Notes under the pieces: generated by a model | Databases searched by the model: none | The model's input: only the letters and a program-made list of their open reading frames with translations | Told to the model about the DNA's origin: nothing | Source: an uncultured Nitrososphaerota archaeon | Lineage (GTDB): Archaea > Thermoproteota > Methanomethylicia > Nezhaarchaeales > B40-G2 | Assembly (NCBI GenBank): GCA_964626365.1 | Contig: CAZVDL010000002.1 | Coordinates: forward strand, 19,966-83,965 | Direction of reading: 5' to 3' | Length of the DNA: 64,000 nucleotides | Position numbers and translations under genes: made by a program | Shown here: one piece after another, positions 1-64,000 of the stretch | How positions within the stretch are numbered: position 1 is the first letter of the stretch | Layout: each line of letters starts with the position of its first letter

Positions 1-557
1 TTTTGTGAACGTCTTTACCTCGTCGCGGTTTAGATCCTATCTGCGTAGCTCTTGGGTCCTGGGACATGCATAGAGCTTCTCGTAGACGTTAGCGAGCTCG
101 CAACTCTCGTTTTCCTCAGTCTCCTTAAGCAGTACTTCCCTGAACTCTGGGTACGATTGTTTCGCTGCACTATTTTCAGTTTAACTTCAGCGGCTTTTCT
201 TATGTGCCGCTATTGGCTCACCATCAATGTTGGCTGCTCCTTACAACCTCCCTTCTGCAACTTCGTATTCAGCTCTACGCCTAACCCCTAAGCACTAAGT
301 TGTTACGGTAAAGTACCTGAACCCTCTTTGCTACTTTACTTGTGAAGTTGCTATCGTAGGCTTTAACTCCATAGATCATGCTTTTAATTTAACTTAACCT
401 CGATTCTAAACTCAAACTCTGTGGGGCTTATCGATGAGAGGGGAGATATTAAGCTCCTAGTCTCTCTTTTCTTATATTGTCTCCATGGTTACAAAATGAA
501 ACCATAACCTTAATATTATAGTTTCAAAATATATACCTCAACGCGGAGGCTAAGTTT

Positions 558-1112
558 ATGTATGTAAAGAGGATAGTTATAGAGAGAATTATGCCTTGTA
601 TCGCTGATCCTACAAAGATAAGGGTTATTGCTAAAGCTGACCGTGACCTTAAAGATGTACTTCCATATCTAGATAGAATTATACCATCAGCTAATTACTC
701 TGAGGCGGCAAACATTCTAACCTTTAAGAGGGGGTTAAGCCTAGTAACTATGTATGGCGATGGCAGGATCACAATGACTCAAATCTCTAATGAAGAAGAA
801 GCGTTTAAGGTGTTGGAGGAGTTAAAGGAGCTTATTAATAGGACATGGGAGAGGAGGGGCAGCATCGACATTTCAAAGCCTAAAGCCAAGGTTAGGTTGG
901 GGCCTATTGAAATTTACGCTTATCTGCCCAAGCTTAATTGCAAAATGTGCGGTGAACAATCATGTATAGCTTTTGCAGCCAAGCTCTTAATGATGGAGAA
1001 GGGATTAGATGAATGCCCCTACCTCAAGGAGGAGAAGTACAGAAGTTTAAGGGAGACCTTGGAGTCGCTACTTGAATCCGCTGGGTATAAAAGATCGATT
1101 ACGTGGTATTGA
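558..1112 (+). CDS. Small Fe-S protein: ~130-aa N-terminal domain of unknown function plus a C-terminal C-x2-C-x4-C-x16-C cluster-binding module, the motif seen in corrinoid-FeS-protein and RnfB N-termini
   Basis: The ORF has GGAGG 7 nt upstream of the ATG and an AT-rich TATA-like element around 523-534. The motif CKMCGEQSCIAFAAKLLMMEKGLDEC matches the spacing of the FeS domain in CFeSP, RnfB and RACo. The same module recurs in ORF 30685..31164. Confidence 0.5.
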   Translation: MYVKRIVIERIMPCIADPTKIRVIAKADRDLKDVLPYLDRIIPSANYSEAANILTFKRGLSLVTMYGDGRITMTQISNEEEAFKVLEELKELINRTWERRGSIDISKPKAKVRLGPIEIYAYLPKLNCKMCGEQSCIAFAAKLLMMEKGLDECPYLKEEKYRSLRETLESLLESAGYKRSITWY

Positions 1113-1201
1113 CTAAGCCTTGAGCTCGTAGCGTTCTCAAAACAAAATTACATGCGCTAGGTCGGAGGTTAAGCTAGCGGGGAGGCTATTTAGGGACGGT
1201 T

Positions 1202-2290
1202 TCAACCTCCCACCTCCTTTAGCTTCTTGGGTAAGTACTTATCGACTATCGCTGAGAGCCCCTGCGCGCTGAAGCTTTCAAGCTCAGCTTTACGCTGGAG
1301 CTTAAGAAAGGTATCTATTTCACGCTGCCAGAAGCTGTCCCTGTACCTTGGATCCTTCTTGAGCTCTCTGAGCCTCTTAAGGTCCCTTTCATTCATAGGT
1401 AAAGTGGGCAGCTTGCGATACTTTAAGAGGTCGGTGGCCCATAGCCCCAGCCATTTGGCGGTCGGTGTCGTCAACCCCTTAATGTGGGCTGCGTTAGCTG
1501 AGCCGTGTATGATGACGTTAGCTATATGCATTCCCCAAGGGTCCGCGTCGGTTAAAATGTAGACGGGTAATCCTAGCTCCTCGTTAAGCCTCCTAAGCAA
1601 TAACCTAGTAAATCTCGGTGCTTGGCCAGCGCTATCTATCAATATAGCCTTAAACCTCTCGTAGACCCTCTCCTCTATGAACCTCCTGAAGATGGCCCCC
1701 TTCTCTATCACTATCACCATCTCCGCGTTGCACTCTATGAACTCAGCGGTGGCTATGGACATACCTATGTTCTTGCCGTCGGGGTCAGAGAGCAGGTTTA
1801 CTCTTTTACCCGCGTGGCTGGGGGGCACAGTGTACTCTATGGTGAGGTCGCCGAAGATGGAGCTACGCTCTTCCGGTGAAATCTTAAAGTCTTCTCGGGG
1901 CACGCCCAGCACGCTTTCAAGGTCAGTGACTATGTCGTCACTCTCCTTCTGACTCTTAAACCTAAACTCGGGGAAGTTTAAGCTCGTGTAGTATAGGTCT
2001 CTTAGACTACACGACTTACCCTCCTTTATAAGCTGGCTAGCAAACCACCCCACCCATAGTAGCTGGGTGAAGGACTTAACATGTCTTATATTGGCGGCGC
2101 TCCGCTCAACGTGTTCAGAGCCCAACACGTACTGCTTAGACCTCTCGTCGTAGATGATGTTGGAGGTGGAGCGGCTAGGCAGGTATACTTTAGGTAGCCT
2201 TCCCCTAGCCATCTGTCTATATACGTTCATTCCAAGCTCAGACAGCTTCTCGAGAACACTCCTCTTAGCAACCTCATACCTAGTGGACAT
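1202..2290 (-). CDS. top6A: DNA topoisomerase VI subunit A (Spo11/Top6A family)
   Basis: A 362-aa ORF lying directly downstream of Top6B in the same orientation, as an operon. Size and sequence are typical of archaeal Top6A. Confidence 0.8.
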   Translation of the reverse strand: MSTRYEVAKRSVLEKLSELGMNVYRQMARGRLPKVYLPSRSTSNIIYDERSKQYVLGSEHVERSAANIRHVKSFTQLLWVGWFASQLIKEGKSCSLRDLYYTSLNFPEFRFKSQKESDDIVTDLESVLGVPREDFKISPEERSSIFGDLTIEYTVPPSHAGKRVNLLSDPDGKNIGMSIATAEFIECNAEMVIVIEKGAIFRRFIEERVYERFKAILIDSAGQAPRFTRLLLRRLNEELGLPVYILTDADPWGMHIANVIIHGSANAAHIKGLTTPTAKWLGLWATDLLKYRKLPTLPMNERDLKRLRELKKDPRYRDSFWQREIDTFLKLQRKAELESFSAQGLSAIVDKYLPKKLKEVGG

Positions 2291-2365
2291 TATGATACCT
2301 AGACAACCCTAGCTACACGGACTTTTAAGAGCTTTTAACTAGGTGAGGTTGAAGTCTTAGGTTTA

Positions 2366-3937
2366 CTAGGCTGCTGGGGCTCTGGCTTCGCTGGCTAAGG
2401 CCCTCTCTAAGGCCCTCTCGTAGTCAGGCTCGCGCTTCTCGCCGCATAGCTCCGTAGCGAACTTAGCTATATAGGGTAAGTACTTCATTAATGTGGCCCT
2501 CCTCCTCTTAACGCTCTCTTCTCTTCTCTTCTTAGCCAAGTACATCTTTAATTTACGGGCTGCCTCCTTCAACCCCCACTCTATTTCGTATTCCACCTCG
2601 GGCCTGTCAGCTATGTACTCCTTTCCCACGGTCTTGTACGGTATCTTAGTTGAGCACACGTGTACGAAGAAGGCTATGGGCATGGTCTCGGGATTCAACT
2701 TGTACCTCCACCACTTGATCTTCTTTATCACCTTCATCGACACATCGTTGTGCACGTCGTAGAGCAAGGGTATCTTATTGGCATACCTATACAGGTTGAT
2801 CTCGCCTTGGCTGGGGGCGGGGACTCCTCCACCGTAAGCCATGGCTACCTCCACGATGAAGGGGTGGCCGCTATAAGCTGAGGGCTTACGCTGCACAACG
2901 GCCACGAACTCAGGCTTTAACTCCTTCTTAATCCCTATCTCTAGCAGCTCAGGGCCTATGGGCGATAGACATGATGGGTCCGGTGGAAGCCAGCCATCGA
3001 AGTTGTTCATCGCCTTAACCAGCTTAGGTATGAGGTCTTCTCGCTTAAGCAGCTCTTCGATGTCCATTTCTGGGTCGAACTTAGCCTTCTTCAGGAACTT
3101 CAACGCTATCCTCCTACCCACCCTGTGGAAGCTCTCTACGAGGAAGTCTACTAGCTTGCCTCGACCGAACCTTTCTAGCAGCCTCCTTAGGGTCTCTACG
3201 TCTACTCCTTGAGGGTGGGGCAGCACCTCGATAGGTGGCTTAGGCATCTTTTCTGTCTTCCTTCTATAGAAGTATAAAACGCCGTCAGGGTCGATGAAGG
3301 TTAGCTGGCTATAGGGCTCTATGATAGCTACATGCCTCAGGTAGTCCAGGATTTTGCCTCTAGCCCTAGCGTAGTCTCCTTGAAACTTAAGCTTAACTAC
3401 GGTCCCCCTCCACTGGCCGTGGTTCCTCTCCACGACCTCCTCCTTGGTTATAGGTTCGTTCCTCTCTATGTCTACCATGAGTTTGTAGGAGTACCTCTCC
3501 ATGCCTCCCGTGCTCGATATTACGTGAACGGGGGCGTTGGTGGTTATCTGGCCATAGAGCACTGCCATTTTGCCGCCGAGGCCGAAAATACCCCTTGTCT
3601 GGCGTAGCGTGTACTTGGAGCCGAAGAGGACTTGCGCGAAGGCTCTCTTAATGTAGCGCCTAGGGACCCCCCTACCGTTATCCTCCACCTTTATTTCGAG
3701 CGCTCCCCCCTCTACGTGTCTAAGCCTAACGTAGATGTCGGGTAAGAAACCTCCACTTTCACAGGCATCCATACTGTTCTCTACAAGCTCCCTAAAGATC
3801 GTGTAGGTGCTCCTGACAGGGTTGTCAAATCCTGCTATTTCCCTGTTTCTATAGAAGAAGTCGGCAGCTGATATGGCCCTCCACTTCTCCTCTACGACGG
3901 CGGTACCTCTCAAAGACGCTGCACCTATCCTAACCAT
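2366..3937 (-). CDS. top6B: DNA topoisomerase VI subunit B (GHKL ATPase)
   Basis: A 523-aa ORF with a Bergerat ATP-binding fold (ELVENSMDA, DNGRGVP, GLGGKM). Confidence 0.85.
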   Translation of the reverse strand: MVRIGAASLRGTAVVEEKWRAISAADFFYRNREIAGFDNPVRSTYTIFRELVENSMDACESGGFLPDIYVRLRHVEGGALEIKVEDNGRGVPRRYIKRAFAQVLFGSKYTLRQTRGIFGLGGKMAVLYGQITTNAPVHVISSTGGMERYSYKLMVDIERNEPITKEEVVERNHGQWRGTVVKLKFQGDYARARGKILDYLRHVAIIEPYSQLTFIDPDGVLYFYRRKTEKMPKPPIEVLPHPQGVDVETLRRLLERFGRGKLVDFLVESFHRVGRRIALKFLKKAKFDPEMDIEELLKREDLIPKLVKAMNNFDGWLPPDPSCLSPIGPELLEIGIKKELKPEFVAVVQRKPSAYSGHPFIVEVAMAYGGGVPAPSQGEINLYRYANKIPLLYDVHNDVSMKVIKKIKWWRYKLNPETMPIAFFVHVCSTKIPYKTVGKEYIADRPEVEYEIEWGLKEAARKLKMYLAKKRREESVKRRRATLMKYLPYIAKFATELCGEKREPDYERALERALASEARAPAA

Positions 3938-4044
3938 AGTCCCTCGTCAATTGATTAAGCTTTCGATAATCATTACTAAGGCGGGAGTTAACGGCAGCCA
4001 ACTAGTTTTGAAAAGCGTTTAAGGAGCTAAGCCTTCCTCGCAGG

Positions 4045-4629
4045 CTACTCCTCTTGTATGCCGTACATGGCTAGCATCCTCCTCCGCTTAATTTCACGCC
4101 GCTTCGACATTAGAAACCTGTACACCGTACTATGCTGCCTACCTTCAGCTAACATCTCAACAGCTTTCTTCGCGGCCTCTAAAGCCTCGTAGTCTCCTAT
4201 AATAGCGACCTTGTCTCCATAAACCGACACGAGGGCCCCTGTAGCCTCCTCTATGAACTTCCTCGCCTTGCCCTCCTCCCCTATGATCCTCCCCTTGATC
4301 CTCGTTAAGGCCTTGTCTGAGTCCCCTACGTACTCTCTAAGGTCGACTATGGCCAGGGACACGTCGTCATCCATAAGCTTGAACGCTCTCTCAGGGCTAA
4401 AGCCGCTCGCTATTGCCGTAACTACGTCCTTGGCCTTAAAGAGCCTGGAGGGATCTCCACCCTCTCTAAGCTTGACCTCTACCACTCCTCCCTCGCTGTC
4501 GATCCTTAGTTCGACGCCTAGCCTATGCTCAATCTCCTTCTTGACGCTCCCACCTTCACCTATGAGCACGCCTAACCTGTCAGGGGGCACGTGGACGTAG
4601 TCTCTCCATATAAACCTAGGGGAGCTCAA
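4045..4629 (-). CDS. KH-domain RNA-binding protein (Dim2/Pno1-like, two KH domains)
   Basis: It carries a VLIGEGGSVKKEIE KH GXXG-type motif and a second KH motif (IIGEEGKARKFIE). It is divergent from the RIO kinase gene, the usual archaeal ribosome-biogenesis neighbourhood. Confidence 0.6.
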   Translation of the reverse strand: MSSPRFIWRDYVHVPPDRLGVLIGEGGSVKKEIEHRLGVELRIDSEGGVVEVKLREGGDPSRLFKAKDVVTAIASGFSPERAFKLMDDDVSLAIVDLREYVGDSDKALTRIKGRIIGEEGKARKFIEEATGALVSVYGDKVAIIGDYEALEAAKKAVEMLAEGRQHSTVYRFLMSKRREIKRRRMLAMYGIQEE

Positions 4630-4784
4630 GGCCTAGACCTCCAGCTAAGACCACTACGCCAGACCTCGTCCAGCGAGGTTAACGCCCCATGCATTAAAAA
4701 CTTTCTCGGCGATGGTTAACCGACGTCCTATGCCCGACGCCCAGCTTTAAATACTTAAGCCCTCCTCTCTGTGCCGGCGGGAAC

Positions 4785-5561
4785 GTGGTCAAGGAGGAGA
4801 AGAGAATCAAGGACGAGGACCTATTCAAGACCGTGGAGGAGGTATTTGACAAGGCCACCTTGGAGGCCCTCTACTACCTCATCAATAGACACATCATAGA
4901 CGTTATGTACGGCGCGGTGGCCGCGGGGAAGGAATCTAAGCTCTACCTGGCCTTAAACCCTCAAGAGGAGCTCATCGCCGTCAAGATATATCTAACCTCG
5001 AGCAGCGAGTTTAGGAAGGGCATAATTAAGTACATCGACGGCGACCCCCGGTTTAAGCACGTTAAGAGGGACACGAGGTCGTTGATCTATACGTGGGCTC
5101 AGAAGGAGTTCAAGAACTTAGAGAGGGCCTACGAAGCGGGGGTAAGGGTCCCCAAGCCTATAGCCGTGTACAGGAACGTATTGGTCATGGAGTTCATAGG
5201 TGATGAAGCCCCAGCCCCCATATTGAAGGAGGTGGAGCTTAAAGACCCTCGTGGAGCCCTAGAGACCCTAATGATCTACGTCCACCGCTTATATCATAAG
5301 GCTAAGCTGGTCCATGGCGATATAAGCGAGTACAACGTCATGGTTAAGGGCGACGAGCTAGTGCTCTTCGACTTTGGACAGGCTATGTTAACCTCCCACC
5401 CCCTGGCCGTGGAGCTCCTAAGAAGGGACGTAGAGAACTTGTTGACCTACTTCCATAAGCTTGGGGAGCTTAAGTCCAAGCCTAACGTGGAGGAGGCCTT
5501 AAAGGTGGTGCTCAAACCTGAAGAAGAGGCTGTGAGAGGCTACGTTAAGCGTCTACCTTGA
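4785..5561 (+). CDS. rio1: RIO-type serine/threonine protein kinase
   Basis: It has the RIO kinase catalytic loop LVHGDISEYNVMV and the metal-binding FDFGQA motif, at 258 aa. Confidence 0.8.
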   Translation: MVKEEKRIKDEDLFKTVEEVFDKATLEALYYLINRHIIDVMYGAVAAGKESKLYLALNPQEELIAVKIYLTSSSEFRKGIIKYIDGDPRFKHVKRDTRSLIYTWAQKEFKNLERAYEAGVRVPKPIAVYRNVLVMEFIGDEAPAPILKEVELKDPRGALETLMIYVHRLYHKAKLVHGDISEYNVMVKGDELVLFDFGQAMLTSHPLAVELLRRDVENLLTYFHKLGELKSKPNVEEALKVVLKPEEEAVRGYVKRLP

Positions 5562-5858
5562 GGTCTCCAGGAACTTTAGGAGCCCCATCTTCTCTAGTTC
5601 CTTAACCTCGTCCCTCGAGTACCTCCACACCACGTCGGCCTTGCTCTTAGGCTGGAAGTCCCAAGGCGAAACCAACACTATATCACCCTCCCTAAACCAC
5701 ACCTTCTTCTTAAACTTACCAGGGATTCTGGCTATGCGAGTGTAGCCATCAGCGCACTTAACCTCAAGCCTGTCGTAGCCTAAAAGCCTCGTAACCACCC
5801 CTATTACCTCCCACTCTGCTGGTAACCTAAGCTCCTGCTTCTCCTCCTCTTTCACCAA
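5553..5858 (-). CDS. eif1a: Translation initiation factor 1A (aIF-1A), S1/OB fold
   Basis: A 101-aa protein with an OB-fold sequence (GDIVLVSPWDF). Its size and context are typical of aIF-1A. Confidence 0.75.
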   Translation of the reverse strand: MVKEEEKQELRLPAEWEVIGVVTRLLGYDRLEVKCADGYTRIARIPGKFKKKVWFREGDIVLVSPWDFQPKSKADVVWRYSRDEVKELEKMGLLKFLETSR

Positions 5859-5905
5859 GCTTATCCCCTAGGTACCGTAGGGGGCCCTGGCTTAAAAGCC
5901 CCTCG

Positions 5906-6214
5906 TTAGATCTTGATCATCATGGCGTGTGGGATGTTACCGGCTAATTTAATCACCGCATCTTTATGAATTAACCCCCTCTTTATAGCCGCCTTAACTA
6001 TCCTCTCGCCTAGCAGGTTGGCGCTGGTGGCTTCCTCTATTAACCTTAAAGCCTCCTCGATGCTGACCTTAAACCCTCCATAAAACTTCTCTGAGATCTT
6101 TATATCTACTCCTCTATGCTTAAGCTCCATTCCCAGCAGCTCAGCGTCGCATGCAGCTACGAGGACATGTCCCTCATGTCTATGTACCCTTACCCATACC
6201 TCCTCCAACGTCAC
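5906..6214 (-). CDS. Conserved small archaeal protein (DUF424-like), co-oriented with aIF-2beta
   Basis: A 102-aa ORF immediately downstream of aIF-2beta on the same strand. The family assignment is from memory only. Confidence 0.35.
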   Translation of the reverse strand: MTLEEVWVRVHRHEGHVLVAACDAELLGMELKHRGVDIKISEKFYGGFKVSIEEALRLIEEATSANLLGERIVKAAIKRGLIHKDAVIKLAGNIPHAMMIKI

Positions 6215-6217
6215 CGC

Positions 6218-6628
6218 CTAGGCTTTAGCTGGGCTCACGGCGCCGCAAGCTCCACACACTATTAGCGTGATCCTGCCCTCCTTCTTAAGCTCGGTGTCAA
6301 CCTTGCCGCACACGGGGCATAGCACATACATCTTAGTATACCTCTCTATCAGGCTGTCTATCGAAGTCTTGGCGAACTTACCGTGTAATACTGCCCTCTC
6401 CTCCTCGATTACGCCGGCGGTGCCAAGCTCGTGAAGGAGGAAGTGGAAGAGGTGCTTAGGGTCTCGGTTTAAGGTCTCAGCTATATCCTTAAAGTTAGTT
6501 ATTATGGTCCTACTACCCACCACTATGACCTGGCTTTTAGGCATCTCGAACCTATCGTACTTGCTAGTCCTCACGGTTATCTTGGAGAGGGCCCTTTCGA
6601 GTAGCTCCTCGTAGTTATAGTGGCTCAT
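6218..6628 (-). CDS. eif2b: Translation initiation factor 2 subunit beta (aIF-2beta)
   Basis: It has a C-terminal zinc ribbon (CPVCGKVDTEL....CGACG) preceded by an eIF2beta core, at 136 aa. Confidence 0.8.
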   Translation of the reverse strand: MSHYNYEELLERALSKITVRTSKYDRFEMPKSQVIVVGSRTIITNFKDIAETLNRDPKHLFHFLLHELGTAGVIEEERAVLHGKFAKTSIDSLIERYTKMYVLCPVCGKVDTELKKEGRITLIVCGACGAVSPAKA

Positions 6629-6709
6629 CGCAGCCCACAGCTACAGTTAACCTCGCCCTTAATAAAAGTGCTTAGCTAGCCTATAGGCTAGATCCTCGGG
6701 GTGTAGAGC

Positions 6710-8002
6710 TTGGCCTCACTCCTCATTAAGCGCTGCTCAGTTATCTTGACACAGGACGAGCGCCGTAGAGTATTGAAGAGGTCTTCAATATACATCGAGG
6801 ACGGAGTGATAGCGGGCGTAGGTAAAGTGGAGTGCGAAGCTGAGACGGTGATCGACGGGGCTGGCAAGATGGCGCTCCCAGCCTTCATTAATGCTCATAC
6901 TCACGCTGCTATGACCCTACTTAGAGGGTACGCCGACGACCTACCCCTAAAACAATGGCTAGAGCAGAAAATATGGCCACTGGAGAGGAAGTTAACCGAG
7001 TATCATTGCTATTGGGGGGCCCTATTAGCCTGCATAGAGATGGCTAAGGCGGGCTGTAGTTGCTTCCTAGACATGTATTTCTACCCGGAGGCTACCGCTG
7101 AGGCTGCCGTCAAGGTAGGGCTTAAAGCCGTGATCTCCTACGGCATGTTTGACTTCAACGACCCCTCCCTAACGGAGCAGCAGCTTGAGGGGGCTAGACG
7201 TTTCCTCGGTAAGGCCTCAGAGCTGAGGATGAAAGGAGTTGAGCCAGCGCTAGGTCCACATGCCCCCTATACGTGTAGCGACCGGTTACTTATGGAGGCT
7301 GCTGAGCTAGCTAGGAGGAACAGGGTCCTGCTACATATACACCTAGCTGAGACGGTTGAGGAGGTGGATGAGTTTAAGAGGCGTTACGGTAGGACCGAGA
7401 TCGAACATCTTGATAGGCTGGGTGTACTTGGACCAGACGTAGTAGCGGCGCATTGTGTTCACCTATCTAGGAGGGATGTAAGGCTCTTAGCTCGTAGAGG
7501 AGTTAAGGTGGTACATTGCCCTGTAAGCAACTTAAAACTAGGCTCAGGCATAGCACCCGTAACCGAGCTACTTAAAGCCAAGGTTACAGTGGCCCTAGGG
7601 ACTGATGGAGCGGCTAGCAACAATTCACTGAGCATGCTGGGGGCTATCAAGCTAGCAGCGCTTCTACAAAAGGCCTTATACAGAGACCCGTCAGCTATCT
7701 CGGCTCAACAGGTACTCGACATGGCTACACTGGGAGGCGCTCTCTCTCTTAACCTACGCTCAGGTAAGTTGGCTGAAGGTTATCGAGGCGACGTAGTCCT
7801 CCTCGACCTTAACAGGCCTAGCTACACCCCTCTCTTCTCGCCTACATCGCATGTCGTGTACGCCTCCGAAGGGACGGAGGCGTACACGCTGGTGGTCGAC
7901 GGCCGCGTCATAGTTAGTAGGGGTAAGGTGGTGTCAATCGATGAAAGATCGGTTATACGTGAGGCCTCTAGGGCGGCTAGGGACCTAGTGGCCCGCCGTT
8001 AA
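6710..8002 (+). CDS. mtaD: Amidohydrolase of the MTA/SAH deaminase (MtaD/DadD) family
   Basis: It has the metal-binding HxH motif (NAHTHAAMT) and the HIHLAET and GTDGAASNN motifs of the ATZ/TRZ-type deaminase family. It sits adjacent to ahcY. Confidence 0.7.
6888..6985. repeat. 98-bp segment 100 % identical (inverted) to 10879..10976 in the paralogous amidohydrolase gene
   Basis: This is a direct comparison of the sequence with the reverse complement of 10879..10976. Confidence 0.85.
7486..7560. repeat. 75-bp segment 100 % identical (inverted) to 10280..10354; a further 31-bp identical patch at 7417..7447 vs 10394..10424
   Basis: This is a direct sequence comparison. Confidence 0.85.
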
Positions 8003-9258
8003 GTGCCTACTCTCCACTCGGAGAGGTATCTTCGCTGCTCCTCAGTTAACTCGTCGATCTCCACTCCCATGGCCTCTAGCTTAAGCCTCGCCACCATTCT
8101 GTCTATCTCGTCCGGGACCTTGTAGACCTTAGGCTGTAGCCCTTCGCTCTTAGCTATGTACTCAGCGCTTAAAGCCTGGTTGCTGAAGCTCATATCCATG
8201 ACCTCGCTTGGGTGGCCCTCAGCGGCAGCTAAGTTTACTAGCCTGCCCTCAGCGATGAGGTAAAGGCGCCTACCATCCCTTAGCCTATACTCGTCCACGT
8301 AATCCCTAACCCTCCTCTTCTCCGCAGCCAGCCTCTCTAAGTCGGGTATGCAGATCTCAACGTTGAAGTGACCACTATTAGCTAGTATGGCCCCGTCTTT
8401 CATGAGCTTCAGGTGCTCTCCTCTAATCACGTTGATGTCCCCGGTGGCGGTTATGAATATGTCCCCTATCTTAGCGGCCTCCTTCATTGACATCACCCTA
8501 AACCCGTCCATGACCGCCTCGAGCGCCCTTAAAGGATCTACCTCAGTCACCACGACGTTTGCTCCCATCCCCCTAGCCCTCATAGCTATGCCCCTGCCGC
8601 ACCAGCCATAGCCCGCCACGACAACGGTCTTCCCAGCTAAGAGTATATTGGTGGCTCTAAGCAGCCCGTCGATGGTGCTCTGTCCCGTGCCGTAGCGGTT
8701 GTCGAAGAGGTACTTCGTGTAGGCATCGTTGACCGCTATGATCGGGTACCTAAGCTCCCCTGCCTCAGCCATCGCCCTAAGCCTAATGACTCCGGTCGTG
8801 GTCTCTTCAGTGCCTCCCTTAACTCCCTTAGCCCCTGCTTCGTGAACCTTAAAGGTTAAGTCGGCGCCGTCGTCCATAGTTATCTGGGGCTTGGCCTCGA
8901 CAACCCTCATTATGCACTCATAATACTCCTCCACGGTTTCACCTCTCCACGCGTAGACGTGTGCTCCCTCAGCCGCTAAGGCGGCCGCTACCTCGTCTTG
9001 GGTCGATAATGGGTTAGAGCCAGCCAAGTATACCTCTGCGCCTCCGGTCATCAACGTCCTGACGAGCACGGCGGTTTCCTTAGTCACATGTAAACAACAA
9101 CCAAGCCTCCAGCCTTCAAGAGGCCTCTCCTTAGCGAAGCGCTCTCTCACCTTCATCAACACAGGCATGAGCCTTTCAGCCCACTCTATGAGGAGCCTTC
9201 CCTTCTCAGCTAACCCTATGTCCTTAACCTTGTAGCTCAAAGCTAAACCCCTGTACAA
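7999..9258 (-). CDS. ahcY: Adenosylhomocysteinase (S-adenosyl-L-homocysteine hydrolase)
   Basis: It has a Rossmann NAD motif ([12 protein letters not shown]) and the conserved SAHH core, at 419 aa. Confidence 0.9.
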
Positions 9259-9302
9259 GGGGGTCTAGGAGGCTAATCAAACTTTCACCTGAGCTTAACT
9301 AC

Positions 9303-9569
9303 TCAAGGGGGTCCGAGATGTTCGAGTAACTCTCTAAGCTTTTTACCCTTAAGGTTAACATCAAGCTTAGCTGATAGCTTGGTAAGGATTAAGTCCTCGA
9401 CCACCTTAGCTAAATCGGCGAATACCTCGCCGAGGCAGAACGCTAAGACGTCTAGCCTTCGTGGCAACTCCTCACGGTTAACATTGAACTTAACCTCGCA
9501 GTAATGATATACAACCTCCTTGACAACCTCGCCGAAGAACTGGAGGCCCTCTTCGATAGCCTCCTTCAC
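9303..9569 (-). CDS. Small conserved hypothetical protein, paralog of ORF 53220..53561
   Basis: It shares the pattern EAIEEgL..FG..VKEVV..YC..K..V.RE.LP..L......CL.E.F with the small protein overlapping the KaiC-like ATPase gene. Confidence 0.4.
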   Translation of the reverse strand: MKEAIEEGLQFFGEVVKEVVYHYCEVKFNVNREELPRRLDVLAFCLGEVFADLAKVVEDLILTKLSAKLDVNLKGKKLRELLEHLGPP

Positions 9570-9810
9570 ACGCTCGGTCTTGCCTTTAAGGGCATCACCT
9601 TTCTATTCACAAAAAATACTCGCTTTAAATATTCATGGACCTGTGACGTGGAGAGGGCGTATTTTAAATCCTTATCGCAACATGTTAAGGACGACCAAAA
9701 GCTATGGATGGCCACCTTAACCGCGGCTATACGTGATAATCGCTCTCATAATGGCTCTCCGTTAAGATCTATGTCCGCCTCTACACGTTAAGGTAGCTTT
9801 CGCGAGGAAA

Positions 9811-11160
9811 TTAGCGTTTAGAGGTCTTTTCCCCAAGCCTTCTCAACAGCTTCTCCTTCTCCTTTTCAGCCTCGACTAACAGGTCCTCTACCTTCATCCT
9901 CTTAAACTCCCCATCCTCAACTATCAACTCCCCGTCCACCAATACATGCCTCACATCCAGTGACCTCGCTGCATAGACAAGGTGGCTTACCTCGTCGTAT
10001 AAGGGGGTTAAGTGGGGCTTCCTAAGCTCCACGGCCACTAAGTCGGCTTTCATCCCGGGCTTGATCTTACCGGTTGTTTGCCCTAAGCCTAGGGCTTCAG
10101 CTCCTCCAGCTGTAGCCATCTCCAAGGCTGTCCACGCTGAAATAGAGGTAGGGTCTCTCGAGACGCCTTTATGTAGAAGGGCCGCCAGCTTGACGGTCTC
10201 GAGTAAGTCTAGTAGGTTGTTGCTACAGGCGCTATCAGTTCCCAGGGCCACGGTCACGCCACTGCTCAAAAGCCTCGGCACGGGTGCTATGCCTGAGCCT
10301 AGTTTTAAGTTGCTTACAGGGCAATGTACCACCTTAACTCCTCTACGAGCTAAGACCTCTACGTCTCCATCTGTTAGCCAGACGCAATGTGCTGCTACTA
10401 CGTCTGGTCCAAGTACACCCAGCCTATCAAGGTACACTGCCACCCCTCCACGTACATCCACCTTAAACGCCTCCTCCACCTTGAAGGCCTCGTCCTCAGT
10501 TTCAGCTAGATGTATATGCCATAGCAGTCTATCGCCTAGCTTAGAGCTCAGCTCGTCGGTTAGCAGCCTCAACTCCTTAAGGTACTCAGGGCCCACCGTG
10601 TAGGGGGCGTGAGGGTCTATGGTCACCTTAACCCTGCCGCCGTAGGAACCATGCCACCTCCTTACCAAGTCCTCGATGGCCTTTAAGTCCTCTTCTCTAC
10701 GCCACTCAAAGCACACGTGTCCCACGAACCCCCTCAGCCCTGCCTCGGCTATCGCCTTAGCCTCGTTGTAGTCGGGGAAGTAGTGGTACATGGTGTTTAT
10801 CGTGGTAACCCCCATCAATGCCGATTCTATGCAGGCTAGTAGAGCCCCCACGTAGATGGACCTGCCGTCCATGCAGGCCTCCAGTGGCCATATTTTCTGC
10901 TCTAGCCATTGTTTTAGGGGTAGGTCGTCGGCGTACCCTCTAAGTAGGGTCATAGCAGCGTGAGTATGAGCATTAACCAGCCCAGGGATTACTGTGCAGG
11001 TGGAGGCGTCAAGTACCTCGTAGCCCCTATACTTCGGAGCCAGCTCCCTTCTAGGACCCACGTCGACTATCTTGTCCTCCTCAATTATTATCAGCGCATC
11101 TTTAATGATCCTGCCTCCGTCCATTGTGACCGCGGAACCGGCTTTAATAGCCAGGTCCAC
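9811..11160 (-). CDS. Second MtaD-like amidohydrolase (paralog of 6710..8002, inverted orientation)
   Basis: It has the same HxH, HIHLAET and GTD motifs. Patches of 98, 75 and 31 bp are 100 % identical at nucleotide level to the paralog (see repeat features). Confidence 0.7.
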   Translation of the reverse strand: MDLAIKAGSAVTMDGGRIIKDALIIIEEDKIVDVGPRRELAPKYRGYEVLDASTCTVIPGLVNAHTHAAMTLLRGYADDLPLKQWLEQKIWPLEACMDGRSIYVGALLACIESALMGVTTINTMYHYFPDYNEAKAIAEAGLRGFVGHVCFEWRREEDLKAIEDLVRRWHGSYGGRVKVTIDPHAPYTVGPEYLKELRLLTDELSSKLGDRLLWHIHLAETEDEAFKVEEAFKVDVRGGVAVYLDRLGVLGPDVVAAHCVWLTDGDVEVLARRGVKVVHCPVSNLKLGSGIAPVPRLLSSGVTVALGTDSACSNNLLDLLETVKLAALLHKGVSRDPTSISAWTALEMATAGGAEALGLGQTTGKIKPGMKADLVAVELRKPHLTPLYDEVSHLVYAARSLDVRHVLVDGELIVEDGEFKRMKVEDLLVEAEKEKEKLLRRLGEKTSKR

Positions 11161-11163
11161 GGC

Positions 11164-12228
11164 CTAAGCCCCCATGTAGCCATTAATATGAGAGGGCTCG
11201 AAGACCTCGGTCCTAAGGGAGTTGAGGGCTAGGTTTAACAGCTTACGCCTCACCTCCACGTGGAGGGTGGGGTACCATATGGGGCTGGCTATGACGAGGG
11301 CCCTCCAGGCGTAGAAGGGCTGAATCACCTTTAATAGCTCCTCGTCCCCTGTCAAATCCAAGTAGTTAGATAGGAAGGTTTTATAGAGCTCCTCGAAGGC
11401 TCCTTCAAGCCTGCCATACCGCCTAAGCGAGTAGAACACGTAGTTAATGGTCATAGCGGCCACGTCGTCCGCCGCTTCTCCCCACTCTCCTCGGCTCCTA
11501 TCCAGGACGGTAAAGTCCACCCCCTCTCTAAATAGGACGTTCCAGGGGTGGAAGTCTCCATGGACCTGGCACAGCCTATAAGCCTTGTCTTTAAGCTTCC
11601 ACCTCCACTCTACGCACAGCTTCTCAAGCTCCATGAGCTCCTCCCTGCTTACGAAGTCTGTTGAGGGAGGGTAGTTGTCTATGATACCCATGATACACTC
11701 GCCGTGCCCAACGAGCTCCCTAATTCTCCTAATGTAGAGCTCAGGCTCGTTTCTCCTAACTGAGTGTATCTCAGCCAGGTAGCTGGACAACGCCCTACAA
11801 CGCTCTCTATCCAGCTGGGTTAATTCACCTCTAGTGGCTATCTCCTCTAGGTCCCGCCAGTACTCTCTTCCTTCTGCGGCCTCAACTAGGAGAAAGAACT
11901 CTTCACATCCCTTCAGGCTAACTATCCCCCTAGGCGTAAAGGCCCCGACGTCCAGAGCCTTAACGTGCCTTGGAAGCTTGGGGTAGGCGAAGTACGCCCA
12001 TATAAGGCTGTGGGCCCTATCGGCTACGTGTTCATGTCCAAAATGGTCAGGCTTCATGGTCTGGAGGACCGCTCTCTTAACCTCTCCTTTAACCTCAAAG
12101 GTTAGGAGGCGGGGGGCGCCGTAGCCGAACTCCTTAACATCCCCCACCTCCCCGCCTAGCCTTTCAGCCTTAATCAGCTTGACAGGGGCCTCGAAAACCC
12201 TCGATAGGTAGGCCTCAAGGTTCTCCAA
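11164..12228 (-). CDS. Phosphotransferase-family kinase (APH/choline-kinase fold; possibly a methylthioribose/sugar kinase)
   Basis: It has the Brenner catalytic motif HGDFHPWNVLF and a DRSRGEWGE metal-binding region. Its position in the SAM-recycling neighbourhood suggests an MtnK-like role, but that is inferred from context only. Confidence 0.5.
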   Translation of the reverse strand: MENLEAYLSRVFEAPVKLIKAERLGGEVGDVKEFGYGAPRLLTFEVKGEVKRAVLQTMKPDHFGHEHVADRAHSLIWAYFAYPKLPRHVKALDVGAFTPRGIVSLKGCEEFFLLVEAAEGREYWRDLEEIATRGELTQLDRERCRALSSYLAEIHSVRRNEPELYIRRIRELVGHGECIMGIIDNYPPSTDFVSREELMELEKLCVEWRWKLKDKAYRLCQVHGDFHPWNVLFREGVDFTVLDRSRGEWGEAADDVAAMTINYVFYSLRRYGRLEGAFEELYKTFLSNYLDLTGDEELLKVIQPFYAWRALVIASPIWYPTLHVEVRRKLLNLALNSLRTEVFEPSHINGYMGA

Positions 12229-12262
12229 GGCACACCCCGTTAATGTCTAGGCTTTCAAGGTA

Positions 12263-12799
12263 TTAAGCTTCAAGGTAGCCTAGCTCCAATAGTTTAGCCT
12301 CTATTTTAGCCGCGGCTTCCTCGGGGCTTTCACGATCGCTCTCCACGACCACCTCTGGGCTTAACGGCTCCTCGTAGGCTCGCTGGAGCCCTGGCAGCTC
12401 GGTGATCTCGCCCTTAAGTGCTCTCCTATAGAGCCCCTTAGGGTCCCTTCTCATAGCCACCTCCAGCGGGCACTTAACGTAGACTTCCACAAACTTAGCG
12501 ATCCTCTTCCTAGCTTCCTCCCTATACTTCCTCTTATTGGCGGTGGCGTCTAGCACCACGTTAACCCCGTTCTTGACTAGGAGCTCGCCTACGTAGGTCA
12601 ACGCTCTATAAAATGAATCTCTTTCCTCCTCCGTGTACCCCTGCCTCGGCATAAGCACCCTTCGAACCTCGTCAGACTCTAGCACCTGGACCTTAACCCC
12701 CCTCTTAGCTAGCCTCTCAGCGAGGACCTTAGCTATCGTGCTCTTACCCGAGGCTGGTATGCCGGTTAACCAGACCGCGAAGCCCTCCACGCAGCCCAC
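12263..12799 (-). CDS. cysC: Adenylyl-sulfate (APS) kinase
   Basis: It has the P-loop GIPASGKSTIA and the RRDPKGLYRRALKGEITELPG motif characteristic of APS kinase. Confidence 0.7.
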   Translation of the reverse strand: MGCVEGFAVWLTGIPASGKSTIAKVLAERLAKRGVKVQVLESDEVRRVLMPRQGYTEEERDSFYRALTYVGELLVKNGVNVVLDATANKRKYREEARKRIAKFVEVYVKCPLEVAMRRDPKGLYRRALKGEITELPGLQRAYEEPLSPEVVVESDRESPEEAAAKIEAKLLELGYLEA

Positions 12800-12941
12800 C
12801 TACCTTAAGGTAGGTGGGTGCTCATCCTAAAAGGCTCCTAGTGGGGTTTTTGGGAGCACACGGCCACCATCCAGGTAGCTTAGTTTCGTCCTCACGTCAG
12901 CCACGCAAGCTTTTAAGTGGACTCCTCCCCTTAAAGGTGGG

Positions 12942-14630
12942 ATGGCTGAAAGATTAGTGGTGACGGCAGCCCTACCATACGCGAACGGGGACCTCCATAT
13001 AGGGCATGCCATAAGCACATACATCCCCGCCGACATATATGCCAGGTTTAAGAGGCTACAGGGCTGCGACGTAGTGTTTGCTTGTGGCAGCGACGACCAC
13101 GGCACGCCCATAGAGGTCTCTGCGCTAAAGGTGGGTAGGGCGCCGCTAGAGCACGCCAGGTACTACCATGACAGGCACCTAGAGGACTTTAAGCGTCTCA
13201 ACATTTCCTTTGACAACTACTACTACACCCATAGCGAGGAGAACCGTGAGTTAACTGAGGAATTCCTGCTTAAGGCTATGGAGGGGGGCTACATCTACGT
13301 AAAGGAGGTGGAGCAATACTACTGTGAGAGAGACGGGAAGTTTCTCCCCGACCGCTTTGTGGTGGGTACCTGTCCATACTGTGGGGCTGAAAATCAGTTC
13401 AGTGACCTATGTGAAAGATGCGGTAGGGTCATAGAGCCGGGCAAAATACTAAACCCTAAGTGTGCTATCTGTGGCTCCACCCCCATTAGGCGTAAATCAA
13501 AGCATTTCTTCTTCAAATTGAGTGCCTTTGCTAAGCAGCTCGAGGAGTGGCTTTCATCCTCTCCCCCTCGAGACTTTCCGAGGGAGATAGTTAACTACGT
13601 GTTAAACTGGATTAGGTCAGGCTTAGAGGACTGGGATATTACTAGGGAGGACTATTGGGGGTTTAAGCTGCCCTTTAAGGAGGCTGCCGACAACCAGTAC
13701 GTGTACGTATGGTGGGACGCCCCGATAGGTTACATAGCCTCCACGGTCAACTACTGCCGTAAGGCGGGTAAAGACTGGGAGGCTTACTGGAAGGATCCAT
13801 CAGCTAAGAGGGTCCACTTTATAGGTAAGGACATAGCCTACCATCACTTCATCTTCTGGCCTGCCATGCTGCTTGCTGTAGGCTATCCCTTACCCTCAAA
13901 GTATGTGGTCAACGGCTACCTAACCTTAGAGGGGGAGAAGATGTCGAAGAGCAGGGGCTGGTTAATACCTTTAAAGTATATACTTTATAGGTACCCTGCC
14001 GACTATCTTAGGTTCTACGCGGCCTTCAAAGCCCCCAACTCGACTAGGGACAGCGACTTCAGTTTCAAGGAGTTTCAACGCAAAGTTAACGCCGAACTTG
14101 CCGATAACATAGGCAACTACGCTCATCGAGTATTAACCCTAATCCATAGGCTTCACGGTGGGGTGGTCCCAGAGCCTAAGGACATGGACGAGGAGGATGA
14201 GGGCTTTAAGGCCTTCATAGAGTCCCTCCCTAAAACCTTCGAGGAGCTCTACGAGGAGGCTGACTTCACCAGGGTGGGAGACCGTCTACTACACTCCTTC
14301 GCTGAGGCCAATAGGTACCTTAACGTGAAGGAGCCGTGGAGGCGGGGCAGGGAAGATCCTTCGCTGGCCGCTACCACTATGTACCTAAGTGTAAACTTCT
14401 TGAGGGACGCCATGATCATCATGTACCCTATAACCCCCAGCATATCTAGCCAGGTGCTCTCCTTCATCTACGTCGAGGGCGAGCCTGAGCTAAGCTGGGG
14501 CAGCCTCGGCAAGTTTGTCGTTAAGCCTGGCACTGTGATAGCTAAGCCTAAGCCCGTGGTGAAGAAGATAGGCGACGAGGAGATAGAGGAGGACTTGGAG
14601 AGGCTTAAGAGAGGCTTCGTGGAGGAGTAA
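12942..14630 (+). CDS. metG: Methionyl-tRNA synthetase
   Basis: It has HIGH (HIGHAIS), KMSKS (KMSKS) and a zinc knuckle (CPYCG...CERCG). Confidence 0.9.
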   Translation: MAERLVVTAALPYANGDLHIGHAISTYIPADIYARFKRLQGCDVVFACGSDDHGTPIEVSALKVGRAPLEHARYYHDRHLEDFKRLNISFDNYYYTHSEENRELTEEFLLKAMEGGYIYVKEVEQYYCERDGKFLPDRFVVGTCPYCGAENQFSDLCERCGRVIEPGKILNPKCAICGSTPIRRKSKHFFFKLSAFAKQLEEWLSSSPPRDFPREIVNYVLNWIRSGLEDWDITREDYWGFKLPFKEAADNQYVYVWWDAPIGYIASTVNYCRKAGKDWEAYWKDPSAKRVHFIGKDIAYHHFIFWPAMLLAVGYPLPSKYVVNGYLTLEGEKMSKSRGWLIPLKYILYRYPADYLRFYAAFKAPNSTRDSDFSFKEFQRKVNAELADNIGNYAHRVLTLIHRLHGGVVPEPKDMDEEDEGFKAFIESLPKTFEELYEEADFTRVGDRLLHSFAEANRYLNVKEPWRRGREDPSLAATTMYLSVNFLRDAMIIMYPITPSISSQVLSFIYVEGEPELSWGSLGKFVVKPGTVIAKPKPVVKKIGDEEIEEDLERLKRGFVEE

Positions 14631-14636
14631 CGTGGC

Positions 14637-15914
14637 TTGTTTAGATTCTACATCGAGACCTACGGATGCTGGCTCAATAAGGCGGACTCAGACCTCATGT
14701 CCTCGCTACTAGAGGACGTAGGAGGTGTCTTAGTAGACTCTCCGTTAAAGGCTGACGTGGCGGTGATAAATACCTGCGCCGTTAGGGCCGAGACCGAGCG
14801 TAAGATAGTTAGGAGGCTTAAGGAACTCGAGGCCATGAAGGTGCCTAAGCTCATCGTAGCGGGCTGCTTAGCCACCTATAGGCCCGCGTTGATAGCTAAG
14901 GCTGTGCCCTCAGCCAGCCTGATTTCAACGGCGCACCCCGAAAAGGTGGTCGAGGCGGCCCTGAGCCAAGGCAGGGTGGTAGCCCTCGATGAGGGGCCTA
15001 GAACCTACCTCAAGCTTCCTAGGTTTAAGGGTGGAGCTAGGTGTATAGCTCCCATCGCGGTGGGTTGTTTAGGGGCTTGTGCCTACTGCGTCATGCCCCT
15101 GTCTAGGGGTCCTCTCAGAAGCTACCCTGAAAGTGAAGTGTTACGATATGTGAGGGAGGCTGTCGAGGCTGGCGCTAAGGAGGTATACCTTGTAGCTCAG
15201 GACGCAGCCGCCTACGGCCTAGACTTAGGCTCTACGCTACCTTCCCTGCTACGCAGGGTATGTAACTTAGACGGAGAATTCATGGTTAGGGTCGGGATGA
15301 TGGAGCCCTCCACCACCCTCAGGATCCTTGACGCCCTTCTAGATGCCTACAGCGATGAAAAGGTGTACAAGTTTCTCCACTGCCCCGTCCAAACGGGCAG
15401 CAACAAGGTCCTAGAGCTAATTAACCGGAGGTACACCGTGGAGGACTTCATGGAGATAGTCGAGGCCTATAGGTCTAGGTTTCCCGATGGAAGCTTAGCC
15501 ACTGATATCATGGTGGGGTTACCCGGCGAGGAGGAGGAGGACTTTGAGGCTACCCTTAAGCTCCTAGAGGCCATTGAGCCCGATAAGGTGCACGTAGCCC
15601 GTTTCACCCCTAGGCCCCTAACTCCCGCAGCCTCCATGGATAGCCCGCCGGACTGGGTTAAGAAGGAAAGGTCTAGGAAGGCCTCACTCCTTGTCGATCA
15701 GCTTACGCTTAAACGTAATAAACGCTGGGTAGGCAGGACCGTGAAGGTGTTAGTTACTGACCCAGGCAGGGAGGGAACCTTGATGGCTAGGACTGAGACT
15801 TATAAACCCGTCGTCCTACCGGGTGGCCGCGAACAGCTTTGGAGGTGGGCGGAGGTGTTAGTAATCGACGCTCACCCCTACTACCTTAAAGCAACCTCCC
15901 CCCACAGGGGGTAG
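14637..15914 (+). CDS. MiaB-like tRNA methylthiotransferase (radical SAM, UPF0004 N-domain + TRAM)
   Basis: It has the N-terminal YIETYGCWLNKADSD domain, a radical SAM CAYC motif (ACAYCVMP) and a C-terminal TRAM-like domain. Confidence 0.8.
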   Translation: MFRFYIETYGCWLNKADSDLMSSLLEDVGGVLVDSPLKADVAVINTCAVRAETERKIVRRLKELEAMKVPKLIVAGCLATYRPALIAKAVPSASLISTAHPEKVVEAALSQGRVVALDEGPRTYLKLPRFKGGARCIAPIAVGCLGACAYCVMPLSRGPLRSYPESEVLRYVREAVEAGAKEVYLVAQDAAAYGLDLGSTLPSLLRRVCNLDGEFMVRVGMMEPSTTLRILDALLDAYSDEKVYKFLHCPVQTGSNKVLELINRRYTVEDFMEIVEAYRSRFPDGSLATDIMVGLPGEEEEDFEATLKLLEAIEPDKVHVARFTPRPLTPAASMDSPPDWVKKERSRKASLLVDQLTLKRNKRWVGRTVKVLVTDPGREGTLMARTETYKPVVLPGGREQLWRWAEVLVIDAHPYYLKATSPHRG

Positions 15915-16172
15915 TATCGCCACCACGTCTCCATCTCTCAGCTTAGCGTCCACGTCCACTGTGACTCCGTTCAACAACACGTTGTAGCCTTCACTTAGCC
16001 CGCCTTCAACCACCACGCCCTCAAAGACCTTAGGCCAAAGCTCAGCTAGCCTACATAGAAGCCTAGAGAGCGTAGCGTACTCGTCGACCTCGACCTCCAC
16101 CTCGCCCGTGCCTAGCTTTTCCCTCAGCGAGGCAAAAACCTTCACCTTGACCCTCACCTTAAACCCCCTCAA
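15858..16172 (-). CDS. MoaD/ThiS-type ubiquitin-like small protein (SAMP-like) with a 12-aa extension after the Gly-Gly motif
   Basis: It has a beta-grasp pattern and ...DGDVVAILPPVGGG followed by CFKVVGVSVDY. Its 3' end overlaps the miaB-like 3' end by 57 nt. Confidence 0.5.
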   Translation of the reverse strand: MRGFKVRVKVKVFASLREKLGTGEVEVEVDEYATLSRLLCRLAELWPKVFEGVVVEGGLSEGYNVLLNGVTVDVDAKLRDGDVVAILPPVGGGCFKVVGVSVDY

Positions 16173-16214
16173 CCACCCAGCAGCTGGCTTTTTAGTCGCT
16201 TACGCCTAAGCCGA

Positions 16215-17312
16215 GTGATGAGCAGGGAGCGCAAATGGGCGTACCTTAGCCTCTCCTCGCGTTGGGATAGAACCGACATGGATGTGCCTATATATAGGGC
16301 CTCCGCTAGGGGGAGGTCTGTCCCCCTCCTCAAGACCTTAACCTCAAGTTACTGTGTCAATCAATGCACCTACTGCGCGTTAAGGGCGGGGAGGAGAGCT
16401 ACTAGGGCTAGGTGGAACCCCGAGGAATTAGCTGAGGTAGGGTACAGGCTCTGGCGTGAAGGGCTGGTTGAGGGCGTTTTCCTGTCCTCCACGGTGGATC
16501 GTGACCCCGACAGGTCTATGGAAGCTGAGCTCGAGGTCGCCGCGAAGCTCAGGTCTAAGGGCTTTACCGGCTACATACACCTGAGAGTGATGCCAGGCTG
16601 TAGCAGGCACCTAATACGTAGGGCTGTTGAGCTCGCCAACAGGGTGGGGGTTAACTTAGAGGCGCCTACCGCCTTGCTCTTCGCTGAGCTCTGTCCTGAC
16701 AAGGGGGGCTACCTCGTCGACGTGGTTAAGAGGCTTGAATGGTGCGTTGAGGAGGTCTATAGGGCTAGGAGGGCTGGGTTAAAGGTGGACGTCGACACCC
16801 AGGTTGTCGTGGGGGCCTTGGAGGACAGCGACGAGGACTACTTAAGGCTAGCTCAACGCTTATACTGTCGCCGCGTGTTCAGAAGGGTCTACTTCAGCGG
16901 CTTCGAGCCCATCAAGGACACCCCCCTACAGGGCAGGCCTCCATGCCCTAGGGACAGGGAGCGCGCCCTATACCAGGCCTCGTTCCTCCTAAGAGATTAC
17001 GGCTTCACCGTCGAGGACCTTAAACCCCTCCTAAGCGACGACGGGATGCTGCCGCGCCTAGGCAACCTTAAGTTGCTCTACGCTAGGGTAAACGCCGACC
17101 TATACCCAGTTGACCTTGAGAGAGCCTCTTACGAGGAACTGTTAAAGGTGCCGGGGATAGGTCCTACCTCGGCCCGCCAGCTATTAAAGCTGAGAGAAGT
17201 TAAGGGGAGGCTTAGCGCAGCAGAGGTCAGGGAGGTGTTAGGAGAGGCTAGGCTTAGGCTAGCTAGGCGCTTTCTATCGCTCGGCTCTAGGAGGCTGACA
17301 GATTTTATATAG
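16215..17312 (+). CDS. Radical SAM protein with C-terminal helix-hairpin-helix (putative DNA modification/repair radical SAM family)
   Basis: It has a CxxxCxxC motif (CVNQCTYC) and a C-terminal HhH (LKVPGIGPTSARQLL). Confidence 0.55.
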   Translation: MMSRERKWAYLSLSSRWDRTDMDVPIYRASARGRSVPLLKTLTSSYCVNQCTYCALRAGRRATRARWNPEELAEVGYRLWREGLVEGVFLSSTVDRDPDRSMEAELEVAAKLRSKGFTGYIHLRVMPGCSRHLIRRAVELANRVGVNLEAPTALLFAELCPDKGGYLVDVVKRLEWCVEEVYRARRAGLKVDVDTQVVVGALEDSDEDYLRLAQRLYCRRVFRRVYFSGFEPIKDTPLQGRPPCPRDRERALYQASFLLRDYGFTVEDLKPLLSDDGMLPRLGNLKLLYARVNADLYPVDLERASYEELLKVPGIGPTSARQLLKLREVKGRLSAAEVREVLGEARLRLARRFLSLGSRRLTDFI

Positions 17313-17337
17313 CCTTCACCCCTCGAACTACTACCTA

Positions 17338-18978
17338 GTGTCCTACATGAGGCTCCTCGCAGCCACCCTGCTCCTCCTCTCAGCTCTCTTAGCGGCGTCT
17401 ACGGTCTACGCGCATCCAGCCGTGGCTGAGAGGGTGATCGACGTAAGGCTCAGCTACGTAGTGGTAAGGGACGTGATTAGGCTACCCCCAGACTACAACA
17501 CAGTCTCCTTCGCATTACCCTCACACCTGGATGAGTACTTGGTCTCAGCCTACGTCTCCACCTCTAAAGGAGAAGTGATTAAGGTCACTAAGCTAGCTCA
17601 CCTTCCCGGCTTTCTAGGCCTAGACCTCGTCTTCTACAATGCTACGCTCCCAGGTAACGCCACCCAAGTCACCATCACTATGTGTCTAGTCAGCCCTGCG
17701 AGAGGCCTCCAGAGATCCCTTCCACTTCCTCTATACCCGTTACTGCCGTTTAAGCTGGATGCGTGTAACGTAACCATACTGTTCCCTCCTAGGGCCTCTA
17801 ACGTCACGGTCTACAACCCGAACGCTACACTCGTTGAGGAGCACGGTAGGTTTAAGGCCACCGTTACGGCGAGCGACGTAGACCCTCTACGCTTAACTTA
17901 CATCAACGCCGCTTATAGGGTTCCTGAGGACCCTGCAAGGGCTGTGTGTAGCTCTAGGAAGCAGGTCTACCTGCTAGGCGAAGGTAAGATTAGGGTCGAG
18001 GAGCACCTAACCTTCACAGGGATGGAGGAGCAAGGCAGAGTATACCTATTGAGGTTAAGACTACCGCCCAGCGTAGTGTCCATCGAGGTGTCGGACTATC
18101 TAGGGCCCTACAGCTTTAAGAGCCAGGTTCTATGGTATGAGCCGGCCACCTACGCGGTGAGGTTTACTAACGAGTGTGCCGAGCTCACCGTTAGGCCTAG
18201 GTTCTCAGTAGGCTACAGGGAGAACGTGACCTTCAAGTTGACCTATGAGGCCTCCATGGACAATGAGCTGCCTGTCCTATCCTTTAATGATTACCCCGTG
18301 GTAAGCTTAGACCTTGAGCTACTAGCTCCTAGAGGTTCAACTATAACCTTGGATCCTATGCTGCCCCTCGAAGAAGCCGATGGGTGGCTTATAGCTAGGT
18401 ACACGATTAGCTATGTTTATCCTCCTCCGTTAACGTCGTTCACCGTAAGCTATACTCCTTCACCCTCCTACCTTCCCTCTATAAGCCCCATCCCAGTTGT
18501 CCTCGTGGTTGTCCTCCTAGCCTCCATAGTTATTCTTGTAAGGTTAGGTAAGAGGCCTCTTGCAGCCTTAAAGCCATCTATAGCCCCACTACGTGAGGCC
18601 TACGCTAGGAAGGCAGCTCTCATAGCTAGGCGTCAAGGCTTACTAAGGGACCTGGCTGAGGGGAAAATTAAGAGGAGAGAATATGAGCGTAGGCTAAGGG
18701 CTCTCAATGCTGAACTGATCAAGGTGGACGACGAGGTTAGGCGGCTCAAAAAGGAGCTGGTTAGGGCGGAGCCAAGCTATGCGTCGATAATAAACCAACT
18801 AGACCAAGTGGACAGCGAGCTAAGTCGACTTGAGGAGAGGAGGAGGGAAATCGAGACCCGGTATAGAGCGGGTAAGTTGACTAAGAAGGACTTTGAAGCG
18901 GCCCTGAAGGATTTAGCGTCTCAAACCGAGTCCCTAGAGGCTAAGTTAAGGGAGTCTCTCTCTAAGTTGAAGGCTTAA
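17338..18978 (+). CDS. Membrane-anchored extracellular glycoprotein with cytoplasmic coiled-coil tail
   Basis: It has an N-terminal signal peptide, many N-x-T/S sequons, a single TM helix (IPVVLVVVLLASIVILV) and a C-terminal heptad-rich tail. Confidence 0.4.
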   Translation: MSYMRLLAATLLLLSALLAASTVYAHPAVAERVIDVRLSYVVVRDVIRLPPDYNTVSFALPSHLDEYLVSAYVSTSKGEVIKVTKLAHLPGFLGLDLVFYNATLPGNATQVTITMCLVSPARGLQRSLPLPLYPLLPFKLDACNVTILFPPRASNVTVYNPNATLVEEHGRFKATVTASDVDPLRLTYINAAYRVPEDPARAVCSSRKQVYLLGEGKIRVEEHLTFTGMEEQGRVYLLRLRLPPSVVSIEVSDYLGPYSFKSQVLWYEPATYAVRFTNECAELTVRPRFSVGYRENVTFKLTYEASMDNELPVLSFNDYPVVSLDLELLAPRGSTITLDPMLPLEEADGWLIARYTISYVYPPPLTSFTVSYTPSPSYLPSISPIPVVLVVVLLASIVILVRLGKRPLAALKPSIAPLREAYARKAALIARRQGLLRDLAEGKIKRREYERRLRALNAELIKVDDEVRRLKKELVRAEPSYASIINQLDQVDSELSRLEERRREIETRYRAGKLTKKDFEAALKDLASQTESLEAKLRESLSKLKA

Positions 18979-19043
18979 CGCTTCCCATTAAATCCGTCTC
19001 CACCCTTTAAATCCCCCTACCTAGAGGGTTAAGGTGGTAGTAG

Positions 19044-19556
19044 ATGAAGGAGGAAGAGGAGGTTAAAAGAGAGGTCCTGAGGAACTTAAAGGCCTTCAGT
19101 AAGGGCATCCTCAGCGTGCTAATCATGCAGCTATTGCTAGAGAAGCCTAGGCATGGCTACGAGCTAATGCAGGAGCTACGTAGGAGGACCCTTGGCCTAT
19201 GGAAGCCAAGCCCTGGCTCTCTCTACCCGGCGCTGAGGAGGCTTGAGGATAAGGGCTACGTGGAGTCCAGTGAGCTTAAGCATCGTGGGAGGCTCAAGCA
19301 CATCTACTCGTTGACAAATAAGGGTAGGCTTTTCATCAACCTTCTGATGAAGGAGATAGCTGAGCGCGTATCGAGGAGCGACGACTTAAGCCCCATGATT
19401 CTACCCTGTCTCGTCCGCTTAGACCTGGTCGACCTCCTAGACCCTGGCACGCTCGAGATCGTCAAGGCTCTCTTAGAGGCCAGGATCAGGAGGTTGCAGA
19501 GCATAATCGAGCGCCTCAACAAGTTAAGCTCAGAGGGAAAAGTTAATATATCTTAA
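19044..19556 (+). CDS. PadR-family transcriptional regulator
   Basis: It has a winged HTH with PRHGYELMQEL...LYPALRRLEDKGYV. Confidence 0.7.
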   Translation: MKEEEEVKREVLRNLKAFSKGILSVLIMQLLLEKPRHGYELMQELRRRTLGLWKPSPGSLYPALRRLEDKGYVESSELKHRGRLKHIYSLTNKGRLFINLLMKEIAERVSRSDDLSPMILPCLVRLDLVDLLDPGTLEIVKALLEARIRRLQSIIERLNKLSSEGKVNIS

Positions 19557-19578
19557 ACCGATATATCGTTTTCCGAAA

Positions 19579-20295
19579 ATGAAGAGTCGGAGCGTAGTGG
19601 ATCCCAGCAAGCTTGCGGTGAAAACGGTCGACCTATGGAAGGTCTACAGGATGGGCTCTGTCAACGTGACGGCCCTAAGAGGGGTCAACTTAGAGGTTCA
19701 GGAAGGGGAGTTCATAGCCGTAGTAGGTCCTTCAGGCAGCGGTAAGACTACGCTTCTTACCATTCTAGGCACCCTAACCCGCCCCACCAAGGGCAAAGTG
19801 TACATAGGTGGCGTCGAGACCACGGCGCTCAAGGACGAGGAGCTAGCTAAGCTCAGGAATAGGATGATAGGCTTCGTCTTTCAGAGCTTCAACTTAATTA
19901 GTAGAATGACAGCCTTGGAGAACGTGGAGCTTCCCTTAATCGCCTCGGGGCTACCCCCAAAGGAGAGAAGGAGGAGGGCGCTAAGGGCCCTGAAGCTGGT
20001 GGGCCTAGAGGACAGGGTCCATCATAGGCCTACCGAGCTCAGTGGAGGCCAACAGCAGAGGGTAGCGATCGCCAGGGCCATAGTCACGGAGCCTAAGATA
20101 GTGCTCGCTGACGAGCCCACCGGCAACCTTGACTCGCGGACTGCCACGGACATAATCAAGCTGTTCGAGGACCTAAACGAGAGGCTGGGTGTGACGATAA
20201 TAATGGTGACCCACAACCTGGAGCTGACCAAGTACTGTCATAAGGTGGTACACCTTAGGGATGGGGTGATCCATAAAGTTGAGGGCTCCAGCTAA
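19579..20295 (+). CDS. ABC transporter ATP-binding protein (MacB/LolD-like)
   Basis: It has Walker [10 protein letters not shown], the signature LSGGQQQR and Walker [12 protein letters not shown]. Confidence 0.85.
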
Positions 20296-22021
20296 TCCCG
20301 CCGCGCAGAGAGGATTGTTGACCGCGCTGCTTCTAGTCCTCCTAGCGCTACATTTAAGCTCTACCGCTGAAGCTCACGGCACTAAGGGCTCTTACTTTGA
20401 GGTCATAGATAGCTACTGGGGCACTATAACCGGTAGGGGTGACAACACCCCATACCAGGTCGCGGAGGCTAAGGTAGCTCCCGGAGACAAAGACGTGGTC
20501 CTTATAGTCAGGGCCAGGTACGTGGGCAACTACTCCCAAATAGCCAATATAAAGGCCATGCTGTTTCTCAGCCCTCCCTTTACCTCTGTAAACCCCGAGA
20601 ACATAACGAGCTACTACGCCTCCTCGGTCTCCATGGGGGAGGTATTTCCCTTACAGTTCAGGATGAACATTCCGTCCAACGTGAGCCTCGGTGAACACCG
20701 CTTCAACCTATCCATCAGCTTCGACTCCATCTACAACGTCTCGGCTACGCGAGGGGGCTACGCTGTGATAGAGAAGTGGGAGAAGCTAAGCAAGCCGGTA
20801 AACGAGAGCTTAGAGGTTCCTGTCCAGCTGCTAGGCAGAGTAACCCTACATGTTGAGGCCACGTCAATCCAGCTAGGCAACTTGACACTCGTAAAGGTCA
20901 AGGTGGGTAACATAGGGTGTGGAAACGCGAGCGACCTTAAAGCAGGCCTCGTAGCCCCTGCTGGCTCCAACATAAGGATCCTGGAGCAGTACGAGAAGAG
21001 CCTAGGCGATTTAACCGCTAACTCTACGGCCGAGGCCTCCTTCAAGGTCTACGTGCCTATAGATGAGGCTCAACCTGAGCTACAGCTAAGGCTTAGGTAC
21101 AAGGACCCCTACGGCGAGGAGGTCCAAGAGGAGTACACGCTCTACCTCTTCATAAGCTCGAGGGAGCCGAAGATCCTCCTCTCGGCCGAGCCGACAATAC
21201 TTGTGAGCGGAGCGATGAACAACGTGACGCTGAGGATAAGGAACCTCTACGCTTACCCCCTCAAGGATACGATAGCTACTATCACCGCTGCCGTATCCAC
21301 CCGCTCCCAGCTTCTTCAGTTAGGCGTAGTGCCCCAGTCCAAGGCGGTGATAGTGGGCCACGAGGTTAAGTGGATCATAGGCGACCTTCCACCGAACGCT
21401 GAGGCCAACCTCACCTTAAAGGTCTACGTGCCCACCGAGGCTTCTTCTGTGAGCCTGAGCGTAGGGCTCTCGTACATAGATTCAGGCGGCGTAGTACGCG
21501 AGGAACAGTCCAGCCTTGAATTCCCGGCTGTTGGCAGCCTTGAGCTGATGATTAGCGACTACTCAACTTACCCTGAAGTCGTCGCTAACGGCACCTCCTT
21601 CACGCTCACTGTGACCATGTTAAACCTGGGCACGGAGGACGCCAGGTTCATCGTGGTGGAAGCGGCAAATGAAACAGGCACCCCCTTTACCCCCCTCAAA
21701 CCCTACGTCTACGTAGGTGATCTAAGCTCAGGTTCCTCCACCGCCTTCTCCCTACAGTTCAAAGTCGACGAGGAAGCCTCTGCTGGCCTCTACGAGGTCC
21801 GCTTAATTGTTAAATGTACCGATAGGCTCCACGTAAGACACATCAAGGAGTTCAAGGTCCCCGTGTACGTCTCGGTTTTCAGGAAAGCTGAGGTACAACC
21901 TACGGCAGCCACTCCCCCACTCCACGCCTACCTAGCTGCTGTTCTCGCTGCAGCTGGCGGTGGGGCTGTAGGTTACTTCGTAGGTAGGAGGTCTAAGAGA
22001 GGGATTGAACTTGAGGCCTGA
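20279..22021 (+). CDS. Large secreted beta-rich protein with C-terminal TM anchor, encoded between the ABC ATPase and its permease
   Basis: It has a signal peptide, repeated Ig-like-sized segments with N-glycosylation sequons, and a C-terminal hydrophobic helix followed by RRSKR. Confidence 0.45.
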   Translation: MRAPANPAAQRGLLTALLLVLLALHLSSTAEAHGTKGSYFEVIDSYWGTITGRGDNTPYQVAEAKVAPGDKDVVLIVRARYVGNYSQIANIKAMLFLSPPFTSVNPENITSYYASSVSMGEVFPLQFRMNIPSNVSLGEHRFNLSISFDSIYNVSATRGGYAVIEKWEKLSKPVNESLEVPVQLLGRVTLHVEATSIQLGNLTLVKVKVGNIGCGNASDLKAGLVAPAGSNIRILEQYEKSLGDLTANSTAEASFKVYVPIDEAQPELQLRLRYKDPYGEEVQEEYTLYLFISSREPKILLSAEPTILVSGAMNNVTLRIRNLYAYPLKDTIATITAAVSTRSQLLQLGVVPQSKAVIVGHEVKWIIGDLPPNAEANLTLKVYVPTEASSVSLSVGLSYIDSGGVVREEQSSLEFPAVGSLELMISDYSTYPEVVANGTSFTLTVTMLNLGTEDARFIVVEAANETGTPFTPLKPYVYVGDLSSGSSTAFSLQFKVDEEASAGLYEVRLIVKCTDRLHVRHIKEFKVPVYVSVFRKAEVQPTAATPPLHAYLAAVLAAAGGGAVGYFVGRRSKRGIELEA

Positions 22022-23216
22022 CGACATAATCTCCTGGTCACTGAGAAGCCTAAGGGAGCAACGTATTAGGGCGGCACTGGCCATAATGGGGGTCGCCATA
22101 GGAGCCATGCTGCTTATAGCAGTGTTATCTCAGAGCGAGGGTATAACGAGGGCCATTAAGGGGGAGCTTGAAACCCTCGGGGCGAGCACTATAATCCTGA
22201 GGCCTGAAGGCAACGCAGCGACGCTGGATGATTCCGACGTCAACATGATCAGGAACATAGGGTACGTCAAGACCGTGGCCCCTTTAACCATGGTTAACGC
22301 CAGGGTCTACGGCGCAGGCGGCTACGTCGAGTGCATGGTGGTAGGGGTAAAACCTTCCCAACTAGGCGAGGTCTTAAAGGGAGTAAAGGTCGCTGAGGGC
22401 CGCCTTCCAAGCGATGTGGCTGGGGAGGCCGTTGTAGGCTACGACGTAGCTTACCTCGAGGGAAGGTCTACCCCCTTCGTTGAGCTGGGACGAGAGGTTA
22501 TGGTGGAGTATAAGGTCGAAGACAAGGTCTACAGGTATAGGCTAACCGTGGTAGGCATACTCGAGAAGACAGGGGCCTCGCTGCTCTCAGGTACAGCCTT
22601 CGCCGCTGATAACACGATTTACGTGTCGCTTGAAACCATGAGCATCATGCTCGGCAGACACGACTACGACTTAATAAGCGTTGATGTCGTCGGCCCGGAA
22701 TACGTCGACGTAGTCGTAGCCAACCTAAAAGCCTACTATGGAGGCAGCGTAAAGATTATCAACACCAAGAAGATACTTGAGACCACCAACAACATACTCA
22801 ACAGCCTAACAGCCTTCAGGACCGCCATATCCATGGTCTCCCTCATAGTAGCCTCCCTAGGCGTAGCCAACGTAATGATAATGTCCGTCATGGAGAGAAC
22901 CAGGGAAATAGGAGTCCTAAAAGCCTTAGGCTACACCAACAAGGCCGTCATGACCCTCTTCCTATCCGAGGCGCTAATGATAGGCGTCATAGGAGCAGCC
23001 GTAGGCATAACCCTAGGCATACTAATCTCCTACACAAACATACTAGGACACCTAACCACCAAAGGAGCCCTAGAGATAGCCTTCCATCCAATAATAACCC
23101 CCCAACACATAACCCTAGCCCTAATCTTCTCCATCCTCACAAGCACCCTAGCAGGAATATATCCAGCCCACCGAGCAGCCAAACTAGAACCAGCAAAAGC
23201 CCTAAAATACGAGTAA
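22005..23216 (+). CDS. ABC transporter permease, FtsX/MacB-type (4 TM with large extracellular loop)
   Basis: Its topology and C-terminal FtsX-like TM bundle are those of this family. It overlaps the upstream gene. Confidence 0.8.
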   Translation: MNLRPDDIISWSLRSLREQRIRAALAIMGVAIGAMLLIAVLSQSEGITRAIKGELETLGASTIILRPEGNAATLDDSDVNMIRNIGYVKTVAPLTMVNARVYGAGGYVECMVVGVKPSQLGEVLKGVKVAEGRLPSDVAGEAVVGYDVAYLEGRSTPFVELGREVMVEYKVEDKVYRYRLTVVGILEKTGASLLSGTAFAADNTIYVSLETMSIMLGRHDYDLISVDVVGPEYVDVVVANLKAYYGGSVKIINTKKILETTNNILNSLTAFRTAISMVSLIVASLGVANVMIMSVMERTREIGVLKALGYTNKAVMTLFLSEALMIGVIGAAVGITLGILISYTNILGHLTTKGALEIAFHPIITPQHITLALIFSILTSTLAGIYPAHRAAKLEPAKALKYE

Positions 23217-23270
23217 CCATAAACCAAAACCCGCAACCCTAAAAACCCCCCAGAATAAAACCCCAATCGA

Positions 23271-23343
23271 AGCCGGGTGGTGTAGCGGCCAAGCATCACG
23301 GGCTCTGGCCCCGTGGACGGAGGTTCAAATCCTCCCCCGGCTA
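23271..23343 (+). tRNA. tRNA-Gln (anticodon CUG), no intron
   Basis: The acceptor is AGCCGGG/CCCGGCU with the A1:U72 typical of archaeal tRNA-Gln. The anticodon arm is ACGGG-CUCUGGC-CCCGU and the T-arm is GGAGG-UUCAAAU-CCUCC. Confidence 0.8.
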
Positions 23344-23425
23344 TAATTAAATACCTAAATTTTACTGTAATTTAAATCATCACTTTCTCTTCTTCAAACT
23401 CTGAGGACCTGTTTTTAACTCTCTT

Positions 23426-24115
23426 CTATTCTCCTAGAAGGATCTCCCTAATTTTCTCGCCCAGCTTTATTTCCTCTCTGGTGATTAAGGAGACCGTGAG
23501 TAATCCGTCTTCTATTGTATAATCTTGAACGACTAAATCCTCAGGTATTAGTATACTCAACACGGTATTGTTGAAGACGTTTAACAATCTATGAGTTAGG
23601 TCTTTAATTACCTCCTCAAGTTCAAGGACGTTTAAGGAAAGGTATACGTCGTAAACTACATCTTCCCAAGTGCTCCTCCAATAAGCTTTAATGACTCCTC
23701 CAAAGATCATTATATCATCGGGGCCCTTAACCTTGTCTCTAAGCTCTTCGGGTAAGATGTCCATGGTCTTATGGTAAAGTTCTTCAACCACTCTCCTTAG
23801 ATGCTCTTTCATCTGCTTCAGAGGTACTAGATTACCAGGGAGTGATGGTACCTCCTTGAAGCCTTCGCGAACTCTATAATCTATTATTACTGCATCACTG
23901 AAAACGTCGTATAACTTTCCGTAAGCTTTATGGAACTTTGAGGGCTCCCTTAAATGGAAGGCTGCAAAGGGCATAGGGTAAGGTTCCTTAATAATCTTTA
24001 ATTGAAGCCCTACGATAGCGCTACCCTTGTCCTTTATAATCTTAATGACCCTATGGCTGATCCTTAGTGCCACGTCTTCCCATTCATCTAAGTAGATACC
24101 TGGTTTACTGCTCAA
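23426..24115 (-). CDS. Hypothetical protein in low-GC islet
   Basis: A 229-aa ORF with no recognisable motif and ~40 % GC against the ~53 % background. Confidence 0.35.
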   Translation of the reverse strand: MSSKPGIYLDEWEDVALRISHRVIKIIKDKGSAIVGLQLKIIKEPYPMPFAAFHLREPSKFHKAYGKLYDVFSDAVIIDYRVREGFKEVPSLPGNLVPLKQMKEHLRRVVEELYHKTMDILPEELRDKVKGPDDIMIFGGVIKAYWRSTWEDVVYDVYLSLNVLELEEVIKDLTHRLLNVFNNTVLSILIPEDLVVQDYTIEDGLLTVSLITREEIKLGEKIREILLGE

Positions 24116-25010
24116 ACCGCTCCCTCCTCATCCTTTCAATTATGTCCCTTAATTTTCGAGCTTTACTTGGGCTTCTAAATCCTATTTTCTCGTAAAACTT
24201 CATTATACTATCGATCGAGTTAATACGTAGCTCATACTCTAAACTTTCACCAAACTCTCCTCTACTCCTTAATGGACCATAAAGCTTAGCCTTTATCCCT
24301 AGCTCCTCTAACATGTCACGCACCATCATGAGCCCTTTTACGTTTACTGATTTAGCATAGATAGTGGCATATGTGTGTCTTCTCTTTTGATATGAACTGA
24401 CGCCTCCATCACCGTCAAAGTAACCTTGGAGCCATGCACACTTTCCCTTTTCGTCAAGGTACTCTATTGGAGGTCTCCAATTACGTCGCCCAATCTCAGC
24501 GCCATACTTTAGTAGATCCTCTAAGATATCACGTCCATAAACCGTGAACTCAGTATAGTGACCTTTTCCTTTATCTCCGCGATATCTAGTACTTATCTTC
24601 ACACCAAATATTTCACGTATAACCCTTATAAACTCCTGATAGGCATCAGAGCCGTTGTGGAGTTGAACTCTATATCTACCCACTTCTTTTCTCGCTGAGC
24701 CGTTTGCGCATAGTAGTCCATGTAGATAAGCTCGGTCTATGCTATATAGCGGCCTATAACCTGAGGCTCTAACCTCGAGTATCATTCCTCTACCCATGTC
24801 TAATAAGGCTCTATTACCGTTGTCAATAACTAGCTCCTTGTACTCTCCAATCTTCCTACTATCTTCATAGAGCACGTAACTCTCTCCTTGCCTCGTTATC
24901 CTATAAGGGCCTACTCTAAAGACTTCCTCCTCAACATGGGATGATATTTCCTGCTCCTCTCCCTGTCTGAAGCGATCCTTGACCTGCCTTATTCTGTCAC
25001 CTGAACCCAA
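24105..25010 (-). CDS. Free-standing LAGLIDADG-type homing endonuclease-like protein (two LAGLIDADG-like motifs)
   Basis: The motifs are YLHGLLCANGSA and AWLQGYFDGDGGV. The spacing of ~95 aa fits a double-motif LAGLIDADG enzyme. GC is low. Confidence 0.55.
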   Translation of the reverse strand: MGSGDRIRQVKDRFRQGEEQEISSHVEEEVFRVGPYRITRQGESYVLYEDSRKIGEYKELVIDNGNRALLDMGRGMILEVRASGYRPLYSIDRAYLHGLLCANGSARKEVGRYRVQLHNGSDAYQEFIRVIREIFGVKISTRYRGDKGKGHYTEFTVYGRDILEDLLKYGAEIGRRNWRPPIEYLDEKGKCAWLQGYFDGDGGVSSYQKRRHTYATIYAKSVNVKGLMMVRDMLEELGIKAKLYGPLRSRGEFGESLEYELRINSIDSIMKFYEKIGFRSPSKARKLRDIIERMRRERFEQ

Positions 25011-26107
25011 GTTTTCTGGTTCCTCCTTCGCTGTGGAGGGCTTGTAGGTAGGTTAGGTTGTGTAGGGCTATGGCCTTGACGTTGTTTACCCTTATGTAGG
25101 TTATCTTGTTCCTCCTTTATTTCCTGGCAGGCTGGGCAGTTGCATGGGCATTCGTCGCAGTATAGGTGGTCGTCTAGGATGTAGTGTATGATTGGCTGGG
25201 TTCCTTGGTAGCAGGCTCGTTTCTGGGCGTTTATGAACCATGATAGGCTGGCGTGGGGGTATTCAGTGGCCCAGGTGTAGGGCCTTCCGTAGATGATGAG
25301 CTGGTAGCGTCCTCCGACGTAGTCTTCTAGGGCCTCTAAGGCGTAGGCTAGGAACTCCTTGAAGAGTCCGTCTCGCCAGAGCTCCCTGCTGGGGAGGGCG
25401 TACTTGGTTACGCTTAGCTGGCTTAGGGTCTTGACGCAGTACCTGACCTGTTCCCTGTTGGCGCCTTTAATTAGCCCTATGAGCTCGGCGTCAAGCTTAG
25501 CTAGCTCGGAGGTCATTTTAAGCGACCTTAGCAGGGACCTCCACGAGTATAGGCGAGGGTCGTCGATGTAGGTCTCTGAGTCAGGGTTGAAGAAGGCGTC
25601 TGGCTCTAAGCTCTTCAGGTAGCGCTGGTAGTCCTCTAAGCTTAGCCTAGCCATGGCCTCGTCGGGCATAACCGTGGACACTATGGTTTGGCCGTCAAGG
25701 TTTAGGTAGCCCCGTAGGCCCTCCGCCTCGGCTTGAGCAGAGAGCTCAGGGCTGACCATTAGGTCGTGGAGCTTAACTATAACTGTCCTTGGCTCAGCGA
25801 CCCACCTCCAGAACCAAGATCTCCGATCCCCGGCCTTAATGATCGGTATGAAGCGTGGAGTCTTCTTAAGCCTCTGCCTAGCCTTAGCTGTGGGTAGAGG
25901 TATGTCTAGCTTAACGCTTCTTGCGTCCACCTTTCTCGGGCACACCGAGGTGTAAATGCAGCCAGCGGCATTGATCCCTGTGTACCTCTTGCCTTTAAAA
26001 CAGGCTAGGACAAGGCATCCTCGGTTGTCGCAGCCTGAGCAGAGGGGGCCGTGGAGAGGGCACGACAAGCAGCTCCTACCGCATAGCCCTGCTTCGACCA
26101 TACTCAC
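24989..26107 (-). CDS. Cys-rich hypothetical protein (N-terminal CGRSCLSCPLHGPLCSGCDNRGC, C-terminal CDECPCNCPAC)
   Basis: A long ORF with host-like GC, and a low-complexity K/Q/P-rich tail where it runs into the low-GC segment. Confidence 0.4.
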   Translation of the reverse strand: MSMVEAGLCGRSCLSCPLHGPLCSGCDNRGCLVLACFKGKRYTGINAAGCIYTSVCPRKVDARSVKLDIPLPTAKARQRLKKTPRFIPIIKAGDRRSWFWRWVAEPRTVIVKLHDLMVSPELSAQAEAEGLRGYLNLDGQTIVSTVMPDEAMARLSLEDYQRYLKSLEPDAFFNPDSETYIDDPRLYSWRSLLRSLKMTSELAKLDAELIGLIKGANREQVRYCVKTLSQLSVTKYALPSRELWRDGLFKEFLAYALEALEDYVGGRYQLIIYGRPYTWATEYPHASLSWFINAQKRACYQGTQPIIHYILDDHLYCDECPCNCPACQEIKEEQDNLHKGKQRQGHSPTQPNLPTSPPQRRRNQKTWVQVTE

Positions 26108-26400
26108 CTACGTTTTTCTGGTTTTCCTTTAAACGGATCTCCGCTTCGATTAAATCCGGGGGCGTCTACCTACACGCTGTGTCCCTACCTGATTATTTGA
26201 GCTACGATACCCTCAAGGAGGCTTTAAAGGAGCTTAGGGTGCCCTTAGTGGACTTAATCTTAAGGCAAGACCTCTCCTTCTCCGAGGAATAAGCTGTGGT
26301 GAGAGATAGGCTTGTCCTTGGCTATTTTAGTGGAGAGGGTTAGCCCGCATAGTGAACTTAGAGGTGACCCCTCTCACCTTACCTAGGGCAGGGCGGAGCG

Positions 26401-26869
26401 GTGTTGGAGGTTGAGGCTGGGACAGGCTTCTTTACGGCTAGGGTCGTGGACGCGTTAAAGAGGCTCGGCGTTGAGGCGACGATGTACGCCTTAGACGCCT
26501 CGCCAGCCATGTTAAGAGCCCTGGTTGAGAGACTGCTCAGCGTGACCTCTATTTTAGGGGCGGCTGAGGATATACGAGGGAGCCTAGCTTACGCCAGGCG
26601 CTTTATCGACGTCCCCGACGAGTTTAACGCGGTCCTCCATCCTGCTGCTACATCACTGCCTGGAGGTGGAGCTGGTCTTTAGCAGCGTTAGGGAGGTGCT
26701 GGCGCCTAATGGAGCCGCCTCCCTCATAGACCTTTGTAGGCACGGCTTTGAGGTGCTCAGGGGGGAGATGGGCGACGTACACCTGGAGTTTGATTTAGGC
26801 TACGTCAAGGAGGCCGCTAGCAGGTATTTCAGCCATCGCCTACCCGCTGCGCTTAAAGGCGTGGATTAA
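26401..26869 (+). pseudogene. Frameshifted/truncated class I SAM-dependent methyltransferase
   Basis: MTase motif I LEVEAGTGFF sits in ORF 26401..26682. The continuation lies in a different frame (26666..26869). The total is only ~160 aa, well short of a full MTase. Confidence 0.45.
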
Positions 26870-26968
26870 TGCGGGGGGTGGGATTTGAACCCACGCCGGC
26901 CTTCGCCAACGGATACCCCAAGCCTGTTCTTGAGTCCGCCCCCTTGGACCTGGCTCGGGAACCCCCGC
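26870..26968 (-). tRNA. tRNA-Leu (anticodon CAA) with canonical ~14-nt intron after position 37 and long variable arm
   Basis: The reverse complement gives GCGGGGG...GCGGA-CUCAAG[intron]A-UCCGU, a 14-nt variable arm, GUGGG-UUCAAAU-CCCAC, CCCCCGC and discriminator A. Confidence 0.7.
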
Positions 26969-27060
26969 TCCATTTTAAGGCCGTTTAAGGTCTCCTTAAA
27001 AACCTAACTAATGGTGCGCCGCTGACGTTTATTTAGCGCTGAGCCTGTAGTTTCAACGGG

Positions 27061-27915
27061 TTGCGTTTTCCAGTTAAGCTAGCCGTAGCGCTGGCCATTA
27101 TGGCTGTCTTAGCGGCTATCCACGTTCTATCGCTGTTGCCTGGAGGTGGCGGTGGACGCGGTGTTGTGGTCGGTGGCGTTAAGTGGGTCAACGTTACCCT
27201 GCTGGTCGATAATAATAGAGGGAACATAAGCAGCTTAGCTTCTCCTTGGGGCCTCTCGATCTATGTGGAGACGCCCAGTAATCGCTTCCTCTTTGACGCT
27301 GATGGTAGCCCCGAGGTCCTTAGACGTAACGCTGAGATCTTAGGCGTGGACCTCTCTAAGGTGGACTTTGTTGTGGTCTCTCACGGTCACGGAGACCACG
27401 TGGGGGGTCTAGCCTTGATAGCTGAGCTTAAACCGAGGTGTAGAGTGTACGTGCCCGCCGGCATGGATGGGAGGGTCAAGGAGTGGATCGCTGAGCTAGG
27501 CTTAGAGGTCGTGGAGGTTGAGGACACGGCGATGGTCGCTGAAGGAGTGGCGGTGATCGGCCAGCTATATGGTCCTCCCTACGAGCAGGCGGTAGCGGTT
27601 AAGGTGGAGGGCCTAGGCCTCGTTCTCCTCGTAGGGTGTAGCCATCCAGGCGTGGAGAACCTTGTCTATAAGGCCTCCCACGACCTGAACGCGGAGGTGT
27701 ACGCCGTCATAGGAGGCTTCCACCTAGCTGGAGCTAGTCCTCAAAGGCTAGAGTCTACTTTAAACGCCCTTCTCAAGCAGGGGGTCAAGAAGATATACCC
27801 TGTCCACTGTAGCGGCGACGCTTTTAGGAGCCTTGTCGAGTCCAAGCGCCCCGAACTCTATGGAGGGGGTTACGTGGGGCTAAGCGTGTTCTTTAAGGCC
27901 CGGGCGTCCGGTTAA
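27061..27915 (+). CDS. Metallo-beta-lactamase-fold hydrolase with N-terminal signal/TM segment
   Basis: It has HGHGDHVGG and downstream His/Asp ligands typical of the MBL fold. Confidence 0.7.
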   Translation: MRFPVKLAVALAIMAVLAAIHVLSLLPGGGGGRGVVVGGVKWVNVTLLVDNNRGNISSLASPWGLSIYVETPSNRFLFDADGSPEVLRRNAEILGVDLSKVDFVVVSHGHGDHVGGLALIAELKPRCRVYVPAGMDGRVKEWIAELGLEVVEVEDTAMVAEGVAVIGQLYGPPYEQAVAVKVEGLGLVLLVGCSHPGVENLVYKASHDLNAEVYAVIGGFHLAGASPQRLESTLNALLKQGVKKIYPVHCSGDAFRSLVESKRPELYGGGYVGLSVFFKARASG

Positions 27916-27933
27916 CGTTAACGGTGGTGTTGC

Positions 27934-28359
27934 GTGTCCCGGGACCTGATGTCTACGAGCGTGACAAGTTCCTACCTAAAGGAGGCCGACCTATTGTTGC
28001 ATAGTAAGTGTATGGCCGTAGAATACCCTGAGCTCTGGCGTAGCCTGTCTCAGGACAAGTCAGCGTTGGCTGTCTGTCTACAGGAGCTCCATATGGATAG
28101 GGTGGGCTTCAAGGTGGCCACCATCATGTATAAGTCTCAGCCTAGGTCGATAACCGTGTTAACCATGAACGGGTCTCCGCACTGTATGCAACTCCACGTA
28201 GCTGTGGAGCAGGCGAGGCAGCTCACAGGGTATCGAGGCCAAGTTAAGCACCTAGTCGTAGAGCGCGGCGTGGTCTTTGAAGTGACCCCTGAAGCTATCA
28301 AGGCAGCTAGGCACCTAGCTACGGTTGAACAGCTTCTGCGCGAGGCGGGGAAAAAATAA
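27934..28359 (+). CDS. Hypothetical protein
   Basis: A 141-aa ORF 18 nt downstream of the MBL gene, with no recognisable motif. Confidence 0.3.
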   Translation: MSRDLMSTSVTSSYLKEADLLLHSKCMAVEYPELWRSLSQDKSALAVCLQELHMDRVGFKVATIMYKSQPRSITVLTMNGSPHCMQLHVAVEQARQLTGYRGQVKHLVVERGVVFEVTPEAIKAARHLATVEQLLREAGKK

Positions 28360-28384
28360 AGGGGGCTTAGCTACCTCATAAGAA

Positions 28385-28475
28385 GGCGGCCGTGGTCTAG
28401 CCTGGTCCAGGACACAGAGCGCTGAGCGTGTAGGCCTTCCACGCCTGTTACCCGGGTTCGAATCCCGGCGGCCGC
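28385..28475 (+). tRNA. tRNA-Gly (anticodon UCC) with a 16-nt non-canonical intron inside the 5' strand of the anticodon stem
   Basis: The exons give GCGGCCG UG GUCU AGCCUGGUCCA GGAC A CAG[AGCGCUGAGCGUGUAG]GC CUUCCAC GCCUG UUAC CCGGG UUCGAAU CCCGG CGGCCGC A. The acceptor and T-arm are typical of archaeal tRNA-Gly. Confidence 0.7.
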
Positions 28476-28486
28476 ACTTCCTCCCT

Positions 28487-28762
28487 TTAGGCCCCCCACC
28501 GCTTAACGAGGCCTAGGAGGCTGCTGGGCCAGGAGGACATGGAGGTCATCGCTTTAAGTTGCCTCGGGCTCACTTTCCCGGCCGGTTGGACCTCTATGCT
28601 CTCGGGCTTGGAGCTCAGAGGCTTCATACACCTAGGGCACCTACTACCGTACTTTCTAGCTACCTCGAGGAGAAGAGGGCTCCTAGCGCTAAGCGAAGCT
28701 TCTTCAGCTTCAATTCTCTTAAGTATGAAGCCACAACGGGAGCAGGCTACTATTAAAGCCAT
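28487..28762 (-). CDS. Small zinc-ribbon protein (CSRCG...CPRC)
   Basis: A 91-aa ORF between two tRNA genes. Coding status is uncertain. Confidence 0.25.
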   Translation of the reverse strand: MALIVACSRCGFILKRIEAEEASLSARSPLLLEVARKYGSRCPRCMKPLSSKPESIEVQPAGKVSPRQLKAMTSMSSWPSSLLGLVKRWGA

Positions 28763-28947
28763 AGCTCTCAGGTACTCAGGTACACTAAGCTATACTTAGC
28801 CCCGCCGCCTTGACACACCGCAACCTACTAGCAGAATACCCAGCTAATACCCACTGCAACACGTTTAGATTAAATTATAATTGAGTACGCGCTAAGCCTT
28901 TTACTTATTTCAAAAGAACCTCAAGGTAAAGCTTAAGACCCCCAGCC

Positions 28948-28972
28948 TCGGCTATAAAAACGCCCCGGCCAA
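28948..28972 (+). promoter_or_regulatory. TATA-like element (GCTATAAAAACG) ~20 bp upstream of tRNA-Glu(UUC)
   Basis: It is an AT-rich box at the expected archaeal promoter distance. Confidence 0.4.
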
Positions 28973-29098
28973 GCCCCGGTAGTATAGCCACGCCCGCGCA
29001 GGGCGCTAGAACGGTCAAGTATACCGGCCTTTCGAGCCGGCGACCCGGGTTCAAAACAGGCGAGGTTAACCTCGCCTGTGAGACTCCCGGCCGGGGCA
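28973..29098 (+). tRNA. tRNA-Glu (anticodon UUC) with two non-canonical introns (22 nt in D-loop, 29 nt in T-loop)
   Basis: The exons are nearly identical to the intronless tRNA-Glu(CUC) at 52463..52537. The D-loop is AGCC[ACGCCCGCGCAGGGCGCUAGAA]CGGUCAA. The anticodon arm is CCGGC-CUUUCGA-GCCGG. The T-loop is UUCAAA[ACAGGCGAGGUUAACCUCGCCUGUGAGAC]U. The acceptor is GCCCCGG/CCGGGGC plus A. TATAAAAA lies ~20 bp upstream. Confidence 0.7.
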
Positions 29099-29279
29099 TC
29101 CTCAATTCAACATTAAGTACGACTGGCATGTCAGGGTACCAACATCTTGGCGTCTTTTAAGTAGCTAGCTATTAAAGTTAATGGAGGAAGTGGAAAATTG
29201 CTAGAAGTTTTTATAAGCTCCTTGGCCTTCTCCACAACCCTTAAATATAATAATACGCGGGTGATAGGCTCGATGAATC

Positions 29280-29666
29280 ATGGCTGAACTTAGGAGGATA
29301 TGTAAATGCAATGTATGCGGCAACATCGTGGTGGTCCTACACGCTGGAGTGGACAAGTTGGTATGCTGTGGTCAACCTATGCAGCTAATAGAGGAGAGAG
29401 GAGAGGGTGTTGAAGGATGGGAGAAACACGTACCTGTAGTGGGGCGGGTAGGTGACGAAGTTAAAGTTAAGGTGGGCAGTGTAGCTCACCCCATGGAGGA
29501 GGGGCACTTCATTGAGTGGGTAGAGCTAGAGACGAATGGACAAGCCTGTAAGGTTTTCCTTAAGCCGGGCATGGATCCTGAGGCAAGCTTTAGGGTAGGC
29601 GGAGGCAAGATGATCGTTAAAGCGTACTGCGATTTACACGGCTTATGGGTGAAGGAGTCAGGTTAA
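29280..29666 (+). CDS. dfx: Desulfoferrodoxin-type superoxide reductase (2Fe-SOR)
   Basis: It has an N-terminal desulforedoxin domain CKCNVCGN...CCGQPM and an SOR centre region with EKHVPVV and further ligands. Confidence 0.8.
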   Translation: MAELRRICKCNVCGNIVVVLHAGVDKLVCCGQPMQLIEERGEGVEGWEKHVPVVGRVGDEVKVKVGSVAHPMEEGHFIEWVELETNGQACKVFLKPGMDPEASFRVGGGKMIVKAYCDLHGLWVKESG

Positions 29667-29667
29667 G

Positions 29668-30252
29668 GTGGGGGTTCTCTCTATGGAGACCCTTAAAAAC
29701 CTCGTTAAGGCCTTCATAGGCGAGTCCCAGGCGAGAAACCGCTACGTGTTTTATGCGGGCATAGCTGAGAAGGAGGGTTACGTCCAAGTAGCTCAGGTGT
29801 TTCGCTTAACCGCCAGCAACGAGGAGGAACACGCTGAGACCCTATTCAAGCTCATACAGAGGCTTAGAGGGGACTTAAGAGAGCTCACCGTAGATGCAGC
29901 AGCTCCTTTAACGCTGAGTAATACCGCTGAGAACCTTAAGGCTGCAGCGGCCGGTGAACGCTACGAGTACTCTGAGATGTATCCTCACTTCGCTGAGGTA
30001 GCTGAGAAGGAGGGTTTCCTCGACGTAGCAGCTACGCTTAGAGCTATTGCCGAGGCTGAGAGGCACCACGAGGAAAGATACCTGAAGCTTCTAAGGAACA
30101 TAGAAGGAGGCACTGTGTGGAGAAAGGACCACGAAGTTTACTGGGTGTGTCTTAAATGTGGCTACGTACATTATGGAGAGGAGCCTCCTAAGAAATGTCC
30201 TTCCTGCGGCCACGATAGAAATTATTTCGCTGTTAAGTGTGAGGAATACTGA
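29668..30252 (+). CDS. rbr: Rubrerythrin (diiron ferritin-like domain + C-terminal rubredoxin-like CxxC...CxxC)
   Basis: It has E..H diiron motifs (EEEHAE, ERHHEE) and a C-terminal CLKCGY....CPSCGH. Confidence 0.85.
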   Translation: MGVLSMETLKNLVKAFIGESQARNRYVFYAGIAEKEGYVQVAQVFRLTASNEEEHAETLFKLIQRLRGDLRELTVDAAAPLTLSNTAENLKAAAAGERYEYSEMYPHFAEVAEKEGFLDVAATLRAIAEAERHHEERYLKLLRNIEGGTVWRKDHEVYWVCLKCGYVHYGEEPPKKCPSCGHDRNYFAVKCEEY

Positions 30253-30684
30253 CGGCATCCTCTTTTTTATTAGGTGGAGCTTAAACAGTAGCCCCATACC
30301 CATGTCGACGTTGACTTTGTTGAAAATCTGCTTAAGTAGCTGGATTTTCCAGTCCTCCTCAACGGCGCCATGATACGTACCTATCCACAGCCAGGTGATG
30401 ATATACAGGAAGGTGCAAGTAACGTAAAATCAAAGTATGCACCATACAGACTTAACTTAACGGTGAAAAAAATCAAGCGGTTAAGTGGTAAAGCCTTTTC
30501 CCGACAAATATCTTAGAACGCGCGTGACCATAAAGTTGCTACTTAATAAGTGTCCCCCTAAAGTTGCTTTTCTCTTCTGTGTACCCATAGCTAGAGATGC
30601 CTAGTAGATTGAGGGACTGAACAGCGACGTGGAAAGCTTTAACTATTAGGGGGCTTTTGGGGTGGCGAAGGATGAGGAGACTGG

Positions 30685-31164
30685 GTGCATAGCTTCATGT
30701 CATCTAGGATAACCCCCCTCCAGGTCTACAAACTGCTTCCCGGGATCAATTGTAAGAAGTGCGGGACGACATGCATGGGTTTCGCTGTTAAGCTTATCAA
30801 TAGGCAAGCTAAGATCGAAGACTGCCCTCCGTTGATCTCAGACCCCAAGTATGCTGATAAGCTAGCCGGTCTTAGGCAGCTTTTAGCCCCTCTCCTTACA
30901 GCTACTGAGACTCTCGTAACCATAGACCTGGAGAAATGTGTAGGATGCGGCAACTGTGTCGTTGCATGTCCAGCTAATGTGGCCATAGACCCTAAGGCTG
31001 GTAGAGGGCTTAATCCGTCGTCTAGCGAGGCTCTATGGCTAGTTGAGGACGGTAAAATCAAAGTGCTTCACCTTGAGAAGTGCAGAAGATACCCACCTCA
31101 TAGAATGAACTGCAACGTCTGCGAGATGGTATGTTATAGTGGGGCAATAAAGGTGGTAGCCTGA
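30685..31164 (+). CDS. Fe-S protein: N-terminal C-x2-C-x4-C-x16-C FeS domain + 2x[4Fe-4S] ferredoxin domain
   Basis: The motif CKKCGTTCMGFAVKLINRQAKIEDC is the same module as in ORF 558..1112. It is followed by CVGCGNCVVACP and CNVCEMVC. Confidence 0.6.
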   Translation: MHSFMSSRITPLQVYKLLPGINCKKCGTTCMGFAVKLINRQAKIEDCPPLISDPKYADKLAGLRQLLAPLLTATETLVTIDLEKCVGCGNCVVACPANVAIDPKAGRGLNPSSSEALWLVEDGKIKVLHLEKCRRYPPHRMNCNVCEMVCYSGAIKVVA

Positions 31165-32435
31165 TGGCGCTCCAGGCCACCATATGTACAGGCTGCTCAC
31201 TGCTATGCGACGACGTCGAGGTTGAGGTTAAGGATGGAGAGGTCCTTAAAGTGATGGCTGCGTGTAGCCATGGTGTTAAGAGGATGAAGGAGGTAGTTAA
31301 AGCAAGGCCTCTTAAGCCAGCCGTCGTTGATGGGGGTTCCATAAGGGAGCTTTCATTAGACGAGGCCCTCGAGAGGGCGTGTGAACTATTAAAGTCCTCT
31401 AGAAGTCCTCTAATTTATGGGGGCTCTTGTAGCTCGAACAGAGCTGTCGAGCTCATGATCAAGCTTGCTGAGAAACTTGGGGGGGTCTACGACGCCCCTA
31501 GTAGTGTTTGTCATCTAACACTTAACTTAGATTCCTCCTTACTAGAAGCCAGACTGGACGAAATACTTGAGGACGCTGATTTCATATTCTACTGGGCTTC
31601 GGATCCATCAGACACCCACCTCAGACACGCAAGCCGCTACGCTGTCTTCCCGAGGGGTAGGAGCGTCCCCATGGGTAGGGAGAGCAGGGTCGTAGCCGTG
31701 ATGGACGTCAAGGAGACAGGGACCATGAAGATAGCTCAGCACAAGCTCATCGTGAAGCCTGGAGAGGACGCTAAGCTCGCATCGGCCTTAGAAAGCCTTG
31801 TTCTAGGCGGCACCCTAGGCTTTGACCGTGTAGCGGGGGTTAGCCTCGAAGAGCTCTCATCGACGGCCAGAGATATGTCCAGGGCCAGCTACATAGCCAT
31901 CTTCGTCGGGAGGGGCCTGCTGTCTACGGACAAGCCTAAGGAAGCCATGGATTCAATAGCTAGGCTAGCTAAGGTCCTCCTCGGCTTGGGGAAGAAGGTC
32001 TCCATAATCCCCATGGCTGAACATGTGAACTCCATGGGTCAAGCGCTGATAACTAAGAAGCTTAAAGGAGCGCCCAGGGCTATTGATTTCTCCTCGCCTG
32101 AAGGTAGGGCCTCTCTCGAGGTCACAGCTAATTGGGCGCTTGAGCATAAAAAGGTCGACGCCGCTCTCATAATTAAAGGAGGGGGCCTTGAGGACCTCAC
32201 GTCCACAGCGATCGAGGAGCTGTCGCGCATACCCGCCATAGCCCTCGAGGAGGAAGAGTCTAAGGCCTTCCATGCTGCTACGGTCAGGGTACCCGCCGCG
32301 GTGACAGGCGTGGAGAGCGGCGGGGCTGTCACGAGAATGGATGGGGTTGAGGTGGAGTTGAAGCCTATTATGAGACCTCCTGACACCGTGGCCGTTGAGG
32401 AGGAGTTCCTTGACAGGTTAGTACAGATGCTCTAA
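31164..32435 (+). CDS. FwdB/FmdB-family molybdopterin-oxidoreductase-like subunit (formylmethanofuran dehydrogenase subunit B-like)
   Basis: Its N-terminus ICTGCSLLCDDVEV..AACSHG matches the FwdB C-x2-C-x3-C...C cluster region. Its ~423 aa size is typical of FwdB. Confidence 0.6.
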   Translation: MALQATICTGCSLLCDDVEVEVKDGEVLKVMAACSHGVKRMKEVVKARPLKPAVVDGGSIRELSLDEALERACELLKSSRSPLIYGGSCSSNRAVELMIKLAEKLGGVYDAPSSVCHLTLNLDSSLLEARLDEILEDADFIFYWASDPSDTHLRHASRYAVFPRGRSVPMGRESRVVAVMDVKETGTMKIAQHKLIVKPGEDAKLASALESLVLGGTLGFDRVAGVSLEELSSTARDMSRASYIAIFVGRGLLSTDKPKEAMDSIARLAKVLLGLGKKVSIIPMAEHVNSMGQALITKKLKGAPRAIDFSSPEGRASLEVTANWALEHKKVDAALIIKGGGLEDLTSTAIEELSRIPAIALEEEESKAFHAATVRVPAAVTGVESGGAVTRMDGVEVELKPIMRPPDTVAVEEEFLDRLVQML

Positions 32436-32437
32436 GG

Positions 32438-34822
32438 GTGGACTGTGTGGCTGAAGAGGCCGTCGGCAAGACCCTGGTGTTCATCTGCCACTGCGGCTCA
32501 AACATAGCGGGGGTCGTGGACGTAGCTGAGGTGGCGAGGGAACTTAAGCGTAGACATCCTGACGTGGCGGTCTACGATCATGAACACTGCTGTAGCGACG
32601 ACGGGCTGAGGAGGATAAGGGAGGCCATAGAGAAGGAGGGCGCTACAAGGCTTATCGTAGGATGTTGTACACCCTCGCTTCACGGCGAGCTGTTTAAGAG
32701 GGTAGCTGAGGAGGTAGGCCTCAATAGAGGGTTTGTGGAAATAGTCAACCTTAGAGAGCAGTGTTCATGGGTCCACTCCTACGATCCTCCTAGGGCCACG
32801 ATTAAGGCTGTCGACCTGCTCAGCATGGCTGTGGCCGCAGCCCCCCTAGCGAGGAATGCTAAGGTAGTCAAGATCCCCGTTGAGAGGGCGGTCCTCGTCA
32901 TAGGAGGAGGGGTTGCAGGGGTCACAGCAGCCTTAGCGCTGGCAGACATGGGCATCAAGGTGTACTTGGTTGAGAAGGATGGCTTCTTGGGAGGCCATAT
33001 GGCTAAGTGGGATAAAGTGTTCCCAACTCTTGACTGCAGTATCTGCGTGTTAGGTCCTCAACTCGCGAGGGCTTATAACCACCCCCTCATCACGGTGTAC
33101 ACGTTAAGTGAAGTCGTCGACGTTAAGGGGGCGCCGGGCAGCTACGTAGTCAAGGTGTTTAAGAGGGCTAGGTACGTTGACGAGAGGCTATGTAATGGTT
33201 GTAATAAGTGCCTTGAGGTTTGCCCTATTGAAGTGCCTAACGAGTACGACTATGGCATAGGCACTAGGGGGGCGATAGTTAAGCCATCGCATGAAGCAGT
33301 CCCGCCAGCGCCTTACATAGACATGGCTAAATGCATAGGGTGTATGTCCTGCCTAGGTGTATGCGACCCCAAGGCCATAAACTTCGACGACAAGGACTCG
33401 TACGTGGAGATAAAAGTAGGCGCCATAATAGTAGCTACAGGTTTCAAGCCCTTCGACCCAAGGGATCTTGACGAGTACCTCTACGGTAAATGCCTCAACG
33501 TGATCACAGGCCCTGAGTACGAGAGAATGCTTAACAACTCAGGGCCGACGAAGGGGAAGATAATTAGGCTATCGGATGGAGAGGAGCCTAAGAAAATAGC
33601 CTTCATACAGTGCGTGGGAAGTAGGTCAGACAGAATTGGAAGACCATACTGCAGTAGAGTATGCTGTATGAATGCCATTAAGCAGGCCATACAGACCAAG
33701 TTAGCATTACCGAACGCCGAGGTTACGATATTCTACACCGACATAAGAGCTTCGGGGAAAGCCTGCGAAGAGGCGTACCGAAGGGCTATGGAGATAGGGG
33801 TCCGCTTTGTGAGAGCCAGAGTGGGCCAGTTAAGGGCAGCGAGGGATGGTAAGGTTAAGGTGTTCTATGAGGACACGCTTTCATCGACAATGGTTGAGGA
33901 GGAGTTCGACTTGATCGTATTAAGTGTAGGCATGGAGGCTTCACCCGGCAATAGGGAGATCGCCAGGATGCTTGGCTTACAGCTAGGCGACTACGGCTTC
34001 TTAGCTGAGTACCACCTCAAGCTCAATCCCGCTGACACGTTCAGTAAGGGGATCTTCGTGGCGGGCGCCTGCACAGGGCCCAAGGACATAACCGAGTCGG
34101 TCATGCAGGCAGGCCTTGCAGCTGCTAGAGCTGCCGAGCTCATAGGTAAGGGCGAAGTGGAGGTCGAGGTCTACGCGCCGACCATAAACCCAGATATCTG
34201 TAAACGTTGCCTCGCCTGCGTCAGCGCTTGTCCCTTTGGTGCCCTGAGGGCCGAGAAGGGCAGGGTGATCGTCGACGAGTATGCATGCCGTGGCTGTGGA
34301 GCCTGTTATGCTGTGTGCCCCACCGGTGCCTTAACGCCACCTGGCGGGCTACTCAGCAATGAGCAAATATCGACGATGTTAAGGGATCTACTATCGGAGA
34401 AGAAGGAATATCCGCTAATAGTTGCCTTCATGTGTCAGTGGTGTGGTTACGCCGCCGCGGACAACGCGGGGATGAGTAAGATCCAGTACCCGACTAATAT
34501 AAGGATCATAAGAGTGCCATGTAGCGTTAGGTGGTCCCCCTCTCACATCCTAGAGGCCTTCAGCTTAGGGGCTGATGGCGTCCTCATTGTGGGCTGCCAC
34601 GAGCAGGACTGTCACTATAGGGTGGGCAGGGCGAAGGCCAACGAAAGGGCAAGAGCGTTGAAGGAGGTGCTTAAAGAGCTCGGGATCGATCCTCGTAGAC
34701 TTCGCATTGAAGGAGCCTCGGCCACGGAGGGGAAGAGGTTGGCCGAGCTAATAAGGGGGTTTGTGGAGGAGGTGGCCAGCTTAGGTCCAATAGGCTCAGA
34801 GGTGGCGGTGAGTGTCCAGTAA
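32438..34822 (+). CDS. hdrA: Heterodisulfide reductase subunit A (HdrA) fused to C-terminal MvhD-like domain
   Basis: It has an FAD motif VLVIGGGVAGVTAALALA, several CxxCxxCxxxCP ferredoxin motifs, and a C-terminal MvhD-like region (FMCQWCGYAAADNAG...VGCHEQDCHY). Confidence 0.8.
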   Translation: MDCVAEEAVGKTLVFICHCGSNIAGVVDVAEVARELKRRHPDVAVYDHEHCCSDDGLRRIREAIEKEGATRLIVGCCTPSLHGELFKRVAEEVGLNRGFVEIVNLREQCSWVHSYDPPRATIKAVDLLSMAVAAAPLARNAKVVKIPVERAVLVIGGGVAGVTAALALADMGIKVYLVEKDGFLGGHMAKWDKVFPTLDCSICVLGPQLARAYNHPLITVYTLSEVVDVKGAPGSYVVKVFKRARYVDERLCNGCNKCLEVCPIEVPNEYDYGIGTRGAIVKPSHEAVPPAPYIDMAKCIGCMSCLGVCDPKAINFDDKDSYVEIKVGAIIVATGFKPFDPRDLDEYLYGKCLNVITGPEYERMLNNSGPTKGKIIRLSDGEEPKKIAFIQCVGSRSDRIGRPYCSRVCCMNAIKQAIQTKLALPNAEVTIFYTDIRASGKACEEAYRRAMEIGVRFVRARVGQLRAARDGKVKVFYEDTLSSTMVEEEFDLIVLSVGMEASPGNREIARMLGLQLGDYGFLAEYHLKLNPADTFSKGIFVAGACTGPKDITESVMQAGLAAARAAELIGKGEVEVEVYAPTINPDICKRCLACVSACPFGALRAEKGRVIVDEYACRGCGACYAVCPTGALTPPGGLLSNEQISTMLRDLLSEKKEYPLIVAFMCQWCGYAAADNAGMSKIQYPTNIRIIRVPCSVRWSPSHILEAFSLGADGVLIVGCHEQDCHYRVGRAKANERARALKEVLKELGIDPRRLRIEGASATEGKRLAELIRGFVEEVASLGPIGSEVAVSVQ

Positions 34823-36128
34823 ACCATGCACTGAGCTGGTTTCAATCGAGGAGAACACGCTCACCTATAGGTGGGAGGGCCCTGTCCTAAGGAAGACGCT
34901 TACCCTCATCATCGATCGCTGCGTAGGCTGCGGTCTATGTGTAAGCCTATGCCCAACCCAGGCCATAGCCCTGGGCCCCGTCAAGGAAGTGGCGTCAGGC
35001 AGAATTGAAGCCCCTCTGATCACGATAGATGAAAGTAAATGCGTAGTCTGTCCCATATGCTCATCAGTCTGTCCAACACATGCATTGAAGGTGAACATTG
35101 AAGGTGGTAGAGAGTACCCGAGGATTAAGGGAAGTCTTTCACTTGATGAGGAAAAGTGCCTACCATGTCACCTCTGTGAAAGAGTATGTCCTAGAGAGGC
35201 TATTAAGGCTGAAGTTAAGGTAGTGAAAAAGGATGAACTAGTTAAGTACCATGAGGAGGTCGGTGAGCGGGCTGAGGGTAAAATAACGGTTAACCTTGAG
35301 AGGTGTTGTTACTGTGGGCTGTGCGAAGATCTATGTGAGGCAATCAAGATAGTATGGGTCAAGCCTGAGCCCCCGGGCTTTAAGCCAGGCCTTACAGTTC
35401 TCGTTAACGAGCAGTTATGTGACTATTGTGGGCTCTGTGAGAAGATATGCCCCGTCGATGCCATAAAGGTTGAGTGCTTCAAGGCTCCTCCAAGGGTCGT
35501 GGAGGGACCTAAAGTCGATGGGTCGATAAAGATCGATGAAGACCTCTGCGTGTATTGTGGCTTATGCGCGGCGATGTGCCCAGTGAAGGCTTTGAGCTGC
35601 GAGAAGCCCTTCAAGGGCGAGGTAGTAATGGTGAGACCTGAGAAGTGCGATCCCTCAGGATGCAAAAACTGTATCAATATATGCCCGACGAGGGCCGTTT
35701 TCGTCTCGAAGGCTAGAGGTCCCGATAAGGTGAAAGCTGCTGAGGAGGCGTGCATATTTTGTGGAGCCTGTGAAGAAGCATGCCCAGTCGAGGCGCTCAG
35801 CGTTAGAAGAAGGGAGGTGAGGGTTCAAGGTGGTGAAGAACCTTGGGAGGCGGGCTACGGTGACCTCTTTAAGAGGCTGATCGAGGGCTATAGGCCACCG
35901 AAGGAGGTGTACGCCAGGAAGGTGACAGTACCTGTCGAGGAGTACGTACCTCCTCCTCCCAGACCCATACCCCCAATACCTCCAGGCTTTAGTAAAGTCA
36001 AGGAGAGAGTTGAGGCTGCCTTAAAAGCCCTGAGCATGCCTAAGGCGAGAGTACTCCTAGAGAGGGGTGATGTTGAGAGGTTAAAGAACGAGATCAGGGG
36101 GTGGATGGAGGGGGCGCAAAGTGGCTGA
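34812..36128 (+). CDS. Polyferredoxin (about eight CxxCxxCxxxCP 4Fe-4S motifs; MvhB/FwdF-like)
   Basis: It has repeated CxxCxxCxxxCP motifs throughout and a Pro-rich C-terminal segment. Confidence 0.75.
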   Translation: MSSKPCTELVSIEENTLTYRWEGPVLRKTLTLIIDRCVGCGLCVSLCPTQAIALGPVKEVASGRIEAPLITIDESKCVVCPICSSVCPTHALKVNIEGGREYPRIKGSLSLDEEKCLPCHLCERVCPREAIKAEVKVVKKDELVKYHEEVGERAEGKITVNLERCCYCGLCEDLCEAIKIVWVKPEPPGFKPGLTVLVNEQLCDYCGLCEKICPVDAIKVECFKAPPRVVEGPKVDGSIKIDEDLCVYCGLCAAMCPVKALSCEKPFKGEVVMVRPEKCDPSGCKNCINICPTRAVFVSKARGPDKVKAAEEACIFCGACEEACPVEALSVRRREVRVQGGEEPWEAGYGDLFKRLIEGYRPPKEVYARKVTVPVEEYVPPPPRPIPPIPPGFSKVKERVEAALKALSMPKARVLLERGDVERLKNEIRGWMEGAQSG

Positions 36129-36597
36129 TGTTGAAGAAGCGGTCCAAGTAGCCCTCCTGGAAGGGCGTCGATGTATACAGTGCGGCGCATGTAGCTCAGC
36201 CTGTCCTTCAGCTAGAGCTACTATGAGCTTCAGCCCTCGCAGGATATTATTAGCTCTGTTGACGGGGAGGAGGAGCGCTGTAGGTGACGACCAGTGGCTC
36301 TGTCTACTATGCCATACCTGCGAGGCTATATGTCCAAATGAGGTGCGCATAGTGAATATCGTCGAGGCGTTGAGGAGGGCTTCTGTTAGGAAGGGCGTTG
36401 AGGAGGGGGCTCTTGACGCCTACTTTGAGGCCCTTAACAACATGTTGAGTATGGGGGTTATCGTACCCCCTACAAGTAGCGAGGCCCAGAGTTTTGGCGT
36501 CGCAAAAGGCCTAAGTCCACGTCCATTACCGGCCGAGATTAAGGCTGAGCTTGAGGAGGTTTTCGGCAAGCTTAAGGAGGTGAAGGGGGCTGGCTGA
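36121..36597 (+). CDS. hdrC: Heterodisulfide reductase subunit C-like (2x[4Fe-4S])
   Basis: It has CIQCGACSSACP and CLLCHTCEAICP, at 158 aa. Confidence 0.7.
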   Translation: MADVEEAVQVALLEGRRCIQCGACSSACPSARATMSFSPRRILLALLTGRRSAVGDDQWLCLLCHTCEAICPNEVRIVNIVEALRRASVRKGVEEGALDAYFEALNNMLSMGVIVPPTSSEAQSFGVAKGLSPRPLPAEIKAELEEVFGKLKEVKGAG

Positions 36598-37426
36598 GAA
36601 GCTAACTCTCTTTCCCGGCTGTATAGCCACCAGCATCTACCCCGGCGTGGCTTACTCATCAATTAAGGTGTTGAGGGGGCTAGGCTTTGAGGTCTCAGCT
36701 CCCGAGGTCACATTGTGCTGTGGTATGCCTTTCGAAATTGCAGGCCTACTAGATAGGGAGGGCCTTGAAAGGATCGCTATCCATAGCCTTAAGGCGGCTT
36801 CCAAGGAGGGCACCATGGTGACGCCGTGTAACGGTTGCTACAGAGCGCTCAACTTAGCGTTGAGGGATGAGGTAAAATGTCTACACGTAGCCGAGGTGCT
36901 TTGGCGCGCTAGAGACGAGCTTAAGAAGGCTGCGGGGGACGCGTTGAGGGGGGTCAAGGTAGCTGTCCACGTAGGCTGCCATTATGCTTATGCCATGAGG
37001 GAGAGGGCGCTGAAGGGGGTTGAAGGGGAGGACATACTCGAGGATATAGCTCTCTCAATGGGCGCTGACATTGTAAGCTACGACGAGAAGAAGCTATGCT
37101 GCGGAGCGACGGCGATGAAGTGGCCCCGAATCATGGAGGCCTTAAACCCTATTACTAAGCTCAAGGTGGAGAGCCTCCTTAACTCAGGAGCTGAAGCAGT
37201 ACTGGTAATGTGCACGGCATGTCAGCTGGCGATAGACAGGGCTCAATATCAAATGAAGAACCTGGGCGAGCTAGATAAAACCATACCCGTACTCCACGTG
37301 TCTCAGCTTGTAGGCTTAGCCTTAGGCCTACACCCCATAGACGACCTTGGCCTACACCTACATCTAATCCGCCCTGAAAGGATCGCCCCCTCCTCTCCTA
37401 GGGAACTCTTAAGCGATCAGCGTTAA
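36590..37426 (+). CDS. hdrB: Heterodisulfide reductase subunit B-like (two CCG cysteine-rich domains)
   Basis: The conserved N-terminal FPGC...YPG motif lies upstream of the GTG picked by the ORF track at 36647. The frame is open from 36584 with no ATG, GTG or TTG, so I place the start at CTG 36590 or another non-canonical codon. CCG and CNGC motifs follow. Confidence 0.65.
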   Translation: MAEKLTLFPGCIATSIYPGVAYSSIKVLRGLGFEVSAPEVTLCCGMPFEIAGLLDREGLERIAIHSLKAASKEGTMVTPCNGCYRALNLALRDEVKCLHVAEVLWRARDELKKAAGDALRGVKVAVHVGCHYAYAMRERALKGVEGEDILEDIALSMGADIVSYDEKKLCCGATAMKWPRIMEALNPITKLKVESLLNSGAEAVLVMCTACQLAIDRAQYQMKNLGELDKTIPVLHVSQLVGLALGLHPIDDLGLHLHLIRPERIAPSSPRELLSDQR

Positions 37427-37736
37427 CTAAGCTGAGCCATGAGGGTTTCGAGTGATAGGGGTAGAAGTTGACGCTGCTAGATTATGTAGAACGAGGAATG
37501 TATGACGTTGGTTTTTGGGTGGGCATGAACAATACAGGACAGGGGGGTTTAATCTTAGGAACTTGGCCTGGAAAAAAGCTTTGCCTCTCTTACCATAGAG
37601 GCCTACGTGTTGTAAGATTAACGGAGCTTAAATAAAATCTCTAAGGAATTAAGCGACGGTGAGGTTTAAAGATCACACTTTATCAGCCATTTATAAAGTT
37701 TAAGAGTCCCTTTGACTTAGTTAGGAAGGACCTGAG

Positions 37737-38441
37737 ATGCTTAACTGCAAAGAGGTCATAGCCTGTAAGGCCCTAGCCGACGATGCTAGAAGGGCTATAC
37801 TTGAATTATTGTTCTGCTCTGGACCCTTAAGCATCGATGAGATTGCAAGAAGTACCGGGTTGAGGAGGGTTACTGTTCAGTATCATCTCAGGATACTGGA
37901 GCAAGCAGGGCTAGTAAGGCCTATGCTTGAGGTTAAGTCGACGCCAGGAAGACCAAGGAAATTGTATGAAGTTACTAAAGAGTACTTAAATCTAAGCTTT
38001 CCTAAAAGACAGTATGAGCTCCTTCTCAAGCTCCTCATGAATAGCGTAGTGAAAAAGCGTGGCTACGACGAGCTCGTGTCCTTAATGGAGGCTGCTGGAA
38101 GGGAGCTTGGTCAAAACATACTATTTAAGGTTAAATTAAACCATAACATAACTAAATGGGATATTGACACCTTCTGCAAGTACATATTACCTGAGCTAAG
38201 AGAATTAGGCTTTAGTCCCTTAGTGACTGGTGACTGTGTTAATGAGGTAGTAGTCAAATTAACTAACTGCATTTTCAGAGAATTAATAGCTGAGTACTCT
38301 GAAGCACTATGCGTTTGGCTAAGGGCTCTTGTTTACTCTTTAATGGAACCCTTTAAAGACTTTGAAATTAAATTAGGAAAAAGCGGTGAGACCTCGGAGT
38401 TTGAGGACTGCTTAACGATTATAAAGGCCAAGGCCAAATGA
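37737..38441 (+). CDS. ArsR-family HTH transcriptional regulator with C-terminal extension
   Basis: Its N-terminal winged HTH is LSIDEIARSTGLRRVTVQYHLRILEQAGLV. It lies between the Hdr cluster and the molybdoenzyme cluster. Confidence 0.55.
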   Translation: MLNCKEVIACKALADDARRAILELLFCSGPLSIDEIARSTGLRRVTVQYHLRILEQAGLVRPMLEVKSTPGRPRKLYEVTKEYLNLSFPKRQYELLLKLLMNSVVKKRGYDELVSLMEAAGRELGQNILFKVKLNHNITKWDIDTFCKYILPELRELGFSPLVTGDCVNEVVVKLTNCIFRELIAEYSEALCVWLRALVYSLMEPFKDFEIKLGKSGETSEFEDCLTIIKAKAK

Positions 38442-38646
38442 AGCCTCAGAATTAATTGGAAGTCCGACGAGTTTTCTATAACTGATGAGGACTCATTACG
38501 CGTGGAGTTAACTATGGACTTAGGTAGTATATCGACTTGACCATAACATGTAGCTGCTCTTTCCGTCGAGAAGGCCTTGATATCTTCCGAAACTTTTAAA
38601 ACTACTATTTTTATAAACTTTTTCATCACGTGATAGACCCCCTTAG

Positions 38647-39630
38647 GTGAAGGGAATGCCTACTCCAAGTGGAGACGAGCCTGAGAGGAGGACTTTCCTT
38701 AAAGCTATCGCGGGAGGAGCGATTGCTTCACTTCTTCCTGCTTCAGAGGCGCTTCAACATAACGGGCAAGCCGACCGCTCAGACTATTACGCCATTCTAT
38801 ATGATTCAACGAAGTGCATAGGGTGTAATTCATGTGTCATTGCTTGCAAATTATGGAACGGTAAACTGGGAGGTAGATTCCCCTTTCTTGTGGAGGACTT
38901 GAAAGGTCCCCAGGAACCTCCCGAGAAGCCAAGGCCTGACGTGCATCACTTTATGGTCATAGACAGGTTTTACAATCTTAGACACTACGACGGCAGAGCG
39001 GTATTCATGAGAAGATCGTGTATGCACTGCTTGGAACCACCCTGTATGTACGTATGCCCAACCAAGGCTATATACCAGTATAAAGGCATCAACTTAACGG
39101 ACTTCTCAAGGTGCTTTGGTTGTCAATACTGCGTAGTTGCTTGTCCCTATAAAGCTAGAGCCTTCTATGACGAATGGGGTGTCCCGGTTAAATGCTGGAT
39201 GTGTTTAGATAGAGTAGAAGAAGGCCTAGCTCCAGCCTGCGTGAGTGTATGTCCAGTGCGCGCTCTAACCTTTGGCAGCCGGAATGAGATTTTAATGAAA
39301 GTACGCGAGAGGGTCAAGGAGCTTCAAGGCGAGGGCAGAAGAGTTTACGTATGGGGGGCCACTGAAGAGGAGCTAGGTTCTCAAGGTGAAATCTCTGTTA
39401 CGCGTGAGTTTGGGACTAACGTTATAGTGATATCAGACGTCCCCTTTGAAGAAGTAGATTACCCAGAGCCTGAGATGCTAGTACCAGCACCGAAAGGTTA
39501 TCCTAAAATGCTCATGGAGCGTGGGGGCTTAGCCATTTTTGGTGGTGGCGCTTTCATCTTTTTAGCCTTCGCTCTATGGCGTAGGAGTAGAATCATCAAG
39601 GCTAAGATCAAGGAAATACCGAGGGGTTAA
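38647..39630 (+). CDS. Tat-exported 4x[4Fe-4S] ferredoxin subunit (NrfC/PsrB-like) with C-terminal TM helix
   Basis: It has a twin-arginine signal ERRTFLKAIAGGAIASLL, four Cys clusters (CIGCNSCVIAC, CMHCLEPPCMYVC, CFGCQYCVVAC, CWMC...C) and a C-terminal hydrophobic helix. Confidence 0.7.
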   Translation: MKGMPTPSGDEPERRTFLKAIAGGAIASLLPASEALQHNGQADRSDYYAILYDSTKCIGCNSCVIACKLWNGKLGGRFPFLVEDLKGPQEPPEKPRPDVHHFMVIDRFYNLRHYDGRAVFMRRSCMHCLEPPCMYVCPTKAIYQYKGINLTDFSRCFGCQYCVVACPYKARAFYDEWGVPVKCWMCLDRVEEGLAPACVSVCPVRALTFGSRNEILMKVRERVKELQGEGRRVYVWGATEEELGSQGEISVTREFGTNVIVISDVPFEEVDYPEPEMLVPAPKGYPKMLMERGGLAIFGGGAFIFLAFALWRRSRIIKAKIKEIPRG

Positions 39631-39633
39631 GAA

Positions 39634-40569
39634 ATGGAGCTCCCATGGGGCCCGGTGATAGCGGCGGCACTATACTTTGGTGGCTTAGGCGGCGGCTCGT
39701 TTATAGTAGCCTCAACCACCAGCTTCATCTCAGGCGAGGAATTTAGGGAGATAATGAAGTTTGGCTCCTACATAGGCATACTGGCCACGGCATTATGTGG
39801 ATTATGTTTATCTATACATGCAGGGCACCCAGAACGCCTCCTCTTCATGTACAGTAACCCAACGTCGATGATAACCTTCGGCACATGCGTCATAACGGCT
39901 ATACTGCCTATAGGCCTAATATATGCCACTTTTCTACCACCGGACTCACTTCCGTGGCTAAAATCCCTCTTTCCATGGTCGGTGTACGTGAAGCCTAGAA
40001 AGTTATTTGAGCTCATACTGTTCATATTAGGGTCAGGGCTAGCAGGCTACACAGGTTTCGTGCTAGGTATAGCTTGGGCTGAACCTTTCTGGGAGACGCC
40101 GTTGATAACGGCGCTATTCTTTATATCAGCGGTCTCAACTGGGTTGATGGCTATAGGTCTATGCCTAGCCATACTAAGACTAGTACAGGTGACCGAGGAG
40201 TCCCAGAAGCTATTCGTGGAAATGATGCATAGGCTTGATGTAGCCGACGGTTACATGTTAGCCCTGGAAGGCGGCATAGCCTTACTATACCTATATGTGA
40301 TGCTAAACGGAACATCAGGCATAGCTAAGCAGTCGGCACAATTACTTTTGACGGGGACCTTAGCCCCGCTATTCTGGGTAGGCTTCTTCCTAATAGGTAT
40401 AATCATACCAATAATCATAGAGTTGTTCCTAGCATGGAAAGGAAGAACCGCTAAGTATCTGAAGTTCTACGCGCCGCTGATGATAGTAGCCTCGTCCTTA
40501 GTGCTGGTAGGGGCTTTCTACATGAGATACTGCTTCTTAGTAGCGGGCCAGATACCCCTTTTATCCTAA
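39634..40569 (+). CDS. NrfD/PsrC-family integral membrane quinol-interacting subunit
   Basis: It has about eight predicted TM helices, and its size and position after the Tat-FeS subunit match NrfD/PsrC. Confidence 0.7.
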   Translation: MELPWGPVIAAALYFGGLGGGSFIVASTTSFISGEEFREIMKFGSYIGILATALCGLCLSIHAGHPERLLFMYSNPTSMITFGTCVITAILPIGLIYATFLPPDSLPWLKSLFPWSVYVKPRKLFELILFILGSGLAGYTGFVLGIAWAEPFWETPLITALFFISAVSTGLMAIGLCLAILRLVQVTEESQKLFVEMMHRLDVADGYMLALEGGIALLYLYVMLNGTSGIAKQSAQLLLTGTLAPLFWVGFFLIGIIIPIIIELFLAWKGRTAKYLKFYAPLMIVASSLVLVGAFYMRYCFLVAGQIPLLS

Positions 40570-40667
40570 TCCACACCCGCCATTACTGCTCTTTCCACGA
40601 TTCAGTTCCATGAATGCTTATAAATTTAATAAAAATAGAATTTTTCTGCTAAAGGGGATGAAGAGGG

Positions 40668-41453
40668 ATGTACGCTATACTCTACGACTCCTCCCTGTGC
40701 ATAGGCTGCAGGGCCTGTCAAGTTGCCTGTAAGAGGTGGAATGGCTTAGAAGCTGACGAAACCGAGGGCATGGACTTTGGGAACCCTCAGAGCCTAACAT
40801 CCAATACTTGGAACGTAGTTAAGTACGTATGGGTCGAAGAAGAAAACGGCCCTAAACTACATTTCGTGGTTAATAGGTGTATGCATTGCTTAGAGCCTGT
40901 ATGCGAGGCAGTATGTCCCGTTCGAGCCATAGTCAAAGATAGGGAGACCGGGGCAGTAGTTACTCACCCAGAGCGCTGTGTAGGCTGTCTAGCCTGCGTT
41001 GAGGCATGTCCATTCTCTGTACCTAAGTTTGGCAGGGGTGTTGGGACTAGGAAGTGCATAATGTGCATTGATAGACTTCGCTTAGGACTTGAACCAGCGT
41101 GCGTCTCAACCTGTCCAACAGGGGCCCTCAAGTTCGGTGAGCGTAGTGAGATAATTAAGATGGCTGAGGAAAGGGCGAAGGAAATAGGCGGCTACGTGTA
41201 CGGCGTTCACGAGGCTGGAGGCACCTCGGTAATAATGGTCCTCACAGCTCCTCCTGAGAAGCTGGGGCTGCCTACACCTATGAAGGCGCCCTATGTCAAG
41301 TCTAAGGTCAGCGGGGCTGATACGCTCCTGAAGGAGGCCACGAGCATGTTGACCGGCAGTGGAGTGGGTGAGAGCCTTGTGCTTGCTCTCGGAGCCGCCA
41401 TAGTAGGGGGTGTCATAGCGAGAAGAATGAAGATCTCTAGGAAGGAGGGATGA
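40668..41453 (+). CDS. 4x[4Fe-4S] electron-transfer subunit (PsrB/DmsB-like) with C-terminal TM anchor, no signal peptide
   Basis: It has CIGCRACQVAC, CMHCLEPVCEAVCP, CVGCLACVEACP and CIMC...CVSTCP, with a hydrophobic C-terminus. Confidence 0.7.
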   Translation: MYAILYDSSLCIGCRACQVACKRWNGLEADETEGMDFGNPQSLTSNTWNVVKYVWVEEENGPKLHFVVNRCMHCLEPVCEAVCPVRAIVKDRETGAVVTHPERCVGCLACVEACPFSVPKFGRGVGTRKCIMCIDRLRLGLEPACVSTCPTGALKFGERSEIIKMAEERAKEIGGYVYGVHEAGGTSVIMVLTAPPEKLGLPTPMKAPYVKSKVSGADTLLKEATSMLTGSGVGESLVLALGAAIVGGVIARRMKISRKEG

Positions 41454-41456
41454 AGG

Positions 41457-43712
41457 ATGACTCGCTTAACTAGGAGAGAATTCCTTAAAACTATGGCTTC
41501 GGCGGGTCTATTGGCAAGCCTAGGCTTAAGTACACTTCAACCCATAGAGGTCGAGGCGCACGACTATTACTGGGACCGCCTTTATAGAAGCTCCTTAAAG
41601 TATGGTGTATGCGGGATTTGTGGCTCAGCTTGTGCCTTTAAAGCCTACGTAGAAGGTGACAGTTACCTAACCGACTTAAGAGGTAACATCAACGATTTAG
41701 AGAGTCAAGGCAAATTATGTGCTAAAGGTAACGCTGGCATATGGTACGCATACGACCCAGATAGGCTCAAGTACCCGTTAAAGAGGACAAACCCCGAGAA
41801 AGGCATCGATGTAGATCCGAAGTGGGTTAGAATATCTTGGAAGGAAGCCTTAGATTTAGTAGCCAACAAGTTCAAGGAAATTAAGGAGAAATACGGCGGT
41901 CATACGATAATATTCATGGGACACCCACCATATAAGCCCTGGCTTGTGAGGTTAGCACATGCCCTTGGCAGCCCTAATTACATAAGTCACCTAGATACTT
42001 GTGTAATAACCAATGTCTTAGTACGCAAATATACGATGTTCACGCCGACGTTTGTTCATGATGTAAAGAATGCTCGGTACATCCTGTGCTTTGGCTGGGA
42101 TCAACCAGCCAAAGGCAAGATCGTCTATACCCATCAATTCAGCGAGGCTGTTAAGCAAGGAGCTAAAATAGTGGTGTTAAACCCGCTATACACGACGACG
42201 GTGGCTAAAGCGACAGAGTGGATACCTATTAAGCCAGGTACAGATCTCGCCTTCGCCTTAGCTATGATGAACGTCATAATCAATGAAGGGCTGTACGATG
42301 AGGACTACGTAGCTAAGTACACTAACTTCAAGGATTATGAGGATAAGATAGTATCTTGGGTCAAACCGTATACGCCTGAGTGGGCTGAAGGTATCACTGA
42401 GGTGCCGGCCGAAACTATAAGGAAGGTAGCAAGAGAGTTTGCGACTATCAAACCCTCCATGGCCTTAACTCATAAGAGAGACGCGGCGGGTCCCAATTAC
42501 ACTAATAGCTGGAAGCTAGCCCACGCGATAGTTATACTAAACGCTTTAGTGGGTGCCATCGATAATGTTGGAGGAGTGATACTCCCTAGGACCTTTAAAG
42601 TACCTGACGTAAATAAGATCTATCCTCCTCCACCCCCTCCAAGCGTCAAGGAGAAGGCTGACGGTAAACATCTGCTTCCTCTCCTCGACAAGCTGGGCCA
42701 TGGCATATTCTCAACGTTGGTGGAAAACATCTTAAGGGAGAAGCCCTACCCTGTTAAAGCCGCGCTAATATGCAACTATAACGTACTAGCCTTCCCTAAC
42801 CCTAAGAGGGCCGTAGAAGCCTTTAAGAAGCTAGAGTTCATAGCGGTCGTCGACATATTACCTAGCGAAATGGCCTTACTTGCAGACGTGGTTTTACCCG
42901 ACACGACCTACTGGGAGACTTCAGGTTTCTCTCCACGTAAGTATAATGCTCTTTACCCGCAAATAGCGGTGAAGGACGCTGTCATCAAGCCTATGTACGA
43001 TGTCAAGAGCCACAACTGGATCATTTACCAGATAGGCAAGAGAGTGGCTCCAGAGTACTTTAACTTTAGCTTAAGCGAGCTAAAGAAGGAGATGTTAAGG
43101 AGAGCGGGTATAGCTAACTCTTTCGATGAATTAAAGGAGAAAGCGGTAGACGGTATATACACTCTTCCTGGGGCCTCCTTCAAACCCTTAGAGAAGCTTG
43201 AAGCCTTCGCTAAGCAGGGGAAGAAGATACAGATATATGCTGAGATCTTCGAGAAGTACGGCTATGATCCGCTACCTTCATGGGAGCCTAAGAGGGAAGA
43301 GAAAAGCCTGGAATACCCATACTACTTAATAGTGACTAGGTCGGCTGTGCATAGGCATGGTAAGACGACCAACATACCTTGGCTGCATGAGATATGCCCT
43401 GAAAACTGCGTCTTAATACATCCAGAGGAAGCTGAGAGGTTGGGCATCAAAGACATGGACTGGGTCTACGTGGAGTCACGATACGGAAGGATTAAGATTA
43501 AGGCGCTACGCTGGCCTGGAATCAGGAAAGATTGCGTATGCGTCCCCCACGGCTTTGGACACTGGTCAAGGTTCCTCAGGGTAGCTTACGGATGGGGGGC
43601 TAACGACGGCGACCTCATACCCACTCAAACCATTGAGGATGTGTTGAAGAGGAGAGATCCAACAGCCAACGCGTGTATGTCAGATGTCTGCGTTAAGGTG
43701 TATAAAGCCTAA
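41457..43712 (+). CDS. Tat-exported molybdopterin (bis-MGD) oxidoreductase catalytic subunit, Psr/Phs/Sre-like
   Basis: It has a twin-arginine signal TRREFLKTMASAGLLASLGL and an N-terminal 4Fe-4S motif CGICGSACAF....C. At 751 aa its size fits the polysulfide/thiosulfate reductase group. Confidence 0.75.
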   Translation: MTRLTRREFLKTMASAGLLASLGLSTLQPIEVEAHDYYWDRLYRSSLKYGVCGICGSACAFKAYVEGDSYLTDLRGNINDLESQGKLCAKGNAGIWYAYDPDRLKYPLKRTNPEKGIDVDPKWVRISWKEALDLVANKFKEIKEKYGGHTIIFMGHPPYKPWLVRLAHALGSPNYISHLDTCVITNVLVRKYTMFTPTFVHDVKNARYILCFGWDQPAKGKIVYTHQFSEAVKQGAKIVVLNPLYTTTVAKATEWIPIKPGTDLAFALAMMNVIINEGLYDEDYVAKYTNFKDYEDKIVSWVKPYTPEWAEGITEVPAETIRKVAREFATIKPSMALTHKRDAAGPNYTNSWKLAHAIVILNALVGAIDNVGGVILPRTFKVPDVNKIYPPPPPPSVKEKADGKHLLPLLDKLGHGIFSTLVENILREKPYPVKAALICNYNVLAFPNPKRAVEAFKKLEFIAVVDILPSEMALLADVVLPDTTYWETSGFSPRKYNALYPQIAVKDAVIKPMYDVKSHNWIIYQIGKRVAPEYFNFSLSELKKEMLRRAGIANSFDELKEKAVDGIYTLPGASFKPLEKLEAFAKQGKKIQIYAEIFEKYGYDPLPSWEPKREEKSLEYPYYLIVTRSAVHRHGKTTNIPWLHEICPENCVLIHPEEAERLGIKDMDWVYVESRYGRIKIKALRWPGIRKDCVCVPHGFGHWSRFLRVAYGWGANDGDLIPTQTIEDVLKRRDPTANACMSDVCVKVYKA

Positions 43713-43729
43713 AAACTCTCTTTTTTACC

Positions 43730-44377
43730 ATGAACTCTCCATCAATCTTCCTAACTCTATACGAATTCCTCTCAGCCTTCTTCCATTATCCACGGAGGAG
43801 GCTTGTTAAGTTATTGAGGGAGGGGTTTATTGAGGAGTTAGAGGATCGCGTAAAATCACTAACCGATTTTCCTGACGAATATAAGAAGGGTTTTTCCCTG
43901 ATTAAGGAGTATGTAGAGTCTACTAGGGAAAGAAGTCTTGAAGACGTACATAGGGAATTGGCAGTTGAGTATACCAGGCTTTTCATAAACGCCTTTCCCA
44001 TGGTCCCCTGTCCCCCATACGAGTCATTCTACGTTAACGGTGGTCTTTTGGCGCAACGGTCTGCTGCGAAGGTTCTAGAAATCTATGCTAAGGTGGGATA
44101 CCGTTTAAGGGACAAGTTTAAGGATCTACCAGATCACATTGCTGTTGAATTAGAGTTCATGTCTATACTTCATAGGATGAAGCTTAAACACGAACGTAAA
44201 GAAGAACTCAACGAGATCAAGCATTTATTCCTCAAGGAACATCTACTTAAGTGGGCGCCGTCCTTCTGCGACAACATTGAGAGAAACGCTAAGCTCACCT
44301 TCTATAAAGGACTATCGTACATATTAAGGGGCCTTTTGACCATGGAAGCTAAGAATTTAATGGAGTGTTCTTCTTGA
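43730..44377 (+). CDS. TorD/DmsD-family redox-enzyme maturation chaperone
   Basis: Its ~215 aa size, its position immediately after the catalytic subunit, and TorD-like helical sequence support the call. Confidence 0.55.
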   Translation: MNSPSIFLTLYEFLSAFFHYPRRRLVKLLREGFIEELEDRVKSLTDFPDEYKKGFSLIKEYVESTRERSLEDVHRELAVEYTRLFINAFPMVPCPPYESFYVNGGLLAQRSAAKVLEIYAKVGYRLRDKFKDLPDHIAVELEFMSILHRMKLKHERKEELNEIKHLFLKEHLLKWAPSFCDNIERNAKLTFYKGLSYILRGLLTMEAKNLMECSS

Positions 44378-44430
44378 CAGTTGATGATTTTTCAGGTGAA
44401 CCCAAGTTCACACACGATCCTCCCCCTTTA

Positions 44431-45066
44431 ATGAATGAAAAAACATTAATAAGTAGGGATAGATTGAAGGGGATTAAATATAGAGATCTTGTTCTATTGC
44501 GAAGTATAAAGGAGATCAAGGAGGCCTCATTAAAGCTAAACCTCCCTAGCGAAGTAATTAAAGAAGCTATTGAATGTTTAAATAAGGCCTTAGATCTTGG
44601 CTTAACAAGAGATCTAGGACATATTTGTCTTAAGGCTTCGTGCCTATACTTAGCGGCGCGTCTATTCAACGTACCCTTGACTTTAGACCGCGTATTAGCT
44701 AACTTTAAATGTTGTTGTAAGAGACCTTATAGAGCTCTCTTGAAATTAACGAGAGAGCTTAAATTTAAATTGCAGCCTTTAAAACCCGAGGCGCTATTAA
44801 CTAAGGTCATTTATGAGCTTAACTTGCCTGCTGAGCTTGAGGATAAAGCGTTCCAAGAAATTAGGAGACTCAAACGCGTTTTGAGAGGCAAAAGCCCAAA
44901 GACCATAACCGCGGTTGCTATCGTTAAAGCTGCGCGTGAATTGGGGCTTAGCTTGGTTGAACGTAAGGTAGCAGAAACTATTGGTATAACGCCCACAACG
45001 CTGCGGGCAGCTAAGAAGACGTTGATGGACAGGGAGAAGGAAAGTTACGTAGAGACTATTGATTAA
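44431..45066 (+). CDS. TFB-like protein consisting only of the cyclin-repeat core (no Zn-ribbon/B-reader)
   Basis: It has two cyclin-like repeats with the TFIIB-repeat signature (..LGLTRDLGHICLKASCLYLAARLFNVPLTLDRV.. and ..ITAVAIVKAARELGLSLVERKVAETIGITPTTLRAAKK). The ORF track starts at GTG 44365, but an in-frame ATG at 44431 is the more likely start. Confidence 0.5.
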   Translation: MNEKTLISRDRLKGIKYRDLVLLRSIKEIKEASLKLNLPSEVIKEAIECLNKALDLGLTRDLGHICLKASCLYLAARLFNVPLTLDRVLANFKCCCKRPYRALLKLTRELKFKLQPLKPEALLTKVIYELNLPAELEDKAFQEIRRLKRVLRGKSPKTITAVAIVKAARELGLSLVERKVAETIGITPTTLRAAKKTLMDREKESYVETID

Positions 45067-45303
45067 ATATATAAGGGGATTTCAAGGTTTAGCCTAGAAG
45101 CCTTACACTCCAGGAATGATTAATCGCGAAGCCTGCAGACATACAAGGTACATGTAAATTCATAGGCTTATTTAAAGAAGAGCCTTCAGCACGAAGCGTA
45201 CCAAGACGAGTCTCTATCTGTGTTGATGGCTGCCTTATGGGTGCTATTAGGGTGGTGGTCTTTAAGGCTGGAAGCTTGGTGACTAACGTTTAAGGGGTCA
45301 GCC

Positions 45304-46323
45304 TTGAGGCTTGGCTTCCTTTATTCTCATGAATTCGGTGAGAGGGTTATCGGCAACCTGATAAACCACTCCACTTTCTGTCGTTCATGCGACCTCGCGT
45401 GTGAACATTGCCGCGTAAGCTATGGGTCCTATGCATCCGATATTCAATGGGTATGTGAGCTTCCACGTGAGCTGCCTAGCTTCATAGATGACCCTCAAGA
45501 GTACCTGCCTGATGCGGTACCTGATGTGGATGTGCTCGTTGTAATTGGTCTACATCCTGACCTCTTAGCTGGCCTCCCGAGCTTAGTTAAGGAGTCTAAC
45601 GTGAAAGCTATCTTAGTGCCTCTTGAGGATAGAGAATGGTGTCCTCCTGGTTTGCGTACTCAGGTGGCTGAGGAGTTAAGTGAGGCGGGCATAGAAGTCG
45701 TCTTCCCTAAACCTTTTTGTTCACTTACTTTAACCGGTAATAGGTACATAGATCTCTTCGTAGAGAGGTACAGGATAGGCCGGCCCCTGATTAAAGTTGA
45801 GGTTGAAGACGAAGTAATTAGAAGCGCGCATGTAGTGAGGAGCGCGCCCTGTGGGGCTACTTGGTATATTGCTAGGCAGGTTTCAGGTAAGACCATAAAG
45901 GGGGTGTGGGAGATCGTATCTAAGGCGCATCACTCTTATCCATGCACTGCTAGCATGCAGCCAGACCCTGAGATTGGTGATACCATTCTTCATAGAGGAG
46001 GCTACATGGCTAGAGAAGCTGTAAGGGACGCGATCATCATGGCAGGGTACGAGCCTTTGGAGCTTGATGCCAAGGCTATAGGAGTCAAAGTAGAGGTGGA
46101 AGGTTTAGGTTCAGTTAACCTTGAGGTTTTTCCATGGCTTGAGGACTCCTTCGGCATTATCGAGCGCGCCCTGTGGGTAATCGCGAAGAAAACCGTTAAT
46201 CCTGCTCACTGTAAGGCATTAGTTAGGAGGACCGGTAAAGTAGAGAGTTTAGCTGGTGGATTGATGAAATGGTTAGCTAAAGGAGACGAGATACTCGTCA
46301 GACCCTCATTTTACCGTAAGTAG
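45304..46323 (+). CDS. Conserved hypothetical protein with N-terminal Cys cluster (CRSCDLACEHC)
   Basis: A 339-aa ORF. Any family assignment (possibly DUF166-like) is unverified. Confidence 0.3.
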   Translation: MRLGFLYSHEFGERVIGNLINHSTFCRSCDLACEHCRVSYGSYASDIQWVCELPRELPSFIDDPQEYLPDAVPDVDVLVVIGLHPDLLAGLPSLVKESNVKAILVPLEDREWCPPGLRTQVAEELSEAGIEVVFPKPFCSLTLTGNRYIDLFVERYRIGRPLIKVEVEDEVIRSAHVVRSAPCGATWYIARQVSGKTIKGVWEIVSKAHHSYPCTASMQPDPEIGDTILHRGGYMAREAVRDAIIMAGYEPLELDAKAIGVKVEVEGLGSVNLEVFPWLEDSFGIIERALWVIAKKTVNPAHCKALVRRTGKVESLAGGLMKWLAKGDEILVRPSFYRK

Positions 46324-46397
46324 CTAGGCTTAAAGTGTTTAGAACCTGACGGAAAGTTTATGTAATCAGCTACTTTATCATCTTTCAAGTGATCTAA

Positions 46398-46649
46398 GTG
46401 AAACTGGAGGAATACTTAGAGAGATGGTTTCAGGATGAGTGTTTAGAGGTCGGCTTATACTTAGCTATGGCTAAGAAAGCCGACGAGGAAGGGTGCCCTG
46501 AGATAGCCGCTCTCTTTAGGAAGATCGCTCGGGATGAAGCACGGCATGCCGCGATAGCCATAGAGCTGGCTGGGAAAGTAGTCTCAACGAAAGAGAACCT
46601 AGAGAGGATGATTGAAGGTGAAGGAAAAAAGCCTTTGAAATCAGGATGA
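46398..46649 (+). CDS. Small ferritin-like/rubrerythrin-family fragment-sized protein
   Basis: It has one E...DEARH diiron-like half-site and is only 83 aa. Confidence 0.35.
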   Translation: MKLEEYLERWFQDECLEVGLYLAMAKKADEEGCPEIAALFRKIARDEARHAAIAIELAGKVVSTKENLERMIEGEGKKPLKSG

Positions 46650-46787
46650 AAGAGGCTGAGCACCACGAGGACCCGCTAGGTCTTACTTCTATGCAACTGC
46701 TAAAGATGAAGAAGGACGGCGGAAGGCTCTAATGAGCATCTACGAAAAAATACTTTAAGAAGTGGACTTCGTGTGACCCCTTCTTTT

Positions 46788-46841
46788 TATGGAGGCTACT
46801 TGGAAGTACGCTAGCCTTAACGCCTTGGCCAGGGGTAGGTG
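46788..46841. repeat. 54-bp direct repeat, copy 1 (duplicate of an internal trkH segment, copy 2 at 47954..48007)
   Basis: There is an exact 54/54 nt match between 46788..46841 and 47954..48007. Confidence 0.85.
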
Positions 46842-46994
46842 AGATCGTTAACGACGTCTCGTGACCACATAATTCTGCTGGAGGCGTGGACTTAGGATAG
46901 AAGGGGCCTTATAAGGCCTGTAACTAAACGGATAGGCGTGATTCAGGGGTTAAGCGTGTCTGCTCAACCATCGTGGCGAAGCGCTTAAGATAGC

Positions 46995-47408
46995 TTACAT
47001 GAAGGCTCTAAGCCACTTGTAAGCTATAAGCACGAAGAGTATTAAGAAACCCAACGTGACTATTAACGCTGGTAGTGAACCTTGGTTGGACGTGAAGCCT
47101 ATTATGAGGGGGAAGGGCCATATGAACACCGCTGAGCCAGAACTTACCTGTGTCTCAAGCAAGCCGGGTAAGGCTGTTATTAATATCATCCCTGATATTA
47201 TCATTGCTAGCCCTAAGGCCAGCATTATCTTCGTCATTAGGGGCGGCGTGAACGTAGAGGTTATCTGTTCTCTTCTAACGAGGGAGGTCTCGTAGCACGG
47301 CTTACATAACCAGGTGGCTGGGTCAAAGCATTCGGGGCAGACACGCCTAGAACAGCGTCTACATACGTAGGCGGCATCCTCTCTTCCACATACCTCACAA
47401 CGAGCCAT
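46995..47408 (-). CDS. Zinc-ribbon (CEVCG...CRRCSRRVCPEC...CKPC) membrane protein
   Basis: A 137-aa ORF with an N-terminal Cys-rich zinc ribbon and two C-terminal TM helices. It lies between the two 54-bp repeat copies. Confidence 0.4.
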   Translation of the reverse strand: MARCEVCGREDAAYVCRRCSRRVCPECFDPATWLCKPCYETSLVRREQITSTFTPPLMTKIMLALGLAMIISGMILITALPGLLETQVSSGSAVFIWPFPLIIGFTSNQGSLPALIVTLGFLILFVLIAYKWLRAFM

Positions 47409-47449
47409 CTAAATCACTAGCCGCGGGAACCTAAGAAAAGCTTTACCGA

Positions 47450-48895
47450 TTATAGAGCTCTTTCCCAGGCTTGAGTCGTTAAAAGCGATAAAACAGGAGT
47501 TAACTCCAGCCTCCCCATCCACATACACGCTATCAAGGTCAGCTTCGAAGCAGCGTCCAGCTTAAGGAGGTCGATGAAGGCTGGGCCCACTCCGCCCTCG
47601 GCAGAGAGGGCGGCGGACAAAGCCGAGGTGAAGCTTAGGTTCTGGTGAGTTAGAATTAAGGCAGCGGCTGCGGCGATAGCGAGGTAGAGCGCGAAGAAGC
47701 AGGCTATCCTCAATAGGTCCTCCTTCTCGATGACCCTACCTCCGACCTTCAGCGAGGTTACAGCTTCTCGTGGAAGTAACGTCTTTAAAGTCTCTAACCG
47801 GACGAGCTTAGCTAGTATTACAGCTCTAGCCACCTTAACTCCACCTGCCGTGGAGCAGAGACAGCCGCCCACGAGCATTAGGCACATCAATATCCACTTT
47901 GAGGCCTCTGGGAGGAGGTTTACGTCGAAGCTAGTGTAGCCGGTTGTCGTGGATATGGAGGCTACTTGGAAGTACGCTAGCCTTAACGCCTTGGCCAGGG
48001 GTAGGTGCCCATTAAATACTAGGTCAAGGGTGACCATAATCGTCGAGGCGGCTAAGATAGCCAGCATGGCCCTAAGCTCGATGTTACTCAATGCCTCTTT
48101 GACTCTCCCCCTAAGTACCATTAGGTGGACGTGGAAGTTAATAGCGCCGATGACCATGAAGACAGCTAGTACGGCCTCCACTGCTGAGCTATGAAAAGCC
48201 TCTATGTTTAAGCTACGCGTCGAGAAGCCGCCTGTAGCTAGAGCTGTAAAGGCGTGGCATATGGCGTCGAAGGAGCTCAAGCCTACCATAACCAGCAGTA
48301 AGGCGCATAGCGCTGTATAGGCTACGTAGATAAGCCAGATGTCTCTAACGGTGTCCCAGGCCTTAACCGTCAACCTCTCCTCTCTAGCTTCAGCTACATA
48401 TAGCCTCCAGACCCCTACCCCCTTGGGGGCTATAAGCAGAATAAAGAACAGCACGACCCCTCCTCCCCCAAGCCACTGGGTTAAGGCCCTCCAGAACAAG
48501 ATCGACCTAGGTAAGTTCTCAAGCTTGGGGATCAGCGTCATACCTGTAGCCGTGAATCCAGACATGGCCTCAAAGTAAGAGTCCAACGGACCCAGAACTC
48601 CTCCCAGCGTAAAGGGTAGAGCGCCTATGCCAGCCACAAGCAGCCAGCTAAGCGCTGAGAAAATGAGGGCTTGGGGTACACTAATCTCCTCGGCTAGAGG
48701 CCACCTACGTGAAGCCACGTAGCCTAAAAGAGCTAGCGTTACGGAGGGGACCATGAAGGACTTAAGCGCAACTATGTTTTCACCATAATAGACGCCCACC
48801 ATGGCTGGGACTAGTAAGATAAGACCTAGGAGTAAACATAGCCTGGAGAATAGACCCATTAAGACGGATCTTAGGGGCTTCCTGCCTTTACCCAC
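47450..48895 (-). CDS. trkH: TrkH/KtrB-family potassium transporter membrane subunit
   Basis: It has multiple M-P-M repeats with selectivity-filter-like GFSTR, TTTGYTS and STAGGVK motifs. Confidence 0.8.
   Translation of the reverse strand: MGKGRKPLRSVLMGLFSRLCLLLGLILLVPAMVGVYYGENIVALKSFMVPSVTLALLGYVASRRWPLAEEISVPQALIFSALSWLLVAGIGALPFTLGGVLGPLDSYFEAMSGFTATGMTLIPKLENLPRSILFWRALTQWLGGGGVVLFFILLIAPKGVGVWRLYVAEAREERLTVKAWDTVRDIWLIYVAYTALCALLLVMVGLSSFDAICHAFTALATGGFSTRSLNIEAFHSSAVEAVLAVFMVIGAINFHVHLMVLRGRVKEALSNIELRAMLAILAASTIMVTLDLVFNGHLPLAKALRLAYFQVASISTTTGYTSFDVNLLPEASKWILMCLMLVGGCLCSTAGGVKVARAVILAKLVRLETLKTLLPREAVTSLKVGGRVIEKEDLLRIACFFALYLAIAAAAALILTHQNLSFTSALSAALSAEGGVGPAFIDLLKLDAASKLTLIACMWMGRLELTPVLSLLTTQAWERAL
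47954..48007. repeat. 54-bp direct repeat, copy 2 (within trkH coding sequence)
   Basis: It is identical to 46788..46841 and encodes ...HLPLAKALRLAYFQVASI of TrkH on the minus strand. Confidence 0.85.
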
Positions 48896-48996
48896 GGCCC
48901 CCCTAACTTTGAGAGAAGCTTAAAAAGGTTTAACTTGAGGTTGCCGTGAAGCAGCCAAGCTAAGTTTAAGAGAGGTGGATAGTGAGTTGTTGATAT

Positions 48997-49806
48997 ATGT
49001 GTAGGTTATTCATATTTGCGTGTAGGCCTCAAGGACTTGCTAAGCTAGCTAGCTTAATGGAACTCTTCGTCGAGGCCTCTATGGAAGACCCTTACCTCAT
49101 GGAGGCCTCTGGCTCAAGGAGCCATGGAGATGGGTGGGGTTATGCTGTAGCCTACGTAGATGATGGCAGGACCACCGTTGACTTCTATAAGACATCAAGG
49201 CAGATATGGTCTGAGAGAGATAGACTTAGGGAGCTTATAGAGAGATTTAAAGGTCATAGTTCAATCTACGGCTTACTACATTCTAGGAAGGCTGGAAGTA
49301 CAGAGCCTATAGGGGAGGAGCATAGTCACCCTTACCGCTATAGCTTAAACGGCCAGGAAATGTTCTTTATACATAACGGAGGCGTAGATAAGTATAGGTT
49401 GGCCGAGGAAGTAGGTTTCAAAGATCCTGGGAGCGTAACGGATTCCTACTTAGCTGGACTATACTTGATGAATAGCCTACGTGGAGGTTTAAGCGTAGTT
49501 GAGGCTTACCGTAAACTTCTAGCCTACACTAAGTCAGCTTTGAACACGGGGGTTCTATTTATGGATGCTAAACGTGGGTATGTTGACTTGTACGCTGCTT
49601 CCTTTATAGCTCAGAGGGATGAACCACGCTTAAAGTACTATGCGCTTTACCATGTTGACCTTGAAGGTTTATCTACTGTCTTTTCGTCAACTATAGCCTC
49701 CTTAGCTGAGCAGCGAGGATTAGCCTCACCGACGAAGATCGAGGAGGGGAGGTTGTTGAAGTTGACCGTGGATGGAGAGGTTACAAGCTACTCGTTGGCC
49801 TTATGA
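48997..49806 (+). CDS. Class II (Ntn-type) glutamine amidotransferase-domain protein
   Basis: Its N-terminus is Met-Cys (MCRLF...) with a GATase-II fold pattern. Confidence 0.6.
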   Translation: MCRLFIFACRPQGLAKLASLMELFVEASMEDPYLMEASGSRSHGDGWGYAVAYVDDGRTTVDFYKTSRQIWSERDRLRELIERFKGHSSIYGLLHSRKAGSTEPIGEEHSHPYRYSLNGQEMFFIHNGGVDKYRLAEEVGFKDPGSVTDSYLAGLYLMNSLRGGLSVVEAYRKLLAYTKSALNTGVLFMDAKRGYVDLYAASFIAQRDEPRLKYYALYHVDLEGLSTVFSSTIASLAEQRGLASPTKIEEGRLLKLTVDGEVTSYSLAL

Positions 49807-49858
49807 ACGGTTAAAACAGAAATAGGCGCATCCATGGTGGATATCGGGGTCTAATTTC

Positions 49859-51226
49859 TTGAGTTATGAGGAGCTCGAGGTACACGAGCTAGCTGAGTTA
49901 ATTAAGAGGGAGAAGGAGTTAGCTGCTGACCTGGCCAAGAAGGTCAACCCTAAGGATCTACCTCACGTATTGCTCAGGCTTCATCTTAGCGATAGGAGGA
50001 GGCTCATCTCGGTCCTTCCTGACGAACTGCTCAAAGCACTCCTTATAGAGTCCCCTACAGAGCTATTGGTCGAGCTGGTCAACGTACTGGGCGCTGAGGA
50101 TTTCATTAAGCTTCTAAGTGAGCTACCGTTGGATGAAGTCTCCGACGTATTAAGTAGACTGCCTTCTAAGGAGAGAGGGCTTGTAATCGAGCGACTACCT
50201 GAGGATAGATTAAACAAGCTCAAGCCTCTGCTCGCACATTCGCTTGGCACAGCTGGAGCCTTAATGACCACGCAAATCCCTATCTTTAGGGCTGACGAGG
50301 AAGTGGAGAGAGTTATTGAGGTTTTCATATCTAGGGTACGGTCTAAGGTCTATTACTCCGATCATTATGTCTACGCCGTGGACGGTGAAGGTAGGCTTGT
50401 GGGCTTTCTTAGCGCCAGCGAACTGATGGCTGCGCCTAGAGGTAAAAAACTCGGAGAGGTGGTTAGGCCGCCGATTAAGGTAGTTAGGCCCAAGGCTGAT
50501 AGGGAGGAGGTGGCCTTAACCATGGTTAAATACGACTTGATGGAGCTCCCCGTAGTGGATGATGAGGGCAGACTCCTGGGAGTTGTGACCTTCGACGATG
50601 CCGCCGACGTACTCCTTAGCAGGCACGCTAAGGACCTTGAAAGGTTTGGTGGCTTTACAAGAGAGGTGAAGGCCCCCTACCTAGCGGCTAAGGTCGAGTC
50701 CCTGATAGAGAAGAGGTCGCTCTGCCTTATAGCTCTCTGCCTGCTCGAAGCCATAACAGTCAATGTCTTAAGTTTCTTTGAAAGCGTGATATCCGCGGTA
50801 GTCGCTCTCTCCTTCTTCATCCCTCTGCTATGCGATATAGGAGGGAACTCAGGCTCTCAGACAGCTTCCTTCGTGATTAGGAGCTTAGCCACGGGCGACG
50901 TGAGCATCCACGACGCTTTAAGGATCGCTACTAAGGAGGCTATCGTGTCCTTGGGACTAGGCTTGACGCTGTCTCCCGTACTCTTCGCCCTAGGCTATGC
51001 TATCACCTGGAATGCGAGGATCGCTCTGCTTCTGTCCATTGTGGTGGTGGCTATAGTGTTCGTAGCCAGCATGGTTGGCGGCCTCCTACCCTTAATATCG
51101 GTTAGGCTAGGTCTGGATCCAGCGGCCTCTTCGGCCCCCTTAATAACCACGATAGCCGATATCGTAGGCCTTACCCTCTACTTCACCATGGCCTCGCTCT
51201 GGGTGCTACCAGCAGGCTTGGCTTAA
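49859..51226 (+). CDS. mgtE: Magnesium transporter MgtE (N-domain, CBS pair, TM domain)
   Basis: It has a CBS pair region and the TM-domain motif PLLCDIGGNSGSQTASFVIR. Confidence 0.85.
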   Translation: MSYEELEVHELAELIKREKELAADLAKKVNPKDLPHVLLRLHLSDRRRLISVLPDELLKALLIESPTELLVELVNVLGAEDFIKLLSELPLDEVSDVLSRLPSKERGLVIERLPEDRLNKLKPLLAHSLGTAGALMTTQIPIFRADEEVERVIEVFISRVRSKVYYSDHYVYAVDGEGRLVGFLSASELMAAPRGKKLGEVVRPPIKVVRPKADREEVALTMVKYDLMELPVVDDEGRLLGVVTFDDAADVLLSRHAKDLERFGGFTREVKAPYLAAKVESLIEKRSLCLIALCLLEAITVNVLSFFESVISAVVALSFFIPLLCDIGGNSGSQTASFVIRSLATGDVSIHDALRIATKEAIVSLGLGLTLSPVLFALGYAITWNARIALLLSIVVVAIVFVASMVGGLLPLISVRLGLDPAASSAPLITTIADIVGLTLYFTMASLWVLPAGLA

Positions 51227-51296
51227 CACTTCTTGTCAACTCCGTAGGTGTTCAATAACCCTTAAATATAGGCTCCTTGATGAAAGATTCTTCAAG

Positions 51297-52352
51297 TTGA
51301 GGTTTCTTGCTCTCTTCGTCGCCTTAGCCACGGTCCTAGTCTATGCTCAGCCTTCAGTTCACTTTGAGCCCTCCCTAGTTAAGGCGCATCCAGGCGAAGT
51401 CTTGGAACTGTCGATAATCGTGGATCCTGGAGGGCTAGGTGTAAGCGCGGGTGAGTTTCGCGTGTCCTACCCTTCAGGTGCCTTTGAGGTCTTAGAGGTC
51501 ATGCCTGGCTCCTTCTTCGGTAATGAACCAGTTGTTGGACTTAAGGCCGTAGAGGACGGCTTAATTAAACTTGCCGTAGCTAGGAGGGGGGTTACCGTTA
51601 AACCTACGCCTAAGGGTACAGGCTTAATCATAGCCTTCAAGGTGGTTGAGGGCGCTGCTAGCGGAGAGTACGAGGTTAAGCTGGTTAAGGTGGACCTTGT
51701 AGATGAATCATTTAACAGGATTAAAGATGTAAAGGTGGTAGGAGGCTGTAAAGTAGTCGTTGAGGAGGCTCCAAGTCGAGGTTGTTTAGTAGCTACCGCA
51801 GCTTTCAGTACCGAGCTGGCTGGGCCTGTCCAGTTTCTAAGGTCTTTTAGGGACGAAGTTGTAATGAACACTTTCACCGGTAGATGCTTCATGGAGGTTT
51901 TTAACGCTTGGTACTATTCATGGTCACCTTACGTAGCTAGGGTGGAGCGAGAATATGAGCCACTAAGGCAAATGATAAAGTACATGATATACCCATTGAT
52001 AGGGGTGCTCCACGTGGCTGTTGCGGCCTATAAACCATTAAGCTTCAACTCTGAATTAGCTATCATAGTAGTTGGTTTAATTGCGAGCTCATTAATAAGC
52101 CTCGTGTACTTTACACCTCTCGTTAGCTTGTCGTTAATGATAATGCATAAATCCATAAAGCATGGCTACATAAAAGCCTCGGTCTATACATGGCTGCTTA
52201 GTCTACTAACAACCTGTCTTGGAGCAGCTTTTCACCTAACATTATTGGCGCACGCAGCTACGGCTTTGCTAGTTTTGGCCACCATAGCCTTAACGGTCCT
52301 TCTCGTAACTAAGGCCTTGGAGCTTACTAAGGCATACCTAAAATACACTTGA
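51297..52352 (+). CDS. Secreted protein with Ig/cohesin-like domain followed by a multi-TM C-terminal region
   Basis: It has a signal peptide, a beta-rich ~160-aa domain, a GCLVATAAFSTELAGPVQFLRSFRDEV motif, then 4-5 hydrophobic helices. Confidence 0.4.
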   Translation: MRFLALFVALATVLVYAQPSVHFEPSLVKAHPGEVLELSIIVDPGGLGVSAGEFRVSYPSGAFEVLEVMPGSFFGNEPVVGLKAVEDGLIKLAVARRGVTVKPTPKGTGLIIAFKVVEGAASGEYEVKLVKVDLVDESFNRIKDVKVVGGCKVVVEEAPSRGCLVATAAFSTELAGPVQFLRSFRDEVVMNTFTGRCFMEVFNAWYYSWSPYVARVEREYEPLRQMIKYMIYPLIGVLHVAVAAYKPLSFNSELAIIVVGLIASSLISLVYFTPLVSLSLMIMHKSIKHGYIKASVYTWLLSLLTTCLGAAFHLTLLAHAATALLVLATIALTVLLVTKALELTKAYLKYT

Positions 52353-52462
52353 TTTTAAGATGGAGAGCTAATCTTAAAGTCTCTACTAGGTCTCCAAATT
52401 AAACCATGGAGTTATAGACTTTAACGATCTTAGACGGTCAGTAAGGTAAGTAGATGAGTTGA

Positions 52463-52537
52463 TGCCCCCGCCGGGATTTGAACCCGGGCCGCCGGCTCGA
52501 GAGGCCGGTATACTTAACCGGGCTATACTACGGGGGC
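52463..52537 (-). tRNA. tRNA-Glu (anticodon CUC), no intron
   Basis: The reverse complement gives GCCCCCG UA GUAU AGCCCGGUUAA GUAU A CCGGC CUCUCGA GCCGG CGGC CCGGG UUCAAAU CCCGG CGGGGGC A. Confidence 0.8.
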
Positions 52538-52602
52538 CTACAGGCTAGGAAGCGAAGCTTCTTTAAAATTTTACCCAGTTTGAAACGTATCAGGGCGTTA
52601 CC

Positions 52603-52830
52603 TTGAAGTTAAAATATCCATCGAACAGGGAGATAGCTGAGACGATAAGGGAGGTTTTAAGTGACCCTCTTTTAAGGCCGGAGGTCTTCGTGGACAGGGT
52701 TAAGGAATCACTGAGGCAGCGTGGCCTTCAGCCAAGCCTTGTTACTCCAAGACGTGTCTGGAGGCTTTACGAGGAGATGGTTAAGCGCAAAGTTATACTT
52801 GACGTGTTAGGTGTAGTAGAAAAGCTTTAG
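52603..52830 (+). CDS. Small hypothetical protein between two tRNA genes
   Basis: A 75-aa ORF whose coding status is uncertain. Confidence 0.25.
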   Translation: MKLKYPSNREIAETIREVLSDPLLRPEVFVDRVKESLRQRGLQPSLVTPRRVWRLYEEMVKRKVILDVLGVVEKL

Positions 52831-52857
52831 CCCCCCTCACAGCAACCATTTCATAGC

Positions 52858-52969
52858 GCCGGGGTCGCCTAGCCTGGTCTAGGGCGCCGGACTCATAATC
52901 AGATGAGGCTGAGGCCAGGCGCCTGCATGGGGTATCCGGTCATCGCGGGTTCGAATCCCGCCCCCGGCA
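52858..52969 (+). tRNA. tRNA-Met (anticodon CAU, elongator-type; tRNA-Ile2 not excluded) with ~36-nt canonical intron
   Basis: The sequence reads GCCGGGG UC GCCU AGCCUGGUCUA GGGC G CCGGA CUCAUA[intron]A UCCGG UCAUC GCGGG UUCGAAU CCCGC CCCCGGC A. Confidence 0.75.
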
Positions 52970-53219
52970 CATCTTTACTCTGCTACTCATTACTACTCCT
53001 TGGGAGTGTAGGCCATGCAGGAGGGGGTCTCCTTCACCCATAAACCATAGTACTCGCACCAGTATGTTCCATCGGGCCTAGTCTTTCTAGCTTTAAGGCA
53101 GTTGTGGCACGAGAGCTCGTAGGGCATGGCTCTAAGCACCATATTACCTTCCCTTATAGGGGTTTTAAGCCTTACCTCAAAAACCTTAATAATTCTATTA
53201 AAGGAGTCTAAGTAGATAC

Positions 53220-53561
53220 TTGGGCGTGCTTTTAAGGTGGGTGTTGGTGGGTCAACGTAAAAGCTTTGAGCAACTCTTACTTGAAGCTATTGAGGAGGCT
53301 CTCTCGCTGTTCGGCGGGAGCGTTAAGGAGGTGGTGTTATTTTATTGTTCAACTAAACACGGGGTTTCAAGGGAGCAGCTTCCAGTTAAGTTGAACTCCT
53401 TTGTTAAGTGTTTAGAGGAGATCTTTAGCTATGCCTCCAGAGCGATAGAGATGCAAGTGGCTTCACGCCTCTACGCTAAGTTAGGCTTAAGCTTTGTTCA
53501 TCGAAAGGATAGGCGGCTAATAGACTACGTCGAGGAGGCTAGGAGGAGATATGAGGGCTGA
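53220..53561 (+). CDS. Small conserved protein, overlapping and probably co-translated with the KaiC-like ATPase; paralog of 9303..9569
   Basis: It shares the pattern with ORF 9303..9569, and its stop overlaps the start of the next gene by 11 nt. Confidence 0.45.
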   Translation: MGVLLRWVLVGQRKSFEQLLLEAIEEALSLFGGSVKEVVLFYCSTKHGVSREQLPVKLNSFVKCLEEIFSYASRAIEMQVASRLYAKLGLSFVHRKDRRLIDYVEEARRRYEG

Positions 53562-54990
53562 GTCCATACTGAGTTTCGGTGAACCTCTCCTCGACGAGCT
53601 CTTAGGGGGCCTACGTAGAGGCAGCTTAGTTTTAATCGCTGGCAATCCAGGGACCGGCAAGACCATATTCTCAGCCCAGTGTACATACCGCAACGTAATA
53701 GACTTGGGGCTTAAGGCGGTGTATGTATCCATGGCTGAACCTAAACACGTGTTCTATCAATGTATGCAGGCGCTGGGCATGGACTTTAAGCCCCTAGAAG
53801 ATGAAGGCAAGTTTAGGTTCTTAGATCTAGCCTCCCCCATGGATCCTACGCTAATGGAGGGTATGCTGGAGGAGGCATTAAAGGAGGCGCTGTCGCTTAA
53901 AGCTGATCTTCTCGTGCTAGACTCGTTGAGTGCCGTCCTTCAACTGCTTGGACGTGAAAGGACCAGGAGCCTCGTGCACTCCCTGTTTACAAGGGTGGTC
54001 AGGGCAGCTGGCATAACCACCATAGCCATAGTTGAGGTCCCTAAGGGCTCTAAAAGAATGGGCTTTGGGGTTGAGGAGTTCATAGCCGATGTAGTACTAC
54101 TCCTGGGGAGGAGGGAGATTGAAGCTAGGCTTGGTAGGGAGCTCGAGATTGTGAAGGCTAGGGGGGCTGAGGTTAAGCATCCTAGACTCATCTACACGCT
54201 CCATGGAGGCTTCAAGCTCCTGCCACCCATGAAGAACTGGAGGATGAAGGCAGCTGAGCGCTTTAAGCCCATTGAGCCCAGAGGAGACCGCTACTCCACT
54301 GGGATAACCGATTTAGACGAGGTTTTAGGCGGTTACCCTAAGGGCGGAGTCGTATATCTGGAGGTTGGAGAAAACATTGAGACCTCTCAATACCACCTCT
54401 TCGCGGCACCGCCATTAATCAACTTCACCGCGATGGGTAAGGGGGTCATAGTGTTCCCGAGCATGGGCATAGATGCTAGCGTGGTTTACAGGGTTGGAAA
54501 AGAGTACGGCTTAACGGATGAGGAGTTCAAGTTTAAGATGAGGGTAGTTCAACCCAGGGCCCTTAAAACCAAGGAACTGAAGGAGAGATGGCTAGTTGAA
54601 GTTGAGGGTAGAAGCTTTGAGGACGACTACAACGTCTGGCTCAACTCCGTTAGGAGTCTCCAAGAGTCCACAGGAAGCCACGAAGTGTGTGCCTTTATGG
54701 GTGCTGACAATATCTACTATTATTATGGTGAGGAACCCCTATATCGTTTCTTAAGCTTAGAGTCCTTAAGGACGAGGATGGAGGGCGGCCTTCTCTTAGT
54801 GGTGACGAAGCCTGGCCTTGAACCCAGGATAATTAAGGTGATCTCCAACGTCTCCAACATACATTTGAAGCTGGTTAGGCGTAGGGGGGCATTGTTGATC
54901 TATGGAATTAAGCCTAGGACTGAGCTCTACGCCGTGTTAGTCGACCTATCGAAGGGCTATGCGATGCCTAAGCTAATCCCCGTGGTCTAG
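53551..54990 (+). CDS. KaiC/RecA-superfamily tandem-domain ATPase (first domain intact Walker A/B, second domain degenerate)
   Basis: Domain 1 has GNPGTGKT and DLLVLDSLS. Domain 2 has GGVVYLEVGENIETSQ, where the P-loop lysine is lost. Confidence 0.7.
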   Translation: MRAESILSFGEPLLDELLGGLRRGSLVLIAGNPGTGKTIFSAQCTYRNVIDLGLKAVYVSMAEPKHVFYQCMQALGMDFKPLEDEGKFRFLDLASPMDPTLMEGMLEEALKEALSLKADLLVLDSLSAVLQLLGRERTRSLVHSLFTRVVRAAGITTIAIVEVPKGSKRMGFGVEEFIADVVLLLGRREIEARLGRELEIVKARGAEVKHPRLIYTLHGGFKLLPPMKNWRMKAAERFKPIEPRGDRYSTGITDLDEVLGGYPKGGVVYLEVGENIETSQYHLFAAPPLINFTAMGKGVIVFPSMGIDASVVYRVGKEYGLTDEEFKFKMRVVQPRALKTKELKERWLVEVEGRSFEDDYNVWLNSVRSLQESTGSHEVCAFMGADNIYYYYGEEPLYRFLSLESLRTRMEGGLLLVVTKPGLEPRIIKVISNVSNIHLKLVRRRGALLIYGIKPRTELYAVLVDLSKGYAMPKLIPVV

Positions 54991-55691
54991 CTCTCCAATG
55001 ATTTGCCCTTGACCAGCTTTTTAACGACCCCTGAAGTTGAGCCTACGTAAACCACGTCCACCATATTGACAAATATGCCCACCTCCACGACGCCGGGCAG
55101 CCGCTTAATACTCTGCTCGAGCTCAGTAGGCTTTTCTATAGGAGGAAACCTGGCGTCTATGATGAAGTTCCCGTTGTCCGTAACGACAGGGCCGTCCTTA
55201 ACCTCGCCCGCCAGCCTGAGTTTAGGCTCTCCGCCTAGCTCCTTTAACTTCCTCGAGACGTATCGCTGAGCGAAAGGTAGTACTTCCACGGGTACCGGCT
55301 TAGTCTCTCCTAACCTTTTAACTACCTTAGACTCATCCACAACTATGATCAACCTCTTAGCGGCGGAATCTACAACTTTTTCCCTCGCCAGCGCCGCTCC
55401 CATACCTTTAATTAAGTTGAGGTTCTCGTCTACCTCGTCGGCGCCGTCGACGGCCAAGTCCAACTCCACAGCCTCCTCTAGGGTGGTTAACGGTATGCCG
55501 CTCTCTATGGCCTTTAAATATGCTTGATACGAGGTGGGGACTCCCTTAATTCTTAACCCCTCCTTCACCCTCCTCCCAAGGGCCTCTATAAAGTAGGCCG
55601 TGGTGGACCCTGTACCGAGACCTATAGTCATCCCGTCCTCAACGAGCTCTAAGGCGGCTAGGGCTGCGGCCTGCTTAGCCTTCTCAGACAT
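54987..55691 (-). CDS. rpiA: Ribose-5-phosphate isomerase A
   Basis: It has GLGTGST, DGADE and KGMGAALAREK motifs. I place the start at the internal Met (MSEKAKQAA..), whereas the track ORF extends to 55766. Confidence 0.8.
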   Translation of the reverse strand: MSEKAKQAAALAALELVEDGMTIGLGTGSTTAYFIEALGRRVKEGLRIKGVPTSYQAYLKAIESGIPLTTLEEAVELDLAVDGADEVDENLNLIKGMGAALAREKVVDSAAKRLIIVVDESKVVKRLGETKPVPVEVLPFAQRYVSRKLKELGGEPKLRLAGEVKDGPVVTDNGNFIIDARFPPIEKPTELEQSIKRLPGVVEVGIFVNMVDVVYVGSTSGVVKKLVKGKSLES

Positions 55692-55967
55692 CTCTTCCCC
55701 TCCTAGCCCATAAACCCTTGTAGGCAGTATATTTCGTCTTGGTACCTCTTCATAAACCTTGGACACTTAGCGCACTCAGTAACTAGCACGACGTTGCCGT
55801 CCTCGGGGCAAACTAGAACCTCCAAGTCTACCACCCTAAACCTCTCCGGGTCGGGGTCTGAGCCGTAAGACTTAATGAAGTCGTCGAGTAATAGCGGAGG
55901 GCTCAGGAGGTCATGGAGGTCTAGCACGATTCTCAGCCTTCTTACTCTCACCCTTCTAACCTCCAAT

Positions 55968-56684
55968 TCACTCTCTCCCTCTCGTAGAGAGTATTCGTAG
56001 CCACGGATTGTCCTTAAAGAAGGAGGGCAGCTCACTTGGCGGGGCCTCTTCTCTTAGCGGGGTAGCCTCCACCATGGGTTTATGCTCTCTTCTCATCTCC
56101 GACAGCATGCTTTCAAGGGACGCGATCTTATCCAGTATGGAGGTTAATGATGAGAGCAGCCTCCTTAAGCCGTCCTCTAAGTTGGCTCTAAGCTCCGCGA
56201 CCTCACCCTCAAGCCTATTGACCCTGAAGGCCAGCTCCTCATCTACGGGCTTAGCCAGCGTTTCATGCCCTGTTTCTAGCCTTCTTACCTTCTCCTCTAG
56301 AGCGCTAAGTTGTCTTCTCAGCTCCTCGAGCCCCCTTAAGTTGAGGGTCATTCTTCTCTTAGCAGGGGTGGCTTCGAGGACCTGGCCATCCACTATTAAC
56401 ATGCCCACTCCAACCTCGTGGAGTATAGAGGCGTCGACGACGGTGGCTATAGGCTTACTGACAGCTACGTAGGCTAAATCGTAGCCGTCTGTGGATGAAG
56501 CCCTTAACAGTCTTCTTAAAGCCTCTCCACGGGCTTTTAGGGCCTCTTCGTCGATTAAGTAGACAGCCACCCTTCCGCTAGGCCCTTTAAAGCTTAAGCT
56601 GGGACCCTGAGGAGGTGGGGGCTCCTCCACGTATCCCTTAAGTTGAAAGTATCTTCTGACGGCTTCAGCTATCGCTCTAGTCAT
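55968..56684 (-). CDS. Coiled-coil protein immediately downstream of crenactin (candidate arcadin-2-like crenactin partner)
   Basis: An N-terminal alpha/beta segment is followed by a long heptad-repeat region. It overlaps the crenactin start by 8 nt. The arcadin-2 assignment is positional inference only. Confidence 0.4.
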   Translation of the reverse strand: MTRAIAEAVRRYFQLKGYVEEPPPPQGPSLSFKGPSGRVAVYLIDEEALKARGEALRRLLRASSTDGYDLAYVAVSKPIATVVDASILHEVGVGMLIVDGQVLEATPAKRRMTLNLRGLEELRRQLSALEEKVRRLETGHETLAKPVDEELAFRVNRLEGEVAELRANLEDGLRRLLSSLTSILDKIASLESMLSEMRREHKPMVEATPLREEAPPSELPSFFKDNPWLRILSTRGRE

Positions 56685-57948
56685 GAATCCTTAGCCATCC
56701 CTCCATCCTATCCCAAGACCAGGAGTAGTCTTCAGGTACCGCGTAGCCGTAGATAATGCAGCCCCTCCACACGCTGAACTTAGGCTCAGGGGCTACGTCT
56801 ACGCTTACGCCCTCAATGCCTTTTTCGCTTAGTAACAGCTTTAATTTAGTGGCTGAGTCGACTGCTAACTCCCTGTACTGTTGAGGGGCTTTCCAGTGGA
56901 AGTTACCTCCGGAGAGCAGGATTTTTCCGTAGAGGTATGGTTGTAGCTCCACGGGGCACTTCTCTACAGCCTCTAGGACGGCCTCGCCTAGGTCCAGCAT
57001 GCCCCTGAATAACACGTCGCCAACCTTGACGTCCTTGGGCTTAGGCATACCTCGCTTGAAATAGCTCTCGAAGATTTCATGTTTAGGGTTGAACACGTAC
57101 TCGCCGATCAAGAATCTGGCCCAGGACTCCTTGCCTAGGTCTATCTCGATGCGGGTCCCAGGCACCCTATACCTAGCCCTGAAGGATTCGGGGTCGCTTT
57201 TTGCCCTTCTAACCGCTTCATCCAGGTTGCGTGGAATTAGCCCTAGCTCCTCCTTCACCTTCCTAACGAGGGCCTCCTCCTTGGCTAAATCGCCGTAGCC
57301 AGCGTCGTATAGAATTTGGCTTGTCAACATATCGGCGTCGCTCCCCCCTCTATTTAGCACGACCATGGCTGTCTTAATCGGGTATCTTGATATGGGACAT
57401 ACCTGCGTATTGCCGTGTCCGCTCTCTATGACTACGCAGGTCGGCACCTTGTGGGCGATGGCTACTGCTAATGGCTGAGGTATTATGGTCACTGCCTTCA
57501 CTAGTCCAGTCTCTTCAGCTATCCTTACGTGTATGTCGAAGATCTTCTCATACATGTAGCGTGGAGCTATGGCTGAGAGGGCGGCGCACACATAGAACCC
57601 CTTAAACTCTGCCTCGCTGCGCCTAAACATTTCAAGCCCATACTTGGTTATCTCGTAAATGACCTTCCACGCCTTCTCGTCGTCCTTCCCCACGATGCCG
57701 TTCCTCATCGGGTAAACCATACGCGAAGCTAGTTCCTCCCTTGACCCCAAGTAGAGAGCTAGGTCCCTTCCGACGACCACCTCTTTAGCTGTACCCATCA
57801 ACCTATACATTATTGATGAGGTGTCGGGGAAGTATCCTCGGTTCTCTATCACCTCGGGCCTCTCGCCTAACGTTATGGGCCCGAACTTATAATCGCTAGT
57901 CCCGTAATCCTCCCCAAAGGTGTACTTACGCTTATAAGCCTCACTCAA
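56677..57948 (-). CDS. Crenactin (archaeal actin homolog of Thermoproteales)
   Basis: It has an actin-fold phosphate-2 motif VIESGHGNTQVCPI (compare actin DSGDGVTHNVPI) and an adenosine motif ILLSGGNFHWKAPQ (compare actin LSGGTTM). At 423 aa its size matches crenactin. Confidence 0.7.
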   Translation of the reverse strand: MSEAYKRKYTFGEDYGTSDYKFGPITLGERPEVIENRGYFPDTSSIMYRLMGTAKEVVVGRDLALYLGSREELASRMVYPMRNGIVGKDDEKAWKVIYEITKYGLEMFRRSEAEFKGFYVCAALSAIAPRYMYEKIFDIHVRIAEETGLVKAVTIIPQPLAVAIAHKVPTCVVIESGHGNTQVCPISRYPIKTAMVVLNRGGSDADMLTSQILYDAGYGDLAKEEALVRKVKEELGLIPRNLDEAVRRAKSDPESFRARYRVPGTRIEIDLGKESWARFLIGEYVFNPKHEIFESYFKRGMPKPKDVKVGDVLFRGMLDLGEAVLEAVEKCPVELQPYLYGKILLSGGNFHWKAPQQYRELAVDSATKLKLLLSEKGIEGVSVDVAPEPKFSVWRGCIIYGYAVPEDYSWSWDRMEGWLRIHD

Positions 57949-58047
57949 AACTCTCCTCCCTTCCCATCAAGGACTATCGGAATAGCGATTTAAACCTATC
58001 CTAGCAAAAATATAATTGCTTCTTGAGGAGCTACTCTAGGGAGATCG

Positions 58048-58341
58048 GTGGCTAAGCTTAAGGCCTCATTAACTAGGCTCGTCAAGTTGAGCCTAGACCC
58101 CATGGAGCTAATAGATGACTCAACCGCCTACGTTAAGTTAAGAGACTTGACGTCCAAGTTTACGGAAGTACTCGTAGAGATTGATCAGATATTTGTGAGA
58201 GCCATGAAGGACAACGAGAGGATATCCCTTGTTGTAAGAGGCTGGTCTCTTACTCCTGCATTAACGGTTACCATGGACAAAGAGGAAGCAAGAAGACTGT
58301 TGAATGAGCTTTTAGGCCTCTTAGAAAACTTGAAAACCTAG
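58048..58341 (+). CDS. Small hypothetical protein divergent from crenactin
   Basis: A 97-aa ORF with no recognisable motif. Confidence 0.3.
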   Translation: MAKLKASLTRLVKLSLDPMELIDDSTAYVKLRDLTSKFTEVLVEIDQIFVRAMKDNERISLVVRGWSLTPALTVTMDKEEARRLLNELLGLLENLKT

Positions 58342-58431
58342 GCAGCATGCCAAGGACTAAATGATGGGTTTTCGTAGAGCTGGGGTCGATGTAATTAAAA
58401 CGGCGCCAACCACGTGGAACCTGGGGGTATA

Positions 58432-58507
58432 AGCCCCGGGCGGGACTTGAACCCGCGATAGACCGCCTTACCAAGGCGGCGCCCTAACCACGCTAGGCGA
58501 CCGGGGC
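58432..58507 (-). tRNA. tRNA-Thr (anticodon GGU)
   Basis: The reverse complement gives GCCCCGG UC GCCU AGCGUGGUUA GGGC G CCGCC UUGGUAA GGCGG ... GCGGG UUCAAGU CCCGC CCGGGGC U. Confidence 0.8.
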
Positions 58508-58519
58508 CTCATTGCTGCT

Positions 58520-59770
58520 TTATTTATCTCGCTTTTTATAAGTTTGACTTTTTCTTAACCTTAAATCGACTCGTTCAGGTAGGTTAAGATCTTCATATTT
58601 ATATGAGCCTAGAATGTTCAATGATATTGAGGAAAGCACGGCGAGCAGGATCACCATGATGACGATAAACGAATACAACTCTCTTGTTATGACTTCTAGA
58701 GCTAGGGCAAGAGATAGTATGGCCAGCTCTACGCCACCTTTACATAGCTGCCCCATGGTTAGCACTCCAGGTTTTCCTCTTAAAGCTAGGATTCTTGAAC
58801 CAAGGTAACCTCCTAGCAGCTTTCCCGCTAAGATGATTAGCGCGAATGAAACGATGGTTAGGAAGTTGAGTGATAAAAAGTCAAGTGTCACATATAGCCC
58901 TATCCCAGCAAAGAAAATAGGTATGAATATCCCGTAAGCAAAACCCTTAAGTTGTTGTACTGACCTATTTATGATGAAGTCGTCTCTCTTCCTTGAGAGC
59001 ATGAAGCCTAAGATTAAAGCGCCAAAGATACCATGCAAACCGGCCATGACGGCAGCCGCGGAGAATAATAGGATTAAGGTTATTAACGCGGCGAAGGAGG
59101 CCTCCTTCACTTTAAACTTGTTTTCAACCTCTCTAATGATTAATGGTGCAACATGGTAACCAATAAACGCCGCTAACACGAAGAACGCCACTATCTTGAC
59201 AGGTAGGAGGTAGTACCCATTGGCATCTGGGTATAGCATTAACTCCAACGTTATGCTAGCCACTATAAGGCCTAATACCTCACTCAAAATAGCTATGTTA
59301 ATCAAGTTCGCTCCTTCGACGGTGTTCAATAAGTTCAGATCGGTTAAACATCTAACAACAACTCCTATACTTGTAAGCGCCAATACGCTAGCTACTAAGA
59401 CGCTGACAGCCCATTCTTCACCCAAGTAAAATGGAAGAAAGTAGCAGTACATGATAAATGGCACGAGAAACGAAGTAAGGGCAGCTAGAACGTTTTTGGG
59501 GTGTAAGGCCCTGGCTACATTCTTTAAGTCTACTTCCTCAAAGCCTACTAAGAATAGTAATAAATAAATACCTAACGCTATGAAAAGTTTGATTTCAGGA
59601 TTTACGTATAGGATTCCCAGTATCGCTGGGCCTAATATTATTCCAGCTACTATTTCCCCCACGATGACTGGTAGCTTGAACCTAATGAAGACTTCGCCCA
59701 AGACTCTAGAAGCTATTACTAGTATAGCGATTTGAACAAGCGCTAATTCGAAGAAAACTTTCTCGCTCAC
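58520..59770 (-). CDS. Monovalent cation:proton antiporter (CPA1/CPA2 Na+/H+ exchanger family)
   Basis: It has 11-12 TM helices with the typical CPA fold, at 416 aa. Confidence 0.75.
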   Translation of the reverse strand: MSEKVFFELALVQIAILVIASRVLGEVFIRFKLPVIVGEIVAGIILGPAILGILYVNPEIKLFIALGIYLLLFLVGFEEVDLKNVARALHPKNVLAALTSFLVPFIMYCYFLPFYLGEEWAVSVLVASVLALTSIGVVVRCLTDLNLLNTVEGANLINIAILSEVLGLIVASITLELMLYPDANGYYLLPVKIVAFFVLAAFIGYHVAPLIIREVENKFKVKEASFAALITLILLFSAAAVMAGLHGIFGALILGFMLSRKRDDFIINRSVQQLKGFAYGIFIPIFFAGIGLYVTLDFLSLNFLTIVSFALIILAGKLLGGYLGSRILALRGKPGVLTMGQLCKGGVELAILSLALALEVITRELYSFIVIMVILLAVLSSISLNILGSYKYEDLNLPERVDLRLRKSQTYKKRDK

Positions 59771-59837
59771 TATTTAACTACCTTAAGTCTTCACGTTACA
59801 ACAAACTTGTCTTTAAACTTAACTCTAGTAGTTATGG

Positions 59838-59922
59838 TGCGGGGGGTGGGATTTGAACCCACGAAGGCCTACGCCACGAGGTCCTGAACCTCGCGCCTTT
59901 GACCTGGCTCGGCCACCCCCGC
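59838..59922 (-). tRNA. tRNA-Leu (anticodon CAG), long variable arm, no intron
   Basis: The reverse complement gives GCGGGGG...CGAGG UUCAGGA CCUCG, a 14-nt variable arm, GUGGG UUCAAAU CCCAC CCCCCGC A. Confidence 0.8.
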
Positions 59923-60251
59923 AACCTCAAAACTAGGTTTACCTGCTAGCTAGAATATAGTTTTCGTGGTTAGAGAATTCAATTTAACCTACCCTAAGCT
60001 ACTTTGTGGGTTGAAGGGGGAGGGCTCTACCTTCTTCTCCTCTGCTTCCAGGGCAATCCGCCCATTATCACTCTTCTGAAATAGTTCTTCCTCGTCCTCT
60101 TCCTTGGAAACGAGTTTTTCCTAGGTTTAGCTGGTATTTTGGGTGTTGCAGCCCTCACCTTTCCAGCTTTAGTTAGTGATCCGTGGCTGGGCATATTTCA
60201 TTCACCACCTGTAAGGTGAATCTGGCTTCTCCCACATAAACTTATTGCCGT

Positions 60252-61067
60252 TCACCTCTCAATTTCCACCTTCAATCCAGCAGCATTCCTCCTATATCTT
60301 CCAAGCTCAGCTATCCTAGTCAAAACCTCTAATGGGAAAACAGGTCCATCTCTGCAAACCCTCAATCCAACTGGATCTAAAATGCATGAACCGCAAATTC
60401 CAATAGCGCACTTAACATATCTTTCAAGCAGTGCTTGCATGTGAACCCCATACTTAACAGCCAATTCAACTACTTTGACGATCATGAGCTCAGGCCCACA
60501 TACATACATTTCATCAAACTTCTCCCTAGACAAAATGCGCTCAACTAGTTCGGATATATAGCCCTTAAAGCCCATGGAGCCATCATCAGTTGAAATGTAA
60601 AGCCTAATTCTACCCTCATCCCTCAGCCTCTCCAGCTCTCCTAGGAAAAGCAGTTCATCAGCACTCCTAGCACCATTAACCACGGCCACCGAGCACCCCT
60701 CATCAACGAGCACCTTAACTAGAGGCATTAGAGGAGCCATGCCAGTTCCACCACCAACAACGAGGGCTCTCCCATCAACTACCCTAAATCCGTTACCATA
60801 AGGCCCCCTCACACCAATGAAGTCCCCAACCCCAAGTCTATGAAGCGCCCTAGTAGCATCACCAACAGCATGAACTGTAAACGATATTCTGGGGGGATCA
60901 ATTTTGGATAGGCCCATTGGAATCTCATCTACACCTGGAATCCAAACCATAATGAACTGGCCAGGCCTAGCCCTCCCAGCAATACTCGGACACTTAACCG
61001 TAAACGTCTTCCTATCCCTAGCCTCATCAACAACTCTCTCAATCCTACAGATAACTGGCCTATGCAT
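60252..61067 (-). CDS. pyrK: Dihydroorotate dehydrogenase electron-transfer subunit (PyrK; FAD/NAD-binding + 2Fe-2S)
   Basis: It has a ferredoxin-reductase-type fold and a C-terminal CAIGICGSC cluster. It is upstream of and co-oriented with pyrD. I place the start at an internal Met. Confidence 0.8.
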   Translation of the reverse strand: MHRPVICRIERVVDEARDRKTFTVKCPSIAGRARPGQFIMVWIPGVDEIPMGLSKIDPPRISFTVHAVGDATRALHRLGVGDFIGVRGPYGNGFRVVDGRALVVGGGTGMAPLMPLVKVLVDEGCSVAVVNGARSADELLFLGELERLRDEGRIRLYISTDDGSMGFKGYISELVERILSREKFDEMYVCGPELMIVKVVELAVKYGVHMQALLERYVKCAIGICGSCILDPVGLRVCRDGPVFPLEVLTRIAELGRYRRNAAGLKVEIER

Positions 61068-61071
61068 GCAT

Positions 61072-61995
61072 CTACCTCCCATGAGCATAGCCTATGAGTT
61101 CATCTAAGCTGCCAAACCCCTTCCTCTCCATAAACTCCACGACCCCTTCAATTAGCTCTCTAAAAATATTCAAGTCCCTAACTGCAATTCCAGAAGCCAC
61201 CTGAACGGCGCTTGCACCAGCCATGAAGAACTCCACTGCATCACTCCAAGAAACAATTCCCCCAACACCAATCACGGGTATGCTGAGCTCCCTATAAAGC
61301 TCATAAACGCATCTGACGGCTATGGGCTTAATAGCCCTACCACTCAATCCACCAAAAACATTGGATAGCACTGGCCTCCCAAGCTCAATATCGATCACCA
61401 AAGCCCTCAAAGTATTGATCGCAGTAACACCATCAGCACCAGCTCGCTCAGCAGCCCTACCAATCTCAACTATATTCGTGACCTCAGCTGAAAGCTTAGC
61501 AAATACTGGAACAGAAACAGTGCTCTTAACAGTGCTCACAACCTCATAGGTTTTCTCTGGATCCTGAGAGAACTGAAGCAATCCACCGGCATGAGGGCAT
61601 GAGAGGTTGAGCTCAATAGCATCAGCACCAGCCTCCTCCAATCTATGAGCAACCAAAGCATACTCATCTGCCGTAGAGCCGAAAACTGAAGCTATGACAG
61701 GTACACCACCCTCCTTAGCAATCCGCAGCTCCTCAATAAATGCATCAACACCCGGATTCGGCAACCCCATCGCATTAACAAAGCCGCAGTCAACCTCCAC
61801 AATTGTAGGATTCAAGTAACCCTCCCTCGGCCTCAACCCAATAGACTTAGTCACAACCGCACCTGCACCAGCCATTGCAACCCTCTTCAAAATTGAGCCA
61901 GCATTACCGAGAACACCGGAAGCAAGCATGAATGGATTTCTAAGCCTCAAAGAAGCAATCTTGGCAGTCAAATCTACGCTCAACCTTGCCCTCAC
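61072..61995 (-). CDS. pyrD: Dihydroorotate dehydrogenase catalytic subunit (class 1B)
   Basis: It has an FMN-binding TIM barrel with the active-site Cys region (NLSCPHAG). Confidence 0.85.
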   Translation of the reverse strand: MRARLSVDLTAKIASLRLRNPFMLASGVLGNAGSILKRVAMAGAGAVVTKSIGLRPREGYLNPTIVEVDCGFVNAMGLPNPGVDAFIEELRIAKEGGVPVIASVFGSTADEYALVAHRLEEAGADAIELNLSCPHAGGLLQFSQDPEKTYEVVSTVKSTVSVPVFAKLSAEVTNIVEIGRAAERAGADGVTAINTLRALVIDIELGRPVLSNVFGGLSGRAIKPIAVRCVYELYRELSIPVIGVGGIVSWSDAVEFFMAGASAVQVASGIAVRDLNIFRELIEGVVEFMERKGFGSLDELIGYAHGR

Positions 61996-62046
61996 AAAAA
62001 TACTGTATAAAAGCTTTAAAGGGTTGCTGAGAATATCCTCAACGGT

Positions 62047-63285
62047 GTGGATATGAGCTCAATGAGAAATTCAGATGAGAGCAAAGTATACCTAGTCGAC
62101 ACGGCATTCGCAGTCTTCGCCTGCAGTGAGGATGGATCAATCATCGACTACGAGAAGCTGCCCACTGAGGTTGATGAAGCCGCATCAAAGCTACTAAGCC
62201 TCGAGCGGGGAGAGCTCATCGAGGAAATGGAAAAGCTCTGCGGGAAAATGGCGTCTAAAGGAGTGAAGCTATTCATAGTTGAAGACGAATCCCTAGCCAC
62301 AGCTCTCAGAGAGAAGCTCGGAGTCCAAGTATCAGTTGAACAGGCAAACCCTGCTGCAAGGAAAATTAGAGCTCAGCTAGAAGAGCTAGTAGTCAAGCTT
62401 CAACTAAGAAGCTCAACCGTTGAAGCCCACGATTTCATATACTCCGTTTCAATGGCCATGACGAGGAGGAAGCTGAGAGAAGCAGCTGAAAAAAGAGATT
62501 TACTAGTAGCACAAGCAGTAAATGCAATAGACGATCTAAATAAGTCAATAAACCTGCTAGTTTCAAGGCTGAGGGAATGGTATTCAGTGCATTTTCCAGA
62601 GCTAAACGACATGGTTAGAGACCACGAAGTATACGTCAAGCTAGTATCATCAATAGGTCTGAGAGGCAACTACACAGCTGAGGCACTAACCAAGCTAGAC
62701 ATGCCGAAAGGGAAGGCCAAGAAAATAGCTAGAGCAGCAGAAAACTCAATTGGAGCAGACATAGCGGAGTTCGACGTCAAGCCAATGATGGCCCTATCAG
62801 CCATAATAGAGAAAATGTATGAGCTCAGAGGGCTTATAGAAGACTACATAGACCAGACAATGGATGAAGTAGCACCGAACATTAAGGGACTAGTAGGCTC
62901 ACTCATAGGTGCAAGACTAATAGCCCTAGCAGGAGGCCTAGATGAACTCGCAAAGCTCCCAGCAAGCACTATACAGGTACTTGGAGCAGAAAAAGCCCTA
63001 TTCAGAGCCCTGAGAACTGGAGCCAAACCACCAAAGCATGGAGTGATATTCCAGTGCCCAGAAGTCCATAGAGCACCAAGATGGCAGAGAGGTAAAATTG
63101 CCAGAGCTCTCGCAGGAAAGCTTGCCATAGCAGCTAGAGTAGATGCTTTCACCGGAACATACATAGTAGACGAGCTTAAAGAGGACTTGAAGAAGAGGAT
63201 CGAAGAAATAAAGAGGATATATGCCAAGCCACCTAAGAGAGCTGAAGTGAGGGTCTCAAGGAGAAGGCGTAGAAAGAGGAGGTGA
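62047..63285 (+). CDS. nop5: C/D-box snoRNP protein Nop5 (Nop56/58)
   Basis: It has Nop and NOSIC domains and a KR-rich C-terminal tail. It lies directly upstream of fibrillarin. Confidence 0.85.
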   Translation: MDMSSMRNSDESKVYLVDTAFAVFACSEDGSIIDYEKLPTEVDEAASKLLSLERGELIEEMEKLCGKMASKGVKLFIVEDESLATALREKLGVQVSVEQANPAARKIRAQLEELVVKLQLRSSTVEAHDFIYSVSMAMTRRKLREAAEKRDLLVAQAVNAIDDLNKSINLLVSRLREWYSVHFPELNDMVRDHEVYVKLVSSIGLRGNYTAEALTKLDMPKGKAKKIARAAENSIGADIAEFDVKPMMALSAIIEKMYELRGLIEDYIDQTMDEVAPNIKGLVGSLIGARLIALAGGLDELAKLPASTIQVLGAEKALFRALRTGAKPPKHGVIFQCPEVHRAPRWQRGKIARALAGKLAIAARVDAFTGTYIVDELKEDLKKRIEEIKRIYAKPPKRAEVRVSRRRRRKRR

Positions 63286-63290
63286 GCTAA

Positions 63291-63983
63291 ATGGCGAAAA
63301 TATATCCACATGAAAAGTTTGAGGGAGTCTACTGGATTGAACTCGAAGATGGATCCAAGAGGCTTGCAACAGTAAATCTAGCACCTGGATTCAAAGTGTA
63401 TGGCGAGCCCCTCATAAAGCATGAGGGAACCGAGTATCGAATGTGGAATGCCTATAGAAGCAAGCTGGCAGCAGCAATTCTAAAGGGAGTAGGCGAAGTA
63501 CCCATAAAGCCTGGATCAAAGATCCTATATTTAGGAGCTGCAACCGGAACAACTGCAAGCCATGTAAGCGACATAGTCGGCCCTAAAGGGAAAGTGTACT
63601 GCGTTGAATTCGCACCGAGAGTTGTCAGGGAGCTTATAACTGTCTGCGAGCACAGAAGGAACATGATACCAATACTAGCAGATGCAAGGCATCCAAACCT
63701 CTATAGAGCCCTAGTGCCAGAAGTAGATGTAATATACTGCGATGTAGCCCAGCCCGAGCAGGCAAAGCTCCTAGCAGATAACGCGGACATGTTCCTTAAG
63801 AGCGGTGGAGGAATAATGCTGGCAATAAAGGCTAGAAGCGTAGATGTAACCCTAGAGCCATCGGAAGTCTATAAGAGGGAAATGGACACCCTCAAGAAAA
63901 GGGGATTCGAAATAGTCAGCACAGTACACTTGGAACCATTCGACAAGGCACATGCAATGGTAGTAGCCAAGTTCGAGAAGTAG
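63291..63983 (+). CDS. flpA: Fibrillarin (rRNA/tRNA 2'-O-methyltransferase)
   Basis: It has a SAM-binding motif [17 protein letters not shown] and the conserved fibrillarin fold, at 230 aa. Confidence 0.9.
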
Positions 63984-64000
63984 AGAGAGTTCGAAAGCCA

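Follow-up and report, generated by a model that had tools for sequence, protein, structure and literature searches.

Probable recurrent short-patch gene conversion between inverted amidohydrolase paralogs flanking ahcY in Nezhaarchaeales-like archaea

Introduction

Long-lasting concerted evolution is held to be very rare in prokaryotes. Archibald and Roger are said to have described, in about 2002, recurrent conversion between paralogous subunits of the archaeal chaperonin (thermosome), in functionally conserved parts of these proteins. In the Methanococcales and Methanomicrobiales, the MtrA domain shared by mtrA-1 and mtrA-2 has been homogenised by lineage-long gene conversion (Wang et al. 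2015, PMC4632066). A catalogue of cases in which concerted evolution is long-lasting and recurrent lists 26 prokaryotic genes, including tuf (Wang & Chen 2018, PMC6053082). Its seven archaeal genes all belong to euryarchaeal methanogens, it holds no amidohydrolase or deaminase, and the genes listed are mostly subunits of complexes, homogenised over most of their length (PMC6053082). Recombination over short intervals is known from Sulfolobus acidocaldarius, a hyperthermophilic archaeon without MutS/MutL, in which homologous recombination is discontinuous and short-patch; multiple short intervals are transferred, and tracts are often broken by recipient markers 20–30 nt away (Mao & Grogan 2012, PMC3367456).

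The locus considered here lies in a stretch of 64,000 nucleotides (the window) from an uncultured archaeon of the Nezhaarchaeales, in which two amidohydrolase genes, A and B, stand in inverted orientation around ahcY. As in mtrA-1 and mtrA-2, ancient archaeal paralogs lie close together, and part of the gene is homogenised while the rest is different. However, the mtrA copies are arranged in tandem in one operon of euryarchaeal methanogens and share a whole homogenised domain (PMC4632066), whereas A and B are inverted around another gene in Thermoproteota, with 41–47% protein identity and islands of 38–220 nt. The thermosome subunits, unlike A and B, form one hetero-oligomeric complex and do not stand in inverted orientation on either side of a third gene. 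In common with the catalogued cases, within-species paralogs are closer than orthologues in many species, at synonymous sites and also at non-synonymous ones, and conversion is considered ongoing; unlike them, the pattern would escape trees built on whole genes, as about 85% of the gene clusters with its orthologues. Tracts of 38 and 76 nt, split by an unconverted gap of 38 nt, resemble the broken tracts of S. acidocaldarius, although those experiments involved transformation with marked pyrE DNA and not ectopic exchange between chromosomal paralogs (PMC3367456). Comparison of the sequences points, with a probability of roughly 0.88, to recurrent and bidirectional short-patch conversion between ancient inverted paralogs around ahcY, confined to the stretches in which they are most alike.

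Organization of the locus

The genes of the locus are as follows.

6710..8002, + strand: gene A, an A-type MtaD/DadD-like amidohydrolase of 430 aa from TTG (ORF and profile matches)
7999..9258, - strand: ahcY (S-adenosylhomocysteine hydrolase), between the paralogs (TIGR00936, 674 bits, above the cut-off)
9303..9569, - strand: 88-aa ORF in a species-specific B-ahcY spacer of 552 nt (ORF)
9811..11160, - strand: gene B, a B-type MtaD/DadD-like amidohydrolase of 449 aa, first in a deaminase-ahcY unit (ORF and Amidohydro_1)

Other annotations place the start of gene A 12 or 21 codons further in, and its stop codon overlaps that of ahcY by 4 nt. The gene identities proposed in the initial annotation, two MtaD-like amidohydrolases with ahcY between them, hold at family level. 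Both flanking genes match Pfam Amidohydro_1 (PF01979; 250 bits for A and 228 bits for B) and belong to the MtaD/DadD/TRZ-ATZ group, and ahcY is identified by its TIGR00936 score. The best NCBIfam model is PRK06038 (A 501 and B 436 bits, both below the cut-off of 609), while PRK15493 (MtaD; 267 and 265 bits, cut-off 779) and PRK07228 (DadD; 333 and 362 bits, cut-off 522) are likewise not reached. Since the scores fall under every equivalog cut-off, 'MtaD-like' is justified and an exact substrate assignment is not.

The orthologues of gene A (P0002–P0006) share 55–65% identity with it. In an alignment to Tm0936 (1P1M), all metal and catalytic residues are matched, H63/H65/H211/E214/H248/D299 of gene A corresponding to H55/H57/H200/E203/H228/D279, and gene B has the same HxH, His and Asp metal-ligand motifs and the same HxxE/His catalytic motifs. 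Hermann and colleagues reportedly found in 2007 that Arg136 and Arg148 of Tm0936 bind the homocysteine carboxylate; equivalents of these arginines are absent from gene A, which has Tyr144/Leu154 in the 1P1M alignment, and from gene B, which has a His and a 4-residue deletion.

In 27 of 80 related loci, mostly from Bathyarchaeia MAGs, a B-type orthologue immediately precedes ahcY on the same strand. The B-ahcY gap is just 4–6 nt in L084 and L173, and the 88-aa ORF of the window's spacer matches no Pfam or NCBIfam family and has no homologue at related loci. A pathway combining DadD with an S-inosylhomocysteine hydrolase (SIHH) was considered and rejected: a nucleobase motif HxTxE denotes preference for SAH and HxExK preference for SIH (PMC10978960), and the ahcY products of the window, L084, L171, L085 and L173 lack HxExK and have HVTKE, the HxTxE form.

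Tracts of identity between the paralogs

Proteins A and B are 47% identical (200/423 aligned residues). An inverted-repeat search returned 98 nt at 100% (6888-6985 / 10879-10976) and 152 nt at 88% (7409-7560 / 10280-10431). The tracts below were delimited by codon alignment and base-by-base extension, and tract 1 by the repeat search as well.

6888..6985, + strand: tract 1, A copy, 98 nt, A aa 60-92, [32 protein letters not shown], with 100% identity to 10879..10976 once reverse-complemented
10879..10976, - strand: tract 1, B copy, 98 nt
7409..7446, + strand: tract 2, A copy, 38 nt, [13 protein letters not shown], perfect match to 10394..10431
10394..10431, - strand: tract 2, B copy, 38 nt
7447..7484, + strand: unconverted gap between tracts 2 and 3, 38 nt, partner 10356..10393, 18/38 positions differing
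7485..7560, + strand: tract 3, A copy, 76 nt, [26 protein letters not shown], perfect match to 10280..10355
10280..10355, - strand: tract 3, B copy, 76 nt

All three tracts are in frame and occupy homologous codons of the two genes. Identical patches of 98, 75 and 31 bp had been proposed from a first reading of the sequence. The first is exact; the second exists as a perfect run, but one base longer; the third is also a perfect run, but really measures 38 bp, starting 8 nt earlier, with a mismatch at 7447, where it had been taken to end. The differences within the gap include synonymous ones at conserved residues, and this interval falls within the 220-nt tract of L084. Outside the tracts the two genes are as diverged as had been claimed, with 48% nucleotide identity and 36% third-position identity in the codon alignment. 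The tracts raise the overall A/B protein similarity to 47%, against about 35–40% in unconverted comparisons.

Where a degenerate amino acid is conserved, A and B agree in codon at 63/65 positions within the tracts and at 55/130 outside (Fisher p = 1.3e-15), and Nei-Gojobori pS between A and B is 0.00 in tract 1 and 0.03 in tracts 2 and 3, as against 0.66, near saturation, elsewhere. When synonymous status alone was shuffled and the pattern of amino-acid conservation kept (n = 20,000 permutations), the longest run was at most 74 nt, and the second-longest always fell short of 75 nt. Synonymous divergence is thus not uniform along the genes, and the excess of third-position identity in the tracts is one that permuted data never reach. 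The gene conversion between paralogs suggested in the initial annotation is strongly supported by this contrast and by the permutation test, together with the conflicting segment phylogenies given below.

Recurrence in related lineages

The layout A(+)-ahcY(-)-B(-) is present in at least six related lineages of heat-loving, Nezhaarchaeales-like archaea, in which ahcY is 72–83% identical. Continued by genes for an APH kinase and an APS kinase, it is found in L084/L171, L085–L088 and L173, and partially in L083, L169 and L170. Complete A and B on one contig come from only three species-level lineages, a small sample, and all compared sequences are metagenome-assembled population consensuses. In each genome about 100–440 bases are identical between A and B, and the rest of both genes is saturated. 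Perfect runs measure 220, 118 and 104 nt in L084, and 98 nt in L085–87, at the place of tract 1 of the window. Across the three lineages tract 1 is 98, 104 and 98 nt long with nearly the same boundaries, and the tracts of the C-terminal half vary (none in L085, 38 + 76 nt in the window, 220 + 118 nt in L084). The nucleotide identity of tract 1 is 97–100% within a genome and 73–88% between genomes, whereas outside the tracts A clusters with A and B with B across lineages. Separate phylogenies of the segments conflict: in neighbour-joining (NJ) trees, the copies of tract 1 group by genome (bootstrap 100% in all three lineages), and those of the remainder by gene (bootstrap 100%).

A single recent conversion in this genome only, between paralogs otherwise independent, would agree with the zero differences over 98 + 76 + 38 nt in the window, which do indicate that the last event in this lineage was recent. 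However, the two copies of tract 1 are likewise identical to each other in L084, L171 and L085–87, each time with a different sequence. Moreover, L084 and L171, sister strains about 98% identical, are distinguished by two sites, both located in tracts, that changed jointly in A and B. The tracts are also mosaics of A-type and B-type residues, for which several events in both directions are needed. Since three divergent lineages each have their own internally identical tract, the initial suggestion of recent conversion, read as a single event restricted to this genome, falls short and is very unlikely. Its alternative, recurrent homogenisation, is the one borne out, by a separate tract per lineage at the same place and by the co-varying substitutions of the sister strains; three species-level lineages and two strain pairs show the recurrence.

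The direction of transfer can be read from diagnostic residues. The tracts combine A-diagnostic (HTH, HCP, EQKIW) with B-diagnostic (AAM..LL..DDL, SNL) residues, and L085 has the B-type EKWVW in both copies; control segments score +/-220–300 bits for their own type. Such hybrid tracts indicate conversion in both directions. Variation is also found within the species of the window.

7498, + strand: polymorphic site in tract 3, where the window has A (as in copy B) and three further assemblies of its species have G

In those assemblies (L081, L082 and L172) the perfect run of tract 3 is 62 nt, compared with 76 nt in the window. To judge from the sequences, the polymorphism may be a new mutation or a new conversion, of either polarity. 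The co-varying sites of the sister strains and the polymorphic edge of tract 3 together indicate that conversion is ongoing.

The same comparisons bear on two further explanations. Purifying selection at the nucleotide level on an embedded element, such as an RNA motif or a binding site, would predict perfect third-position identity, but tract 1 has a pS of 0.56–0.91 between orthologues (pN 0.01–0.10). Lineages thus differ at most synonymous tract sites and no particular nucleotide sequence is conserved; a scan against Rfam gave one sub-threshold chance match (23.8 bits, gathering score 65), and this explanation is extremely improbable. An assembly or consensus artefact, merging paralog reads in the most similar parts, deserves mention, as the data are all metagenome assemblies and the contigs of three related MAGs end inside gene B, evidence that these repeats cause assemblers difficulty. 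Yet the same tracts occur in four assemblies of the species compared base by base (window, L081, L082 and L172), which derive from different projects and whose contigs are named in the SPAdes or the MEGAHIT k141 style. In length these tracts stay below k = 141, the tract sequences differ by lineage at the same position, and sister strains co-vary, which leaves an artefact next to no probability.

Position of the tracts in the enzyme

By alignment, tract 1 includes H63/H65, W83 and E92, equivalent to His55/His57, Trp75 and Glu84 of Tm0936. Tracts 2 and 3 of this genome fall after the catalytic His248 and before the metal ligand Asp299. The earlier proposal that the identical segments coincide with functionally critical sites is hence correct for tract 1, which covers the HxH metal site, but not for the C-terminal tracts, which include neither His248 nor Asp299. 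When A-type proteins were profiled for conservation against B-type ones, both from genomes that lack the pair, the most conserved 30-aa interval is aa 56–85 (0.67, mean 0.41), and tract 3 reaches 0.61. The second most conserved interval, aa 292–321, is unconverted in the genome of the window, so that baseline identity alone is not a full predictor of tract positions.

Adaptive homogenisation would combine conversion as mechanism with selection as the cause of persistence, selection keeping identical a co-adapted module for adenosine and metal binding while the loops facing the 5'-substituent differ. In its favour, tract 1 spans exactly the Tm0936 equivalents listed above, has nearly equal boundaries in three lineages and changes very slowly at the protein level (the low pN), and A differs from B at the positions of Tm0936 Arg136/Arg148, which fall in the middle region that is not converted. 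However, selection at the protein level can act without codon identity, the C-terminal tracts vary widely in extent, and tract 1 falls on the family's best-conserved interval even where conversion is impossible, so homology limitation is sufficient. Adaptive homogenisation is accordingly unlikely, and tract boundaries are probably set by homology limitation and not by selection, although the near-identical boundaries of tract 1 could fit selection on the module as well as homology limitation.

Orientation of the ahcY segment

The identical blocks might also act as sites of crossing-over by which the ahcY segment is reversibly inverted, a switch that would also make in-frame chimeric deaminases. 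The geometry permits it, as inverted repeats flank the segment and the tracts are in frame in both genes; to judge from the coordinates, inversion via a tract would yield A5'-B3' and B5'-A3' genes with a deaminase still upstream of ahcY on the same strand. Nevertheless, one orientation is found in the window, in L081, L082 and L172, and in contigs of 181 kb and 27 kb with collinear proteins, and the same orientation in L084, L171, L085-88 and L173. The isomer expected from the initially proposed inversion of about 3 kb is thus absent from the assemblies, at least five contigs of the species and all related lineages agreeing. The 90% protein clusters contain no chimeric A/B protein, and in every lineage the left-hand gene is A-type in its N-terminal, middle and C-terminal segments alike. 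The genes called within +/-8 kb comprise translation factors, kinases, MetRS, radical-SAM enzymes and topoisomerase VI, with no recombinase family among them. Such a switch is highly improbable. It is also quite improbable that the islands are a maintained device, in which a rare crossover would invert the ahcY segment and swap promoter and N-terminus with frames intact and a deaminase still preceding ahcY; if true, the result would be a system for low-frequency switching or module shuffling, which continual conversion would keep in working order.

Proposed mechanism and significance

Under recurrent short-patch conversion, A and B would be ancient paralogs within the MtaD/DadD deaminase family, each with its own orthologues across Archaea, kept inverted and 3–4 kb apart around ahcY in the Nezhaarchaeales-like lineage. 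Homologous recombination between them would repeatedly yield short heteroduplexes, resolved in either direction as non-reciprocal, short-patch and at times discontinuous gene conversion. The main converted stretch would be tract 1, which extends from the HxH metal site as far as the ribose-binding Glu, and the second would occupy the beta-7 region, from the catalytic His to the metal-binding Asp (tracts 2 and 3). Perfect identity after homogenisation would favour the next event, and the strongly diverged flanks would halt heteroduplex extension; the outcome would be self-sustaining 'islands' of concerted evolution in genes that otherwise evolve independently. By analogy with Sulfolobus, the machinery is presumably RadA-type homologous recombination with short-patch mismatch processing.

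The locus is a case of long-lasting, segment-restricted concerted evolution, a new example of a known process and not a new mechanism. It contributes an example from the Thermoproteota, and one that concerns a metabolic enzyme and not a subunit of a complex. Its form is unusual, with small perfect islands inside saturated paralogs that are clearly orthologous to separate families. As whole-gene phylogenetic screens are blind to such islands, conversion of the island type may be under-counted. In practice, tract-inflated similarity between A and B can mislead orthology assignment, and the tracts may break MAG assemblies inside gene B. For the biology of these archaea, the locus offers a natural experiment on the homology needed by archaeal recombination, and on the portions of an enzyme that paralogs, presumably acting on different substrates, can have in common.

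Gene pair and identical tracts

Two amidohydrolase (deaminase) paralogs, genes A and B, lie in opposite orientation around ahcY, and for both the top NCBIfam matches fall in the MtaD/DadD/TRZ-ATZ group, every one under its curated cut-off. A repeat search of the window gave inverted repeats of 98 nt (100%) and 152 nt (88%) between them, and exact extension of the perfect runs delimits three identical tracts, all in frame and at homologous codons of the two genes.

Features of the locus (window coordinates)
6710..8002, + strand, gene A, Amidohydro_1 protein of 430 aa
7999..9258, - strand, ahcY, between A and B (TIGR00936, 674 bits)
9303..9569, - strand, 88-aa ORF between ahcY and B
9811..11160, - strand, gene B, Amidohydro_1 protein of 449 aa
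6888..6985 in A, 10879..10976 in B, tract 1, 98 nt
7409..7446 in A, 10394..10431 in B, tract 2, 38 nt
7485..7560 in A, 10280..10355 in B, tract 3, 76 nt

These limits place the patches of the initial annotation correctly to within 1-8 nt. Sources disagree on the start of gene A (6710, 6746 or 6773, giving 430, 418 or 409 aa), which leaves the tracts unaffected. The coding sequence of A also contains a perfect 14-nt palindrome with a 6-nt spacer (7855..7888; CGTGTACGCCTCCG / CGGAGGCGTACACG), and A and ahcY converge and share 4 nt at their stop codons (7999..8002), as they do in two of the compared loci, L084 (9308..9311) and L173 (4176..4179).

The A and B proteins are identical at 200 of 423 aligned residues, and beyond the tracts the genes match at 48% of nucleotides and at 36% of third positions. 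At conserved amino acids with degenerate codons, the same codon is used in 63 of 65 cases within the tracts versus 55 of 130 outside (Fisher p = 1.3e-15), and 20,000 permutations with the amino-acid conservation pattern held fixed gave no run longer than 74 nt. The Nei-Gojobori pS between A and B is 0.00 in tract 1 and 0.03 in tracts 2 and 3 together, as against 0.66 elsewhere (dS about 1.6); synonymous divergence is thus far from uniform and the tracts carry excess third-position identity, so that neither of the outcomes named by the initial annotation as refuting its reading is seen.

An assembly artefact is ruled out by further assemblies of this species, which is named ‘Thermoprotei archaeon’ at NCBI (RLF14627.1). 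Differences from the window amount to 5 SNPs in 5.2 kb for L081 (GCA_003650875.1), 7 SNPs and one single-base length difference (near 17318) in 17.3 kb for L082 (ERZ27227321, a 157-kb contig), and 4 SNPs in 11.3 kb for L172 (ERZ584659, a 132-kb contig); two more contigs (181 kb and 27 kb) encode proteins collinear with A and B. All same-species assemblies examined have the identical orientation and the same tracts. The edge of tract 3 is polymorphic within the population: at position 7498 the window has A, matching copy B, and L081, L082 and L172 have G, so that the perfect run there is 62 nt rather than 76 nt.

Recurrence across lineages

The layout eIF2-beta / A(+) / ahcY(-) / B(-) / APH-family kinase / APS kinase is found in L084 and its sister strain L171, both from JGI hot-spring-type metagenomes, in the Nezhaarchaeales MAGs L085-L088, and in L173, and is partly seen on the incomplete contigs L083, L169 and L170. 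These lineages are well separated, with identities between them of 72-83% for ahcY, 65-87% for eIF2-beta and 56-80% for the kinase. Each genome with both genes again has perfect A/B runs, of 220, 118 and 104 nt in L084 and of 98 nt, at a position homologous to tract 1, in L085-87.

A single recent conversion event, as first proposed, does not account for this pattern. The tract sequences are identical inside each genome and differ synonymously between genomes; tract 1 is 97-100% identical within genomes versus 73-88% between them, and between lineages its pS is 0.56-0.91 and its pN 0.01-0.10. In the N-terminal, middle and C-terminal segments, A-A identity is 52-69% and B-B identity 52-75%, and A versus B in one genome reaches only 41-49%. 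In bootstrapped NJ trees, accordingly, the two tract 1 copies of a genome cluster together (100% in each of the three lineages), and the rest of the sequence clusters A with A and B with B (100%). The pattern is one of concerted evolution through recurrent conversion. An embedded RNA element or conserved nucleotide sequence was also considered; an Rfam scan (E <= 1) gave one chance match, and conservation of such an element's sequence is excluded by the divergence of the tracts between lineages.

The MAG or metagenome contigs of L169, L170 and L173, which belong to different lineages, all break in gene B at about aa 355-365 (contig ends at 9066, 9077 and 5681, respectively), where the long C-terminal A/B tract of L084 ends. 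Repeat-induced assembly breaks, implying long tracts in these lineages, are suggested by this clustering; the reading stays at that level because the L173 contig end has no overlap of 15 nt or more with its own gene A.

Direction and timing of conversion

Conversion is ongoing. L084 and L171, about 98% identical, differ at two sites where both copies changed jointly, aa 71 (T/T vs C/C) and aa 254 (A/A vs G/G), both within tracts, and some of the remaining differences between the two strains mark tract edges. Residues were scored against two sets of proteins from other genomes, each with more than 100 members, for the A-type and the B-type, the deaminase families to which A and B belong; the control segments were clear (middle region, +/-220-300 bits), and the tracts proved to be hybrids, with HTH, HCP and EQKIW of A-type and AAM..LL..DDL and SNL of B-type. 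Where the window and L084 have A-type EQKIW, L085 has B-type EKWVW in both copies. Hybrid tracts and residue types that depend on lineage show that conversion ran in both directions over time. One-way transfer from A as donor to B as recipient, first hinted at by identity to the nearest A orthologue, was dropped once clade-diagnostic scoring had shown the hybrids and the lineage-varying direction.

The initial annotation had also raised inversion of the ahcY segment between the tracts. If it occurred through a tract, it would yield reciprocal in-frame chimeras and keep a deaminase upstream of ahcY. The assemblies offer no support for it: orientation of A-ahcY-B is invariant across all assemblies and lineages compared, in each lineage all segments of the left-hand gene are A-type, no inversion isomers were found in the base-by-base assembly comparison or among all contigs carrying this exact ahcY, protein cluster members include no A/B chimeras, and no recombinase genes lie near the locus.

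Position of the tracts

When A-type and B-type proteins of genomes lacking the pair are compared in windows of 30 aa, identity peaks at aa 56-85 (0.67 vs a mean of 0.41), the place of tract 1; the values are 0.61 for tract 3 and 0.30 for the middle region. On alignment with Tm0936 (1P1M/2PLM), the residue roles of which were reportedly described by Hermann et al. in 2007, tract 1 spans His55/His57, Trp75 and Glu84. The other catalytic residues, H211, E214, H248 and D299, fall outside the window's tracts, and the positions of H248 and D299 are inside the 220-nt tract of L084. The positions of Tm0936 Arg136/Arg148 belong to the middle region that has escaped conversion; they show no conservation, and A and B have different residues there. 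Selection to keep one adenosine-binding module in both enzymes may contribute to this distribution. The simplest model is conversion that is limited by homology and reinforces itself. Between tracts 2 and 3, 38 nt have stayed unconverted, in keeping with the discontinuous, short-patch mode of recombination described for Sulfolobus acidocaldarius, which lacks MutS/MutL (PMC3367456).

Ancestry and neighbourhood

An ahcY-anchored scan (one genome per species, 80 loci; closest 75-76%, Bathyarchaeia MAGs) found ahcY immediately preceded, in the same orientation, by a B-type deaminase in 27 of 80 loci, mostly Bathyarchaeia MAGs (L005-L069), and an A-type gene in none of the 80. Identity of these deaminases is 49-59% with B and about 35% with A. 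The Nezhaarchaeales-like lineages have the B-ahcY arrangement as well. The widespread unit is deaminase B followed by ahcY. Gene A has its own orthologues (55-65% identity) and broad A-type relatives across other archaea, so A and B are ancient paralogs rather than a recent duplication. L174 (7086..12639), from a different lineage, shares the syntenic block (eIF2-beta, DUF424, eIF-1A, RIO1 ... MetRS), which there contains a purine-nucleoside-phosphorylase gene and B(+)->ahcY(+) but lacks an A-type gene; the deaminase-ahcY unit is reversed relative to its flanks as compared with the window.

A metagenome scan with an A-orthologue alignment, its patterns derived from tract 1 itself, returned mostly distant homologues (38-47%) among the matches listed; only L104 (62%, incomplete), which served as outgroup, was close. 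Conversion or recent duplication in the deaminase family extends beyond the window's lineage. Two unrelated metagenome contigs, L122 (5673..8293) and L139 (5655..8296), have tandem (direct) deaminase paralogs, 79% and 86% identical overall, with exact shared runs of 486 nt and of 85, 81, 76 and 56 nt, respectively; seven other tandem deaminase pairs of the same scan have none.

In the window, B and ahcY are separated by 552 nt (9259..9810) that hold the 88-aa ORF; neither ORF nor spacer has a family match or a homologue among relatives. The distance is 4-6 nt in L084 and L173, and L085 has a different spacer of 957 nt with other small ORFs, so the spacers look like lineage-specific insertions at one intergenic point.

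Many methionine/SAM-related genes lie at 11164..14630 of the window and 1849..7997 of L082: an APH-family kinase beside B, an APS-kinase-like gene, methionyl-tRNA synthetase, a MiaB-type radical-SAM methylthiotransferase, a second radical-SAM protein and ThiS. The APH-family match is of 36 bits only; the 5-methylthioribose kinase family belongs to the same Pfam clan. This gene content suggests a cluster handling SAM by-products. All ahcY copies examined have HVTKE, and the linked deaminase may therefore have adenosine, MTA or 5'-deoxyadenosine as its substrate instead of supplying an SIH hydrolase; the HxTxE motif is tied to a preference for SAH, not SIH (PMC10978960). A DadD plus SIH hydrolase pathway, prompted by the deaminase-ahcY operon, was not adopted, the hydrolase motif being SAH-type. 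DadD homologues have been reported only from bacteria and Euryarchaeota (PMC10978960).

Relation to known cases

Recurrent conversion between prokaryotic paralogs is known for tuf, mtrA and the 26 genes of Wang & Chen 2018 (PMC6053082, PMC4632066); the seven archaeal cases of that catalogue are all from methanogens, and its 26 genes include no amidohydrolase (PMC6053082). The closest analogue is mtrA-1/mtrA-2, where homogenisation is confined to one domain and the other parts differ (PMC4632066). Unlike mtrA and the catalogued cases, the present locus belongs to a Thermoproteota lineage, has its copies inverted around a third gene, involves far more diverged paralogs, and is homogenised only in islands of 38-220 nt. 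The process itself is already known; the locus adds another case, in islands that are invisible to whole-gene trees.

Follow-up and report, generated by a model that had tools for sequence, protein, structure and literature searches.

A three-gene cassette of a TGT-like protein and a LAGLIDADG endonuclease tied to tRNA genes in Thermoproteota and Brockarchaeota

The low-GC islet adjoining a tRNA-Gln gene in the 64-kb stretch of archaeal DNA analysed here (the window) belongs to a hitherto undescribed archaeal cassette and forms its nuclease half; in this cassette, a gene for a TGT-like protein is followed by a LAGLIDADG endonuclease gene and by a gene of about 220 codons. A genome scan recovered about 58 loci of this cassette in MAGs of Thermoproteota and Brockarchaeota. 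As an explanation of the whole, we propose, with confidence that is about even, a unit with homing-type spread whose nuclease would be under the control of the TGT-like protein.

The islet beside tRNA-Gln and its genes

The tRNA-Gln gene and the cassette are convergent, 3' end facing 3' end, and the features of the locus, in window coordinates, are the following:

23271..23343, plus strand: tRNA-Gln(CTG) (ARAGORN; Rfam RF00005, 55.7 bits)
23344..23425: AT-rich spacer of 82 bp in the sequence, from the tRNA 3' end to the stop codon of the third gene
23426..24115, minus strand: third gene, 229 aa (ORF)
24105..25010, minus strand: LAGLIDADG endonuclease, 301 aa (ORF; PF14528)
24405..24431, minus strand: LAGLIDADG motif 2, LQGYFDGDG, with catalytic Asp201 retained
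24699..24725, minus strand: LAGLIDADG motif 1, LHGLLCANG, aligned with ISDG of I-DmoI (family alignment)
24957..25010, minus strand: N-terminal glycine tag, M-G-S-G-D-R-I-R-Q-V-K-D-R-F-R-Q-G-E (partner ORF alignment)
24989..26107, minus strand: TGT-fold partner gene, 372 aa (ORF; gene callers place the start at 26101)
25104..25104, minus strand: single extra A, shifting the frame ahead of the zinc-motif His (alignment with L001-L005)
25127..25150, minus strand: C-x-C-x2-C of the TGT zinc motif, aligned to ArcTGT C279/C281/C284
26030..26083, minus strand: Cys-rich N-terminal motifs, C-x3-C-x2-C-P ... L-C-x-G-C (alignments)

The sequence-only reading had described a low-GC islet 3' of tRNA-Gln with two co-oriented minus-strand genes, and this description holds. 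Positions 23344..25010 have 41.4% GC, while the whole window averages 50.6% and the 5 kb on their flanks lie at 52-57%, and a sliding GC profile places them lowest among all 1667-bp windows of the 64 kb (z = -2.6). The overall GC is 43% in the LAGLIDADG gene, 41.2% in the 229-aa gene and 55% in the TGT-like gene, and the corresponding GC3 values are 0.399, 0.450 and 0.651, with neighbouring genes at 0.60-0.70; these GC3 figures locate the drop at synonymous sites. The LAGLIDADG and third-gene pair is compositionally foreign to its neighbours, the TGT-like gene being host-like, and a related module at another locus (L075) has 39.5% GC. Other stretches with 42-43% GC are present elsewhere in the window; no further cassette copies were found at other low-GC stretches or at other tRNAs of the window.

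The 301-aa ORF had been read as a free-standing double-motif LAGLIDADG gene, and the profile searches bear this out: it matches PF14528 in two stretches (E = 6.5e-18), both of the motifs originally quoted were found, and the family profile covers the whole I-DmoI chain (E = 1.6e-9). The protein is an I-DmoI-like monomeric double-motif LAGLIDADG endonuclease, which carries an N-terminal extension of ~95 aa and is 25-29% identical to its homologs in other cassettes. Both catalytic acids are retained in 30 of the 31 aligned full-length family members, the exception being the window protein itself, where Asn103 takes the place of the catalytic Asp/Glu of motif 1; this endonuclease may be a nickase or inactive. 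Two weak LAGLIDADG matches (P0002 and P0003) were set aside as phage-type free-standing genes of a replication module, unrelated to the cassette.

The 229-aa protein is, as first described, without a recognisable domain, since it has no match in Pfam, NCBIfam, PHROG or PADLOC. It has only three relatives, all distant, among 1.84 billion representatives, and one of these (P0029, 39% identity) is preceded, with a short overlap, by a LAGLIDADG homolog (55% identity). The third genes of the cassette family encode ~217-233 aa, have neither a Pfam nor a PP-loop match, and occupy the same position as the window gene. When the 229-aa protein was compared with this third-gene family (A3), hmmsearch gave 2.5 bits and hhalign was negative, both for the single sequence and for its own small family; we treat it only as the positional equivalent of the family third gene. 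Positional equivalence without detectable homology fits the rate hierarchy of the cassette genes, in which the third gene is fast-evolving. A single-sequence AlphaFold model of the protein (pLDDT 36.6) was uninterpretable. The idea of a split ancestral gene was rejected, since the C-terminal extension of a long TGT-like paralog is a fused metallophosphoesterase, unrelated to the third gene.

The upstream Cys-rich gene encodes what is, judging from its alignments, a TGT-fold protein closest to archaeosine TGT (ArcTGT), predicted to descend from this archaeosine tRNA-guanine transglycosylase. The TGT-type TIM-barrel fold is preceded by the Cys-rich N-terminus and followed by the zinc motif. The N-terminal Cys motifs belong to a conserved region of ~9 Cys, possibly a metal or Fe-S site. 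All four ligands of the zinc motif CxCxxC...H align in the family and in an intact allele (P0004), ArcTGT H307 corresponding to a His in the intact tail. From this His to the protein end, family members have ~20 residues.

The frameshift at 25104 deprives the window allele of the zinc-motif His. The extra A is also present in L004 and L005, and is absent from L001-L003: this 1-nt insertion is a population variant. Its deletion in silico restores the tail ...VKAIALHNLTYLQALHSEGGTRKLGFR up to the stop codon; the +1-frame tail matches the family HMM, and the intact reading frame stops at 24997, with an overlap of 14 nt with the endonuclease. Thus it is a single inserted nucleotide that gives the upstream gene its 22-nt overlap and its odd end, and not an endonuclease inserted into the tail of that gene, as had been suggested. 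Nor is the gene an accidental target, since a TGT-fold protein stands before a LAGLIDADG homolog in nearly all of the ~58 loci. Since its motif 1 has Asn103 and its gene 1 is a frameshift allele, the window copy of the cassette is probably weakened.

TGT and DpdA require three invariant active-site Asp, which serve as acid/base, in base recognition and as nucleophile (PMC10164549). In the TGT-like family, the base-recognition Asp (ArcTGT D130) is kept and the other two are absent, D95 aligning to an invariant Ser or a gap, and D249 to Ser/Ala (HMMER) or Leu/Ile (MAFFT). These correspondences come from sequence alignments and from a structure model whose C-terminal third is of low confidence; according to them, the protein would retain the zinc site and, with Asp and Lys, the base pocket, and would have lost the general acid/base and nucleophile Asp. 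It differs from ArcTGT not only in these two residues, but also in the replacement of Gln169 by an invariant Lys, in the absence of the C-terminal tRNA-binding domains (C1/C2/PUA), in the added ~9-Cys region, and in being encoded by a multi-copy gene paired with a nuclease gene.

Inheritance, tRNA linkage and exchange of the cassette

A LAGLIDADG homolog directly follows almost every TGT-like gene, with the third gene behind it. The cassette is multi-copy and vertically inherited at fixed sites: about 10 diverged copies, 55-83% identical to each other, are present in some genomes, orthologous cassettes have both flanks in common, and one and the same site may carry an intact copy in one case and a fragmented one in another. 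Purifying selection acts on all three genes, with dN/dS values of 0.09-0.38; pseudogenised copies are nonetheless frequent. The pairwise identities of the three genes correlate (r = 0.78-0.88), which points to co-evolution of the TGT-like gene with the LAGLIDADG homolog, and the distance from the stop of gene 1 to the start of gene 2 (-22..+17 nt, mode 0) indicates that both are translationally coupled. A read-through fusion with GGGS as its linker was considered and rejected, since all three stop codons are used and the gaps of -22 to +17 nt fall in different frames.

The cassette is strongly tied to tRNA genes. One lies at most 260 bp away from 23 of the 43 cassettes, compared with 0.85% of random segments (p≈2e-36). 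Permissive ARAGORN runs returned false tRNAs with 'introns' of 100-1600 nt, which were discarded. The first reading was therefore right to regard the position of the islet at a tRNA gene as meaningful, and tRNA-Gln is a neighbour of the kind typical for the family. The spacing may be as short as 4-17 bp, the tRNA may precede or follow the cassette and may point either way, many of these tRNAs have introns, and the cassette clades follow the tRNA class (Leu, Ala, Gly). About 40-47% of the cassettes have no detected tRNA neighbour.

Genes 2 and 3 are occasionally replaced as a block, as two mosaic pairs show in their alignments, by recombination between two conserved arms, one in the tRNA (its 3' half) and one at the 3' end of gene 1. 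The loci L029 and L043 are 97-100% identical over a tract that starts ~200 bp ahead of the TGT-like stop and runs ~50 nt into the 3' half of tRNA-Leu, and L015 and L019 display the inverse pattern; the former pair involves contig ends and may represent assembly chimeras, the latter lies on long contigs. Both were found by comparing identities gene by gene, a crude high-identity blastn screen having missed them. The exchanged LAGLIDADG and third-gene pair is exactly the window islet, and such a block replacement accounts for the abrupt change of GC and GC3 seen there.

Neither a pristine empty site nor a cleavage site or homing event was seen. The one module-less locus (L058), considered as a pristine empty target, turned out to be a deletion derivative, and an empty-site comparison in metagenomes through the flanking FtsX-type permease gave only matches of 22-32% identity, with no usable synteny.

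The glycine tag and the explanations weighed

The tag at the N-terminus of the endonuclease recurs throughout the partners, with the consensus MG[GS]G[ST]…Q…RF, with an acidic linker of variable sequence behind it. Among 46 partner ORFs, G2 is conserved in all 46, Q9 and R13 in 45 each, and G4 and F14 in 44 each. The same tag is carried by non-LAGLIDADG partners, several of which are proteins of 387-440 aa without an assigned family. The cassette thus has the Cap10-type pairing of a TGT-fold protein with a partner bearing an M-G-(G/S)-G-(G/S) N-terminal extension: the acceptor motif is M(G/S)G(G/S)GG in type IV CBASS (bioRxiv 10.1101/2025.04.06.647259) and MGTS in QatB (PMC13279940). Cap10 reads the base through D73/S74/D122/K154 and has D248 as its catalytic residue, D73 and D248 being required in CBASS (bioRxiv 10.1101/2025.04.06.647259). 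In the TGT-like family, the equivalents of the Cap10 Ser, Asp and Lys are invariant and those of D73 and D248 absent, a correspondence mapped only indirectly through ArcTGT, no direct sequence alignment of the family to Cap10 having been obtained.

There are further differences from these bacterial systems. Unlike Cap10-CdnD and QatB-QatC, the cassette is archaeal, and its TGT-fold protein would derive from ArcTGT and not be an ortholog of Cap10. Unlike Cap10-CdnD, it is tRNA-linked and multi-copy, and its partner is a LAGLIDADG nuclease or another protein of 387-440 aa, and not a CD-NTase or cyclic-nucleotide effector. A QueC-family writer (Cap9) is also missing, with no ORF containing the SGGxDS motif within ±6 kb of any cassette.

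In the explanation that we prefer, and to which we give about as much credence as doubt, the endonuclease would drive homing-type spread at tRNA-linked sites and the exchange of the module there. The TGT-like protein would not exchange bases, but would engage the exposed Gly2 tail of the endonuclease, possibly bearing a 7-deazaguanine-type adduct as in Cap10-CdnD of type IV CBASS, and thereby would control or target the nuclease. Several points count against it: a system that benefits its host would account for the strong purifying selection and the stable synteny no less well than a selfish element would, neither a cleavage site nor homing nor a pristine empty site was seen, a sizeable fraction of the cassettes has no detected tRNA neighbour, and both a QueC-like writer and the D73/D248 equivalents are lacking.

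A tentative possibility, which we hold with clearly less confidence, is a control by nucleobase-protein conjugation, where the ArcTGT-derived protein would bind the Met-processed Gly2 tail, or attach it in an ArcS-like, amine-to-preQ0 reaction, so that this tail may carry a 7-deazaguanine-type base. In its most radical version, the nuclease would become coupled to the guanine/preQ0 position of the neighbouring tRNA or of its gene, which would explain together the remodelled active site, the invariant tag on different effectors, and the tRNA linkage.

The agreement of the tag with both acceptor motifs, its presence on different effectors, the selection acting on all genes, and the match of the PADLOC 'TGT' model to 12 of the 21 members of the TGT-like family would all suit a non-mobile defence or toxin system similar to type IV CBASS, in which the TGT-like protein would keep the tagged nuclease inactive until a trigger arrives, the tRNA adjacency being an incidental hotspot. 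However, a hotspot fails to explain the 4-17-bp spacing, the correlation of clades with tRNA class, and the exchange tracts ending inside a tRNA, and the missing writer enzyme and frequent pseudogenisation speak against it as well; we regard this system as unlikely.

A pair similar to restriction-modification, with a DpdA-like insertion of 7-deazaguanine at the nuclease site protecting the host and the LAGLIDADG protein cutting unmodified DNA, appears quite improbable to us. The intact catalytic residues of the nuclease partner, the several diverged copies per genome, as in restriction-modification systems, and the metallophosphoesterase fused to the long paralog agree with it. On the other hand, two of the three invariant Asp on which TGT and DpdA depend (PMC10164549) are absent, PADLOC returned no DpdA match for the family, no DpdB-type ATPase was found among the examined neighbours of the TGT-like genes, and both the conserved tag and the tRNA adjacency are left unexplained.

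It is very unlikely that the cassettes encode dedicated factors for tRNA modification or maturation, that is, an ArcTGT paralog and a maturase-like LAGLIDADG protein serving the adjacent tRNA, even though the closest fold is that of a tRNA enzyme, the cassettes adjoin tRNA genes, and these tRNAs often bear introns. The TGT-like protein lacks the tRNA-binding domains and catalytic Asp of ArcTGT, copies can be dispensed with, as pseudogenes at syntenic sites show, and the GC3 is foreign. Moreover, the LAGLIDADG catalytic acids are conserved in the family, in contrast to maturases without nuclease activity, which do not keep them.

The earlier idea of a remnant of a virus or plasmid, integrated by an integrase at the 3' end of tRNA-Gln, is hardly credible: although the islet adjoins a tRNA 3' end and is clearly foreign in GC and GC3, a search of the 64 kb with up to 3 mismatches gave no direct repeat of tRNA-Gln or of a piece of it, the predicted att duplicate (nor any att-relevant repeat in 23150..26600 or tRNA-derived repeat in the spacer 23344..23425), the two islet genes and the upstream gene include no integrase or other element gene and form a cassette conserved in about 58 loci, the TGT-like family has no relatives on viral contigs, and family tRNA neighbours lie on either side and in either orientation.

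Known systems and significance

The cassette nuclease resembles I-DmoI and the archaeal monomeric LAGLIDADG enzymes in having two motifs per chain, with acids aligned to ISDG and VAEG, and both are crenarchaeal. Unlike I-DmoI, it is free-standing, outside an rRNA intron or intein, has an N-terminal region of ~95 aa with the invariant glycine tag, and is encoded after a TGT-fold gene and before a third gene, beside tRNA genes; the window copy also has Asn at the catalytic position of motif 1. T4 SegB is a free-standing phage homing endonuclease of the GIY-YIG family that acts near tRNA genes and co-converts flanking markers; SegB and tRNA genes are a subject of PMC13096335. The cassette shares with it a free-standing endonuclease gene beside tRNA genes and evidence of block exchange with flanking co-conversion, but is of the LAGLIDADG type, chromosomal and archaeal, and always includes two other conserved genes. 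In the 'fractured genes' presented in PMC2677866, a host gene is split by a free-standing endonuclease gene located between split-intein halves. As in that account, the endonuclease gene of the cassette lies between two co-oriented genes; unlike in it, the TGT-like protein ends right after the zinc motif and the third gene shows no relationship to the C-terminal portion of the long paralog. By eye, neither a Cys/Ser-initiated N-fragment nor a C-fragment of an intein was seen in the adjoining genes.

Until now, a glycine tag paired with a TGT-fold protein has been known only in bacterial type IV CBASS, QatABCD being an example of the tag by itself; if our explanation is true, this pairing would extend to Archaea and to nuclease effectors. 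Such cassettes could supply naturally regulated, thermostable endonucleases with long sites. The tRNA genes of these archaea would host a kind of resident cassette that has gone unnoticed, with up to about ten of them in a genome, which would bear on how tRNA genes evolve, on where MAG assemblies break, and on how 'hypothetical' genes are annotated. The free-standing LAGLIDADG endonucleases of Thermoproteota and Brockarchaeota would then not be lone selfish genes, but parts of a selected unit with a remodelled tRNA-modification enzyme.

The islet and its three-gene cassette

The stretch at 23344..25010, adjoining the 3' end of tRNA-Gln, represents the GC minimum among all 1667-bp windows of the 64-kb stretch (z = -2.6), with 41.4% GC against a window mean of 50.6% and 52-57% in the surrounding 5 kb; other stretches of 42-43% GC are present elsewhere in the window. 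The drop is located at synonymous sites: the two islet genes have GC3 values of 0.40 and 0.45, whereas the Cys-rich gene beside them reaches 0.65 and the neighbours of the latter 0.60-0.70. The genes concerned are:

23271..23343, plus strand, tRNA-Gln(CTG)
23426..24115, minus strand, 229-aa ORF, third gene
24105..25010, minus strand, 301-aa ORF, LAGLIDADG endonuclease
24989..26107, 372-aa Cys-rich ORF, tRNA-guanine transglycosylase (TGT)-like gene

The 301-aa protein matches PF14528 in two stretches (E = 6.5e-18) and the profile of its family matches the full I-DmoI chain (E = 1.6e-9), bearing out the low-GC islet with a free-standing, double-motif LAGLIDADG gene that the sequence-only reading had placed at tRNA-Gln. 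The 229-aa protein has no match in Pfam, NCBIfam, PHROGs or PADLOC. Further genes of low GC3 (0.40-0.49) lie at 37737..38438, 43730..45063, 58523..59770 (a polytopic membrane protein) and 60255..63980, none of them containing cassette-related sequence, and GC3 is generally lower in the second half of the window than in the first.

The islet comprises the second and third genes of a conserved cassette under selection, whose first gene encodes a remodelled TGT-fold protein. Behind distant TGT-like homologs, in unrelated genomic contexts, lie a LAGLIDADG_3 gene of ~300 aa and, after it, one of ~220-230 aa. Scanning a single genome from each species yielded 58 loci, and iterative HMM searches of their ORFs showed the following: almost every TGT-like gene has a LAGLIDADG homolog directly after it, and next comes a third gene of 217-233 aa belonging to a family of its own, which in one clade lies upstream on the opposite strand. 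All three genes have dN/dS values of 0.09-0.38 and their pairwise identities are correlated (r = 0.78-0.88), the TGT-like gene evolving slowest and the third gene fastest. Given this rate and the distance of the window from the family (34% TGT and 25-29% LAGLIDADG identity), one would not expect its third gene to be recognisable; the 229-aa protein shows no similarity to the third-gene family in profile comparisons. An exhaustive HMMER search found three relatives of it only, one of which (39% identity) again follows, with a short overlap, a LAGLIDADG gene 55% identical to that of the window, so that this gene pair is conserved too.

The cassette is also multi-copy and prone to decay, with about ten loci in the Brockarchaeota MAG GD2_1, seven each in two MAGs and six in a fourth, and many copies broken into fragments. 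Copies in one genome are only 55-83% identical, and are therefore old paralogs rather than recent transpositions. Orthologous cassettes of related genomes have common flanking genes on both sides, and intact and fragmented versions occur at one site (e.g., locus L047 versus L056/L069). The contigs of L029, L039, L017, L037, L051, L061 and L064 stop within or beside the TGT-like gene, which suggests that repeated cassettes break metagenome assemblies. One contig binned as the bacterium Fervidobacterium (L026, JBMFNR010000018.1, 2950 bp) carries a typical archaeal cassette with its adjoining tRNA, and is probably mis-binned.

A remodelled TGT fold and its glycine-tagged partner

MAGs of Thermoproteota and Brockarchaeota contain homologs of the TGT-like protein (30-38% identity); Pfam TGT is matched by 14 of 24, and the family profile matches the archaeosine tRNA-guanine transglycosylase ArcTGT (1iq8) with E = 1e-8. 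An AlphaFold model built from the intact allele and 20 homologs, with a core pLDDT of 80-95 and poor termini, has its best matches in bacterial TGT (16.9), QTRT2 (15.8), DpdA (15.5) and Cap10 (12.5), against about 11 or below for generic TIM barrels. The family keeps the zinc ligands (CxCxxC...H) and the base-recognition Asp (D130 of ArcTGT) without exception, whereas an invariant Lys takes the place of ArcTGT Gln169. In the alignment, no acidic residue stands opposite Asp95 (general acid/base) or Asp249 (nucleophile) of ArcTGT, the nucleophile position being set by the well-anchored SWFLEAK/SYALYAK segment. For TGT and DpdA, both residues have been described as invariant and essential (PMC10164549); the family has the TGT fold but, by its catalytic residues, falls outside these enzymes. 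Contrary to ArcTGT, it lacks the C-terminal domains and carries an extra N-terminal region in which about nine Cys are conserved (C-x3-C-x2-C-P ... C-x2-C ...). Long paralogs of 584-607 aa (L067:5965-7788, plus strand; L022:3828-5582, minus; L068:5878-7673, plus) have a fused calcineurin-like metallophosphoesterase domain (PF12850, 27.1 bits against a cutoff of 27), a second phosphoesterase- or nuclease-type partner for this fold; at L022 3828..8638 such a paralog, on the minus strand, lies side by side with a tRNA-Thr and a full cassette.

In the window, one extra A at 25104 shifts the frame of the TGT-like gene ahead of the zinc-motif His. It accounts for the low-complexity tail of the gene and for the 22-nt overlap with the endonuclease ORF described from the sequence, an overlap present in this allele and reduced to 14 nt without the insertion, where the gene ends ...AIALHNLTYLQALHSEGGTRKLGFR. 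Two independent assemblies (L004, L005) share the extra A, whereas three (L001-L003) lack it, and it is therefore probably a real population variant rather than a sequencing error.

The endonuclease family aligns with the ISDG and VAEG motifs of I-DmoI through GLIASDG or AEG (motif 1) and GFFSGDG (motif 2). Both catalytic acids are retained in all 30 other full-length members of the family alignment, so that the nuclease chemistry is maintained by selection, which speaks against a function purely as maturase or binder. Only the window protein departs from this, its motif 1 having Asn103, and Asn at this catalytic position would be expected to impair the cutting of one or both strands; together with the frameshift allele, this residue makes the window's own copy appear weakened. 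The only other weak relatives of this endonuclease, P0002 and P0003 (L076 and L077, 6001-6900), are free-standing LAGLIDADG genes with an HTH-like N-terminal region, located in a phage-like replication module (gyrase, DnaB, RecJ, Pol III alpha).

The partner ORFs, 46 in number, start with the consensus M-G-[GS]-G-[ST]-x-[VI]-x-Q-x3-R-F-x2-G-E (G2 in 46/46, Q9 and R13 in 45, G4 and F14 in 44), followed by a variable acidic linker; since the glycine codons vary, the tag is conserved at the protein level. The start codon of the partner adjoins the TGT-like stop or overlaps with it (gaps of -22 to +17 nt, most often 0), and each of the three stop codons occurs, which indicates coupling and not read-through. 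Unrelated proteins of 387-440 aa, with no Pfam match, follow TGT-like genes at L034:1657-2820, L021:2854-3567 and L041:7015-8337, and share the tag as MGAG(T/K)RV(K/R)Q...RF.

A comparable pairing of a TGT-fold protein with a glycine-tagged partner exists in type IV CBASS, where Cap10 binds the N-terminus of a CD-NTase that universally begins M(G/S)G(G/S)GG, whose Gly2 bears 7-amido-7-deazaguanine installed by the QueC-like Cap9, Cap10 reading the base with D73, S74, D122 and K154 (bioRxiv 10.1101/2025.04.06.647259); QatB has an analogous MGTS motif (PMC13279940). However, no QueC-like ORF (SGGxDS) was found within about 6 kb of any cassette, the D73 and D248 equivalents are absent, and the TGT-like protein is nearest to ArcTGT rather than to Cap10. 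Given these differences, the parallel is a mechanistic lead, not membership.

tRNA linkage and block exchange

Most cassettes have a tRNA gene (ARAGORN and Rfam) at a distance of a few bp to about 250 bp. The commonest layout is that of the window, with the tRNA convergent with the third gene and spacers of 4-17 bp; in others the tRNA lies upstream on the same strand or, in one clade, directly behind the LAGLIDADG gene. Of the 43 cassettes whose known sequence extends for 300 bp or more on both sides, 23 have a tRNA within 260 bp, against 0.85% of random 2.7-kb segments from the same loci (binomial p = 2e-36). This set covers at least 11 anticodons, with more over all loci, and cassette clades follow tRNA class (one clade each for tRNA-Leu isoacceptors, tRNA-Ala and tRNA-Gly(TCC)).

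Rfam identified intron-bearing tRNA genes missed or untyped by ARAGORN at 26870..26968 (minus), 52858..52969 (plus) and 28418..28468 (plus). The first, an apparent intron-containing tRNA-Leu(CAA), lies ~760 bp upstream of the cassette, whose region is therefore flanked by two tRNA genes. Two overlapping small plus-strand ORFs, 26401..26682 (weak SAM-methyltransferase match, Methyltransf_25, E = 9e-4) and 26666..26869, end 1 nt from the tRNA at 26870 and resemble the split remnant of a single gene.

The second and third genes form a compositionally foreign block that is occasionally exchanged. L029 and L043, which are not orthologous and come from two closely related genomes, share a tract of 97-100% identity that begins ~200 bp ahead of the TGT-like stop, spans both genes and ends ~50 nt inside the 3' half of the neighbouring tRNA; beyond it, identity in the TGT-like gene is 75-85% and the downstream sequences are unrelated. 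Each locus adjoins a different tRNA-Leu isoacceptor gene, the 3' halves of the two tRNA genes being identical. Since both loci touch contig ends, the tract may be an assembly chimera. The orthologous L015 and L019, on contigs of 54 kb and 87 kb, show the inverse pattern, with flanks and TGT-like gene 90-100% identical and the block 52-70%. From both patterns, the two genes are replaceable as a block between two conserved arms, the 3' end of the TGT-like gene and the 3' half of the tRNA; this block is exactly the low-GC islet of the window. Where the host is GC-richer, the GC content of the block is generally below that of the TGT-like gene and the flanks, and the sole relative of the window's block has 39.5% GC. 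The single locus without the block, L058, was rejected as a pristine target, being a deletion derivative.

Readings of the cassette

A non-mobile, CBASS-like defence module would leave the tRNA geometry unexplained. The missing catalytic Asp speak against a DpdA-like restriction-modification pair, and dedicated tRNA-maturation factors are disfavoured since the cassettes are dispensable, foreign in GC3 and conserved in their nuclease residues. The remnant of an integrase-type integrated element targeting the tRNA-Gln 3' end, one of the two origins put forward by the sequence-only reading, is essentially refuted: neither an att-type duplicate nor a partial direct repeat of this tRNA was found within the 64-kb window, there is no integrase among the three genes, and no relatives of the TGT-like gene were found on viral contigs.

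The feature itself is real; the other origin, a homing-endonuclease cassette at a tRNA locus, was partly correct and missed the larger three-gene unit. The literature searched contains no link of TGT or DpdA with LAGLIDADG and no account of this cassette; the known kinds are free-standing LAGLIDADG homing genes and TGT-fold/glycine-tag partner systems. On roughly even odds, we propose that the endonuclease would drive homing-type spread and exchange at tRNA-linked sites, and that the TGT-like protein would control or target it by way of its Gly2 tail.

Follow-up and report, generated by a model that had tools for sequence, protein, structure and literature searches.

A 126 nt stretch at positions 28973-29098 of the 64 kb of archaeal DNA analysed here (the window, which derives from a metagenome assembly) is very probably a functional tRNA-Glu(UUC) gene of an uncultured Thermoproteota archaeon, made up of three exons separated by two short bulge-helix-bulge (BHB) introns. 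Both inserts behave as introns of the archaeal endonuclease type and both are at non-canonical positions, one in the D-loop (17/17a) and one in the T-loop (59/60). The original prediction, which described two such introns in this gene and implied a Thermoproteales origin, is partly supported; its account of structure and mechanism was correct, and the taxon it implied was not. The parts of the gene, and the intronless paralog in the window, are as follows.

28973-29098, + strand: tRNA-Glu(UUC) gene, 126 nt, exons of 17, 44 and 14 nt and two introns
28973-28989, + strand: exon 1, 17 nt, acceptor 5' strand, D-stem 5' strand and D-loop through C17
28990-29011, + strand: intron 1, 22 nt, ACGCCCGCGCAGGGCGCTAGAA, in the D-loop between C17 and C17a, placed by exact string
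29012-29055, + strand: exon 2, 44 nt, remaining D-arm, anticodon arm (anticodon TTC at 29031-29033), variable region, T-stem 5' strand and T-loop through A59
29056-29084, + strand: intron 2, 29 nt, ACAGGCGAGGTTAACCTCGCCTGTGAGAC, in the T-loop at 59/60, placed by exact string
29085-29098, + strand: exon 3, 14 nt, T60, T-stem 3' strand, acceptor 3' strand and discriminator A73
52463-52537, - strand: paralog tRNA-Glu(CUC), intronless, 75 nt, found by ARAGORN and, with 63.4 bits, by the tRNA model of Rfam

Structure of the gene and its spliced product

The full gene reads GCCCCGGTAGTATAGCC [ACGCCCGCGCAGGGCGCTAGAA] CGGTCAAGTATACCGGCCTTTCGAGCCGGCGACCCGGGTTCAAA [ACAGGCGAGGTTAACCTCGCCTGTGAGAC] TCCCGGCCGGGGCA, with the inserts in the outer brackets. 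Its 3' end reads ...GGGGCA|TCC, and the CCA is not encoded. Deletion of both inserts leaves 75 nt that ARAGORN calls as tRNA-Glu(ttc), with a normal cloverleaf and an intact anticodon loop. This spliced product is identical to the tRNA-Glu(CUC) paralog at 70 of 75 positions. Two of the five differences form a compensatory acceptor-stem pair, and the other three affect the first base of the anticodon and single bases of the D-loop and the variable region. The coordinates of the gene, the lengths and positions of the two inserts, and the existence of a near-identical intronless tRNA-Glu(CUC), had all been claimed beforehand and are correct.

Structure of the introns

The register in which each insert was examined is that of the canonical intron at 37/38, where the first two anticodon bases are in the central 4 bp helix (PMC4090602). 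The first bulge then consists of the final two exon bases and the first intron base, the preceding four exon bases pair with intron bases -6 to -3 to form the central helix (H), and the second bulge consists of the final two intron bases and the first base of the 3' exon. For both introns, the boundaries given by exon homology fall exactly between nucleotides 2 and 3 of the bulges.

In the T-loop intron, the T-stem serves as the outer helix h (29045-29049 with 29086-29090, 5 bp). H is formed by 29050-29053 (TTCA) and 29079-29082 (TGAG), with four pairs that include one G-U, and it is flanked by the bulges AA|A (29054-29056) and AC|T (29083-29085). The inner helix h' (29057-29065 with 29070-29078) has 9 bp and is closed by a TTAA loop. 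This is a strict hBHBh' motif. The hairpin, CAGGCGAGG-TTAA-CCTCGCCTG, had been noticed in the original prediction and is exact at 29057-29078. It occurs once in the window and no further copy was found there with up to 3 mismatches, hence the window gives no hint that the intron has transposed within it. When the boundaries were kept as given by exon homology, none of 200 000 shuffles matched the observed BHB quality of the insert, and the T-arm segment folded far better than its shuffles (z = -5.9). In an exhaustive scan of 4181 candidate deletions in the gene, 28 satisfied relaxed criteria, and the 29 nt T-loop intron was the only one of these with 4/4 H pairs, a long h' and a 5 bp h.

The D-loop intron is less regular. 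Its H (28984-28987, ATAG, with 29006-29009, CTAG) has three of four pairs, the bulges are CC|A (28988-28990) and AA|C (29010-29012), and h' (28991-28995 with 29001-29005, CGCCC/GGGCG) has 5 bp. Only one pair is found where an outer helix would be, and the motif is a relaxed HBh'. With the boundaries again fixed by exon homology, the observed BHB quality was matched by 4 of 200 000 shuffles. The D-arm segment alone folded no better than shuffles (z = -0.46), and support for the D-loop intron is for this reason comparative. For the whole precursor, the BHB-cloverleaf as designed has a free energy of -61.4 kcal/mol and the minimum free energy (MFE) structure one of -68.2 kcal/mol.

Assignment of both inserts to the BHB class is based on their excision, which gives a canonical cloverleaf, and on the 3 nt bulges around a 4 bp helix, in strict form in the T-loop and in relaxed form in the D-loop. 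Structure is also more conserved than sequence, in a qualitative sense only as there are just three distinct D-loop and two distinct T-loop intron sequences. The original prediction had been staked on BHB-like folds at the junctions and on a UUC cloverleaf after splicing, and both were found. Self-splicing group I and group II introns were considered and rejected, as the inserts are just 22 and 29 nt whereas the catalytic RNAs are hundreds of nt, and a search of the gene against the Rfam intron families gave no match even at E<=10.

Orthologous loci and distribution of the introns

A genome collection with one genome per species, in which the window's own genome is not a species representative, was scanned with 0-30 nt inserts allowed at both sites. 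The scan recovered 73 tRNA-Glu(UUC) loci, 71 with no insert at either site (among them six Vulcanisaeta genomes, Desulfurococcales, Sulfolobales and Caldarchaeum) and two with a D-loop intron. A Ca. Methanomethylicia MAG (L056) has an 18 nt D-loop insert, ATGCGAAGAGCACTAGAA, and Ca. Terraquivivens ruidianensis (L042, Nitrososphaerota) has a 17 nt insert, ATGCGGTTGCACTAGAA, at exactly the same site. Exon 1 of the window gene does not differ from that of the intronless orthologs.

Further orthologs were reached via homologs of the AF_0155-family protein encoded upstream, which included none between 74 % and 100 % identity. Two of them (L079 and L080) repeat the state of L056. In L083 there is no D-loop insert and a 30 nt insert is found at 59/60; it is unrelated in sequence to the T-loop intron of the window and has the same architecture, with an 8 bp hairpin, GGAA paired with UUCA, and bulges AA|G and AA|U. 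Two loci of Nezhaarchaeota (L086 and L073) have neither insert. All four states, namely D-loop intron only, T-loop intron only, both and none, are thus represented at the orthologous locus among relatives. The paired isoacceptors had been proposed as a natural experiment on intron gain or loss, and the experiment turns out to be stronger than proposed; the locus provides a compact comparative set for this purpose.

The D-loop introns of L056/L079 and L042 share the register, H(b) (CTAG) and bulges of the window intron. Their h' is TGC/GCA (3 bp), where the window has CGCCC/GGGCG, which means that the hairpin has changed in sequence on both strands with pairing retained. Apart from the loop, the L042 intron is the same as that of L056 (A-TGC-loop-GCA-CTAGAA). 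We also note that two Ca. Terraquivivens species, represented by L042 (349-440, - strand) and L017 (1672-1746), have identical exons and that only L042 has the 17 nt intron.

The D-loop intron could also be cut in another register, with removal of 28991-29010 (20 nt) from a perfect 4 bp TAGC/GCTA helix, which would leave a mature tRNA with two added D-loop nucleotides (AGCCAACGGUCAA). This register, moved by one nucleotide at each side, is the one in the RNAfold MFE structure (TAGC/GCTA plus GCCC/GGGC with a 3 nt CAC bulge), and the exhaustive scan includes the 28991-29010 candidate, with 4/4 H pairs and a 4 bp h'. However, when applied to the L056/L079 and L042 introns it gives a C-A mismatch and an h' of only 2 bp, whereas the 22 nt register is kept in all three intron versions (window, L056/L079 and L042). 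Moreover, only the 22 nt excision yields the D-loop AGCCCGGTCAA common to most intronless orthologs recovered, a comparison in which the scan pattern itself fixed most of AGCCCGGTCAA and left free only C/T at one position (T in few). The 20 nt register is therefore considered unlikely, and the 22 nt register is used below.

Two other sequence collections were scanned. A metagenome scan that demanded a T-loop insert gave only two matches, on contigs with unrelated BHB introns at 59/60 (L077, 15 nt) and 58/59 (L078, 30 nt). In viral contigs, the D-loop intron pattern had five matches, all of which were rejected as chance matches in A+T-rich sequence that is not tRNA.

Annotation and alternative explanations

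The unspliced gene gave no tRNA call, either with ARAGORN (with or without the intron option) or with Rfam (gathering threshold and E<=10). Weak Rfam matches to the NiCo riboswitch, mir-636 and Scr1601, all well under the threshold, are due to the intron hairpin. The ARAGORN check suggested with the original prediction was thus successful for the spliced product and failed for the gene as it stands in the DNA. What a gene caller finds instead is the following ORF, which was called as a gene in L074 (2626-2850) and L076 (10-234).

28905-29129, - strand: 74 aa ORF across the tRNA gene, spurious

In this way the gene for a required tRNA, the single Glu(UUC) gene observed in the window, was overlooked by ARAGORN and Rfam, and a hypothetical 74 aa protein was substituted for it. 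The tRNA complements of MAGs from this clade, and completeness estimates based on tRNAs, will be underestimated unless an intron-aware archaeal mode is used.

Failure of the standard tRNA finders to recognize the locus is what would be expected of a decaying pseudogene with two insertions that is out of use, and the count of Glu(UUC) genes covers the 64 kb window, which leaves room for a second, intronless copy elsewhere. Nonetheless, a pseudogene is very improbable, as excision of both inserts in their BHB registers gives back precisely the conserved mature sequence. The exons are identical (75/75) to those of the syntenic ortholog in L056, with no substitutions in 75 nt, while the flanking DNA is only ~67 % identical (~33 % diverged). 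The gene at the syntenic position in relatives is tRNA-Glu(UUC), and the promoter-like box upstream (see below) is conserved. That the inserts are assembly artefacts or chimeric joins has to be considered for any contig from a metagenome, and here the chance of this is negligible, because the identical 126 nt gene is present in two separately assembled contigs, L074 (157 kb) and L076, and MAGs from other studies have related introns at these sites. Exon identity, the registers in the orthologs and the independent assemblies together indicate a functional spliced gene rather than a pseudogene or an artefact.

It is equally hard to credit that the region encodes the minus-strand 74 aa protein and that its likeness to a tRNA is secondary. 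The ORF does start with ATG and was annotated automatically in two assemblies. However, it belongs to no Pfam family and its low-complexity translation is a product of the G+C-rich tRNA sequence. The orthologs differ by indels of 4 and 29 nt, so the frame cannot be conserved, and these indels break it while the tRNA exons are identical. We conclude that the locus is a tRNA-Glu(UUC) gene with two introns, which are predicted to be spliced in vivo.

Upstream region

Two features were recognized 5' of the mature end.

28928-28938, + strand: promoter-like box AAAGCTTAAGA (archaeal TATA/BRE-like), 35-45 nt 5' of the mature end
28960-28972, + strand: presumed 5' leader ACGCCCCGGCCAA, with pairing partner 29089-29097

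The box, as AAAGYTTAAGA or AAGATTTAAGA, is found at an equal distance 5' of the orthologs in L056, L079, L083, L086 and L073, and the DNA around it differs among these loci. AAAGCTTAAGA is thus a putative promoter.

Within the presumed leader, GCCCCGGCC copies the 5' strand of the acceptor stem (GCCCCGG plus CC) and is complementary at 9/9 positions to GGCCGGGGC (29089-29097) at the tRNA 3' end. In the RNAfold MFE structure computed with the leader, it is the leader, and not the true 5' strand, that pairs with the 3' end. An 11-mer, ACGCCCCGGCC, is kept 5' of the L056, L079 and L080 orthologs, although the flanking DNA has diverged there. For the other seven tRNAs in the window, similar complementarity between leader and 3' end does not exceed 4 nt. 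The repeated upstream GCCCCGG was also considered as evidence of a third intron, and a pair of its possible splice registers, out of a larger number, was worked by hand. Neither forms a BHB or BHL, and the repeat is treated here as leader.

The 9 nt that mimic the acceptor strand could serve in a checkpoint on the folding or processing of the doubly interrupted precursor, and the 17-22 nt D-loop intron could be a single homologous element moving between distant archaea, with the invariant D-arm exon sequence GTAGTATAGCC/CGGTCAAGTAT as the site of recombination. As one joint reading, these two suggestions are speculative and we regard them as rather unlikely to hold.

Proposed maturation pathway

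Transcription would start ~11-13 nt 5' of the mature end, near 28960, as judged from the conserved TATA-like box. In the precursor, U54-A57 of the T-loop would pair with UGAG of the intron, and the T-stem and the 9 bp intron hairpin would complete the strict motif. In the D-arm, (A12)U13-G15 would pair with CUAG of the intron beside the 5 bp intron hairpin, to form a relaxed HBh' with no outer helix. The tRNA splicing endonuclease EndA would then cut past nucleotide 2 of each 3 nt bulge, with predicted sites at 28989|28990 and 29011|29012 in the D-loop and at 29055|29056 and 29084|29085 in the T-loop. This EndA is presumably an (alpha-beta)2 enzyme with a specificity loop. Among EndA types, just (alpha-beta)2 and epsilon2 excise introns that are relaxed or non-canonically placed, and (alpha-beta)2 enzymes are widespread across TACK archaea (PMC5829648); the earlier claim that an endonuclease of relaxed specificity is needed agrees with that account. 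An RtcB-type ligase would join the exons of 17, 44 and 14 nt, RNase P and 3' processing enzymes would trim the ends, and the CCA, which is needed because none is encoded, would be added. The gene adds no new mechanism.

Comparison with known interrupted tRNA genes

One of the closest known cases is the pre-tRNA-Glu(UUC) of Methanopyrus kandleri, in which an HBh' intron occupies the D-loop at 20b/21 and a second intron is canonical. In vitro, the relaxed intron was removed by the (alpha-beta)2 EndA of A. pernix, and the AFU EndA and the M. kandleri enzyme were inefficient on it (PMC5829648). The window gene shares with it the isoacceptor, the number of introns and the relaxed HBh' intron in the D-loop. 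It differs in that the D-loop intron is at 17/17a, on the opposite side of G18G19, and in the site of the second intron, which is T-loop 59/60 and not 37/38. M. kandleri is also a euryarchaeon, whereas the host here is represented by a TACK-lineage MAG.

Introns at 59/60 are known from ARMAN-2, and permuted Thermofilum tRNAs are broken at that same position. The break point in the T-loop, the T-loop bases in the central helix and the T-stem as outer helix are the same in the window gene. Here, in contrast, the motif is a strict hBHBh' with a 9 bp inner hairpin and the gene is a normal, non-permuted one.

In Thermoproteales, up to three introns per tRNA gene are found and 59/60 is among the positions listed (PMC4090602; PMC8450103). 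An example, as reported by Sugahara et al. (cited in PMC4090602), is the tRNA-Pro(UGG) of Pyrobaculum islandicum, with introns at 25/26, 37/38 and 56/57. The window gene resembles these in having several BHB or relaxed introns at non-canonical positions with quick turnover between relatives. However, its host is outside the order, and the reported signature of intron transposition was not found within the window. Caldiarchaeum subterraneum (Aigarchaeota) is described as having an intron-rich tRNA set, with introns in the D-, V- and T-arms (PMC3293823), and L042, which is related to Caldarchaeales, carries apparently the same D-loop intron as the window. C. subterraneum belongs to another lineage than the host, and the text consulted (PMC3293823) named no tRNA-Glu(UUC) with the D- plus T-loop combination. 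Relative to these published cases, 17/17a plus 59/60 is a new combination in a new lineage, and not a new type of system.

Host lineage

The window matches a 157 kb metagenome contig in ENA. The gene order around the locus is tRNA-Gln, tRNA-Leu(CAA), metallo-beta-lactamase-fold protein, AF_0155-family protein, tRNA-Gly(UCC), tRNA-Glu(UUC), desulfoferrodoxin and rubrerythrin. L056 has most of this order in common with the window: its tRNA genes, AF_0155-family protein, desulfoferrodoxin and rubrerythrin can be aligned, at 69-72 % identity for the proteins. Part of the order is found, inverted, in a Ca. Nezhaarchaeales MAG (L073). Named homologs of the AF_0155-family protein are that of 'Candidatus Nezhaarchaeota archaeon', with 62 % identity, and that of an unclassified 'Thermoprotei archaeon' MAG, in the same cluster at an identity of at least 90 %. 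In the NCBI taxonomy, Methanomethylicia (Methanosuratincolia) are within Thermoproteota and outside Thermoproteales. The host is related to Methanomethylicia and Nezhaarchaeota MAGs in Thermoproteota, and synteny, identity, named homologs and lineages all fail to place it in Thermoproteales.

The Thermoproteales origin implied by the original prediction is not supported by this synteny to Ca. Methanomethylicia and Ca. Nezhaarchaeales, nor by the six Vulcanisaeta loci, which have no inserts. It had been argued that multiple non-canonical introns are a hallmark of Thermoproteales, but they are also found in Aigarchaeota, Thaumarchaeota, M. kandleri and ARMAN and are consequently not diagnostic of the order. 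Fast turnover of non-canonical introns, best known in Thermoproteales, extends to Thermoproteota related to Methanomethylicia and Nezhaarchaeota.

Other interrupted tRNA genes

Four of the eight tRNA genes in the window are interrupted, by a total of five introns of which three are non-canonical. A scan of the window for the T-arm motif revealed no hidden tRNAs beyond these eight. Those interrupted, in addition to tRNA-Glu(UUC), are listed below.

26870-26968, - strand: tRNA-Leu(CAA), 14 nt canonical intron
28387-28477, + strand: tRNA-Gly(UCC), 16 nt BHB intron at 29/30
52858-52970, + strand: tRNA-Met(CAU), 36 nt canonical intron

The tRNA-Gly(UCC) intron has an H of ACAC/GUGU (4/4 pairs) and bulges AG|A and AG|G. 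ARAGORN reports the gene as 'tRNA-???' or tRNA-Trp, and Rfam gives only a partial match. The orthologs in L081, L086 and L073 are intronless, those in L056 and L079 have a ~22 nt insert in the variable region and that in L083 has an insert adjoining the anticodon loop; introns of this one orthologous tRNA therefore occupy three different sites among related MAGs.

A free-standing ORF of 301 aa (24105-25010, - strand) with a LAGLIDADG_3 domain (E = 6.5e-18) is part of an overlapping block of three ORFs that adjoins the tRNA cluster of the window. In L081, a sequence at ~1100-1230 (+ strand) resembles the 3' part of tRNA-Glu(UUC) (...GGCCGGCTTTCGAGCGACCCAGGTTCAAATCCCGGCCGAAGCA). Neither the 3' strand of an anticodon stem nor a 5' half is obvious in its vicinity, and it may represent a tRNA gene that is split or heavily disrupted. 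A faint LAGLIDADG_3 match is located alongside the tRNA cluster of L081.
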